This document shows positions 1 through 64,000 of a DNA stretch of 64,000 nt, piece after piece. This stretch comes from Eledone cirrhosa. Its lineage: Eukaryota. The stretch lies in the NCBI GenBank assembly GCA_964016885.1, contig OZ024742.1:356128001-356192000 (forward strand). The letters run 5' to 3'. A program made the translations under genes and the position numbers. The stretch's first letter is position 1. The number at the start of each line of letters is the position of its first letter. The notes beneath the pieces were generated by a model. That model was given only the letters and a program-made list of their open reading frames with translations, did no database searches and was not told the origin of the DNA.

Positions 1-433
1 TCATTCAATTAATATACTTCCATAAGTAATAAAACTTTTGTTGAGAGATATATTTTCATTAATATATATTCTGTTAAAAGTTATTTCTTTTCTATACATG
101 CTGTGTTAGCTTACAAATCAGTGACTTTAATTACTTCAATTAGAAATCTAGATCTTATATTTATTTCTGCTTGGAAAATAATAAAAACTTTATCTTAAAA
201 ACATCAAGTTAGATAGCTGAAACATTTCTTGCTGTGTTGTAAATATTCAGGTTTAAAATATCAGCATTGATGCTAAAAACCTTACTTTTAGCAGACTAGT
301 TCCTAGTCTAGTGCTTCACATTTGTTTCAGTGTTCACTTCACACCATTCCACTTTTACTCAACATAACAAAACCTGGAAATATATCCAAAATGTACAATG
401 CTTGGCACCCTTAATAAATTTATGAATAGCAGT

Positions 434-651
434 TTAACCCTTTAGCATTTAAACCGGCTGTACCTGGACAAAATTCTTTCACCTCTTTCTGTTCAAACTG
501 GCTGTAACCTCATACTAATGTTAAGGTATTGTACGAAAAATCAATATCAAAATCTCATAGATTCATTATTATGAGATAGTTATGTGAGGTAAAGTCTTTG
601 CCACAAAAATACAATAGTAAATATAGATTAATGTAAATGCTAAACGGTTAA
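434..651. mobile_element. piggyBac-type MITE (family 1)
   Basis: TTAA at both ends, with imperfect TIRs ccctttagcattta / taaatgctaaacgg. A second copy lies at ~34045-34263. Confidence 0.7.
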
Positions 652-3561
652 GACCCTAGAATCTGTAAATCAGAATGGAAAGGAGTCCCTTTATCCACAA
701 ATATCTTAAATTCCTTTTGTCTTAGATCAGAATAATAATCATGAACCTATGGTAGAAGAGTCAACAGTGACAAATGATGGGGTTTCTTAATTATATAAAT
801 AGCAACAATATTCTTTGACTTCTATCCTCTTAATAGAAATCAATATTCATGATTTCTAAAAGAAACATTTATACATAGAAAAACTGAGACATATTTCTTC
901 TAAAACGATTTTCTGATATACAAAAATATAAGCAGATTAGACTGAAAGTTTTTTACTTATTTTAGGAATTAGTAAGTTTTAAAGCTACAAGAAAGGAGAG
1001 TTGAGGAGACTTTGCTATTTTTGATTTCAATTTAAACATTCAATCATTTTTACTTATGTCAATATTACTTTTTAGATGTTTTTTTTTTATTCTAAAAAAA
1101 TATTCAAAAATGATAAATTATGATGTTTAGTAATCTCCAACAATGAATTATTTTTTCATGGAACAACTAGGCCTCATTTTAAGAAATTATTTTTCTCTGC
1201 CTGATGCATGTTAACATTCTGTAGAGTGTCAGTTAAGTAAATAAGAGTGCTTATAGATAATTGGATGTAACTTGATCATATAATTCAGTTCTGATCCTGA
1301 TTATATTAAGATGAGCAACAACCTGTAGCAGACTGATGTGATGTGCTGTCTCTCATTACACATTCAACAGTATCAATCTCCCTGTCATGAGGGAGCCAAT
1401 AGGGTTTATGTCCATTACCTTCTTCCTTGAATGTACTTTAATAATAATTTCTTTATTAGCCACGCATGGCTTAAATGAAGAAAAACATTAAGAATAGTAA
1501 AGACAAAACAGGATGAAAAGTAGAGTTTTTAGTATGTAAAAAATTCATAGAACGAAATATAAAAACAAATTCAAACAAAGTAAATTCTTCAGAAGGGAGG
1601 ACTTCTGAGGGTGACACATGGAGAAAGCCTGTAAAAACCCATGATGAATATAAACATTTTTGGCTAATCAGAATAATTTTTAGAATGTAAAGTTACAATT
1701 ATAAATAATAAAAGCAAAATTAGTTTCACCCTAACATAGTGGATACTTACAATCATGAGAAATATTTCTAACATTCTTCTTCTTTCTCAATGAGACATGG
1801 GCTTATCCTAGGTCAGTGGTGCTAGAGGCATCCTCATGCAAAGAACCAACCAGGTCCACCAGTGGCCTCCATCACTGGTAGTCCTATGCAAGCCTCCATG
1901 GATCCTCTGATAATCTTCCTTGATGATATCCAGCCATCTGGTGCAGGCCCTGCTGTTGGGCCTCTTCTGGCCAGTAGCTGCTGTGTCAAATGACAGGAAG
2001 GCCCTGGTAGTTGTTTGTAAATCCGAACAGACTGATTGTGAAATGAATATGTAAGGGCATCCTACAGCCTCATATGCATATAATGTAATTCAAAGGGAGA
2101 AGTAGAGTGACAAAGCCATCCCTTTGTATTACTGGTTCATCCAGGGCTGGGTTTAGATTGAGCGGGGTGGGCACTTTAGGATTGACAGTCCCCTCATACA
2201 CAGAAACTTACAATACATGACAAATCTCCAATTTTACATATCAAAGTTAGCTTGGTGCAAGTAATTGGAAGTGAAAAGTTATACATACAGGTATTAAATC
2301 AAAAAAATCTAACCATCCTCATTTTATATCCACTTTCCTCACTGGTATGTGGAGGACAGGTTGTCACAGTCCAAGACCAGACGTATTGGAAGGAACTCAT
2401 CTTGCTCATACATTACATATTAGGCATAGTTTCTAAATTTTAGGAATTTTGCCACACTAACGACATTAACTACTTTTTATTAAGAATATAGTCCTCATTG
2501 ATAAAACTAAAAATCCCAGCAGAGGGCACAAATAAAATGGATTCTAATTTTTTGTGTATGAGCACCCTCCCATCCCCAAACCTGAAGGGCCCCGGGCCTC
2601 CAAGTTCTAAATTCAACCCTGTATATGAGGACTAATGCATTATGTAAAAAAAAATCTAAATATTTCTCTGAATGTGTGACTTTTATGGATGTCCTGTTAA
2701 TTCAGTTTTTCAACCATCTTAGTAGTTACTGACATATTATTTCTGTTTGATGCAGAGTCTTTTGTCTTAGATCTTGTTAATGGCATACTTTATAATCCAC
2801 AGTATTGTAATTGTTCTAAGTCTAGAAAGGGTTAGTGACTGCCTATCATGCTGTGGTTTGGCTGGAGATGAAATTATCTGATAGAAAATTCTCAGCAGGG
2901 AGCCTTGTAGTAGTTTATTGACTAATACAATTCATATTTTATGAGTAGTAATTATGTTATCATGAATACCATAACTCACACTAAATAGATAATTAGAATT
3001 CTGAGTAGAATAAATCTATTAACCATCTGGTATTTGTAGTTAGAAGGCCTAAAGGATAATACGTCTTTCAATTGATGACATATAATGTTGTATACCATCT
3101 GTATCAATGTACTTTTATGAATTATAAGTCAGGCAAGATTTCAATTCACTTAGTAAAATATGAAAGTACATAAGATACTTGATACATTTAATGGGCAATT
3201 TCTTTTGATTCTACAGTTACAACCATTCGTAAATATTATATCAGGAGAGTTAGTCAAAATTGGTGTGTAGTTTACAGGACTTGTTATAGGTGAAGGAGAT
3301 GGTGATTTGTTATGGTTTATTTTAGTATTATTATAGTTGGTTTGATGATTTGGTGTTATATTTATGATTTTTTAACACTTATATGCGTTGTAACACTTAT
3401 ATTCTGTTGTATATTTTTGGTAATCGAGTAGGAAAATTTGACAGTAGATCTATTTAAAATTTGATGGTGTTTATGGTTTGGTGGGAAATTTTTCTCTAGT
3501 ATAGCAAATAATGTTTTAGGGATATCGTCTTTAATCTAGTCCTGTAAACTCCACACCAATT

Positions 3562-3975
3562 TTGACTAACTCCCCTGATATAATATTTACGAATGGTTGT
3601 AACTGTAGAATCAAAAGAAATTGCCCATTCAAGGGAAATTGTCTTATTAACATAATTTATAAATGTAAAATTAGCACTAAGGATTCCACTCATTCATATA
3701 TAGGAGCTACGTCTAACCAATTTAAAGTAAGATTTAATAACCACAAACATAGTTTTAAACATGCTGCATTAGCTAATACAACATCCTTGGCCGAAGCAAT
3801 TAATAATTATAGAAAGAAGACAATTGATTATAACTCTACCTGGAGCATGCTTAAAAGGGCCACCCCTTATCAAAATAGCAGATACGAGTGTAAGTTATGC
3901 TCCCAAGAAATTTTTGAAATCATGAAATCTAAGGATATCCTATTAAATAAGCGACAGGAATTAATTATATCTTGA
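3562..3975 (+). pseudogene. GIY-YIG endonuclease domain of a Penelope-like element (partial)
   Basis: Motifs CNCRIKRNCPFKGNC, IIYKC, YIGATSNQFKVRFNNH, CKLC..E and LLNKRQE match the PLE endonuclease with its Cys-rich linker. No RT upstream in the same orientation. Confidence 0.85.
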
Positions 3976-4722
3976 AATCATAGAATTAGAAAAACCTTCA
4001 AATATTATAAACTTAATTAATATACACCTTACTCTTATATTTTACAAATTATTATAATTGTTTTTTTTTTAATTTAGTTAACCTATAATTAGTATTTTAC
4101 TACAGAGAATTTCATAATTTATTTCCCTCTTACAGCTCTCTTTTCCTAAAATTATTTTTAACCTCACTACTTCATTTAATCGCATCCCCTATTTATCACA
4201 TTTAATACCTATGATTATTAATTATAATTAATATCTTTAATATCATCAATGTCCGTATAGATATAATTCTCTATATAAATTTTTTTATCTATTTGTTTTT
4301 CCATATATATATTTTTATTGCTTTAATTTTTTACTTCTTTATTTATCACATTCATATGAATTAATATAATTTTATCCCTATAAGTGTACCTATCAATTTG
4401 TATCTAGATTCCTTGTTTAAATAAGATTGGTATTTCTCACTAATACCCTTATCCCCCCAACATTTTTTCTTTCGTTTTTAACATACTTTAATAACATCAA
4501 ATTTTCGTTTACTTCATTATCTTCTTGACTTGACCTCATTTCCTCCGCCCCATTGTATTATTTTCATTCAAAGCATTAATCTGCACTCCTCCACTCCCAG
4601 ATTTAATTTTTACTACTGTTATTCTATCAACTTGACCTCTAAATCATTTCTATTGGTCAATTCAAAACCTGTTCCCAAACAGACTCTTTATATCAATTCT
4701 TTGTGTTTTTTCAATAAACATC

Positions 4723-4861
4723 TCATCATTTCTGAGGATGGCATGTATATGTGAAGGTATATATATTTTCTCTGATAATTTGTAATATTTTTACATAGAT
4801 TTTAAACATGATATACATACCAACACACACATACATCCCAGCAACGATCGTAAAATGTTGA
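4723..4861 (+). ncRNA. Type I hammerhead ribozyme (degenerate) in the Penelope pLTR
   Basis: Stem I tcatcattt/aaatgttga; core CTGAGGA; stem II tggcatgtat...atacatccca; GCAA in place of GAAA; palindromic stem III acgatcgt; GTA site. Confidence 0.7.
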
Positions 4862-5249
4862 ATTTTTTTATATAAGGAACTTGTTTTTTTTTATTTCATT
4901 GTTTTTATTAATTTATCTCGACTCTGTTTTCCTATGACTTTTAGCGTAAAATTTTGAATGCATCTTCTCTTTTTATGATATCTTCTATATTGGGATTACA
5001 TCGAGTTCTTCATACGGCTGGACACAACCATGTATTTTGGTAGATTTATCTACATATATATATATTATATATATATATATATATAATGGAGTGAAGAATA
5101 AAATGGATATGCTATACAATAGGGTATATTCCAGGTATTAACAAATGTTTCATTGGCTAGGTGTGTATAATATATATATGTATATATATAAGTATATATA
5201 TATGTATATATATAAGTATATATATATATATGTATATATATAAGGAACC

Positions 5250-5970
5250 ATGCAGTGAACTGAAACTCTGAGCTACACATTAATCCTAAGTCTAAGATGT
5301 TTATTTCTTTCACCACTTTCACCTACCTTAATTTATTACTAAATAGTTAATGGTAGAATATAATATATATTAGCCGGGAAGATAACTTCAGATATGTTTT
5401 AGTCTTATTTTGATTTTATATGTTTGACTTTACCTACTCCCCACCTATATTAAATATGTTAATACTAACTCAATTATTGTTTTACATGGGAATAGTATCT
5501 CTTAATTTGTTATCTAAACAATTCTATTTTAATTATGCCAAATCCTTAACTATCTTGAATGTTTACTTTATGATTCTTTGATCACTATTTTACCAAGCAG
5601 AGTGAAGGCTATACTTAGCTGATGAGATCATAAAATTAAAACATCCAGAGTTATCTCCCATACCAGCTAGAAAAATGAACATGGTATTAGTCATTAATTA
5701 ATAATGTCTTTGTTTCACTGCATAATTATTACTAGTTGGCTTTTTAAAGATAACTTAAATGCTGTTATAGAAATGGTATTTCTGAATTGTATCTTTGTTA
5801 GTTCTGCTATGAGAGATTTATAAACCAACTTTGAAACTCATCAGAATACTGTTTGATAATTCCCATCCATGCTAAATGTGTTTCACTAAGGTAAATATTT
5901 GACTACTACTTGATCAATTGGTGCCATATTTAGGTGTTTTTTTTTCTGCTGCTATTTCTTTCAATCTGAA
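5250..5970 (-). mobile_element. Highly decayed non-LTR RT remnant (CR1/L2-like)
   Basis: The minus strand reads ..EINILDLGLMCSSEFQFTAW.., similar to the 'KDLGV.vdsdL.F..H' RT C-terminal motif; many stops. Confidence 0.35.
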
Positions 5971-6014
5971 GTAGAAGTAATAGCAGTTATGACTTATTTA
6001 TAGAGACAATCATA

Positions 6015-6205
6015 TAATTGTTTCTACTTTTGGCACAAGGCCAGCAATTACCTAGTGCATTACTGGTACTTTATTTTATCGACCACATAAGGATGAAAGG
6101 CAAAGTTAACCTCAGCGGGATTTGAACTCAGTATGGCAAGGGCCATAACTCTATGCATCAAAGCATGGCATCCGACCCTCTACCGATACTGCAAATCCAC
6201 TGATT
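6015..6205 (-). mobile_element. tRNA-derived SINE with Nin/Deu-like central domain
   Basis: Reverse complement of the family seen at 50492-50683: A box, GAGTTCAAATCC B box, then GCCTTTCATCCTT...GTCGATAAAATAAAGTACCAG. Confidence 0.8.
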
Positions 6206-6249
6206 ATATAATGACGTCTAAAATATCGAAAGTCTGTCTCAAACCCGGA

Positions 6250-6505
6250 GGCTCATCAAGCCAGTACATATGTTTCTATGGCATTATGCAACTGAAAGTG
6301 CAAGACTTTCACCCTGGATAGGATGCCAGACCATCACAGGGTTAAATCCCCAGCTATTGCCACTACTCATCTTCAAATGAGTATACGGGAGCAATGTGAA
6401 ATGAAGTGTTTTTCTCAAGAACACAATTCACAACCTAGTCCTAGAATCAACCACATGACATTATGATCATAAGTCCAACACATGTGCCACTAGGCCATGA
6501 GCCTC
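6250..6505 (-). mobile_element. tRNA-derived SINE, CORE-like family
   Basis: The minus strand has a tRNA-like head and TTGTGTTCTTGAGAAAAACACTTCATTTCAC, similar to the CORE domain. Relatives at ~6845-6965(-), 21000-21210(-), 22330-22590(+), 31420-31630(-) and 46330-46620(-). Confidence 0.6.
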
Positions 6506-7543
6506 TATATATGAGGACAGGGAAAATTTTAAATCACAACTATTGCATCAAAGGCCAGATTAAATAAGGGGCAGGGGCAAAGGGGGCAATTGTCCCAGGC
6601 TATCCTGCAGTATAGAGCCCCACCAGCGATGGCCCTGGCAATATATTTGTGACCTCTGCTATGCTTTTTCATTTTAGGATGGTTAAGTTTTGAATTGATA
6701 CCTCAATGTATAACTTTATAATTACAACTATTTGCACCAAATTAACACTTAGGAACGATTGACTTATGTCAAATCGGACGGAGGAAATAATGTTTCCATT
6801 GGTCTTTCAAATTGCTAATACTATCTATCAGTCGCAACTCCAGGTAGGAGCAACGTGAAATAAAATGTCTTGCTCAAGGACATAACGTATCACCCAGTCT
6901 GGGAATTGAACTCACAACCTCACAATTGTGAATCAAATTCTCTAACCACTCAGCCACACGCCTTCATTAACATTGGTATGTAAAAATGGAAGTGGTTTGC
7001 TGTGTATTCTAATATTGTGTATGAGGAAAAGGGTCCCTAAATTCCGGGCCACACAAGGTCTAAATCTAACCCTGGTTGTATCTATTGGGGGAAATAACCT
7101 TCTAATGATGGTAAAATTTAAAATTGTGATCATGTAGTTATGAAACCTATACCCAAACCTTTATACACATTTGAAGAAATAACATTTTATACATTGAGAA
7201 ACCTGCTGAAATGATGTTTGTATAAATTTGAAATCTATTCTCTATTAGAAGATATAGAATGGAAGAAGAAAATGAAAAAGAAATTCCATATCTAATGCTT
7301 TGAAATGTTATTTTAACACCGTGATTAATTTGTATTTTGTTCCTTTTCAATAAAAGTTTTTCTGAATAGAAATTGGTGGAATATAAGACTATTGATAGGA
7401 ACTACATAGAAAGTATAAACATTGCTGAAATGTCTGGCAGTTGCAAATATTCAGTGACACTTTACTAAGAAAACTAAGAAAGTTACAAATTCTGTTTGCT
7501 CAAACACGATACATGCATGCATACATGCATACATACATACATC

Positions 7544-9240
7544 AGGATGATAGCTTGTCAGTGCTACTCTTCGTTCTCTCACTAAATCCACTATCTTACC
7601 TACTCGGGAAACAAGGTGGACAAAGAAGTGGGTCCAGAAGTATCTCCATCTTTTCTTTGCTGATGACCTGAAGTTGTATGGGCCAAATATCAATGACATC
7701 AAGAAACAATTGGACCTCATTACATAATTTTCAAGACATGAAAATGAAATTTGGTGAGTCCAAGTGTGCATATTTGGCAGTAAAACGTGGAAGAGCTGTG
7801 CCCTCCTCTAGAAATCTAGAGATGAACGGCCTGACAATACCTCTACAGTCAGGTGACAACTACAGATATCTTGGACAGGATGAGAATGTCAGATATGATG
7901 GACCCATAAATAAGGAGAGAACCAGAACTGAATACCTCAGAAGAGTAAAGAAAATATGGTCATCAGAACTGTCAGCCTACAACAAATACATTGCCCACAA
8001 TACTTATGCTGTGCCAATTCTAACGCTAACATTTGGCCTGCTGAACTGGTCATTGCAAGAACTAAGTGAGATGGATGTTAGAACTCGCAAACTTCTCAGT
8101 GTTACTGGGAACTTAAACATCAATGGTGATGTGGATAGGCTATACTTCTCATGCAAGGAAGGTGCCCGGGGTCTAAAATCCATATTAACATCATATGAGA
8201 CCTGGATAATAACACTGAAGCAACCCCTTCAACAGAGGAAAAAGGTTGGCAACCATCTTGCCCAGGTTTATAAGCATGAAAAAAAATATCATTAGAATAG
8301 CCACTGATCTGGAGGAGAGATATGGAATAAAGCCTGATATAAATCTCTCACCCAGAGAAATCGGAAGATCCTATTCAATGTACAAACAAGATGAAAAAAT
8401 TGACCAATTTACAGAAAAAGTTGGGCATGGATACTTGAGACGTAACACACAGATCATAGAGGGGATAAACCACTCAAAAAGCCTGGCATGGAGTTCCGAC
8501 AAGTTTATGACATCACACCTTGAGGGATATCTCTATGCAATACAGGAACAAGAACTCCCTACCAAATATCTGCTGCACAAAAGGGGAGGGCCATCAGCTG
8601 ACAATAAATGTAGGCTATGTAAAACAAAGATCGAGGATGTAAGCCACATTGTTGCCAGCTGCAAAAGAATGTCATCTCGCTACTACCTCCCCATGAGACA
8701 CGCTAGAACCATCTGGAACGCACTTTGGAAAACAAAATTACCAACAAACGAGGAAGAATATATTGAGACAGATGGCACTAAGGAATACTGGTGGAACCTG
8801 AAAATAAAAACTGCCACTAAATTAAAGCACAACCGGCCTGATATTGTTGTTTGGGACCACACATTGAAAACGTGTTCTGTTGTGGAGATCAGCTGCCCAC
8901 TTGATGTAAACGGTGTCAGAAAAATACAGAAGGAGGACATCTACGGACCATTGATGAGGAGTTTACAAATCAAGTATCCAAGATACACCTTTAGCTTCAT
9001 ACCAATCATTATTGGAGCTACGGGTTATATACCAACCTGCTTGGACCAAAGAATGACTGAACTTGGATTTGCGGACAAAGAGTGCAGCTCCCTAATTCAT
9101 AGTCTACAAATGGCTGCGATAGCTGGCACCTTCAAAATTTGCAAAACATTCTTGCGATTCAAGGGATGACAATTTCTTTTCTTTTACACCAGGAAGCTGG
9201 CCGGTCAAAAAAATATACACGAAATTAAGAGAAAGAGATA
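7544..9240 (+). mobile_element. 5'-truncated R4/Dong-like non-LTR retrotransposon (RT C-terminus, CCHC, restriction-like endonuclease)
   Basis: QDDSLSVLLF (QGDSLSP-like) and SHLFFADDLKLY RT motifs, YRYLG, zinc knuckle CRLC-x8-HIVASC, then RH and NRPDIVVWD..VVEISCP (PD-(D/E)xK type). Frameshifted across ORFs 7441, 7678 and 8246. Confidence 0.88.
8246..9169 (+). pseudogene. C-terminal CCHC plus restriction-like endonuclease region of the R4/Dong-like element
   Basis: 307-aa ORF containing AIQEQELPT, CRLCKTKIEDVSHIVASC, WWNLKIKT, NRPDIVVWD, KEDIY and PIIIGATG. Confidence 0.85.
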
Positions 9241-9816
9241 ACACATACATACATACATATGCAACACACATACTCGTATACATGCATACATCACACCATA
9301 CACCCATATATATGGATGCAAATGCACCTCACACACACACATGAATACATACATACATGAATACACAGATATGAATACATACATGAATACATAGATATGA
9401 ATACATTCGTACATACATGGATACATAAGCACCACACATATAACACACATATGCACACACAACGCACACCACACACAACACTCATACAAACACACAACAC
9501 ATGCACACACACAACACATGCACACACACCACACATGCACACACACCACACATGCACACACACCACACATGCACACACACCACACATGCACACACACCAC
9601 ACATGCACACACACCACACATGCACACACACCACACATGCACCGCACCCGCACATACACACACCACACCACACCACACACATGCATGCACACACATACAT
9701 GCACACACACACACACACACCACTCACAACAGATGCACACACACTCACACACACACATGCACACACACTCATGCACACACGCACATGCACTCATGCACAC
9801 ACACACCACACACACA
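9241..9816. repeat. Complex (CATA)n/(CA)n microsatellite-minisatellite
   Basis: Repeated cacacaccacacatgca units; these generate the spurious C/V- and H/T-rich ORFs. Confidence 0.95.
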
Positions 9817-11404
9817 AGTGAACTAAATTGCTTTAAAAAAGAAATAAAGGTAAATAAATGAAGGTGAAAACTGAGTTGATTCAACTCATGTTTGTCCATA
9901 TTTCCACTTGAGTGCAGAATTTGGTGAGATTAACACGCTAATCTTTGATTCAATAGTTTGAAAATGAAGTCAAATGCAATAAAATAGAAATATCTTTCCT
10001 CGTGATATTTACCTTATACGTAATATTGATATGATGATGATGAAGATTATGATGATGATGATGATGATTGTAATGGTGGTGTTGTGGTATCATCACTGAC
10101 AAATTTTTAATAGAATGGTAGTATGTATTTATTAATTTAATTATACATTTATTTAGTTAGGTATTTATTTATATTTCACTTAGTTTCTCTAGTGTATTTT
10201 AAACATTTTTCTGAATCTATCTGATTTGTTTTCATATTTCCATTTTAGATGTTATATAAATTGATAGAAACTGATAGAAACTTTTTTTTTAAATTGGAAA
10301 AGTGCTAAAAAATGTTGTGAGAATATTTCATTTCTAATATATATATATATGTGTGTGTGGAGGTGGTAGGGTGTTTGAGGAGGGAAAAAAATGTTGATGA
10401 GGTCAACTGTGTCATATGTTGTTCTGAATATTAACTGTAGATGTAATCAGAAGTTTAAAAACATTCTTATTAGCTTAAGGAACAAGCATTCATTTATGTA
10501 TGATGCTCACAATATTGTTTGTAGTTTGTGAGTTTTGTTATTTTCTTGAAGTTATATTTTTTGTTTTCTTATTTGAAATTTATTTGCATTCGTTGTCAAT
10601 GAAATGTTATTACCTTCTTTTAATTTCTATTGACAGTTATTTTAAGTAGTCTCTTATAAATTTTGAAAATGTTTTCCTTCTTTGGAAAATATTTTTGTTT
10701 TCTAAATTATGTTAGCATAGTTGAAAAGTAAGCTACAGCTATATAATTGCCTTATTTATAGATTGCATTACTTATAAATGTAATGTGGGATTATGAGAAC
10801 AATTTTTTTTTAAATTCACGTTAAGTTTATAAATCATAAATAATGAATAAAAAAAGTCTTGAACAACCATAAAGTTTGAGATTTTCACAAGAGAGAAAAA
10901 AAGGAAAGTTATATTTTAATATTTTACAAATTGTCATTAGCAGTATTATTTAGGGGAAATTCTTATCTCTCGATTTTGACGAACCAGGAAAGGCTATGAA
11001 CATTATTCTACTTCTTCAATACAGGAAAAAAAAATGACCAATATTTAACTCTAGAGTACAAGTTCTAACAGACAGCAAAATTGTTGATGGTACTCACGTT
11101 TTGGCATGAAATATAATCAGCATTTTTAAAATATTATTTCGTTAACCTGTTTGTGTTTTTTTTTTTGGGGGGGGGGGTCTTTTTTTTTTTTTTTTTTTTT
11201 TGCTGTTTGCCAAGTCTGCAAACATCTAAACTTGCTACACTTATAATTATTTTTTTCCGCTGTTTATCTCTAAATCTAACTCAAACACCTTTCTTTCTAT
11301 CGGTACGTTCATCAACTTAACATAGGATCTTCCTTCCACAATGAAGATATCCCACGAGATTGGATACATGAAATTGTCTAAATTAAACCAAGAGTGGATA
11401 GCAT

Positions 11405-13616
11405 TAGGATTGCTAGACAATGTGTCAAGGAAAACCGTGATATTGTTGGAGAAGTGTGTCTGTAATGATGATGCTATACTTGCCATCACTGATACTGATA
11501 AGAAGGTAGCTTGGAAGTGTAATATGAGAGGCTACTAAAAGAGAATATGTGGGAAAAAGATAGTCAGCCCCAAATCGATCCAATAGAGGGACCAGCAGTG
11601 CAAGTTGAAGGTAGTATAATAAGTAAGGCAATATAAAGACAGGCAAAGCAGCTGGGCCTTCAGAGATAGTTTCTGAAATGCTGAAAGCATCTGGATCGGT
11701 GGGACACACTATGGTCTCCCGGATAGTAAACCAAGTCATACAGAATGGGGTCATACCAAATGACTGGCGTAGCAGCATCATCATTAACTGCTACAAGGGT
11801 AAAGGAGATGCCCTAGATAGGGGAAACAATAGAGGCATTAAATTAATCGACCAGGTCATGAAGGTTCAGAAAAGGTTATAGCGCAACTAATCAGAGAACG
11901 AATTAATCTAGTTGAAATGCAGTTTGGGTTTGTATCAGGTAAAAGTACCACAGATGCTCTTTTCCTTGTACGACAACTACAAGAGAAGTACCTATCTGAA
12001 AGTAAACCCCTATACTTAGCTTTTGTTGACTTGGAGAAAGCCTTTGACAGAGTCCCCTACTCCATTAACTCGTGGGCTCTTAGAAAACTAGGTGTTGATG
12101 AATGGCTCGTGAGAGCTATACAAGCCATGTATAAAGAAACAGTCAGCAAGGTTAGAATTAACAACGTATATAGTGAAGAATTTAGCGTAAAAGTCGGTGT
12201 TCATCTCTGTCCTTAGCCCCTCCTATTTATTATTGCCCTTCAGACTATAACAGAGGAGTTCAAGACCGGCTGCCCAAGGGAACTTCTATACGCAGATGAT
12301 CTAACACTCATAGTTGAATCAATGGCTGAACTAGAGAAGAAATTCCAAACTTGGAAGCATTGCCTAGAATCAAAAGGCCTTAAAATTAACTTGTCTAAGA
12401 GTAAAGTTCTAGTATGTAGGAAGGACAATAGGACACTGGTCCCTTCTGGGAAATGCCATGCTCAGTGTGTAGGAAAGGAGTAGGCAGAAACTCCATCTTA
12501 TGTCCCAGATGCAAAGTATGAGTACATAAAAGATGTAGTGGGATCACAGGTAAACTAATTAAGAACATAGATTTTATATGTGGCCAGTGCTCGGGTGCAA
12601 TAAGTAGTAGCAAGTGCCCACAGGATACTAGCTCCTTCCATTGCCCAGATGGTTCTATATAAATAGTGGACACCTTCTGTTACCTGGGTGACAAAATCGG
12701 CAGTGGTGGAGGGTGCTCTGAAAGTACAGTAGCTAGATTCAGAACGGGATGGAAAAAGTTCAGAGGGCTTATACCAGTATTAGCCGCTCAAGGTTTCTCT
12801 CTAAAAATGAAAGGCAGGCTGTATGATGCCTGCATACAAACAGCGATGTTACATGGCAGTGAGACATAGACATTGTGTGCAGAGGATCTGCGCAGACTGG
12901 AGAGGAATAAAGCTTGCATGCTCCGTTAGATGTGTAATAGTAATATACGTGAACGATAAAGCATAAATGAACTGTGAGCAATTAGGAATAAGAGGGATCA
13001 GATGCTGTTTACTCGAGAGAAGACTACATTGGTATGGTCATGTGATGCGCATGAAAGATACAGCTGTATAAAAAAGTGAGGGCGATCAAAATAGATGGAA
13101 GCTACGGAGTAGGCAGACCTAGAAAACCTGGGACGATTTGATAAATTCCAACCTCACACACTTGCCTCTCCAAGACAATGTCACTTGACTGAGATATTTG
13201 GTGCTACACAGTAAATCAGAAGACCCGCCTTGCCTAAGTACAAAGCGAAATCTACAGTCAGTAGGCACCTCCTAACCAAAAATACACCCTCATCCCAATA
13301 CCCCTACCACCACCCCTTTCTCTGTAAAGGTATGTTGGCGTCCCAACTTCCAGTCCTAAATAAATGAGGTCGTGTAGGTGTCACAACAAAAAAACACACA
13401 GTCCACGCTGTAATGTAGCCGTGTTGGTAACACGGTAAAAACCTCCCAGTCCACACTGTAAAGGTGGTTGGTGTTAGGAAGGGCATCCAGTCGTAGAAAA
13501 CCTGCCAGACAGTCCTATATGAGCAAGACAACCAATCTTGCCTCACGTGGGACAATTCCCATCTAAACCCATGCGGGCATGGAAGATACATTAAACGATG
13601 ATGATGATGATGATGA
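11405..13616 (+). mobile_element. RTE-clade LINE, subfamily B, 5'-truncated and degenerate
   Basis: Fragmented ORFs with YKGKGDALDRGN, QFGF, FVDLEKAFDRVP, LYADD and FCYLGD; 3' UTR; (GAT)n tail at ~13597-13615. Confidence 0.92.
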
Positions 13617-13849
13617 ACAGTAGGGTATTTTCTGAAACCTCGTAAGATCGACATGTCAGAAGTGAATTATATTTATATCAGTATAAAAGGCAAAGATGTG
13701 TGATAACAGAGATATTTTGACAACCACAGTGCCAGATTTGATTCCACTACCTTGTGACTGAAATTTGATAAAGAGGACTGCAGGAAAGCTTTTCATATCT
13801 ACATATGTGTATATATGTGTGTATACTTTATTAATTTACATTGCACTCA

Positions 13850-14200
13850 GTGAGATGGTAGTGCTTATGCCATGACAGAAAACACCCAGTCTACCATGTA
13901 AGGGAGTAGCCATGGTGCCATGGTTAAAAGCATCTAGTCTGCTCTGTAAGATGGTAGTGCTGGTTCCACAATAAAATTTTCCCAATCCACACTGTATGTG
14001 GTAATGCTAGCTTTGTGATAAAATGTTTCCAGTACATGCTGTAAAGTGGCTGGCATTAAGACAGCATCTAGCCATAGAAAACAAGTCAAAACAGAACAAA
14101 AGAAGATGATTTAGTTACCTGGCAGATCTAGCCTCAGAATGTGAAAACTTGTTAAACCCAGGCAAGCATCAAATTTAGACATTAATCATTGATAATGACG
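13850..14200 (+). repeat. Degenerate RTE 3'UTR-derived repeat/SINE tail with ~50-bp tandem subunits
   Basis: Repeated 'gtagtgct..gccatgataaaa.cacccagtc.ac.ctgtaa' units followed by ggcattaagacagcatctagcc, similar to the RTE 3' UTR. Confidence 0.55.
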
Positions 14201-14204
14201 ATGT

Positions 14205-14520
14205 AATAATAATGAAATTATTATGTACAGTGCTCAGGTCCACTACAACTCATCAAAGGTGCATGTATAGTACATAGAATAATATACAAATGTCAGGGAA
14301 GTGAATAGTGTATGAGTCATGATATACATGTGTGTATGTGTATGGAGGGGGAATATTAGGTGTAGTGTTGGCGAATCTCAGGAAGCATGGCGGTTTTAAA
14401 GGATGCAGTGTCTCGACAGCTAACAACTGATGCAGGTAGTTTGTTCTATGCTTCAGCGTGAAAAAATGTTTCCAAAATTCATGGGAGCTGTGCTGTTTTC
14501 TGACTTTGTAGAATATGGAC
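14205..14520 (-). mobile_element. CR1-like LINE 3' end
   Basis: The minus strand reads RKQHSSHEFWKHFFTL..NKLPASVVSCRD, similar to the CR1 C-terminal 'FFs.Rv...WN.LP'. Its terminal ~75 bp recur at ~23240-23315. Confidence 0.55.
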
Positions 14521-15329
14521 ATAGACAATTGTAGAATATAAAGGAATTGGGACTTTGCAAAGATTAGATTAGATATTTCATTGTCACTGTCAAACATGCA
14601 CTGAATCAGTGACTAGCTCATTCTATGCTTGGAACCCTCCATGGTTTTGTTCAGGATTCGCTATACACCAATAGATAAAGACAAAAGCGATTATAATCTA
14701 TTATCTGTAAAATTAGTTAGGATTTCCAACAGAAATGCAAAATTAAAAATCACTGGAACATTATTCTAATCCGTTATTGAAGATTTCAGATCCCGATACC
14801 CCAAGGAGGGTTTGGAAGAGAGAAAGCTGTAAACATTAGAATCTGGGACATCACAACCCTTAACAGATAAAGAGCAGAATATAGGGAAGGAGGAAAAAAA
14901 TGAAAATCCTACAAATCTGTATATATATTAATAGTTGATGCAGTGTAAATAAATATGTATAGGAAATCGTAAAATTCCATTTCAACTAATTAAAAGTGAA
15001 GGTAAACCAAATTATATAGATGAGATGATTGACCTTTCAATATTTAAAGTACAATTAGGGTTGTGCGTGTGTGTGTGAGAACATATTCTTTTTTTAGTAA
15101 GGTTAATTATATATTTTTGCTGACCTTAATTTATGACTACATTTAGTTTATAAATTTTGACATAATGCAATAAAACTGCCCCATTACCCTGAGGGGAGCT
15201 TTTAAAGGATAGATGCTTAACTATGATTATATAGTATTGAATGGATAAAATATAAAACTCCTCTGTTATATGATGGCGTTTCAGCTAGATGTCAGGAGTA
15301 AACACTTAACTAACGATAAAAGTAATATA

Positions 15330-15640
15330 TAAAATGTAGAGCCACTACTTCTCTAAATTGAGAGATCACAGTTCCGATACTATGGGTATGTGGTTAGAAT
15401 GTCTCAGGAAAGAATCGCTGGACATATTTTACAGGCAAAACCAACCAGCAGGAGACCCAGGGCTAAATCACGAGCAAGATGGTTGGATAACATCCATGAG
15501 GGGAGGGGGTGCTGCTCTCGCTTGGGCATCCAGCCGAATCAGTTGAAGATGGTTGCTTCTGACAGAACCTACTGGAAGGAGTGTTTGAGGACTCTGACAC
15601 CATGACCCTCTCAGGTATAAGTGGATGAAAAAGATGCTTT
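15330..15640 (+). mobile_element. 3' fragment of a second RTE-like (Expander-like) LINE family
   Basis: Reads EPLLL.IERSQFRYYGYVVRMSQERIA..ILQAKPT.RRPR..RARWLDNI. Further copies at ~15990-16090, 19090-19600, 22610-22865, 30160-30300(-), 33140-33515 and 47055-47150. Confidence 0.75.
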
Positions 15641-16742
15641 AGACTTGTACTTTGTAAATAGTTGCTCTTCATCTCATGTCCATCTTGTTTGAGATTTTGT
15701 ATAATTTTCAAAATTTCATTGACAACCCTGTTTCATATGAGAAAGTTTTGCTCTGCCCCTACCATCTTTGTGCTTATTGTAATACCCTGAATCCCGCACT
15801 ACTTAGACAGCTTATGTCTGTCAAATGCAGTTCCATGTCTGATGAAATGAATTTCCTTGCTATTTAATATCACTTTCTAGTTATTTGATCAAGCTTTCAT
15901 TTTGTTAGTTTTAATTTAATCTGACTGTGAAGATATTTTAACTTGATCTTGCTTGTGCACACTTTGTGGAATTATCAGAATCGAGGTACTTCTCAGCTAG
16001 AGACGGTTGCTTCTGACAGGACCCATTGGAAGGAGTGTTTGATGACTCTTACCCCAAGACCTTCTCAGGAATAAGCTGGAGGAGGAGGAACAGGAATGTA
16101 GTCTGACCAGAAACAGCAATATGCTTGCTGCAGATGTGAAATCACAATCTGCTAGATATATTATTTTGTCTGTTGAACTATTTCTTGGCTAAACTATTTC
16201 ACTATTGCCATTTGTGAAACAGATGTCTCTAAACATCTACCACTAAAATGACAAACATTTAAACAATTCTGCTATTATTTATTATCTCTCTAACTTTATA
16301 ACTGTGGACTCTATAAAACCTATTGTCAGTTTAGTGTGGTTGCTTGCACTTTTAAACATGGAAACCTAAATCACCTTTTTCATCAATCTTTTAATGAGGT
16401 GCACCTGGGAAAATATAATAATTTTAAATGACAATACATTGTAAAGAGACGTATAATGGAGGAATATAACTTGATAAATATATTGTCACTGTTTTAGACG
16501 TCATAATTGTTGCATTTTTTGTTTCAACTGTTGAGAATTTTAAATATAAAACATATCTACAGCAAGTACTCTAAAGTAGTATAGTTATGTTTGTGTGTGA
16601 GTCATTTCTGGTATAGGATCTCTACAAAGCATATAAAGGACATGCTGTATTGGATTCAATGTCACAGCCAGAAAATTGCACAGACAATATATACAATTAG
16701 AAATATAATGGTTTCCTATTTTATTCATGAGTTTTAAGTCAA

Positions 16743-16822
16743 ATAATTGTTTCTACTTTTAGCACAAGGCCTGCAATTATCCCAGTGCATTATTGGTACT
16801 TTATTTTATCGACCTCATAAGG
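16743..16822 (-). mobile_element. Truncated Nin/Deu-domain SINE (3' part)
   Basis: ataattgtttctacttttagcacaaggcc...ggtactttattttatcgacc matches the SINE family. Confidence 0.75.
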
Positions 16823-16889
16823 TTGTCATATCTATAGCACAACTGAACTTGCCAAACCAAGTTCAGTTGTGCTATAGATATGACAACCT
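16820..16889. repeat. Perfect 32-bp inverted repeat with 6-nt loop
   Basis: aggttgtcatatctatagcacaactgaacttg-ccaaac-caagttcagttgtgctatagatatgacaacct. Confidence 0.95.
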
Positions 16890-18086
16890 CCCTAGTGTTG
16901 ATATACAAAAGAAACAAACTTAGTACATTATGTATAATGGTTGGTGAGAGGAAGTGTATCCAGTCATAGAAAACCTGTCAAACACAGACTCAGTCGAACT
17001 CCTCAGTTCTGTCAAAACCACAATGCATCTAGTGTTGGTGCCATGATAAAATGTAGTTGGTTGATTGCAGGATCATATGACACGATATAGTAGGCTATAT
17101 CCCCCAGCCCATTCGGAGTTCTGTGGCTCTAAATGAGTACTGAACAGTCTGTGACAACATATAAAACATTTGCTAACAGGCATTAAACAATGATAGTCGT
17201 AACAACTATAGCGCTAAAAGTGTTAAACAGATGAGGGAGGACTACTCTCCTGAACAATGTGTTAACCTATTGAAAATAGCTTTTGGGGAACTAGAGCTCA
17301 TAGTTAGGTGAATCCTATAATGTAGAAATAATTGACTTAGAATTGAATGAATATATCTGTAATTTTTGATACAGCTATTACTGATGTTAGAAATCCTTTT
17401 AATTACAGTTGTGAGAGAGATTTTTGAATGGTTAAAATCAAACGTTGCTAAATGATCAAAAGAACTCATAAGGAAGGTACTAAGATTTTAGTTTTCTGAT
17501 TTAATCTGAAGCACAACTACTGTAATTCATTATGAATTTTGTTTGAATAATACTCCAAGTTAAGTGAGGAAATCACTTCAGTTTGTTTACAGAAACTGGC
17601 ATCATACAGTAGCAATAAGCTCCTGGCAAGCCAAGTCAGGAAGATAGTTTTGATTCTCAGTTGGACGTATTATGCTTTGCTTAAGATCAATGTTTGTGAA
17701 ATTAGCTGATATCAGTAATTACTACAAGTCTCTTTTTCCCTGAACTCACAACTCCGAGACAAAGTTTCATGTAGTGTGCCTCAAAACTATTGAAAATATA
17801 ACAATAATGTAAACTTCCATTGTATTCCAACTTTAATTTAATTTAATCCACGTGTATTGATGCCCTTCTGGCATTCAAATTGCTTCCGAACCTTTGTGCC
17901 AAACAATAGATATTATGTAGGCTGAGGACAGTGGAATTTTAAAATACAATGATTTCATGTGGTGACAGAAAATATAAGAAAGTTTGTGTGTATAGGGAGT
18001 TAGACAACTGGCAAGTATTTGAGTTCTACTTTTAACAATTCGTTTTTATTTACATTATAAAAAAGGAGAAATATATTTGTGAATGT

Positions 18087-18122
<36 letters not shown>

Positions 18123-19089
18123 CAGCATCTGCTTAAAAAGGGGAAATGCAAAAGAACAAATACTAACGAAAAAACTATTTCATTCTCTAGAACAATTGCC
18201 AATGAAAGAAAAGTACTCCAGGGATTTTAAATAGAATTTTTGTTTAAGCCATAAAAGATTCTCTTTCAACCTATTTTTTGTTTGCCTTTCTATTTATTTA
18301 TTTTACCAATTATCTTTGACATTTTGGCATTTGGCAACTTTCCAAATCGTGAATGCATTTCCTTCCTCAAATAAGTTAATAATATTGATATCAAGTGGCA
18401 TTTCTATAGCCAATATAACTTAGTTTAGTTTTGAAAACTTCTCAACAGATCTCCATGTTTTAGGAATCAGGAAATCAAGAATAAAAACAAAAACGAACAA
18501 CAAAAACACTTTAGTTCAATATTGTACATATCATAGCTGAGATTTCTAATAAATTCTAGACTACTGTTGATTTAACAATGATTGTTGCTTCAATACAATT
18601 TTAGTTTAAACGATTGAAGTTTAAAATTACCATATCTACTAGCACCATAGTTGGTAGTACTATTTGAGAGATAGACTTGTGCATTTATAATGAGTTAGTA
18701 AATTATTTCAGATTTTAGAGTATTGATTTTTTTTTTTTTTAAATTAGCTCCAGGCATCCGATTTATAATAGTGAGGAGGAACTGAGATTGTCTGTTATTT
18801 TGTTCCTTTTTTTTTGTTTTTTTCCTAGCATTACAAATGCGAGTACATGCTGTGGATACATTGACTTTATAGCTGTAGGAAAAATATGGACAAATATTTT
18901 GTTAACTTGAACCTATGTGTGAAACTTTTTTATTAAGTTAATATAGAAAGGGGGATTCCCACCACCTAAGCTTTCTTAGTGATGCGAAAAAAAAAAACAG
19001 CTTAATTTTATATTTTGTTACTATGAAATTTTCATAAATATTCATATCAGTAATTTTAAGTGCAAGAATTGCAAGAGCAGGTGCAGTAA

Positions 19090-19600
19090 TGCACCAGCTT
19101 CAGCATTCAATCACCAGGAAAAGGGAGGAGGTGAAGAAGCCAAACTCAGTGTCTTCAATTAAATATTCTCGACAGCCCTTACCTATAGTCATAAAGTGTG
19201 CATAATGACCTAAAGCTTACAATCGCTAATACAAGAGACTGAAATGGGATACCTCTGGTGGGTATTTAAAGTAATGTTACTTTATTGTGTAGATTGGAGA
19301 TCAGAGATACACTCCAAGTAGAGTCACTACTTCTAGAAATTGAGAGATCACAACTCGAATAAAGTGGGTATGTGGTTAGAATATCTCAGGAAAGAATTGC
19401 TGGATAGAGTTTATGGGCAAAACCAACTGGCAGAAGACCCAGGCGTAGACCCTGAACAAGGTGGTTGGATAACATTCATGGGTTTGGCTGGTATCGATTG
19501 GGGCTCCAGCCAGATCAAAGGGAGATGGTTGCTTCTGACAGGACCTGTTGGAAGGAGTACTTGAGGACTCTTCCCCCATGATCCTCCCCAAATTAAATAG
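19090..19600 (+). mobile_element. 3' fragment of the Expander-like RTE family
   Basis: Same motifs as 15330-15640, extended 5' (KLSVFN..PTYSHKVC). Confidence 0.7.
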
Positions 19601-20633
19601 GCAAAGAAGTAAAAGTACTTATTAATCATCACTGTTTAACATCTATTTTCCATATTTGTCTGGTTCAGGTGAGCTGCTAGACTGATCACGTGAATACATC
19701 TTGCTTGTACAATCCATTTATGGATTCATTTCTATGGCTGGATACCCTTCTTAATGCCAGTAACTTTATAATGTGTACTAGAAGCATTTGTTTTTGTAGA
19801 TAACTTACTTTGTAGTCAATAGACTCTAAAGAAAACAGCAGATAATTACATAATAGTGATTTGTTTCAGGTTCCAGGATTCTGACTTGTCTGATGTTTCA
19901 CTTGATATATAAACTTTCATGAGGACAGCATATTTTTTATCCACAGTGTATAATCGGATTAAAACTTGTGAGAGAGGTCCAAGTATTCGGGTATCAGAAA
20001 ATGAAAAGTAGCAAAGTGATAGAATGGAATTGTAGATGAGGTGTCAGTTTTATATACTGAATGTCAATGTAGAATGAGAAATGACTTCAAGCCGATATTG
20101 CTATTAATAAGATGGATCATGAGTGAGTTGGGAGGGGGTGACCATAAGATGGATCATTCCTTGTTTTTCATTTTCATTTAAGAACTTTCCTAGCTGTATT
20201 TATTAGCTGAGGTAGACTGCTGCCAAGAAAGTTATATGTACATGTGAACCTTTAAATTATGATTGTGTTGTAGGCATGCCTTTGTGACATACACCATGTC
20301 AATTTAAACCTGGTGGAGCACATTCTTTCTCAAAATTGGAACACAACTGATTTTTTCCAGAAAGAAAAAGGAATGAGAAGAAAGAAAATATAGAAGAATA
20401 AAGGACCCCAGGATGAAAAGCAAAGTTGGCCATGGTGAGATTCGAATTCAGAAAGTGCAGATCAATGGAATGAATGCCACAAAGCAATCTAGCCAACTCT
20501 CTAATGAAGTAATTAGATTTTGTCAAAATATTTAGGGTATAGGGTGTTGCAAGAAAGAGTTATGTCTTCTGTTCAAAATATAAACACAAAAGAGAATTAA
20601 AATACTATATTTAAGTGATGGGCAAACTGCAGC

Positions 20634-20786
20634 CTGTTTGGCTTTCTGAATGGCATGCCTAATTTCAAAATTGCCTTAAATATTTTAGTAGCGCAGTCTT
20701 TATTATGAGCCACATCCTATGCAGCTCAACTTCCGATGAGCCACATACTAAGTGTCTCACTACACGAGGAAGATTGACCATGCCTG
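20634..20786. mobile_element. Possible hAT-type MITE
   Basis: Imperfect TIRs agtgatgggcaaact ... gattgaccatgcctg, similar to Charlie-type ends. Confidence 0.35.
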
Positions 20787-22160
20787 CTATATTTAAATAT
20801 GTGAAAGACACTGGTACTAAGCTAAAGATGAATTAATGATTTAAATATTAAACAATCTCATTTATTTGTGTTTTCATCTCATATATTATGATCCATCTAA
20901 ACATCAGTCTCCATCAGATACCTTATTTCGTTATGTTCTGAGTTTAATTCCCACTGATGTTAACTTTGCCTTTCATCCTTCTAAAAAGTCTCAAATCTGT
21001 TTCCAGACCAGGTGGCTGCTTTCCCTGGTTTTTGTGGCATGAAGTGACTGAAAGTACAATACTTGCCCCTGGACAGAACACCAGTCCATCACATGGATAA
21101 TTACAGCTATTGCATGTACCAGAAATGAGTACCAGCAACCCAGCCTAGAAATTGAACCAACATTAAAATCATACTTACAACACCCTTACCGCTAGGCCAT
21201 GCGCCACCACACAGGTTTTATAAAATAAAGTGCAAGTGATGCAGTGGGGTTGATTTGAGTTTCTCCTCCCCAACAATTGTTTGCCTTCTCTCTAAACAGA
21301 AACCATTATGTGTCTCCTTTGATTATAGTTTAATGTATTTTTCAGTTCAAGTGTCTAGATTAAATTTTCAGCATATGTTCTGGTGATATTATTATTTAAT
21401 AAATTTCTCAAATGTACATACACACTTGCTGCTTCAATAAATGAATAACATTTAAATGTATTATTGTCTTTTGAGTTGATATCAGAATGGTTTCGTTTGT
21501 AAACATAACCAGTAATATTTTCTGAACTTTAAAATTTTCTAAGATATTTTTATCTGAAACAAAATTATAAATTTGTTGAAATTAGAAAGTAATAACAAAA
21601 TGTTGAAAGACAAGAGAATGCTTTATTGTTACGTTAATGACTACATTTCTAATTGAATTATCTCTCTCACCAATAGACATAAACATGCATGCACAAACAT
21701 ACTGTACATTGTTGAACAAAAATCCAATTTTGTCAAATCAATTTAAATCCGTTCACAATTTTTCTTAGAGAATGCTTTTCTCCTGTATTTATGGACATTT
21801 TCTTATCAGACAAGTTCTTTTGTAGAAAAATCTTATTAAATATTTGCACTTTGTCTTTGAGAGGCTTAAAGAATGAAGAATATTCTAGTTTAGGAAAACT
21901 TATTCTATTCCAGAATCTCAAAGTATGTATTATTTTTTCAAATATTTATAGATGTCTGGAACATTCAATGATACATGTCTGTAAACAAGCAATTAGATGT
22001 TTTGTTTTGAACTTGGTAAAGTATTGATATGACAACATTGATAATTTGAAATACACAAAAAATATATTGCTTGTTATTACAAGACTGATGTTGGTTCTAG
22101 GAATGAGATATTTTGATGAACTATTTTTTCATATCTAAAACTGATTATTAGGAAATTATA

Positions 22161-22209
<49 letters not shown>

Positions 22210-23433
22210 CAAAAATAAGAACTCTCTCAGCAAAATAAATATTGACAAATTTGTGATTTAGCAGAAACGACTAAAATTATCATGGAAGATAAGGAGTTTC
22301 AATTATTATTACTGTCTTAAATTTCAAATGATGGTTAAGGTGCTTAGCTCATCATCATATAGCTGTGGGTTTGATACCTTGTAGTGCATTATGTTCTTAA
22401 GCAGTTTATTTCATGTTGTTCCAGTCCAGTTAATTGGGAAAATTGTAATACCCATAATTCAATGGGCCAGCTTAATCTTGCCCTGTGTCGAGCTGAATCT
22501 CATGAGAACTGTTAAGTGTACATGTGTCTGAAATAGTCACATGCATGTTAATTTCACAAGGTGTCTGTTTCATTGATTAAATCTACTTGAACACTTGTCA
22601 GAATGGACAAGAGATCACAACCCTGATACTATGGGCATGTGGTTAGAATATCTAAAGAAAGAATTGCTGGACAAATTTTATGAGTGAGACCCAGGAGTAG
22701 ACACCGAGCAAAAGTGGTTGGATAACATCCATGAAATTAGCTTATTGTGGTTGGGGATCCAGTGAGATCAGATGGAGATGATTGCTTCTGACAGGACCAA
22801 GAAGTGCTTGAGGACTCTCCCCACTACACCCAGGAAGCTCTCAGGAATAAGTGTGTGAAGAAGATACCTACCCACTCAAAACTTACCTTTCAGTACTCTG
22901 AAAAATATATTCTACTCTGTTTCAGTTATTGTATCAACATATTAACATTTGCTAATGGGGAAGTTGCTACATATTGCTTCAACTGCTAGGAATTGCAGCC
23001 AAATCTTCCTCAGATCATACGCCATCTTAAAACATGGGGAATACATTTAAGTAATGAAGTCCTTCATACCTCTAAAAAGCGATATTGATTTCAACTGGAA
23101 TGTTTTCAATCATAAGTTTATATTATATCTGTTATCCACTGTTAAACATCATATTGATATTTTTATTAGCTATCTTCTAGAAATGCTTGATACATAGTTC
23201 GATGTTGTTTCTTGAAGAGGTATTGAGTATTTTGTTATAATAATAATGAAATTGTTGTGTACAGTGCTCAGTTGCACTACAACTCATCAAAGGTGCATGT
23301 ATAGTACATAGCATAATGAGGCATGGCTGAATAGACAAGGTGTTGATTTTGCAATTATTTGGTCTTGAGTTTCATTTCACTATCTGGCCTCTTGGGCAAA
23401 TGACATTTACCATAGCTTTGAGTTGACAATGTA

Positions 23434-23464
<31 letters not shown>

Positions 23465-23541
23465 TCAATAAAATAATTCAACAATAATATCATGCCATTT
23501 TTCTCCAGGACCTGACAAACCTCTCTCTCTCTCTCTCTCTC

Positions 23542-23575
<34 letters not shown>

Positions 23576-23642
23576 ATCACCATTTTATATATATATATCA
23601 AATAATCGTTAAGACGGGATTAATTCACCTTAATTGTTTATT

Positions 23643-23693
23643 GCATTATATATATTTCTGTTACATAGTTATTCATGTGACTTCGTCAGATGC
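23643..23693 (-). ncRNA. Type I hammerhead ribozyme, intact core
   Basis: Minus strand: gcat-CTGACGA-a-gtcacat(gaataact)atgtaac-a-GAAA-tatat-ATA-atgc, followed by aataaa and a pLTR-like end at a (TA)n run. Confidence 0.7.
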
Positions 23694-23879
23694 TTATGCA
23701 ATCATAGGTGCAGTTATGCAATCATTGTGAAATGCTGGTGACCATGCACATCTATCAAGTAGTGAAGTAGGCTGGCATATGAAACTTCTGTTAAGTTCTA
23801 GTAGTTTATGTTATGTTTTTCTCTGTCACTGCTAGAACAAAAGGATGGCAATAGCCATCTAATAAACACTTTAATGAGG

Positions 23880-24060
23880 CTATTAGCTTGTAAACAAATC
23901 AGTGTCAGATACAATATTTGCTGCATAGTTATGGCCCTTAACGTTCTGAGTTCATCCTAACATGATTGATAAAATAAAGCACCAGTAAGGCACTGGGGTC
24001 GATTTAATCAATTTTCCCTTCCCCCCAAATTGCTAGCATTGTACCTATAGTAGAAATCAT
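23880..24060 (+). mobile_element. Degenerate Nin/Deu-domain SINE
   Basis: gcatagttatggccctt..ctgagttc..gataaaataaagcaccag..agtagaaa. It shares ~35 bp of upstream sequence with the copy at ~39935-40150. Confidence 0.65.
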
Positions 24061-24659
24061 TATTTTTATTTGATATAAAACCCATGAAGGCATTCATATA
24101 TCCGCTCTGCTGGAGCAAAAAATGAATTCTAATTTTGTTTTTATAATAGTAAGTCATTTCTTAAATAATATTTGTCTTCCTATAGATTTTACTAAATTAA
24201 TTTATTCCCTGTATATGGTGAATACAAGTGACAGAGAATACACTCAACTCACTATTAAAATGTATATATCACTGCAGGCATTATATGTATAATTTTGTGC
24301 AAGTCTATAAATCTTGTTGCATTTTGACGACTAAATTGGCCATGATTCCGTCTTTTACACTTGATTGGAGAGATATAGTAGAATTCTGGTAAGTGATTAA
24401 ACATAAATCTCTTGACAGATGAAACCTCAATATGATTGATATATAACTTCACTTTCACTGAATCCTGTGAAATTGATACTTTATAATTGTTTTTTCTCCT
24501 TAATTTAGTGTAAAGAAATATTAATTCAAACTCACTATCATTAACCCATTACTATTGTACACAATATACACTGCAGATTATTTCCATCACTTTTCTCATA
24601 AACTTAAGCCATGCACTTAGACATTTCAACTCAACATTTAATAATTACTTTAGTTGAAA

Positions 24660-24930
24660 GTATCATCATTATCATCCCCATCGTCATTGTCATCATCATT
24701 ATCATCAATATCACCACTATCATCATTATCATCAGTATCACCATCATTATCATCCGTATCACGACCATCATCACCATCATTATCACCACCACCACCATCA
24801 TTACCACCACCACCACCATCCTCATCATCATTCTTGCGTTTCTGAGTATTCCATTCTGGCAATGCTGTACAGTTGGATGCCCTTTCTGACACCAAACATT
24901 TAGTCCCTTCTAACAACATACAACAATATA
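24660..24930 (-). repeat. (CAT)n-type microsatellite expanded from the tail of an RTE 3'UTR remnant
   Basis: The cat/cac triplet array abuts ttggatgccctttctgacaccaa, the reverse complement of the RTE 3' UTR motif. Confidence 0.7.
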
Positions 24931-24959
24931 AGGTGTATGTATTCTAAATCTGATATCAT

Positions 24960-25290
24960 CTTTCTGTCCTGTAGTCTGGTGTACAGCTGAGGCACCACAG
25001 GTAACCTGACAACCAGCTCCTTCCACCTCTTGCTTCTCCGTCTTCCTCATGGTTGCACCCAGCCTCATGTCTGTCCATTCCAGGATGTTCTCCTCCCATC
25101 TCCTTTTCTTTGTCTCTCTTCCTCCCTCACTGTACTGTTTCTTGCAGGACAGTCTTGGGAAGCCCAGAAGATCTTGCCATGTGCCCGTACCATCTCACTT
25201 TGAGTTATTTTACTATGGTCAGTTGGTTTTTGTAAGGCCCAATGACTTCCCAAATTCTTTTTTGCACCTCCTCATTGGAGATGTTGCCAA
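24960..25290 (-). mobile_element. RTE/BovB-like LINE 3' fragment
   Basis: The minus strand reads KVRWYGHMARSSGLPKTVLQETVQ.GRKR..KRWEENILEWTD. Confidence 0.75.
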
Positions 25291-25491
25291 TAATTTGAGT
25301 AAAGTATTTAATACATTGAAAGAGTCGGCACATTATATATTGTGGAGCAACTGTATAATGTATTTATAATCCAGGCACAAGGCTAGCAGATTTGAGGGAA
25401 GGACCAAGTTGATTAAATCAACCCAAGTAATTGACAATCACTTTATTTATTGACTGTAGAAGGATGAATGGCAAAGTTGACCTTGGCAGGG

Positions 25492-25843
25492 TTTATCTCT
25501 TTAGTTACCAACCCAGCCAAAACCAGCTCTGGTTCTATGAATTAAAATCACCCATTTTAACAGTTTCCAATTTAAATTAAAATCTTCCAACATAATTTTA
25601 TATGAGAACCATATGTTAAGTTACTATCTTAGTAATGAAATCATTAATAATTTTAGTAAATCCCTCAAAATTCTTCAATAACTAATTAAAATAGTGTGTA
25701 TTTCATTAGAAATGTGGTCATGAAAGGCTGAAGTTACTATCTTATTAATTAAATAATTAATGAATTTAGTAAATCTCTCAAAATTCTTCATTAGTTAATA
25801 AAATTAGAGTATTTCCTTAGCAATATGGTCATGAAAGGATTAA
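25492..25843. mobile_element. piggyBac-type MITE (family 2) with internal duplication, inserted in a Nin SINE
   Basis: Homologous to 30882-31103; the last ~110 bp are duplicated. SINE sequence flanks both sides (25370-25491 and 25844-25920). Confidence 0.55.
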
Positions 25844-27049
25844 ACTGAGAATATAAAGAATCAGAACAAATAGAATATTATCTGACACCTTACAAATTTT
25901 GCCTATCAACCACCCTGAGGAAATATATAACTAACAATTATTTTGCTATGTTTTTTTTTTTTCATTAGCAATATGATATCACTGAAAACATTGCTCTATT
26001 CCTCTCATTAACATATGTTAATCCATACTGAGATATTTGAAGCATAGAAATAATTTGCTTCTTTTAAATGGCAGAATATGAAGAAAACAAAACAACTTAG
26101 AACATCCAATCTTTTCAGTTGTATTGTTACATTAGAATGTCAAGAAAAAATAAACTGTGATAGAGGCCAATACATTTTGATAATTCCATTAGTTAGGAAA
26201 CAGATGAAATAAAGTAACTGATGTAGCTCACATTGAATACTACATGTTTTGTAAAACATGATACAACTATAAATTTATAAAAGCTGGAATCTCTCTTGAA
26301 TTATAAATGTATAAAACATGGAACAATAGGAGGAAGAGTGAGTTGTGAGTTTTAATTAAACAAAGATAACATCTGAAATATTTGGTTGTGAACATATTCA
26401 AGGATGGTGTTGAGTTCAAATTTGAGTTAGAAATAGATGACATCATGATTGGGAAAATGGCATTAGATTTGAAATTATACAATTATGATTAGGAAGAAGC
26501 AATTACGTTTACCTTTTGGGGAGAAGAATAATGTCTAAGAATGTGCTGAATTTGTGCCAGACAGGAGAAATGAAGAAAATGTGTTTGTGGGTGTATCTAT
26601 CTATGTGATTATTTACTATAAATATAAACTCATTTTCGTTTTTTACTTTAAGACGTAAATGAGATATGAATTGTATTATTGTAGGATGTGGTGGGGGGTT
26701 AACTTCTTTCTTGTAAAAGAAATGAGGCATTTAAAATACAATAAACTTGGGTTGGGGTGGTTCTTTGTAGAAATGAGATAGGTGTCTTGTCACATGTGGT
26801 TCATAAGATAGGGCAAATGATTTCCAAACATATTAAAAACATTTTGATTTTAAAAGTATAAGAAATTCTTTTCCTCAAGTGCAATACAAATTGTCACCTA
26901 GTTTCTGATATTGAGGAATCATTCTTGAAAGTAAATTAATAGAAGATACATGTTTAACTTTAGAAATACCATGACAAAGAATTGAAATATACAGAAAATA
27001 CATTTAAAATCAATAAAAATTTAGTAATCCGGAATATGTGATAATGGTT

Positions 27050-29448
27050 ATCATCATCATCACCGTTTTACGTCCATTCTTCCATGCTAGCATGGGTTAG
27101 ACGGGTTCTCCTGTTGTGGGCAGTGTCTGGTCAGCTGACCATGCCTTGCTCATACAGGAACTGATTTGGCTTGATTTTTACAGCTGGATGCCCTTCCTAA
27201 CACCAACCTCATTTACAGTGAGTGCTGGGTGCATTTTCGTGGCGCCTACACGTCCATTTTACAGTGTGGGCTGGGTGCTTTTTTTTGTCGTGGCACCTCC
27301 ACGACCACCTTGCAGTGGGGGGTGTGGGGGCATATTGTCTATATGCTTCAGCTTGTACCCATGGGAGGTCGGGTACTCTGCATTACTGCGTGATGCCAGA
27401 GGTCACGGTCGTGTGTCATCGCCTTTGAGAGGTGTAATTGGGTAAGGTCGGCTTTTATCACCTCATCCTGGTTCATCTTGGGTCTACCCACTCCGCGACT
27501 CCATCGACTTCTAGTGCTCTGCACCTTTTTATGCAGCTGTCATCCTTCATACGCATCACATGTCCATACCAACGCATCAGCCTCTCCTATACACAGCATT
27601 TGATTCCTCTTATGCTCAGTCTCTCTCTCAATTCATTTATGCTTTGTCGTTCACGTATATTACTATTACACATCCATCGGAGCATGCAGGCTTCGTTTCT
27701 CTCTAATCTACGTAAGTCTTCCACCTTCAGTGCCCAGGTCTCGCTACCATGTAACATTGCTGTTCGGATACACGCATCATACAGTCTGCCTTTCATTTTG
27801 AGGGAGAAGCCTTTTGCAGCTAGCAGCGGTAGTAGTTCCCTGAACTTCTTCCATCCCGTTCTTACCCTAGTTATTGTACTTTCTGAACACCCACCTCCGC
27901 TTCTAATTCGGTCACCTAGGTAGCAGAAGCTGTCTACTGTCTCTACAGAGCCCTCCCAGAGATTGGTGGTACTTGTTTCCTGTGGCTGTTTGCTGCTTGC
28001 TGTCCCAGTACAGCTGCTGCATGTGAAGCCTACATTCTTAATTAAGCTTCCTGAGATCCCGCTACATCTCTTGTGTACCCATTGTTTGCATTTGGGGCAG
28101 AGAATGGAGTTCCTACATACACCTTTCCTACATACTGACCAAGGCCATTTCCCTGGGGGGGATCTGGGTTCTGTTTTCTCGTCTACTTACAAGGACCTTA
28201 GTCTTTGTCATGTTGACTTTGAGACCCTTTCTTTCTAGTCCCTGCTTCCAAGTTTGGAATTTATTCTCTAGTTCTACCATAGATTCAGCTATAAGTGCGA
28301 GGTCATCAGCATACAGGAGTTCCCATGGGCATCCGGTCTTAAACTCCTCCGTTATTGCCTGCAGGACTATAATGAACAGGAGAAGGCTAAGAACAGAACC
28401 CTGGTGGACCCCAAACTGTACGCTAAATTCGTCATTATGCTCATTGCTAATCTTAACTTTGCTGACTGCTCCCCTATACATGGCTGGTACCGCTTTCACA
28501 AGCCATTCATCTACTCCTAGTTTTCTAAGAGCCCACCAGATTACAGCACGTGGAACTCTGTCAAAGGCTTTCTCGAGATCGACGAATGCCAGGTAGAGTG
28601 GCTTACTTTTAGCTAGGTACTTTTCCTGTAACTGCCTCACCAGGAAGAGGGCATCAGTGGTGCCTCTTCCTGGTACAAACCCAAATTGCATCTCATCTAG
28701 TTTCACCCGGTCCCTATTCAACTGTGCTATAACTCTTTCTGTTACTTTCATGACCTGGTCCATCTGCTTTATACCTCTATAGTTTCCTCTATCGAGTGCA
28801 TCCCCTTTACCTTTGTAGCAGTTGACAATGATGCTACTGCACCAATCTTTTGGTATGACACCTTTTAGTATTACCTGGTTAACAATACGTGTGGTTATAG
28901 TGTGACCTACAGACCCAGATGCCTTCAGCATCTCGGCAGTTATACCCGATGGACCGGTTGCCTTCCCCATCTTCATATCTTTGATTGCCTTACATACTAC
29001 GCTGCTGCTGACTTGTACTGCTGGCCCCTCTATAGGGTCTACTTGGGGTAGGGTCTCTCCTTCCCATGCATTCTCTTCATTTAGTAATCTATCATAATGA
29101 CTCTTCCATGCATCTTTCTTCTCAGCACTTGTGAGGGCAAGCTCACCTTTATCATTCCGGATACACTTCTCTCCAATGACATCGCAATTCTCTCTGGCAC
29201 ACTGCCTCACGATCTTGAACACCTCCTGTTTCTGGTCCTCACGTTGCAAAACATGCTTGAATTTTCTATCCTCTGCCTCCCTCCTAGCTAAGTATACTTG
29301 TCGCCTAGCTTCCCTCTTGGTCTCTATGTAACGTACCCTGCTCCCCCCCCCCCCGTTCTTCCATTCTTTCCATGCCTGTCTCTTGGCCTTAACTTCCTCA
29401 TCTACCTTATTGTTCTACCACCAAGTCACTCTCCTCCTGCTTGTGGTC
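27050..29448 (-). mobile_element. RTE-clade LINE, subfamily A, 5'-truncated
   Basis: ORF 28128-29249 has RT motifs (FVDLEKAFD, GVHQGSVLS, LYADD), with a frameshift near 28155 and a (CAT)n tail at 27050. Very similar to 55001-57363. Confidence 0.95.
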
Positions 29449-30439
29449 TTATAATAATGTAAAGGTAGTAGGTAAACAATTTGAATAATATAAAAAATTG
29501 AATATTTGCAATAATACAGAAAACTGTTCGTTTTAAACTTGAATAAAATGAAAAAAAGAAATGAATTTGTCAGTGAGTAGTATAAACATTTCATGAGGAA
29601 ATATTCTGGCATATGAAGTGTAAACTTGTACTCGAACGAAATATGAAAATCTCCTAGAACACTATCATTGATGGCTTCAAATTATTATTTCTCTAAACAA
29701 ATATTCTGATCTCTCCATTAATCAATTCTATTGACTAAATGTGTGATGGAGAATTTTTATATAATTTTTCATTTGGTTGTCATATAGCATTATTTTATAC
29801 ATTTAAAAGCATAACTAATTCAATGTATTGTCATTCTGAGATGTGTTTTTGACCTTGTATGATCTAGCAGCCTCCATCTTTATTCTATATTTCTTTATGC
29901 AAAAATACTACAATACTTTCAACTGTCTAAACAGTAATCTGTTTAACCCTTTATCAATCCTCAATCACATTATATTTCCTACTGATTATTTATATATCAG
30001 TTATTTCTTAAGTCAAATATGGTCAGATCACACACATATGTAATATGTTACACTTAAATACTTTGATCAACTGAGATTATTCATGCAATTTGTAAATAAA
30101 AACTCTCTCCAGGAGAGTTTAAAACCTTAAATAGATAGTCAAGATAGAGAACTCTAATAAGATCTTCTTCACCCACTTATTCCTGAGAGGGTCTTAGGCT
30201 TAAGAGTCCTCAAACTCCTTCCAGCAGGTCCTGTCAGAAGCAACCATCTCCAACTGATCCAGCTGAATCACCAAGCGAGACCAGCCATTTTATCCAACCA
30301 TGTATGGAGCAACAGTATTCCTCTTGCATATGGATTTTACATTTTAAAAATTCCTGAAAGAAGTTTTTGCCTTCACATTAAAAATTCTCGTTTAATTGAA
30401 GCTTTTCAACTAACCATATTTCATATGCAACAATCTAGG

Positions 30440-30860
30440 GCTGGTGCCATAACAAAAACATTCAGTCCACTCTGTACAATTGTGCCACAACAAAAAACAC
30501 CCAATCCACTCTAATTGTACTGCTAGTGTCGTAACAAAAAACACCCAGTCCACTCTAATTGTACTGCTGGTGCCATAATAAAAACACCGTCCACTCAGTA
30601 CAATTGTACTGCTCATGCTACAACAAAAAACACCCAATCCACTCTAATTGTACTGCTAGTGTCGTAACAAAAAACACCCAGTCCACTCTGTACAGTTGTA
30701 CTGCTAGTGCCACAATAAAAAACATTCAGTCCATGGCACATATCATAAAGATGTGGGCATTGGACCTGTTTGTTTTTATAATGGAACAGCTTATCTAACC
30801 GATGCAAATAAGGAAATAGACATTAAACAGTAGTGATGATGATAATGATGATGATGATGA
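30440..30860 (+). repeat. ~48-bp minisatellite derived from the RTE 3' UTR, ending in (GAT)n
   Basis: About six units of 'gtactgctagtg.c.taacaaaaaacacccagtccactctaatt', then gacattaaacag and (gat)n. Confidence 0.75.
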
Positions 30861-30881
30861 TCACTCCCCTGTTGATATCTA

Positions 30882-31103
30882 TTAACCCTTTAGTTACCAA
30901 TCTTGTCAAAACTAGTTTTGGTTTGATGAAATAAAACCACCCATTTTAAATGTTTCCAATTTGAATTAAAATCTTCCAACAGAATTTCATATAAGAACCT
31001 TACATTAGTAATGAAATATTTAATAATTTTAGTAAATCATTTTAAATTCTTCCTTAATTAAGATAGAGTATATTTCATTAGAATACGGTCCTGAAAGAGT
31101 TAA
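30882..31103. mobile_element. piggyBac-type MITE (family 2)
   Basis: ttaa-ccctttag ... ctgaaagag-ttaa. Confidence 0.6.
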
Positions 31104-31194
31104 GTTTGTTGACGAACAGGCAGTTCTGTCATTATCCTGAATGTAACCCTATAGAAGATCACAATTCATTAATTAAGACAATTGTAACTTATCT

Positions 31195-31410
31195 TTTTCC
31201 ATGTTACATGTTTGTATACATATTTTCATGCTACCACATGTATGTATATAATTCCATGCTCCCACATGTTTGTATATAATTCCATGCTCCCACTTATTTG
31301 TACATATTTCCATACAACAACATGTATATATATATTTCCATATTACCATATGACTGTATACATTTCCATACTACCACCTGTATATATATATATATATTTC
31401 CATACAGTTG
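31195..31410. repeat. ~30-bp degenerate minisatellite
   Basis: Repeated 'ttccatgctaccacatgtttgtatatata' units. Confidence 0.75.
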
Positions 31411-31754
31411 CCCATGCACACCAGTCTCCCCTCTCCATACCACTAATGCTGTCCAAGTGAAAGGCAATGTTCAACACAGCTTGACACCAGTGATATTGCA
31501 ATTCATTTCTACAGCTGAGTAAACTGGAGTAACATGAAATAAAGTGTCTTGCTCCAGGACACAAAGCATCACCCAGTCCAGGAATTGAACTCATGATATC
31601 AGACAACTCGAACTGCTAAACCCAGTACCTTCACAAATCAAATATGTACAAGCATATATACACAATATTGGATGGCTTGTGACTTCCATGTGTTCCTACA
31701 CCATTTATTGGATTTTTGCTTGTCAAAGATAAAAATGAAAGGAAGATTGTATGA

Positions 31755-32475
31755 TGTGTGTAAACAAACAGCAATGTTACATGGTAGTGAGACCTGGGCG
31801 TTGTATATTTAAGACTTGCATAGATTAGAAAGAAACGAAGCTTGCATGCTCCGATGGATGTGTAATAGTAATATACGCGAATGGCAAGCATAAACGAATT
31901 GAGAGACTGAGCATAAGAGGAATCAAATGCTGTGTGCAGGAGAGGAGGTTGCATTGGTATGGACATGTGATGCGTATGAAGGATGACAGCTGCATAAAAA
32001 GGGGCATAGCACTAGAAGTCGATGGAAGCTGCGGAGTGGGGAGACTCAAGAAGACCTGGGATGAGGTGATAAAAGCCGACCTTGCCCAATTACACCTCTC
32101 AAGGGTGATGACACAGGACCATGACCTCTGGCTTCACACAGTAATACAGAAGACCCAACTTCCCACGGGTATAAGCCAAAGCTGAAGCATATAGACAATA
32201 TACCCCCCCCCCACACACACTGCAAAGTGGTCGTGGAGGTGCCATGGCAAAAAAGCACCCAACCCACACTGTAAAGTGGACACGTAGCTGCCATAAAACA
32301 AAGCAGGCAGCACTCACTGTAAATGAGGTTGGTGTTAGGAAAGGCATCCAGCTGTAGAAATCAAGCCAGAATCAGTTCCTATGTTAGCAAGACAAGGTAA
32401 GCCGACCAGACACTGCCCACAACAGGACAACCTGTCTAACCCATGCTAGCGTGGAAGAATGGATGTAAAACGAAT
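31755..32475 (+). mobile_element. RTE-clade LINE subfamily A, 3' fragment
   Basis: QERRLHWYGHVMRMKDDSCIK and a 3' UTR matching 56600-57340. Confidence 0.9.
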
Positions 32476-33654
32476 GGGTGTAACAGAATGGATGAAAGAA
32501 GAGGCTGTTGAAAAACCTCCCTCTTCAACAATCTGACATAGTTGGGTCGTCAGTTTAGAAGCCAATGAATTGATCATGCAACAATTTGTACTATGATACA
32601 TGTTACCAGTAGAGCTCCAGAGCAATCTAACACAGACCCTAAAGCTTACCCCTTTTATTACCAGATTTTAAATGAAATAATCTGTCTGTGAATTAGTTAA
32701 TTTTGAATATTTGTAGAAGTTATTGAGATTATAAAATTTTTCATTAGTAAGCTAATGATGGAAACATTACTTTACAAACATTTCTTAAATAAAATTATGA
32801 TGGAATGTTTTAATATCTGTATGTTCAATTTAAAATGAGCATAAAACCAAGGCAGTTTCACCAGTTTATTATCAAGAGTTAAACTTATTAATTGCATATA
32901 TAAATAACCTCTTTAACTGTTATTACTAATCACATATAATTCCATCTAATACAGATGATATTTCCCTTCATAGATCAAACTAATGTTAATGTGTCATCTA
33001 CATGCAACTGAAATTGCTTCCCACATAGATTATAATTCTTATATGGAAAGAGATTGGAAAACATTCTGAAATTAAAGCTTAGTTTTATTCAGCAGCATCA
33101 AGTCACACAATTGTGAATATTCATAACCAGCCAAACCGGGGTTCCTCCGAAGTGTTTTTGGAGTAATATTCCTCATTAGAGTGTATAGCTTAGAGATAAG
33201 AGAGTCACTCTAAGTAGAGCCACTACTTCTCTGTATTGAGAGATCACAGTTCTGATATTACAGGCACGTGGTTAGAATGTATCAAGAATTATTCGACAGA
33301 TTTTACAGGCAAAACCAACTGGCAGAAGACCCAGGGGTAGACTCAGGGGTAGACCCCGGGCAATATGGTTAGATAAGATCTATGAGCTTGACTGGTCTCA
33401 CTTGGGATCCTGCTTAATGAATTGAAAATGGTTGCTTTTTACAGAACCTGATGGAAGAAGTATTCGCAACTCTGCCACACACGACTCTCTTGGCAATAAT
33501 TAGGTGAAGACGAATAACATCAAGTCACACACAGGCAATATTTAGAGAACACAGCTATTACAATAACGTCTTTTCTATCCAGATACACAGCTAGTGTCTT
33601 CATACTCTCTATAAATGTAATCTTTGATGTACTAAGTTAGCATTACATTTATAA

Positions 33655-33845
33655 TGAAGGCAGTAAACTGGCAGTATCAGTGGAAGGTTGAACCCAAATG
33701 CTTTTCTCTATTCTGAGTTTAAATACCACAATGGTCAACTTTGCCTCTCATCCTTCTGGGGTCGAGAAAATAAAGTATCAATTAAATATTGTCATAATTG
33801 ACTTTCCCCTTTTTCTTAATTGCTGGACTTGTGCTAATACTAGAA
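33655..33845 (+). mobile_element. Degenerate Nin/Deu-domain SINE
   Basis: ctggcagtatcag..ctgagtttaaat..ctttgcctctcatccttctggggtcgagaaaataaagtatc. Confidence 0.65.
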
Positions 33846-34044
33846 AGAACTAGATTTATAGCAGTCAAAGCTGTGTTTTTTTTTATATTGTCACAAAAGG
33901 TGACAGTTGGTGACACTTTAGAATGCAGAAATATGCCTCATAATATAATATTTCACACTCTATTTTCTTCCTCTCTTTGTTTTACCCAAACTAAAAATGT
34001 CTAAATTCTTCTGAACTACTTAGTAATATACTCTCCAATTCCAA

Positions 34045-34263
34045 GCCATTTAAACTGGCCATATCCAGCCAGAATTCTCTCACATCTTTCTGTTCAAACC
34101 GGCTGTAACTGGCCACTCATACTGACATTAATGTATTGTTCTAAAAATAGATAACACCAAAATCTTGTAGATTCGATATTATGTGAGATAATTATGTAAG
34201 ATAAAGCCTTTACCACAAAAATACAATAGTATATATAGAGTAATGTAAATGCCAAAGGGTTAA
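34045..34263. mobile_element. piggyBac-type MITE (family 1), second copy
   Basis: Homologous to 434-651; ends gccaaagggttaa. Confidence 0.65.
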
Positions 34264-34703
34264 TAAGAACAGCCAAATTATCAGCCATGATATTTTAGTA
34301 GTCACAATAAGATCAGCTGATTGATTGGTCTCATCATTTGTCCTAATTTATAAACAAATTGCTGTGCAATCTCCTCACCAATCAGAGATCATTTGTCATG
34401 AGATCTATGATGTGTATGATCACTAGAAAATTGAAGGACTGCTGCAATAAGTGTGTGAATCTGAGAGGGTAATATATTGAATACAATAAAATTAACTGAT
34501 CCTCCTGTATTTTCTTTTACCCAAAGCCAGTAACATTGCAGCACGTTCTAGTATGTGTGTGTATATATACGCACGCACATATATATATATATATTTAGAA
34601 TATTCGGAAGTGACACACGAATCGATATATATAATAGTAAAAGCTACTAATGGGATTTTCTCATGGAATAACAGCAAAACATTTATTTACAAAAAAGGAA
34701 TTT

Positions 34704-34743
34704 ATTGTACTGGTTTCAGCCACGTGGGCTTCTTCATGCTACG
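34704..34743 (-). ncRNA. Degenerate minimal hammerhead-like motif
   Basis: Minus strand: c(a)TGAAGA-agcc cacgt ggct-GAAAC-ca-GTA-caataaa. Stem I is weak. Confidence 0.4.
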
Positions 34744-35230
34744 GAAGTGTATAATAACATTTATAATGGAGTTAAGATGTATATTAATAAGAAAATCGTT
34801 TAAAATAACATGGTATATGTACACATACATACATGCATGCATATATACATACATACATACATGGTGGCTGCCAACTCGTTTTCGAGTACGGCCACTACTT
34901 TATATCCATGTAAGAGAACCCCTACCGATACGCTGAACGAGTGTGACGTTTTAGTCCAGCCAGCGACTTGAACACTCTGGTACAAACACTACACTTGTGA
35001 CAATTATTGACACATAGTGCTGGGCTCATGTTACCATATGACAAGTGTAGAGAGACCTCCAGATATAAAGCAATGCCTGTGCCGTGAAGCTTTTATAGTG
35101 AGCAAAGGCACATACATACATACATACATACATACATACATACGAGAGAGAGGTTCACATTTTTGTTTATTGCTTTCTCTCCTTCTTGGTAGTGTAGACT
35201 ATAACTGCTGCAGTTATAAATATATAATAT

Positions 35231-36030
35231 ACTAGCAGCAGTACCCAGCGTTGCCTGGGTATTTAAAATGTCTTCTTTGATGAAAAGGTGTTGATCTTAG
35301 CGACTGCTTCTCGATGACTCATCTATGGCCACACACAGGCCATGCGGGGGAGGGTGGTGATGACCCCTATCACTAAGAAACTCACGTTACTGACGAAGGG
35401 GCATGCTGGGAGAGGGAGTTTTGAATTTGAACGAAATCGGTTGAAAAATGTGGGAGCTAGAGGCGGAAATTGGAGCGAAAAGGTGCTATTTTCGAATATT
35501 TAAGCGGCAGCCCCGCCGTTCCTGAACAAAAAATCCAAAATTTAAAGCCACCTTAAGACGTAAAATAATCAGATCGAGCGTAGTGTAAAATTTGAAGAAA
35601 GTAGGTTGATTAATGTGGGTGCTAGAGCAGAAAATGTGGAAATTTGAGTCTAAAAGTGGTATTTTTTAATATTTAAGCGGCTGCCACGCTGTCCCTGAAC
35701 AACAAATGCAGAATATAAAGCCATTACAAGATGTCTAATTATACATTCTATTTTGCTTTAAAGTTTGAATGAAATCAGTGCCAAAATGTGGGAGCTAGAG
35801 CCAAAAGTCTTATTTTTCGATACCTAAAAAAAGGTGACCCCCCCCCCCCCTATCGATTTTTATCTGCAAAATGATCCCGGAATATAAAAAAATGGTACGC
35901 TGATATACAGAAAACATTCCCCGATGACTAACCTATGAGCCTGTAAAGTTTCATGAAAATCGGTCGTCTGATGTAGGCCCCTATAGGTAACACACGCACG
36001 CACGTACGTATGTATGTACGTGTGTGTGTG
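35231..36030 (-). mobile_element. Non-autonomous Helitron-like element with internal ~170-bp tandem repeats
   Basis: The minus-strand 3' end has hairpin tacccag-gcaacg-ctgggta followed by CTAG|T. The motif accgattttcatgaaactt and a microsatellite lie near the other end. About 2.4 repeat units at 35420-35830. Confidence 0.7.
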
Positions 36031-36701
36031 TATTTTGGTTGACGTACGTTTAGCGAACATATGTGTATTTACCTGTAGGTATGTGTGTACGTGCGTTATA
36101 TACGTATTTAAGTGTGTATATTTATATACGTTTATATAATTATATGTATACACGCACACACATATATATATATATATAGTAATAATAATAATAAATGTGA
36201 AGACTAAAATGCAAAGAGAGCTCGATGAGGATAAATACATATCAAATATATAAGAACCCTAAAGCAATTATTTAATAAAATAACAGATTAAATTTTAAGC
36301 AAATAATCACTGCTTTCACACTTAATGGGATCTTCTGAAACATATTTACAAATATGTACATACGTACGTACATACATACATATTTGTAAATATGTTTCAG
36401 AAGATCCCATTAAGTGTGAAAGCAGTGATTATTTGCTTAAAATTTAATCTGTTATTTTATTAAATAATTGCTTTAGGGTTCTTATATATTTGATATGTAT
36501 TTATCCTCATCGAGCTCTCTTTGGATTTTAGTCTTCCATTTATTATTATTACTATATATATGTGTGTGTTTGTGCGCGCGTATACATATAATTATATAAA
36601 CGTATATAAATATACACACTTAAATACGTATATAGCGCACGTACACACATACCTACAGGTAAATACACATATGGTCGCTAAACTTACGTCGACCAAAACA
36701 C
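36028..36701. repeat. ~330-bp-arm inverted repeat (hairpin) at the 3' end of a Penelope-like element
   Basis: 36028-36358 is the reverse complement of 36377-36701, with a ~18-nt (CATA/CGTA) loop. Confidence 0.93.
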
Positions 36702-37650
36702 AAAGTAGACATATACACACCCTACATACGTTCAAACCCGCATACTCGCACAAACGCAAAATACACGTGTACACATAACCATATATACACATGTACCAGT
36801 ATATATAATATAATATATACACCTATAACAAATACAAGCAAATATACGTACGAGAAAGTATACGTACCTTCACAAAACATACAGGTATTATATACTTAGC
36901 TATACAAATAAGTAATGGTATTAACATAAAATATACTTAGCTACCATATCAAGACGTAAATTATCCGCGTATAGTTCGTTCTATCCGTTAGGGTATAAGG
37001 TGGGGCTGTAATACAGGAAAGTTTTGTGCAATTTATGTTTACAAGCCGAAATTGCCTCAGATTTTTTTGTTTAAGATGTGGTCATTGGCGTAGAGTATTT
37101 CCAGGGCTTCAGCGGCGCAGAGGTCGCATGGTCTTTCATTTCCGTTATACGATCTAGCCCTAGCTACTTTCTCCCAGTGTAACCTATATTGGGTGTGGTT
37201 GTCTTTTAGACTCCAGATATAAGGTGAAAGTGACGTCATATTCCTTCTTAAAGGGTTAAGAAAAGAATTGGTGTGCATGTAAAGACGCTGCTTGAATCTA
37301 CTGGCGGTTAAGCCTATATAGGCACTACGGGGCGTGGATGTTTCAACCTTACATTTGTAGACAATGTTACTGGAGAGGCATTTCCCGGACAGGGGGCAGT
37401 CAACCCGATTCCTACAATTACAGTTAGTTCTAGCTTCAGAGTTGCACGTGTTTCTACAGGGAACGTCTCCACGAACTAAAGTATCGTCTTCCTGTTTTCC
37501 TTCGGTTGCAACGTTTTTCGAAATATTTACTTCTGCGTTCACAGATTGATTTTTTTTTTAGTTTCAGAAGATCCCGTTAAGGGTGAAAGCAGCGATTTTT
37601 TTTTTTTTTTTTTTTTTTTTTTCGCTTAAACATTAATCTGTTATTTTAAT
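36377..37650 (-). mobile_element. Penelope-like element remnant (GIY-YIG plus 3' UTR, partial tandem)
   Basis: GIY-YIG ORF at 37057-37542. 37561-37650 is a direct repeat of ~36394-36460, as expected for a pLTR partial tandem. Confidence 0.8.
37057..37542 (-). pseudogene. GIY-YIG endonuclease domain of a Penelope-like element (partial)
   Basis: CNCRNRVDCPLSGKC, IVYKC, YIGLTASRFKQR..H, TSLS.YIW.LK, CDLC..E, LNKK. Confidence 0.87.
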
Positions 37651-38696
37651 ATAGATATATATATATATATTTTTATAAATATATATTTATATATAAATTG
37701 GAGTATGTGTTGGTTGTTTTCCGAGACTTTAGTATGCAGGTTAGAGCACTCAACAAAGTGCGCAGGTGGCTCTGTTTACTCCAGAGTAATTTAAAAACAA
37801 GTGTAATTCAACAGATTAAAATTAACTTTGTTTATTCATATTCACTGCAATATATATTTCGGTGATAACCATTATTCAACAGATATGATTTCATGAGGCA
37901 GCTAGAAATTGAACAGAAATAAATAGGAAAACATGATGGTAGATCAAATTTTACCTTGTTATTTAGTTGATCTGTCGAGTTCCGAAGTGTGTTGTTGTTT
38001 TCTCAAAGAAATGTTGGCATATCAATTAGAATGAACGAATTCAAGCATCCAAAGGCTATACCATCGTCTCATTGGTCAGATACTATCTTAACACTCCAGT
38101 ACCAAATCTATTGAGTTTCTTATGTTGGTTGTCCTTGAAACAGGTCGGCCTACTATGGTTGTTTTTAACAACCAGCTATAACTGTATGTACTTAGAAAAT
38201 AGGTGTGTTCTGGTCTAGGTCACCTAATTGTCCTTAATGGCAGTGGTGTAAACAGGCCAAACGGTAGTATTGTAATTACTAGTGAAGAATTCATGTATGT
38301 AACCTGATATGGGTTCATCTGGAAGTGTGAATACTTGTCCATATCAAGAGTCCTGATAGTAAGACATGTTAGAATTATAACTGTAGGTGTTTAAACTTAT
38401 ACGTGTTAAACATTATAATCCATATTGTAAACATTTAGTACACACCTGCAAACACACATCTACATACCTCCACACGGACACACAAATATATACATACATG
38501 CACACATATATATATACATACACATATATCTATACATACACAAACATCCACACATAAACATATCTATGTACACATACAGACACACACATGTATACGTACA
38601 CACTTACACACACATGTACCCTTTACAGGGGTGGACAAAGAAATAATAGGTACGTCTTATTTACCTATCATATATATATTTATATATATTTATTTA

Positions 38697-38733
<37 letters not shown>

Positions 38734-38778
38734 ACAACACAAGGATGATTTGTTAAGCCTTCATTACATGTATTGATT

Positions 38779-38863
38779 GGTTACGCGGGTTTCGCTATTG
38801 ATCAGCTCAAGGTTTGATCTGTATCGATCAAGCCCGTCTCTGGGATCAAAAGCATATCGGACC
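38779..38863 (-). ncRNA. Degenerate type I hammerhead-like motif with branched stem II
   Basis: Minus strand: ggt-CCGAT-A-t-gcttttgatc...gatcaatagc-GAAAC-ccgc-GTA-acc, next to a (TA)n run. Confidence 0.5.
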
Positions 38864-39699
38864 TCTGCTGTTGTAATGACCGGATATGAGGGGGTGGGGG
38901 TTCTTAGATGTTCCTGGAGTTAAAGGTATCACTGAAAGGTGTTTGGAGGCCCAACTTTCTAAGTTCTTTAAGGCCAGTGCAATAAGTGTGTGAATCTAAA
39001 AGAGGAATATGTTACATAAAATTATAATTAATCGATCCTCCTCTATTTTCTTATACCAAGAGCCACCCTCACATATACATAAATATGTTAGTTTCTTGGT
39101 TTTATATGTATTTAATCTCATTTTCTGTATCATTCTACCTTTTGCTTTAAATTTGATCTCTGATATAGCAACTTTATTCTGAAATACAAAATGTTAAATA
39201 TGGATATTGTTTAAATATATTAGGATTGCTATGAAGTTAATTTTAATGAATTTTCTTTTGAAATCGCCTATGTCTATGGGGAATATGTTTGAATATTATT
39301 CCTATTTCATCGTGTAAAGTAGTGAAGTTGGCTTGAGGGAGATAAGTTTATGCAATGTATATCACAAACCACCTGTTTGCCAAATTTTATAGTGAATTAT
39401 GGAAATTACAAATCATAGATTTCTGTATTATTGCTTATGAAATTGCCAAGCAATAGAACAAAAATGTCAAAAAATAAAATAATGCCCTGTAATACACATA
39501 AAATCATATTTCTATTAAATACACATCTGCTAGTAATTTGTTGTCTTAACTCAGTAAAATTGATTCTTCACAAGATATAGGCTTTATACACTTTGATGTC
39601 GATCACTATCAAGTTGCAGTGGATTGAAAGTCATTAGAGCTTCAGACAATGTGGTTTGCAGCATAGTTATTTCCCTTTACGTTATGAGTTATATATAGA

Positions 39700-40150
39700 A
39701 TAATAATTGTTTCTACTTTTGGCACAAGGCCAGCAATTATCTCAGTGTATTACTGGTACTTTATTTTATCGACCCCGTAAGGATGAAAAGCAAAGTTAAC
39801 CTCGTCGGGATTTGAACTCAGTTCGTAATATTTGATTTGTTTAGACACAAACAGCCTCATTACACATTGTTTTCTCTGTCACTGCTAGAACAAAAGGATG
39901 GAAATGGTTATCCCAAAAATATAGCATGAATCTGTTTGCTTGCAAACGAATCAGTAGAGCATCAGACACCATGCTTTGCAGGATAAACTTACAACCTTTA
40001 ACATTCAGAATTCAAATCCTGCTGAGGTTAGCTTTCCCTTTCATCCTTACGGGGTCAATAAAATAAAGTACCAGTCATGCACTGGTGTCGATTTAATCAA
40101 CATTCCCCTTCCCTTCAAATTGCTGACATTGTGTCAAATGTTGAAATAAT
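39700..40150. mobile_element. Two Nin/Deu-domain SINEs, divergently oriented (39700-39822 minus, ~39935-40150 plus)
   Basis: Both match the family B box and the cctttcatccttacggggtc motif. Confidence 0.75.
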
Positions 40151-40991
40151 TATGTATGAGGTAACCTAGTGGTGCATACTGACAAAATAAACCAGACCTA
40201 TATTTCTTTATTTGATACACAGAAGATCTATCATCATTATTGTCATTTTAACGTCTGATTCCCCTGCTAGCAATGGTTGGACGGTTCCATATAAATGAAG
40301 ACAGTACTGAAGGGAGCCACTGATTTCCCAGGCAGGCCAGTGACTTGTGCGCTTATGTATAATCTCACAATCTATCAAGTGCTCAGGCGAGGTTATCAAG
40401 CCTTAGACACAACTATGGGTCCTCCCAACTCTTTGTTTGGCAAGATTTCAAGAGCTGGATGCTCTTCCTATCACCAACAACTTTACAGTGTGTAATAATA
40501 ATTAAAATAGTTGTTTAATATAATGGGTTTTGCAGAATCATAACCTCTTTCAGAATGCTGTAGCTAGAGAAAAGAAAATATATTAGTACTGAACTTTCAA
40601 AAATATTAACTTTATCTCTAACAAGGAATTCTGCATTAGAAATTAGAATCAGGTTTCTATTATTTGTTTACAGCAAACAAAGACATCATACGACTGTTTC
40701 TCGTCACACTTTGCCATCTCTATCCAATCACTGCTATTATTGTTGTTGCTCTTCTTTCTAACACAAATATGTTTTCTCTAAATATTTTTTTAAACTAAAG
40801 ACATTGTCTGGCTATGTCTTTCAGTATTTAATAAAACATAATATTCCCATCACTACAAGCATGGAGTCAAACACAAATGTTTTGGAGTTAAATATATGTC
40901 AGACAATCTACTCTTACATAGAATGCATGTGTAATGTAGTCAAATATTTATATTGTGTCTATCTAAATACCCAATGTTATCTTCCTCGACA

Positions 40992-41180
40992 ATAATTGTT
41001 TCTACTTTTGGCACAAGACCAGCAATTATCCCAGTGTATTACTGGTATTTTATTTTATTGATCCCGTAAGGATGAAAGGCAAAGTTAACCTTGGCAGGAT
41101 TTGAACTCAGACCATAAAGGGCCATAACACTTTGCTGCAAAGCATGGTGTCTGACCCTCTACTAATACTGCCAAGCCAAT
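40992..41180 (-). mobile_element. Nin/Deu-domain tRNA-derived SINE, full length
   Basis: Near-complete reverse complement of 50492-50683. Confidence 0.85.
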
Positions 41181-41184
41181 AGAT

Positions 41185-41760
41185 AACCTGCAAAACTATG
41201 AATGCTCTCTATAAGATAAGGTGTACAGAGGGATGGTGGAAAAACAAGATGTCATATAGGAGAGACAGACTGTAATATGGGAGAGAGGATGAAGGAGCAC
41301 TGGTGAGGAGTAAAGTTCATCAATGCTATTCCAACATGCCAAACTAGAATATGGGTGCTCAATAGATAACATAGAAGTAAAGATCATACTCACACATAGA
41401 ACAGACACAACCCTCAGACAAATTAAGGAGGCCACATATATATTAATTTTAAATCAAATGGAATAGAAACACTCCCACCTGAGGACTGTACAGGACACAG
41501 ATAAATAGATAGAAACCCCTGTCCACACACACTGAGCCCCACACACAAAGATATGTAGATAACACATAATGACACACACAGCCGCAGATGCAAATGCATG
41601 CACAGACAGGAAACATATCACAGTAAAAAAAGATGGAGTAAACAAAATAAAACCAGAAAGAGGAGGCACAAAGGAAAACAGAAGTCATTGATGGGGTCAC
41701 AGAATGTGTGATGAAAGAACTTTGAAAACTATATAAGATAATAAACTAATAACAAAACCA
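41185..41760 (+). mobile_element. Decayed Penelope-like GIY-YIG 3' fragment (different PLE lineage)
   Basis: Frameshifted translation LYKIRC..HIGETDCNMGERMKEH..SSMLFQHAK..VKIILTH..LRQIKEATYI matches GIY-YIG consensus pieces YIGET.R.L..R.kEH and R.ikEa.yI. A weak hammerhead-like gtgatga-aagaacttt-gaaa lies at ~41708-41727. Confidence 0.6.
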
Positions 41761-43329
41761 AATTTAAAATCACATAATGTATTTTTATTGGCAATATTGT
41801 CAACATGACTATCCTCAATTATAATAATATATCTTTTTATATACATAAAAAAAAACACAGCTAGAACTTGCAAGATGGTTACAAATGCTTAGTTATTGCA
41901 TATCATCATAACCCCGGCTGCACCATAAACTGGCTTTCACTTCAGAAACACACATGCGTGCACCATTCTAGAAATCAGTAAACCCTCTATAAAGGTCACT
42001 ATAAAACACTACTCAGATAACTGGGACAATGGTGTTAATATACAGTTGTTCTACTATAGGTACAGGCTTACATGATAACTTCGTTAAAAAATGGCCATCC
42101 AACTCACACAACGAGCTGGTCCACATAATGCAGTCTCTTTACTTTGCTTTCTCCAGTGATATTACTCTGGCCTCTGCTTCTTTGAACTGGTTGGTTTTAT
42201 GCTATTTCCTTTGACATTCCTACCTTGCCCATCATTCCTCCCGATGCCACTAATACTGTGTCCACTCAGTAAAAGTACAAACATCCACAAACATTGGCCA
42301 CTTATTAACACACTGACCTTTTATTGTTCTTCCTTCCTAAAATTTAATTCCTCTGGAATTTCCTCTCTGTCTCTCTTTCTTTCCTGCTTACAATGAACAT
42401 TAACTCCAAAGATCTGATCAATTTTGGATGAGATCCAAAGCCAACAATCACAGTCCTTTCCTACAGATCAAACTAATGAAAATAATTCCCTCGGTAGCCT
42501 GAGACAGGTTGAATTAAATTTCTTGTCAAAAGACAATAGAATGTATACACTGGCTTTTGAACACTAGAACAACAAATCTAAAGCTGTATTCATCTGTCTA
42601 TTTATTCTATACAGCTAAATGAACAGAACCATAATTTCCTAATATCAAGAGACCTTAGAATCCCTTTATTCTAAAAGTGTCTCTGGAGTGTGTGAAATCT
42701 ACCATCTTCTTCAGATCAGCAAATCAAAGAAGAATATATCATTACTAATAATAATCCTTGACATACTGTTCAATAGATTTTAGCACAAATGACTGTGCAA
42801 AGAGATAAAATTAGTGTGTGCTTCAGGCAATTAAAATATCAACCTGTCACATTAGCCTTTATCAAATTTTAAGCAAGAATAAATTTAAAACTTAATTTTT
42901 ATTTTAAGATTGCTTTTGCAATAAATATTCAGTAAAGAATGATAGCAAACTATAGTAATTGCTCTGTACTGAGATACATTTAAATAATGTATTTTTGGTA
43001 AAGCTGTCATTCCATTAAAATTCCACATATAAATATATGCATAGTAACATAAACATATTGAGAAAGATAGACTTTGTTCACAGAGAAAGATTAAACTATG
43101 TTTCTCATTACATTAGAAAGTGTGTGTTCATCTGCCCATCGTCCATCTGTATCTAACAGGAGTTATATTTTGCTGCAGGATTTACTCTATAAAGTAGCAC
43201 AGACATGCTCAAAATTTGGGTAACATGTAATATACAGAGATTCATTAACTTAAATCATATCTGTGTTAAGTACATACCCATACTGTTTGATTCCCTTGCA
43301 ATATATATATTATATATACAAAAGTATAG

Positions 43330-44472
43330 CATATTCGAAGTTCGAGTAGCAGCTAAGCCAACGAATGCTTTCAGCAGTGCAGCCAAGCACTCGACAAGGT
43401 ATAGACCTCAGAGTAATAACATATAGTTTAAAGGGCTTTGCAAATTGAAAATAGCGACTGCTAATTCAGCTGCCTGATCTGTAGCAACAAAAGAACTGAT
43501 TAGTGAGAAAAAATGCATGCACACACGCACATACGTACGTCAGGTTTCTGTAAATCTGAAATCAACAAAATCCTCTTGTGGTGTATACAAGTTAGGTTTC
43601 TGGAAAATCGAACAGCGGATTTACTTTCTCAACAGGCTTTCGTTCTAACCCAAATCCCGGTGTGATAGCACATGTTACTCCAAAGGGAGGTAACCCCAGT
43701 TTATGGCAGTCAAATTCAAATTATGAGCAATGGAAATAATTCCATGCACAAACTGAATTAAGCACTCAACCAGACCGTTATTAAACAAACTTAAATAATT
43801 AACAAATCAATGGAATTGTCAAATTAAATTAATCAATTAATTATTAGGTCTAGGAGATAGTAATACAAAAGTACAACATATTCGAAGTTCTAGTAGCAGC
43901 TAAGCCAACAAATGCCTTCAGCAGTGCAGCCGAGCACTCGACAAGGTAAAGGTATTACCTCAGAGTAATAACATAGTTTAAAGGGCTTTGCAAATTGAAA
44001 ATAGCCACCGCTAATTCAGCTGCGTTATCTGTAGCAACGAAAGAACTGTCTAGTAAGAAAAAAAATACACACACACATACATACACACACACATATATGT
44101 ATACATACATATATATATATATATATATAATATAGAAATGGCTTCTTTCGGAGGAAATCATCAGAAAGCTTTCTGATGATTTCCTCCGAATGAAACAGTT
44201 CTAGTCCTGTAGAAGCCATTTCTATATTAAATTACTTTTACTCTGCTTTGTATTGAGTACCTTACTTACTGTGGTTATCCCCGATTTAACTTGGGATCTA
44301 CATATATATATATATATATACATACATATATGCACATATCTGTATATATAACATACCTGGACCGACCCTTCAAAATTATTGAATATCTAAGGGAGGTTTC
44401 TGTAAATCCAAAATCAACAAAATCCGCAATCAACAAAATCCGCTTGTGATGTATACAAGTTAGGTTTCTGGA
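43330..44472. repeat. Tandem duplication of an unidentified repeat (43330-43605; 43877-44070 plus 44393-44472)
   Basis: catattcgaagttc.agtagcagctaagcc...ctgtagcaac.aaagaactg..tagt.agaaaaaa and ggtttctgtaaatc..aaatcaacaaaatcc..gtatacaagttaggtttctgga occur twice. A diverged relative lies at ~51270-51430. Confidence 0.8.
44129..44228 (+). ncRNA. Type I hammerhead ribozyme with intact core, nested in inverted repeats
   Basis: gcttt-CTGATGA(44173)-t-ttc ctcc gaa-t-GAAAC-ag ttctagtc ct-GTA-gaagc. Outer 18-bp perfect arms at 44129-44146 and 44211-44228; a 44-bp perfect palindrome at 44147-44190. Confidence 0.8.
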
Positions 44473-47236
44473 TATCATCATCATCATCATATAAATCAAA
44501 ATGGCAGACTGAATGTGGACGTGTGTTACCTACCACTATTTTGTCCCCCCACCCTACCCCTGCTATCCTCTTCTCACTCTTTATCTTTCTATGTTATCTT
44601 TTATTTCTAATTCTATGCTATCTGCAATGTAAGGGCTGGTGTCACATCAAAAACACCCAGTCCACCTACCTCACTTGGTGTATCAGAATCATAACATGAT
44701 CCCAGTACATGCTATAAAGTAGTTGGCATTAGGAAAGACATCCAGCTATAGAAATCAAGCTGTAAATAGAGCATAAAAGAAAGACCTCATCACCCAACCA
44801 ATCTAACTAAAAAGTGTGACAGTCTGTCTAACTCATGGAATATAGGCGTTAAACAGTGATGATGATTATATCTCATTAAAGAAACACTTTCAACTGATTC
44901 TAGTTTGAATAAATATATTTAAAAATCGAGAGTATCAAACAGAAAATAACCAACAACAATTGATATCTTTAGATAATATTGAGACAAATGGATAAATACC
45001 TCTTAGAGAACATACACATTAGACAGCTGATATGTTTTTCAAACCCTCCCATCATTTCAATAATTCATAAGATTTGTTCAAATATATATGTTTTGTATTT
45101 TTACCATAGAAAATATCGTGATTTATTTCATTTTCATATCTTGTATCAGATTAAATAAAACTGAATTATATAAAGAGATAAGTATATAAACAATAAATAT
45201 TTGATAGTGTATGATTATTTCTAATTCATTGTGTACTAAATATATGTTCTGATATTCTAAGGAAGCCTAGACTTTCTGGAATTAACAGGATTGCTAATCT
45301 ATGTGTAATTACTATGATTTTAGTAACAATAATTAACAGAGAATACATTTTCACTTGAAAAATATTTCAGTTGCTAATCTTGAGAGCTTTTAAACACAAA
45401 ATATATTACTAATTATTAAAACAAATAGACTGAACTCTGCGATAATTTAGAAGAGAATCTAAAGCAACTTCTAGTGGAATTCACTTATCTTTATAGCTCA
45501 AGAAATTATTGGTGTTTCTGAAATTTATTGCAATGATTTAGATAAATTTATGCATTCTAAGAACGTAGAATTGTTATTAAAATTTTACACTGCCAGTAAA
45601 CAATCGGTTTTGATGCTAAATCATATTTTAAGTTTGATATGTAACTTTTCTGATTTGAAGCCAGTTTTAGATACGCTGTTTCTTCACATTTCTAAGGTTA
45701 ATAAAATCACTACCAGTAAGATGCTGGTTACATATTCTGGAGAGTAAGGTTTTGCTATTTCAATTTAACTAGAGATGACATAATGCCAAGAATATAGAAA
45801 TAATTTTTGTGACTTCGGAAATTAAATTTATTATTTTCTTTCATTCAAAACCTATAACTCGTCTTCCAGACTTCCATTGATTATTATTATTATTATTATT
45901 ATTATTTATAGTTTTCTTCCTATTTTGATTGTCACTTCTTTTCATTATCTTTCTTCTTTCTACTCATGTTAAAAACAGTTGTATAACATAAATAAGTAAG
46001 TCTATGATTACAATTTAAAAGAAGACCATTGATCGAAAATAGAACCATAATTAAAATAGCAGACATTTAAAATGATTAGTGGATGATTTCATTATTAAAA
46101 AAATATTCCAATAACTAGTTTGATGTTAGTAGTAAAACAATATTTAAAATCCAAAATAAAGCAACATTTGTAGTAAGAGTTCTAAATACACATCTAGCCT
46201 TTTAAATAAAATAATTTTTGTTTATATTAATAGGCACCTATCACTATTTTCTATAGATGTAACTAGATTTATAAGGGGATTGCATTCTTGTAATGTAACA
46301 CCTACAACAGAGCAAAGACCTGCTTCGGGCATGAAGGACCATGGGATTTGCACCCTGAAAGTTCTCCAAGGCACAATTCTGAACAAGGTTGTTTGTGGAA
46401 GACCAGCAATGACCCATGCATACCAATCTTCCTTCTCCACACACTGGTTTTGTCCAACAGAAAGGCAATGCCTGACATAGCTTGGAACCAGTGATATCGC
46501 AACTCATTCCTACAGTTTAGTGAAATAAAGTGCCTTGCTCAAGTACACAATGCATCACCCGGTCTGACAACCGAACTCACAACCCCTTAATTGCAAGCCC
46601 AATACATTAAGCCAATATCTTTCACACATCTCATATAAAAAATAGATAAAATATCTCCTAGATTTTAACATCTCAAAGTATAGTAACAGGAAAATGCAGA
46701 ATGTTATTGTATAATCATGTGTTGAATTTTTGCAAGAAAACAAACAGCAAATTTTCTGCTTAATCTCCCATGATTTCCCAATCAACCACAGTTACCATAA
46801 ATTATTTAGTGGGAATCTTATAAAAGTTATATATTCCACATGTAAAACATCCTCGGGTTCAGTCAGAAGTTATTAAATAACTTATAGAACTAAAACTACT
46901 TTAAATCCTGTACCGACATTTACTTATGTCAGTCACAAAAATTGGTTACATGAAAGTAATTGATTGGTGAAGACTAGTATACAAAGTTTAAGTAGATATG
47001 AGCAACAGCTATACACTGAATGAGTATAATTTTAAGATGTAAATTTAGCCAAATCAGTTGGAAAACTTTGTTTCTGACAGGTCCCACTGGAGGGGAGTTT
47101 GAGGACTCTTTCCCTACGACACTCACAGGAATAAGTGGCCGATAAAGAAGACATTAATTTGTCAGCACTCTTAGACAATTAACAACTGCTTTGTCCAAGT
47201 ACATTTGGTTTCTGAGAGAGATAAGAAACACACACA

Positions 47237-47423
47237 TAATTGTTTCTACTTTTGGCACCAGGCCAGCAATTATTCCAGTGTATTACTGATACTTTATTTT
47301 ATTAACCCCGTAAAGATGAAAGGCAAAGTTAACCTCGGCAGGATTTGAACTCAGATCAGAAAGGGCCGTAACTCTTTGCTGCAAAGCATGGCGTCCGACC
47401 CTCTACCAATACTGCCAATCCAA
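47237..47423 (-). mobile_element. Nin/Deu-domain tRNA-derived SINE, full length
   Basis: Reverse complement of 50492-50683. Confidence 0.85.
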
Positions 47424-50309
47424 CCCTCTTAAGAAATGCACACAATGTTGCTAGATCTCTCCTGGAGTGTGTACCACTGTGTCATTATAATAGTTTTCTA
47501 GATAGGATCTGTTAATTTCTAATTGATAAGATATTAATCATGTACCAATATTTGAATAAGTTTGAAGTTAAGATCAAACATTTTCCTATCCAGTGGATAT
47601 GACCCTAACTATATTCAATCCCACTATAAACACTTAATGTTTAACCCGAGTTCTGATTTGGTTAAATACTCTTAATGATAGGTCATATATCCATTTATTA
47701 TATTTTCTTCTTGCTTTTATAGGATATATATATACACATATGTATGTGTGTATATATATATATTTGTATATATATAATATAAAGAGTGGTATGCTCATGT
47801 GGAAAGATTCTATAAAATAGCTTTTATGTAAATATAATTTACTAAAGCTGTGAAGCTATATTAATGACTTCAATGCCAGGAATTAACCACAAAGCTCTTG
47901 ATCTTCAAGTCTCTTATATAGCTTTGCAGCTACAATAAGATATAATATATATCACATAAACTCTGAGACCAGTTATGTTTTCAAATTTAGGTAGACCTTT
48001 TCTGGTATATTTTTATTGGCACGGGTTGAACAAGTTGGTCCCCAGGGCTAACAAAACGTACATATCAGGTATGGTACCATTGTAGTAACTGGCCTTAATA
48101 TAGTGCAACACAATAATTTCACATAAAAATCTAGAGATGCTGGCATGGCTGTATGATTCAGAAATTCAATTTGTCACCACATTCTATCCCATTTGTGCAA
48201 GTTCCTCCAACAGTACCTTCTGACTTAATAGCTAAAATGAAATACAGGGATGGCTGGAGTGGGTAGAAGAATAAAAGGGACTTTTAAGATAGTTTTTACT
48301 ATACACCCTTTCATTTTTGACAGGTACTATACTAGCATATACAAAAATATGTGGGTTTCTAATTTTCAACTTTATACTTTGATAATACACATTTTCTTTC
48401 TTTCACATCAATTTTAAATATATATTGCATTTTATACCAAATATTGTAGCTTTATACACACATATGCACATACACACACAAACACATACACATATCTATA
48501 TACACAGATCTGCCCATCCCTCTCTCTATCTATATATATATATACACACATATAGACACATACACCCATGAATGTCTGTGTGTGTGTATTTTTATATGTG
48601 GAAGTGGTATGTTTATATCTATAAACAGGGATGTTCTATGACTAAAATGAACAAAAGGGGTTTAACTGCTTTAGATAAATCAATATAAAAGTTACATCTG
48701 CGATAGATAAATATGTTTTTAACTTGCTGGAGAATACCATAACATCAGATGAGTCAAGTTATAGCCTGGTTTATTCTTGGTTATAACCAATTCTGTGGAT
48801 TATTTGCCTTCATGTATTACATATCTATATTCTACACTAAGTTACAAATTTATGTCATAAATTTCCCCTAAAATTCTGAAACCTTTTGTCCTTGAGAAAT
48901 CAGTATATAACCAGAATAATTTGCCTACCATAGAAGACTTATTTTATTTTAATATGGGTAACAAAAAATAGCTTTATGAAAAAGATCAAACACTGGCAAA
49001 GAATTAAAAGTAGCATATTTATGTGCTAATATTGTAGCCAATGTATTTTTTATGCTTGAAACACATTCATTTGTGATCAATTGCTGGCTTTTGAGTTACG
49101 ATTTATTTTTTGCCATGTTGTACAGCATTGATTGATCAGATCTTCAGTATCTTTTATTAGTCGACAGCATAAATTCTGCACCAAGTGACTTGTTTCATAG
49201 TTGCACTTATTTGCCAAGAGAGATGTGTTGTTTTATAGATACTTAATCCCAACAGTAAAGAGAAGTATTCTTATCAAGATTTTATTCAGCAATCCTGATG
49301 AAAACAATATTGCTTCTACAATCTCTGGGGCTGGATACTTGCTTCAAACCACCATCCTCTTCTAATCAATGTAGATCTGTCAGTAGAGCTTTTGACATGC
49401 AAATCACAGCAAATAGATTCAATCTCTGTGGTTTGATATTTGATTGATTCTGTCAAAGCTTAAAGAACTGAGAAAATTCTAGTATTGAATCTCAAATGGA
49501 TATTAAATATGACATGTCTAAAGCTGTATAACAATGTTCATCATTGAACTTCTTGTAATATTAAATAGTTTTGTGGTGACAGTGTTGTTAGACATTGTAT
49601 ATGGTATTTACTAAACTACTACTGTGGTTTTAGTAGTTCACATCACATGAATATTATAGTAAAACAGTTAACAAAGTTAGTCAAATAGAAACTTATAAAA
49701 AATTAAAATCAAAACAAACATATTTCCTAACCAATATATCCAAAGATCAACAGGATTGGTTTTTTTTATATATTTTCCAATTAACAAAACATTGCCTGAA
49801 TTAAAATCGATCAAACAAATATATATCATGAAACTACAGCTATAATAGCAAATTAAAACAAAATGTCTATTATGTAAATTTTGCCACATCCATTCTGCAT
49901 CAATTAAAATATTACAAAGCAACTATTTAATATGAAATCCATCAATAGGACTGAGGGGAAGTGTCTCAGTGGAGCATTCTACATATTAAATACACATATG
50001 AAATATGGATTTACTGTGCAGAATTGCCCTCTTGGGATTCTTTCCCTTGGTTCTATTGTGGATATTCACTACTTTCTTTATATTTCTATAAATACTGAAC
50101 ACTTCTGAATATTTCTTAGTACAATTTTTCAATGAGAAGGTCTAATAGAGATGAAATATGTCAGTTGAATTCACCAGAACCACTCCAAGCTGCATTGCTT
50201 TTGTTTCCCAAAACTTTCATTTCAATGTTATCAAAGGGATTATCTCCATTAGTTCTTTTCTCTGAATTTGAACACAGGGGAGATTCTTTCTACACTTACC
50301 ATTCATAAA

Positions 50310-50683
50310 AGGGCGGTGGTTTGGCAGTATCGGTAGAGCATCAGACACCATGTTTTGCAGCATAGTTATGGCCCTTTGCGTTCAAATCCGCCGAGGTTAA
50401 CTTTGCCTTTCATCCTTACGAGGTCGATAAAATAAAGTACCAGTGATGCACTGGGGTAATCGCTGGCCTTGTGCCAAAAGTAGAAACTCTCAGGGCGGTG
50501 GATTGGCAGTATCGGTAGAGGGTCAGATGCCATGCTTTGCAGCAAAGAGTTACGGCCCTTTATGGTCTGAGTTCAAATCCTGCCGAGGTTAACTTTGCCT
50601 TTCATCCTTACGGGGTCAATAAAACAAAGTACCAGTAACTCACTGGGATAATTGCTGGCTTGTGCCAAAAGTAGAAATAATTA
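50310..50683 (+). mobile_element. Head-to-tail tandem pair of Nin/Deu-domain tRNA-derived SINEs
   Basis: Two units (50310-50488, 50492-50683), each with A box TGGCAGTATCGG, B box GTTCAAATCC, GCCTTTCATCCTTACG.GGTC.ATAAAA and tail gtgccaaaagtagaaa. Confidence 0.88.
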
Positions 50684-51223
50684 TCATTCATAATTTTAGT
50701 TAATGAAAGTTTTTAGCTCACTTTTTGTCAATGTGAAACACTACAATCAACATCATCATCATGTCTGCTTTTCCATACTTGCGTGGGATAGACGGGTCCT
50801 TCTCAGCATGACATCTCTATACTTGTATTTAATATAAAAACATTAGAATACTGGAAATCATAATGGTATTGAGATATGTAGTAACATTGTGGTAAATATG
50901 GGGTTCACTGGTTCCATTGCCGACTGGATCAAAATCCTAGAATACTAGGAACTATTAAATAACTATTTCTTTCCAGTCTGTGACATTTGAGATGTTTGGT
51001 AGAGCTGGGTTGCTAACAGTGAATTTCTTGTCATTATAGGAGAATCACCTTACTGAAGTGCTAGATAATGCCCTGAGTGTACTTGGTTATTTCAGAGCAT
51101 TAGAAACATGTTTTGGTCTATCTTGTTTATACTCCTAGTTTGTTTTCATTTAAATTTGATATATAATATTGCTTCTCTGAGAGATGTCTTTCATTGTGAT
51201 GTTTGGGCATTAGAGACTAAATA

Positions 51224-51255
<32 letters not shown>

Positions 51256-51496
51256 CAAGGGGAAGTTTAGTAAAATCGAAGTTTTGGCTGTGGCCAAGCT
51301 AACGATATACATCTAGGAATGTGGAGCAAAGCACTCAATAAGATTGTACACTTTAGAGTAATAACATACGTTTAGACACCTTCACAAATTGAAAATTGCA
51401 GCAGATAAGCCTAGCCACATAATACCAAATCAACGAAGAAACCAATCAGGTTAGACAACTTACCTGCACCAAATCGAACGATATTATGCAATACGT

Positions 51497-51547
<51 letters not shown>

Positions 51548-51821
51548 AAGCCTCTGTGAGCCACTTTTTTTAAGTAAAAAGAAATTCAAACAAACTGGTG
51601 CGAAAGCTGATGTGCTTATTCACGTGACTGCATCAACCAACTAAACTTCACTCATATATAAAAAAACAACCTGAGCCCCCCCTTGTTTGAAGAACTTTGT
51701 AACGCGAACTGGCGCGAAATTAATTATACTTATTCACCAACCAATCAAATTACTTCTCTAAAAACCTGGCATTTCGAGCCACTTTTTTCCATATAAAACA
51801 AGTAACATTCAAAGACCAACC

Positions 51822-52035
51822 AGATGTGAGTAGAACCACAGACCCTCCATCTCAACTCTACTTTTGAAAACCATAAGAACTGCGAAACCAGTAAAGAAGC
51901 CAAATAAATATATATATTTAAAAAAACAGAGGCCAGTTGCATTTTCGATTTCATCTTTTTTCCTTATACTTTCACTCGTGTAGGACACCTCGATTATTTT
52001 TCATTTTGTTAAAAAAAACCTCACTTCCTAATATA
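51822..52035 (+). mobile_element. pLTR/retrozyme-like repeat with a variant hammerhead (51861-51896)
   Basis: About 200 bp shared with 63695-63910. Reads ctt-TTGAAAA-ccat aagaa ctgc-GAAAC-ca-GTA-aag and ends at (TA)n. Confidence 0.55.
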
Positions 52036-52068
52036 TATATATATTTATATTTATATATATATATATAA

Positions 52069-52394
52069 TCATCATCATCATCATCACCATTATTCCGTTT
52101 TTCCCTGCTTGCAAGGGTGGGACAGGTCCTATTCAGCATCTCTCCACTTGTCGCGGTCCTTCATCATCTCCTCCGTGAGCTTCAATGATCTGAGGTCTGC
52201 TCTCACCACCTGCGCCCATGTTTTTCGTGGTTTTCCTCTACTGCGTCTTCCTCTACTGCATCTTCCTCTACTGCATTTTCCCTCTACTGGGATTTTTTTG
52301 CACTTCTATACCCAACGGTCATCCTCCATGCGCATCACATGTCCATACCATCTCAGTCTTCTCTCTCGCACACCACAACTTATCCCTCTTATAC

Positions 52395-52450
<56 letters not shown>

Positions 52451-52500
52451 TACATAACATTTTCTTATCTGCATGCATCTGCTCACACTGGTATTTGTAC
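52069..52500 (-). mobile_element. RTE-like LINE 3' fragment (third family) with (CAT)n tail next to (TA)n
   Basis: The minus strand reads VRERRLRWYGHVMRMEDDRWV..RGKPRKTWAQVVRADLRSLKL; internal (CT)n. Confidence 0.8.
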
Positions 52501-53094
52501 ATATCACACCTTCTCCTTTATTATCAAAAGTAAAACCGAGGATACTTTGTGACCTGAACTGCTTGTAGTATATCTTAAAGTAGTCTTTGACAGACCTTCA
52601 CTTGCATTACAATTTACCAGATAGATTCTACAGTTATTCAGATTCACACCAACTGACAAGCATGAAGTCCACATCTATTCACTGATATATATGGAATTAA
52701 CAACTAAGAAGTTTTCTTTTCAAATTCAGTACTGGTCAGCACTTTTCAAACAATTCAAATACTCTTCCTCTATGTTCACTTGATAATTATTCTATTATGT
52801 TCATTCCATGTCTTGTATTGTAACTGATGCGAAGATTTCAACTGAAACTCCATGGACTTAACCTAATCCTAAACAAGAATACATTTATATAATTCGCTGC
52901 ATTCATCTATTCTTGACTGAAAATTCTAAGAAAATTTTAAATGTCCTTATTCTTATGTTTGAAAAGGCAAATACATAGAAATCTGCAAAGGCCAAGTGTA
53001 TTATATGCTAGATATGTATTAAATAAAACAAATTTCATTAATTATTTCTTCAAATAAATTTTTATAAAAAGCACAGTACCATTTTGATATGAAT

Positions 53095-53292
53095 CTGTGA
53101 GTGTGTGTGAATGGTCACACACACACACATATATTTATACAAGTGTGTGTGTATGTATACATATATATGTATGTATATATGAGTGTGTGTATATATATAT
53201 ATACACATACATATATGTGTATGTATATACACATGTATGTATGTATATACACGTGTATATATGTATATACACGTGTATACACACACACACAT

Positions 53293-53339
<47 letters not shown>

Positions 53340-53974
53340 CCATTTGTATATATTTCTCCTTGGAGCAAGTAGAGCCAATTTCCTGTTGAATCTCTTCCAT
53401 ACCATTATAGTTGAACTCCTTTCCAATAAAGTTAGTATAGCATGGCTCTAGCTGAGAGGCAAGCTTCTCTACTTCACTAAGCATTGTCACTCTCACACTC
53501 TCACCCTCTTCTTCTCTCTCACACTTCCCTCTCTTCATCTATCACATACTCTTTTCATATGTAGCTCTTTCCCTCTTTATCTCCTCACAAGCCTTTCATT
53601 TTTACTCTCTTGCTTTCTTTCTTGCCTCTCTCTCTCTCTATCTATCAATCCCCTTTTCTCTCTATCCCTCTCTCTTGCTCCCGACTCTATCTCACTTCCC
53701 CCTTCTCTCTCCCCCCGCCCCTTATATCTATACCTCATTTCCCCTTCTACCCCCCCCTTATCCCTCTTCTCTATCTCTCTCCCCATCTACCCCTCTCTCT
53801 CTCATTATCGATCTGTTATAGCTATGTTAATATCCACCTTCCTCTCTTTCAATATTTTCTCTACTCTGTTCCATCTCTTTGCTGACATGTCCATCTCTTT
53901 GCTGACATGTCACTTTTTTCTGTTTACAGACACGTGCACACACACCACACCACACCGCGTCGCGCACACACACA

Positions 53975-54050
<76 letters not shown>

Positions 54051-54455
54051 ACGCACACACTTTATTTGCATTTCACAATGCTCTGTTTTTTCTTTCTTTA
54101 TATAATTTTCTTTCTATTTTTATTCAGTCTTTATCTAATTTTCCCCAGCATATTTCTTTCATCGTTTCTCAATCCCTCTCAATTACCCATCTCTATAACC
54201 CTCCATTACCCCTCTCTATAACCCTCCATTACCTCTCTCAATCCCTCTCTATTATCTCTCTCAATCCTCCTCCATTACCTCTCTCAATCCCCCTCCATTA
54301 CCTCTCTCAATCTCTCTCAATCCCCTTCCATTACCTCTCTCAATCTCTCTCAATCCCCTTCCATTACCTCACTCAATCCCCCTCCATTACCTCTCAATCT
54401 GTCTCTATACCCCTCCATTACCTCTCTCAATCCTTCTCTATTATCTCTCTCAATG
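53095..54455. repeat. Microsatellite/minisatellite block: (TA)/(CA), CT-rich, (CA)n and a ~22-bp ccattacctctctcaatccc minisatellite
   Basis: Directly visible low-complexity arrays. Confidence 0.9.
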
Positions 54456-54966
54456 ATACTTCATACATTCACACAACTAGTGTACACTTGCTGTTATCTC
54501 TTGTGTTAATCAATAGGAAGAGATGGAAAACAAAGAAAAACCTAAAGAGAGCCTTAGTTGTATGTATTTTACTATGATAGTTATTGATGGTATGTAATGT
54601 TCACAGCACATCAAGCCAATCGTATGAGTTATTTCACTGAAGCCATCAAACTTTATCAATAATACTACTTTATCTTGTATTTCAAACAGTAAGTCCTTAC
54701 CTTACAATCATTCTACTTATGAACTTCTGCAGATACAAACAGTATCATGAAGAAAAGAAAAATTGTCAGACATTATATTCGCATTTTGGGGGGTTCTTTT
54801 GGGCCCTGGGTTACTTCTTTTGCAACATATAAAAGGGTTCCGCCTTTTGCAGCATAAAAAAAGGGTTCCTTCTTTTGCAGTATAAAAACAAGTTGGAATC
54901 ATACCTGTGGTATGCAATACCATTCTGCTTTCGCAGAATTAAAAGAGCACATTTTTCTTTAACAAT

Positions 54967-57057
54967 TTGTCATTAGTTTTACATTATATAATTCATTATT
55001 ACAATAAGGTAGATGAAGCAGTCAAGGCCAAGAGACAGGCATGGAAAGAATGGAAGAACGGGGGGAGCAGGGTACATTACATAGAGACCAAGAGGGAAGC
55101 TAGGCGACAAGTATACTTAGCTAGGAGGGAAGCAGAGGATAGAAAATTCAAGCATGTTTTACAACGTGAGGACCAGAAACAGGAGGTATTCAAGATTGCG
55201 AGGCAGTGTGTCAGAGATAGTTGTGATGTCATTGGAGAGAAGTGTATCCGGAATGATAAAGGTGAGCTTGCCCTCACAAGTGCTGAGAAGAAAGATGCAT
55301 GGAAGAGTCATTATGATAGATTACTAAATGAGGAGAATGCATGGGAAGAAGAGACCCTACCCCACGTAGACCCTATAGAGGGACCAGCAGTACAAGTCAG
55401 CGGCAGCGTAGTAAGTAAGGCAATCAGAGATATGAAGATAGGGAAGGCAACCGGTCCATCGGGTATAGCTGCCGAGATGCTGAAGGCATCTGGGTCTGTA
55501 GGTCACACTATAACCACACGTATCGTTAACCAGGTAATACTAGAGGGGGCCATACCAAAAGATTGGTGCAGTAGCATCATTGTCAACTGCTACAAAGGTA
55601 AAGGCGATGCACTAGATAGAGGAAACTATAGAGGTATAAAGTTGATGGACCAGGTCATGAAAGTAACAGAAAGAGTTATAGCACAGCTGATTAGGAACCG
55701 GGTGAATATAGACGAGATGCAATTTGGGTTTGTACCAGGGAAAGGCACCACTGATGCCCTCTTCCTTGTGAGGCAATTACAGGAAAAGTACCTAGCTAAA
55801 AGTAAGCCACTCTACTTGGCATTTGTCGACCTTGAGAAAGCCTTTGACAGAGTTCCACGTGCAGTAATCTGGTGGGCTCTTAGAAAACTAGGAGTAGATG
55901 AATGGCTTGTTAAAGCGGTACAAGCCATGTATAGGGGAGCAGTCAGCAAAGTTAGGATTGGCAATGAGTATAGCGAGGAATTTAGCGTACAGGTTGGGGT
56001 CCACCAGGGCTCTGTTCTTAGCCCTCTCCTGTTCATCATAGTCCTGCAGGCAATAACGGAGGAGTTTAAGACCGGATGCCCATGGGAACTCCTGTATGCT
56101 GATGACCTCGCACTCATAGCTGAATCTATGGTAGAACTAGAGAATAAATTCCAAACCTGGAAGCAGGGACTAGAGAGAAAGGGCCTCAAAGTCAACATGA
56201 CAAAGACTAAGGTCCTTATAAGTAGACGAGAAAACAGAACCCAGATCCCCTCAGGGAAATGGCCTTGCTCAGTATGTAGGAAAGGTGTAGGTAGGAACTC
56301 CATTCTCTGCCCCAAATGCAAACAATGGGTACACAAGAGATGTAGCGGGATCTCAGGAAGCTTAATTAAGAATGTAGGATTCACATGCAGCAGCTGTGCT
56401 GAAACAGCAAGCAAACAGCCACAGGAAACAAGTACCACCAATCTCTGGGAGGGCCCTGTAGAAACAGTAGACAGCTTCTGCTACCTAGGTGACCGAATTA
56501 GCAACGGAGGTGGGTGCTCAGAAAGTACAATAACTAGGGTAAGAACGGGATGGAAGAAGTTTAGGGAACTACTACCACTGCTAGCTGCAAAAGGCTTCTC
56601 CCTCAGAATGAAAGGCAGACTGTATGATGCGTGTATCCGAACAGCGATGTTGCATGGTAGTGAGACCTGGGCGCTGAAGGTGGAAGACTTACGTAGATTA
56701 GAGAGAAACGAAGCCTGCATGCTCCGATGGATGTGTAACAGTAATATACGTGAACGACAAAGCATAAAGGAATTGAGAGAGAGACTGAACATAAGAGGAA
56801 TCAAATGCTGCGTGCAGGAGAGGCGGTTACGCTGGTATGGACATGTGATGCGTATGAAGGATGACAGCTGCATAAAAAGGTGCAGAGCACTAGAAGTTGA
56901 TGGAAACCGCGGAGTGGGGAGACCCAAGATGACTTGGGATGAGGTGATAAAAGCTGACCTTACCCAACTACACCTCTCAAAGTCAATGACACACGACCGT
57001 GACTTCTGGCGTCACGCAGTAATACAGGGTACCCGACCTCCCATGGGTACATGCTGA
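54967..57057 (+). CDS. RTE LINE ORF, partial: RT domain, PHD-like zinc finger and C-terminal region; no APE endonuclease or native start
   Basis: 696 codons containing GPSGIAAEMLK, YRGIKLM, QFGF, FVDLEKAFDRVP, GVHQGSVLSPLLF, LYADD, CSVC..CPKC..H..C..CSSC, FCYLG and RLRWYGHV. The first ~12 codons are flanking DNA. Confidence 0.85.
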   Translation: MSLVLHYIIHYYNKVDEAVKAKRQAWKEWKNGGSRVHYIETKREARRQVYLARREAEDRKFKHVLQREDQKQEVFKIARQCVRDSCDVIGEKCIRNDKGELALTSAEKKDAWKSHYDRLLNEENAWEEETLPHVDPIEGPAVQVSGSVVSKAIRDMKIGKATGPSGIAAEMLKASGSVGHTITTRIVNQVILEGAIPKDWCSSIIVNCYKGKGDALDRGNYRGIKLMDQVMKVTERVIAQLIRNRVNIDEMQFGFVPGKGTTDALFLVRQLQEKYLAKSKPLYLAFVDLEKAFDRVPRAVIWWALRKLGVDEWLVKAVQAMYRGAVSKVRIGNEYSEEFSVQVGVHQGSVLSPLLFIIVLQAITEEFKTGCPWELLYADDLALIAESMVELENKFQTWKQGLERKGLKVNMTKTKVLISRRENRTQIPSGKWPCSVCRKGVGRNSILCPKCKQWVHKRCSGISGSLIKNVGFTCSSCAETASKQPQETSTTNLWEGPVETVDSFCYLGDRISNGGGCSESTITRVRTGWKKFRELLPLLAAKGFSLRMKGRLYDACIRTAMLHGSETWALKVEDLRRLERNEACMLRWMCNSNIRERQSIKELRERLNIRGIKCCVQERRLRWYGHVMRMKDDSCIKRCRALEVDGNRGVGRPKMTWDEVIKADLTQLHLSKSMTHDRDFWRHAVIQGTRPPMGTC

Positions 57058-57363
57058 AGCATATAAACAATATGCCCCCACTCCCCCCACCGCAAGGTGG
57101 TCGTGGAGGTGCCATGGCAAAAAAGCACCCAGCCCACACTGTAAAGTGGACGTGTAGGCGCCACGAAAAAGCACCCAGCACTCACTGTAAATGAGGTTGG
57201 TGTTAGGAAGGGCATCCAGCTGTAGAAATCAAGCCAGATCAGTTCCTGTATGAGCAAGGCATGGTCAGCCGACCAGACACTGCCCACAACAGGACAACCC
57301 GTCTAACCCATGCTAGCGTGGAAGAACGGACGTAAAACGGTGATGATGATGATGATGATGATG
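55001..57363 (+). mobile_element. RTE-clade LINE subfamily A, 5'-truncated, young copy
   Basis: Uninterrupted RT frame, 3' UTR and (GAT)n tail. Possible TSD tatataattc at 54985 and 57367. Confidence 0.95.
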
Positions 57364-57383
57364 TTATATATAATTCTATATAC

Positions 57384-57422
<39 letters not shown>

Positions 57423-57451
57423 CATGTTATAAATACGTTTATTTACTATAT

Positions 57452-60400
57452 ATCATCATCATCATCATCAACGTTTAACGTCTGTGTTCCACGCTTGCAT
57501 GGATTTGGACGGGGGTTTTCCCACTTGAGGCAAGAGTGATTATCTTGCTCGCATAGGACTATCTGGTGGGTTTTCTACAGATGGATGCCCTTCCTAACAC
57601 CAACCACATTTACAGTGTGGGGCTGGGAGGTTTTTACCGTGTTGCCTACACGACCACATTACAGCGTGGACTGTGTGTTTTTTGACGTGACACCTACACA
57701 ATCTCATTTGTTTCGGCCTGGATGTTGTGGCACCAACATAACTTTACATTGAAAGGGGTGGTGTGGATGGGGTGGGGTTGGTGGGACGGGGGTGTATTTT
57801 GTTAGAGATGCCTACTGACTGTAGTAGGTTTTACTTTGTATTTAGGTAAGGCGGGTCTTCTCTATTACTGTGTACCGCCAAAGGTCTCGGTCCAGTGACA
57901 TTGTCTTGGTGAGGTGTAAGTGTGTGAGGTCGGAATTTATCAGCTCGTCCCAGGTTTTTCTGGGTCTGCCTATTCCGTGGCTACCGTCTATCTTTATTGC
58001 CATGCACTTTGTTATACAGCTATCGTATTCATGTGCATCACGTGACCATACCAATGTAGACTTCTCTCGAGTAAACAACATCTGATTCCTCTTATTTCTA
58101 ATTTATTCCTTAGTTCGTTTATGCTTTGCCGTTCATGTATATTACTATTACACATCCAGCGGAGCATGGAAGCTTCGTTTCTCTCTAGTCTGCGTATATC
58201 CTCTGCACACAATGCCCAGGTCTCACTGCCATGCAACATTGCTGTTCGTATGCAGGCATCATACAACCTGCCTTTCATTTTTAGGGAGAACCCTTTAGCG
58301 GCTAATAGTGGTATAAGCTCTCTGAACTTTTTCCATCCAGTTCTGACTCTAGCTACTGTACTTTCAGAGTACCCTCCCCCACTGCTGATTTTGTCACCCA
58401 GGTAACGGAAGCTGTCCACTATTTCTATAGAACCCTCTGCGCAGTTGAAAGAGCTAGTATTTTGTGGGCACTTGCTGCTACTTATTGCACCAGAGCACCG
58501 GCCACATATAAAATCTATGTTCTTAGTTAGCTTACCTGTGATCCCATTACATCTTTTATGCACCCATACTTTGCATTTTGGACACAAAATGGAGTTTCTA
58601 CCTACGCCTTTCCTACACACTGAGCATGGCCACTTCCCGGAAGGGACTGCCGCCTTATTTTCTTTCCTACAAACTAGTACTTTGGTCTTAGCCAGGTTAA
58701 TTTTAAGGCCTTTTGATTCTAGGCCGTGCTTCCATGTTTGGAATTTCTTCTCTAGCTCGGCCATTGATTCAGCTATGAGTGTTAGGTCATCTGCGTATAG
58801 GAGTTCCCATGGGCAACCGGTCTTGAACTCCTCTGTTATAGCCTGAAGGGCAATAATAAATAGTAGGGGGCTGATAACAGAGCACTGATGGGCGCCAACT
58901 TTTACGCTAAACTCTTCATTATATTCGTTGTTAATTCTAACCTTGCTGACTGTTTCTTTATACATGGCTTGTATAGGTCTCACAAGCCATTCGTCAACAC
59001 CTAGTTTTCTAAGAGCCCACCAGATAATGGAACGGGGGACTCTGTCGAAGGCTTTCTCCAAGTCGACAAAAGCTAAGTATACGGGTTTACTTTTAGCTAG
59101 GTACTTCTCCTGTAGTTGTCGTACAATGAAAAGAGCGTCTGTGGTACTTTTGCCTGACACAAACCTGAACTGCATTTCATCTAGATCAATTCTCTCTCTG
59201 ATTAGTTGCGCTATTACTTTTTCCGTGACCTTCATGACCTGGTCGATTAATTTAATGCCTCTATAGTTACTCCTATCTAGGGCATCTCCTTTACCCTTTA
59301 ACAGTTAACGATTATGCTGCTACGCCAGTCCTTCGGAACAACCCCATTCTGAACGACTTGGTTAACTACCTGGGTGACCATGGTGTGTCCAACCGTACCA
59401 GATGCCTTCAGCATCTCGGCAACAATTTCCGAAAGGCCAGACGCCTTACCCGTCTTCATATCTTTGATTGCCTTACTTATTATACTACCCTCGACTAACA
59501 CTGCTGGTCCCTCTATTGGATCGATGTGGGGGAAACTATCTTTCTCCCATTTATTCTCCTCATTTAGTAGCCTTTCATAGTGACACTTCCAAGCTACCTT
59601 CTTATCAGCGTCGGTGATGGCATGTACGCCGTCATCATTAAATACACACTTCTCCCCGACAATATTACGGTTTTCCTTGACACATTGCCTATCAATCCTG
59701 AACACCTCACGTTTTTGGTCCTCACATTGTAGAACATGCTTGAACTTTCTTTCCTCTGCTTCCCTTCTTGCGAAGTACACTTGTCTCCTAGCTTCCCTGC
59801 TGGCCACTTGATAGTCTTCTCTGCTTCCCCCATCCTGCCATATTTTCCAAGCCTGCTTTTTGGCCTTAATTGACCCCTTCACCTTACTGTTCCACCACCA
59901 TGTTACTCTCCTCCTGCCTACAGGCCTGCTCCAGCCACAGACTTTGTCTGCCGCCATCAGCAGGTTTGCTTTCAGGAATTCCCACTGCTCCTCTATATTG
60001 TACGACTCTAATTGCTCTTCCTTACTGTCGAAAGCATCAAGTAGTATACTTTTGAATTTATTTCTGGCTGTGGGGTCCTTTAGCTTCCATATTTTTCTCC
60101 TGAGGATAATCCTCTTCTGTTGTCTAGTACGTCTCGTCCTGACTATTAGGTCGCTAATTATCAGTCTATGTTGAGAGGTGCATTCTTCATGGGGGAGGGA
60201 TTTAGTGTTTACAACAGACACTCTGTCACGTCTTCTGGTAAGGATATAATCTACCTGGCTTGTGTGTTCCCCCGATCTATAGGTGATCAGGTGATTGTCA
60301 CGCTTTTTGAAGTTAGTGTTACAGATAGTTAGGTTATTTGCATCACAGAATTCCAGGATTCTGGAGCCTTCCTCATTTCTAGTACCAAACCCATAGCCTC

Positions 60401-60459
60401 CATGGATTTCGTCGTAGCCGTCACAATGTTGTCCAACGTGACCATTTAGGTCGCCTGCA
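57452..60459 (-). mobile_element. RTE-clade LINE subfamily B, 5'-truncated within the APE domain
   Basis: ORF 59298-60503 has the APE C-terminal motifs GDLNGHVG, NT.F.K, ITY.SG, SQVDYIL and SQHRL. ORF 58012-59235 has RT (YADD). (CAT)n tail at 57452. Confidence 0.95.
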
Positions 60460-60487
60460 ATATATATATATATATTATATATATATA

Positions 60488-62725
60488 TCATCATCATCAT
60501 CAAGGTTTAGCGTCCGTGTTCCACGCTTGCAGGGGTTTGGACGGGGGTTTTCCCACTTGAGGCAAGAGTGGTTGTCTTGCTCGCATAGGACTGTCTGGCG
60601 GGTTTTCTACAGCTGGATGCCCTTCCTAACACCAACCACATTTACAGTGTGGGGCTGGGAGGTTTTTACTGTGTTGTCTACACGGCCACATTTACAGCGT
60701 AGACTGTGTGGTTTTTGTCGTGACACCTACACGATCTCATTTGTTTCGGCCTGGATGTTGTGGCACCAACATAACTTTACATTGAAAGGGGCGTTGTGGA
60801 TGGGGTGGGCGTGGTGGGACGGGGGGTGTGTTTTGATAGAGATGCCTACTGACTGTAGTAGGTTTTTACTTTGTATTTAGGTAAGGCGGGTCTTCTCTAT
60901 TACTGAGTACCGCCAAAGGTCTCGGTCCAGTGACATTGTCTTGGAGAGGTGTAAGCGTGTGAGGTCGGAATTTATCATGTCGTCCCAGGATTTTCTGGGT
61001 CTGCCTACTCTGTGGCTACCGTCTATCTTTATTGCTCTCCACTTTGTTATACAGCTGTCGTCTTTCATGCGCATCACGTGACCGTACCAACGTAGCCTTC
61101 TCTTGAGTAAACAACATCTGATCCCTCTTATTTCTAATTTTTTCCTTAGTTTATTTATGCTTAGCCGTTCACGTATATTACTATTGCACATCCAGCGGAG
61201 CATGCAAGCTTCGTTTCTCTCTAGTCTGCGTATATCCTCTGCACACAATGCCCAGGTCTCACTGCCATGCAACATTGCTGTTCGTATGCAGGCATCGTAT
61301 AACCTGCCTTTCATTTTTAGGGAGAACCCTCTAGCGGCTAACAGTGGTATAAGCTCTCTGAACTTTTTCCATCCAGTTCTGACTCTAGCTACTGTACTTT
61401 CAGAGTACCCTCCCCCACTGCTGATTTTGTCACCCAGGTAACGGAAGCTGTCCACTATTTCTATAGAACCCTCTGCGCAATTGAAAGAGCTAGTATTTGT
61501 GGGCACTTGCTGCTACTTATTGCACCAGAGCACCGGCCACATGTAAAATCTATGTTCTTAGTTAGCTTACCTGTGATTCCACTACATCTTTTATGCACCC
61601 ATACTTTGCACTTGGGACATAAAATGGAGTTTCTACCTACGCATTTCCTACACACTGAGCATGGCCATTTCCCGGAAAGGACCGCTGCCTTATTTTCTTT
61701 CCTACAAACTAGAACTTTAGTCTTAGCCAAGTTAATTTTAAGGCATTTTGATTCTAGGCCGTGCTTCCATGGTTGGAATTTCTTCTCTAGTTCAGTCATT
61801 GTTTCAGCTATGGGCGTTAGATCATCTGCGTATAGGAGTTCCCATGGGCAGCCAGTCTTGAACTCCTCTGTTATAGCCCGAAGGGCAATAATAAATAGTA
61901 GGGGGCTAAGAACAGAGCCCTTATGGACACCAACTTTTACGCTAAACTCTTCACTATATTCGTTGTTAATTCTAACCTTGCTGACTGTTTCTTTATACAT
62001 GGCTTGTATAGCTCTCACAAGACATTCGTCAACACCTAGTTTTCTACCAGATAATGGAACGGGGGACTCTGTCGAAGGCTTTCTCCAAGTCAACAAAAGC
62101 TAATATAGGGGTTTACTTTTAGCTAGGTACTTCTCCTGTAGTTGTCGTACAATGAAAAGAGCGTCTGTGGTACTTTTGCCTGACACAAACCCGAACTGCA
62201 TTTCATCTCGATCAATTCTCTCTCTGATTAGTTGCGCTACTACTTTTTCCGTGACCTTCATGACCTTGTCGATTAATTTAATGCCTCTATAGTTACACCT
62301 ATCTAGGGCATCTCCTTTACCCTTGTAACAGGTAATGATGATGCTGCTATGCCAGTCCTTCGGAACAACCCCATTCTGTATGATTGGTTTACTATCCGGG
62401 TGACCATGGTGTGTCCCACCGTTCCAGAGGTTTTCAGCATCTCAGCAATTATTTCCGAAGGCCCAGCTGCCTTACCCGTCTTCATATCTTTGATTGCCTT
62501 ACTTATTATACTACCTTCGACTAACACTGCTGGTCCCTCTATTGGGTCGATGTGTGGGAGACTGTCTTTCTCCCATTTGTTCTCCTCATTTAGAAGCCTT
62601 TCGTAGTGACACTTCCAAGCTACCTTCTTATCAGCGTCAGTGATGGCAAGTATGCCATCATCATTAAGTACACACTTCTCCCCGACAATATCACGGTTTT
62701 CCTTGACACATTGCCTAGCAATCCT
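60488..62725 (-). mobile_element. RTE-clade LINE subfamily B, 5'-truncated, tandem with the previous copy
   Basis: ORFs 62303-62824, 61461-62096 and 60877-61506 carry frameshifted RT and C-terminal motifs. (CAT)n tail at 60488 next to (TA)n. Confidence 0.95.
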
Positions 62726-62806
62726 GTAAACAAACTGACTGCCTGAATTTATGCCGTACGGTGTTAAGTCAACCACGTCACCTTTTTGTTCAACACTGAC
62801 ACAGGA

Positions 62807-62849
62807 ACGATGTACTAGTTTCAAGCTTCTTAGCTATCATCAGCACCGT
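62807..62849 (-). ncRNA. Minimal type I hammerhead ribozyme, intact
   Basis: Minus strand: acggtg-CTGATGA-t-agct aaga agct-t-GAAAC-ta-GTA-catcgt. Confidence 0.85.
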
Positions 62850-63050
62850 ATACCCTTCTGCCAGATGGTTGAAAGTTCGAAAGTATATACTTTCCTTATG
62901 AAAATTAACGGATGAGCAGCCTAATTTGCATATCGAGTGAGTTCAGTCGGCCAGGCGCACCGAAAACGATAAGTTGTAATAAAATGAAAACGAAATTTCA
63001 TTTCTCACTCTATATACTTTCGAACGTTCAACCATCTGGCAGAAGGGTAT

Positions 63051-63093
63051 ACGGTGCTGATGATAGCTAAGAATCTTGAAACTAGTACATCGT
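63051..63093 (+). ncRNA. Minimal type I hammerhead ribozyme, intact core
   Basis: acggtg-CTGATGA-t-agct aaga atct-t-GAAAC-ta-GTA-catcgt, with one stem II mismatch. Confidence 0.82.
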
Positions 63094-63240
63094 TCCTGTG
63101 TCAGTGTTGAACAAAATGGTGACGTGGTTGCTTTAACACCGTACAGCATAAATTCAGGCTGTCAGTTTGTTTACAAACCGACAAAGCGGGCGTTATAATA
63201 AACGTCCGTTAAACTGATACGTACATATATGTATGTGTAC

Positions 63241-63293
<53 letters not shown>

Positions 63294-63409
63294 TGCTACT
63301 GTACGTCTGTATACATATATGTATGTACGTATACATACATACTTACATTTAAGTAAGTGCCGTACTAAGAGTGAGAAATGAAATTTCATTTTCATTTTAT
63401 TACAACTTA

Positions 63410-63470
63410 TATATATATTATATATATATATATATATATTATATATTATATATATATATTATATATATAT

Positions 63471-63523
<53 letters not shown>

Positions 63524-63655
63524 TTATATATATATAATATATATTATATATATTATATATATATATATTATATATTTATATATTTATATATATTTATATA
63601 TTATATATTTATATATTTATATATATTTATATATTATATATTTATATATTATATA

Positions 63656-63689
<34 letters not shown>

Positions 63690-63694
63690 TTATA
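63410..63694. repeat. (TA)n-rich microsatellite
   Basis: Directly visible. Confidence 0.97.
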
Positions 63695-63910
63695 GATGTG
63701 AGAAAAACCACAGACCCTCCATCTCAACTCACCTTTTGAAAAGCAGACGAATTACGAAACCGGTAAATGAACCAAATAAATATATATATTTTTAAAAAAA
63801 AATAAGACTTCAGTTGCATTTTCGATTTCATCTCTTTTTCTTTATATTTTCACTCGTGTAGGACACCTCGGTTATTTTTCATTTTGTAAAAAAAACCTCA
63901 CTTTCTAATA
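63695..63910 (+). mobile_element. pLTR/retrozyme-like repeat with a variant hammerhead (63733-63768)
   Basis: Second copy of 51822-52035. Reads ctt-TTGAAAA-gcag acgaa ttac-GAAAC-cg-GTA-aat and is flanked by (TA)n on both sides. Confidence 0.55.
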
Positions 63911-63948
63911 TATATATATATATATTTATATATATTTATATATATTAT

Positions 63949-64000
<52 letters not shown>

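What the first reader, a model, noticed from the sequence alone, without database searches (positions are those of the whole stretch)
62303..63410. Twin opposed hammerheads in an inverted repeat fused in frame to the 5' end of an RTE LINE
Seen: 165-bp inverted arms each carry an intact minimal hammerhead pointing away from a 121-bp spacer, which contains ATTTGCAT (octamer) and a GC-richer patch. The left arm joins the RTE directly. The minus-strand ribozyme would cut ~85 nt upstream of the RTE sequence, ORF 62824->62303 reads from the arm into RTE coding sequence, and the junction resembles a splice acceptor (tttgtttacag|G). Established: some RTE and R2 elements use 5' self-cleaving HDV-like ribozymes, and PLE pLTRs occur inverted. 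Inference: most simply an inverted PLE pLTR that interrupted the LINE, but possibly a bidirectional ribozyme cassette or a hammerhead-RTE chimera.
Basis: partly seen in the sequence, partly recalled or inferred. Interest (0 to 1): 0.74.

Follow-up and report, generated by a model that had tools for sequence, protein, structure and literature searches.

The report
Broken retrozyme abutting a truncated LINE
The two opposed self-cutting-RNA motifs are one damaged copy of a common hammerhead repeat of this animal genome, likely inserted by Penelope-type jumping-gene enzymes; its joint to the neighbouring LINE fragment occurs once in the genome and is most likely an accident, not a new hybrid element.

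Summary
The anatomy is real: 165-bp arms (96%), a 121-bp gap, a minimal type I hammerhead motif in each arm (the right one has a broken stem II pair), and a direct joint to a 5'-truncated LINE. The interpretation changes. Arms and gap are pieces of one 457-541-bp tandem unit (473 exact hammerhead matches genome-wide), a non-LTR retrozyme / non-autonomous Penelope-like element. The 'spacer' is just the left arm's own upstream sequence. Head-to-head pairs are the family's usual insertion form (29 of 41 sampled places), with variable inner joints and two fixed outer ends 59 nt apart in (TA)n, one of each in 18 of 18 complete pairs: the Penelope 'tail' signature. Here the left outer end is missing. 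The arm-LINE joint is single-copy, has 2-nt microhomology, and neither element continues on the far side. The 'fused ORF' has no early ATG, no catalytic domain and frameshifts after about 150 codons. Most likely the LINE landed in the (TA)n at the left end and removed about 130+ bp. No RNA data were available. The scan reported this kind of two-armed retrozyme before on other DNA of this genome.

The parts
60488..62726 (-).
   Evidence: the neighbouring copy of the family has RVT_1 and a weak Exo_endo_phos_2 match
62725..62726 (-). Arm-LINE joint, 2-nt microhomology (CA), single copy in the assembly
62725..63011 (-). Left arm including the 'spacer': retrozyme unit positions -198 to +88 (0 = predicted cut); outer end lost
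62807..62849 (-). Minimal type I hammerhead motif, family-consensus sequence; predicted cut between 62813 and 62812
62924..62931 (-). Octamer ATGCAAAT, about 112-119 nt upstream of the left cut; part of the normal unit (10 of 10 units printed); promoter role untested
63011..63410 (+). Right arm: unit positions -76 to +156, internal (TA)n, then -275 to -156, ending at the family's long fixed end
63051..63093 (+). Minimal type I hammerhead motif with a private G>T at 63074 that breaks a stem II pair; predicted cut after 63087
62303..62833 (-). Open frame across the joint: about 35 codons of arm, about 115 codons of LINE linker, then out of frame; judged incidental
63411..63694 (.). (TA)n-rich target microsatellite
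63695..63908 (+). Separate 3'-end fragment of an autonomous Penelope-like element (RT + C-terminal GIY-YIG, 775-aa ORF elsewhere), candidate mobiliser

Best explanation
The locus is a head-to-head copy of a multicopy non-coding hammerhead repeat (non-LTR retrozyme) whose left end is missing and abuts, at a single-copy joint, a 5'-truncated LINE; the pair was likely made by a Penelope-type enzyme and the joint likely by a later LINE insertion with deletion. Steps: (1, shown) arms and spacer are unit positions -198..+88 and -76..-156 of a tandem monomer; (2, shown) family insertions are typically inverted with one outer end at -156 and the other at -215, both in (TA)n; (3, inferred) a Penelope-like RT/GIY-YIG protein cut (TA)n and primed cDNA from both broken ends at two internal RNA sites, and the two cDNAs were joined at a short microhomology; (4, inferred) this copy's left arm originally ran on to -215; (5, inferred) the LINE primed in the (TA)n at that end and its truncated 5' end annealed 2 nt into the arm at +88, removing about 130 bp plus the TA run (or a later deletion did the same); (6, inferred) the result is inert as a coding unit.
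For: 473 exact matches to the 32-nt hammerhead, 0 for the reversed control; tandem units of 457-541 bp; 29 of 41 distinct places inverted, 18 of 18 with both ends intact pair -156 with -215, 16 of 29 inner joints overlap by 1-5 nt; two internal RT start sites, both-strand cutting, AT-rich targets and the tail are shown for a Penelope element in vitro (PMC11167929, parts 1-2 of 4 read); inverted 5'-truncated copies and a one-sided tail are typical of PLEs (PMC8557442, passages); a young autonomous PLE in this genome (16 of 150 scored hits with a 775-aa open frame; RVT_1 just under cutoff and GIY-YIG) also ends at two sites 59 nt apart in (TA)n. Joint: 1 match with <=1 mismatch in 3.0 Gb; 1 of 14 LINE copies truncated at this site has retrozyme upstream; no other unit breaks at +88 by pattern; neither remainder is present in 84 kb; the same LINE sits in retrozyme (TA)n at 3 other sampled places (L017, L018, L106); microhomology and long target-site truncation are known for LINE 5' joints (PMC4245944, abstract and passages).
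Against: The order of events is not shown: LINE copy 1.75% from its relatives' majority, arms 1.7% and 2.6%, too close to order. No empty or ancestral allele was seen. The retrozyme unit shares no sequence beyond low-complexity matches with the 775-aa PLE, so that partner is only a candidate. The first 26 places were chosen by similarity to a query that holds the inversion, which inflates the inverted fraction (9 of 15 in the pattern-picked set, two of them with 335- and 775-nt gaps). Cleavage and transcription are untested.
Confidence: 0.8

Rival explanations
1. Same retrozyme origin, but the LINE (longer at first) was there or arrived independently, and a later microhomology-mediated deletion at the unstable palindrome removed the LINE's 5' part and the arm's outer end.
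For: 11 of 29 inverted places have one end away from the fixed sites or unresolved; 2-nt microhomology fits end joining; LINE and arms are of similar age.
Against: Nothing separates it from insertion-with-deletion; 7 of 13 other LINE copies truncated at this site also join non-(TA)n DNA directly, so no extra event is needed. Counted partly inside the best explanation's step 5.
Confidence: 0.1
2. One-off RNA-level chimera: the LINE RT switched template onto retrozyme RNA at +88 during one integration, while the other end of the break was primed at -156.
For: Same orientation of arm and LINE; similar ages; no target-site duplication; L005 shows a similar same-orientation joint at +90 to a PLE 3' fragment.
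Against: Needs two RT systems and two RNAs at one break; +88 is no hot spot (1 match); two nearby ends among about 7 non-TA broken ends is within chance (my rough estimate, about 0.2); many LINE copies lack a duplication anyway.
Confidence: 0.06
3. A functional hammerhead-led LINE family or a bidirectional ribozyme cassette.
For: The left hammerhead is consensus and lies 86 nt before the LINE; the octamer lies between the two motifs; the frame is open across the joint.
Against: Single-copy joint; the LINE lacks its endonuclease part and has 4 indels; no early ATG and no Pfam match; inner breakpoints vary freely; right stem II is damaged; an acceptor at the joint would splice the arm out rather than fuse it (inference).
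Confidence: 0.03
4. Assembly artefact (fold-back read or mis-join between two repeats).
For: No listed contig bridged the joint in 3 DNA runs of one other sample (the tool warns that a hole proves nothing).
Against: The arms differ at 7 of 165 sites, each with private changes; the right end obeys the family's fixed-end rule; that sample holds only 46% of the sampled words and differs at many sites, so it is another individual or a relative.
Confidence: 0.01

Closest known systems
Metazoan non-LTR retrozymes (Cervera and de la Pena 2020, PMC7229834, passages read; Li, Clavereau and Pollet 2026, 10.64898/2026.07.22.740005, parts 1-3 of 5 read)
   Same: Non-coding tandem units of a few hundred bp, one type I hammerhead each, AT-rich, co-occurring with autonomous PLEs that are the proposed mobilisers; weak palindromic helix III and a U-U at the base of helix II are each described for axolotl motifs.
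   Different: This copy holds no complete unit and is inverted; 'inverted' does not occur in the main text of PMC7229834. Expression, cleavage and circularisation are untested here.
Penelope-like element insertions (Craig et al. 2021, PMC8557442, passages; Frangieh et al. 2024, PMC11167929, parts 1-2 of 4)
   Same: Inverted 5'-truncated copy, a tail on one end only, two internal start sites, AT-rich or (TA)n targets, minimal hammerhead.
   Different: No RT/GIY-YIG ORF in the element; tail 59 nt rather than 30-40; no sequence match to the candidate autonomous partner.
LINEs with a 5' self-cleaving ribozyme (R2, PMC3774820, search listing only; RTE HDV-like ribozymes recalled, not read)
   Same: A self-cleaving motif lies upstream of LINE coding sequence on the sense strand.
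   Different: There the ribozyme is HDV-like and part of the element's own 5' end in all full copies; here it is a hammerhead from another repeat, joined once to an internal truncation point.

Membership tests
non-LTR retrozyme | Type I hammerhead in each tandem unit | tested here: met
   Family arrays of 457-541-bp units, one motif per unit
non-LTR retrozyme | At least two consecutive complete units ('active' in Li et al.) | tested here: not met
   This locus has two partial, opposed units; other loci of the family meet it
non-LTR retrozyme | Non-coding, no LTR pair | tested here: met
   No Pfam match for the frame that crosses the arm; ends lie in (TA)n
non-LTR retrozyme | Expressed as linear and circular unit-length RNA; self-cleavage | not testable with these tools
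   The only RNA run offered covered 114 nt of the LINE part only
Penelope-like insertion signature | Inverted 5'-truncated partner copy | tested here: met
   29 of 41 places
Penelope-like insertion signature | Two fixed ends giving a one-sided tail | tested here: met
   18 of 18 complete pairs use one end each, 59 nt apart; at this locus only the long end survives
Penelope-like insertion signature | AT-rich / (TA)n target | tested here: met
autonomous PLE pLTR | Attached to an RT + GIY-YIG ORF | tested here: not met
   None of the mapped loci shows the unit attached to such an ORF within 1.5 kb flanks as judged from their ends; no match to the 775-aa element; a search with the unit's 3' end returned nothing, even itself, so a rare partner is not excluded
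ribozyme-led LINE (R2/RTE type) | Ribozyme is a constant part of the element's 5' end | tested here: not met
   Single-copy joint at an internal truncation
RTE clade | RT phylogeny and single EN-RT ORF | not tested

The most novel reading that the evidence does not exclude
The joint records a single integration in which a LINE reverse transcriptase jumped onto retrozyme RNA while a Penelope enzyme primed the other end, creating an octamer-driven, hammerhead-capped LINE fragment: a snapshot of how LINEs acquire 5' ribozymes.
Probability: 0.06. Interest if true: 0.55.

Novelty: new member of a known kind. Interest (0 to 1): 0.22.

Why it matters
The headline claim (hammerhead-LINE chimera or bidirectional cassette) does not hold, so this locus matters little by itself. 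The family-level pattern has some value: strict pairing of two fixed ends in a non-coding hammerhead repeat is genomic support for the proposed, not yet shown, mobilisation of retrozymes by Penelope enzymes, and a young intact 775-aa PLE with the same 59-nt end spacing offers a testable partner. Better-preserved arrays elsewhere in this genome suit that test better than this copy.

Tried and rejected
Rfam scan: no hammerhead match, only low-complexity miRNA hits. Free folding of each arm did not give the hammerhead fold; pairing was checked by hand-set constraints. LINE continuation on the far side: none in 20 kb. Missing outer part of the left arm: not found in 84 kb. Search with the unit's 3' end failed even on itself. 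A shared LINE truncation point with the copy at window 11406 suggested a hot spot or splice site; 14 truncated copies in about 7 nt genome-wide, no control position run, so not claimed. +88 as a hot spot: 1 match; the control position gave 4 matches, all internal variants. Target-site duplications: of 13 other truncated LINE copies, 3 had no tail in the fetched DNA, 4 no match, 3 only TA matches, 3 short other matches. RNA evidence: the one RNA run is a metatranscriptome with one 243-nt contig on the LINE part; no listed contig bridged the joint in three DNA runs of one sample, which proves nothing. Conservation of the hammerhead among 48 units was not used, since many loci were picked by that motif. 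An off-by-one comparison of the right tail was redone; an octamer count failed through a wrong pattern. Paper searches for a PLE-RTE hammerhead chimera and for a cephalopod hammerhead (taxon a guess) listed no such report; only listings were seen. Supplements were not read; those of the bioRxiv preprint are closed and may list related families.

Full report
Observation. The inverted repeat is as described: arms 62725-62889 and 63011-63175, 165 nt, 96% complementary, 121 nt apart. Each arm holds CTGATGA, a 4-bp stem II flanked by T-T, GAAA, a 2-bp palindromic stem III, a GTA cut site and a 6-bp stem I: a minimal type I hammerhead motif. Rfam did not detect it and free folding did not produce it, so it is a motif-and-pairing call. 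The left motif equals the family majority; the right has a private G>T at 63074 that breaks one stem II pair. Predicted cuts are 62813/62812 and 63087/63088. The left cut is 86 nt before the LINE.

What the arms are. A search of the own genome (3.0 Gb) with spacer plus right arm gave 163 matches from 40 of 2713 candidates scored; the 32-nt hammerhead has 473 exact matches, 0 for the reversed control. The matches are tandem units of 457-541 bp, varying in an internal (TA)n. With 0 at the cut, the window is unit -198..+88 on the minus strand (62725-63011) and -76..+156, (TA)n, -275..-156 on the plus strand (63011-63410). So the 'spacer', octamer included (10 of 10 units printed), is the ordinary upstream part of the left arm. 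The 165-bp repeat is simply where the two partial units overlap.

The inversion is the family's normal insertion form. Of 41 distinct places (26, biased towards inversions by the query; 15), 29 are head-to-head (9 of 15 in the second set, two with long gaps). Inner breakpoints differ from place to place; 16 of 29 overlap by 1-5 nt, this one by 1. Outer ends are fixed: in the 18 places where both lie within 5 nt of -156 or -215, all 18 pair one with the other (chance about 4 in a million if each end chose freely); the other 11, this locus among them, have one end elsewhere or at the edge of the fetched DNA. Both fixed ends run into (TA)n. This matches what is in print for Penelope-like elements: inverted 5'-truncated partner copies and a one-sided tail (PMC8557442, passages), explained in vitro by cutting of both strands of AT-rich DNA and reverse transcription from two internal RNA sites (PMC11167929, parts 1-2 of 4). 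Tandem type I hammerhead repeats are the non-LTR retrozymes, proposed to be non-autonomous PLE derivatives (PMC7229834, passages; 10.64898/2026.07.22.740005, parts 1-3 of 5).

A candidate mobiliser. The piece at 63695-63908 is the 3' end of an abundant young element. Upstream in other copies lies a GIY-YIG frame; 16 of 150 scored hits sit in a 775-aa open frame with RVT_1 (just under the curated cutoff) and C-terminal GIY-YIG, and a CX4CxxC motif before the nuclease, as described for Neptune/Nematis in PMC8557442. Its copies also end at two sites 59 nt apart in (TA)n. It shares no sequence beyond low-complexity matches with the retrozyme unit, so the partnership is inference.

The joint to the LINE. 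The 21-nt joint has one match with up to 1 mismatch in the genome. A 173-nt query found 39 other LINE copies, each matching only the LINE side (40 of 934 scored). A pattern for copies broken at this site gave 26 matches; 12 were internal variants and 14 true 5' truncations, of which 6 follow (TA)n, 7 follow other DNA and 1, this one, follows the retrozyme. No other unit breaks at +88 by pattern. The overlap is 2 nt, and the acceptor-like CAG/G is present in 7 of 7 intact relatives. The LINE's 5' part is not in the next 20 kb, and the arm's missing part (+89..+156 and -275..-215) is not on the minus strand anywhere in 84 kb: sequence was lost at the joint. There is no target-site duplication. 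The same LINE family sits in the (TA)n of other retrozyme copies at L017, L018 and L106: both elements use the same microsatellites, so collisions are common. Microhomology at truncated 5' ends and long target-site truncations are known for LINEs (PMC4245944, abstract and passages). Divergence does not order the events: LINE 18 of 1027, left arm 5 of 287, right arm 6 of 233, with no shared derived change between arms.

The open frame. It is 176 aa stop to stop: about 35 codons of arm, about 115 of the LINE's linker, then out of frame at a 1-nt deletion near 62383. Codon 62824 is TTG, the first ATG is residue 117, Pfam finds nothing, and the LINE copy has 4 indels. One joint in three is in frame by chance (arithmetic). 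The predicted cut would fall inside the frame.

RNA and independent DNA. The only RNA run offered gave one contig on the LINE part. Three DNA runs of one other sample hold both repeats; no listed contig bridges the joint, and loose ends go on into native LINE or native unit sequence. That fits a private joint but proves nothing.

Earlier notes. I reached the retrozyme and two-fixed-end reading before looking. The scan's notes then showed the same kind of two-armed element on other DNA of this genome, one with ends 59 bases apart; these are AI notes, not support. A look-up by sequence found nothing.

Verdict. A new member of a known kind, in a damaged copy. The chimera and cassette readings are not supported. 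Paper searches (listings only for the papers not named above) showed no report of a hammerhead-RTE chimera, and this locus does not supply one.

Noticed in passing
window 63695-63908; L095-L102: 3' end of a young autonomous PLE (775-aa ORF, many intact copies). Its hammerhead-like motif reads CAGA(A/C)GA instead of CTGANGA in all copies printed, with a short stem II: a fixed variant or dead core in an apparently active family.
   Followed up: partly
L005:1240-1340: A retrozyme left arm ends at +90 and joins the PLE 3' fragment in the same orientation across an A run, a parallel to this locus.
   Followed up: partly
window 11406 and 62726; window 60460 and L063:9283: Two pairs of LINE copies share nearly the same 5' truncation point; possible preferred stops, no control run.
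   Followed up: partly
L110, L113, L123, L128 (unit +91 to +94): Several arms begin just 3' of a small perfect hairpin at unit +78..+91, a possible RT stall site.
   Followed up: no
L010:1000-1100, L040, L096:6778-6821, L175: Diverged relatives of the unit (about 75-86% identity) and a related hammerhead, suggesting older subfamilies.
   Followed up: no
G000:C2:60568855-60610980: A cluster of more than 20 hammerhead units over about 42 kb, spaced from 0.5 to 4.7 kb apart.
   Followed up: no
window 54943-62726: Three LINE copies packed tail-to-tail and head-to-tail around (TA)n runs; their C-terminal region scores as a PHD finger.
   Followed up: partly
L031:1400-4000: A broken LTR-retrotransposon-like pol stretch (by eye; not searched).
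   Followed up: no
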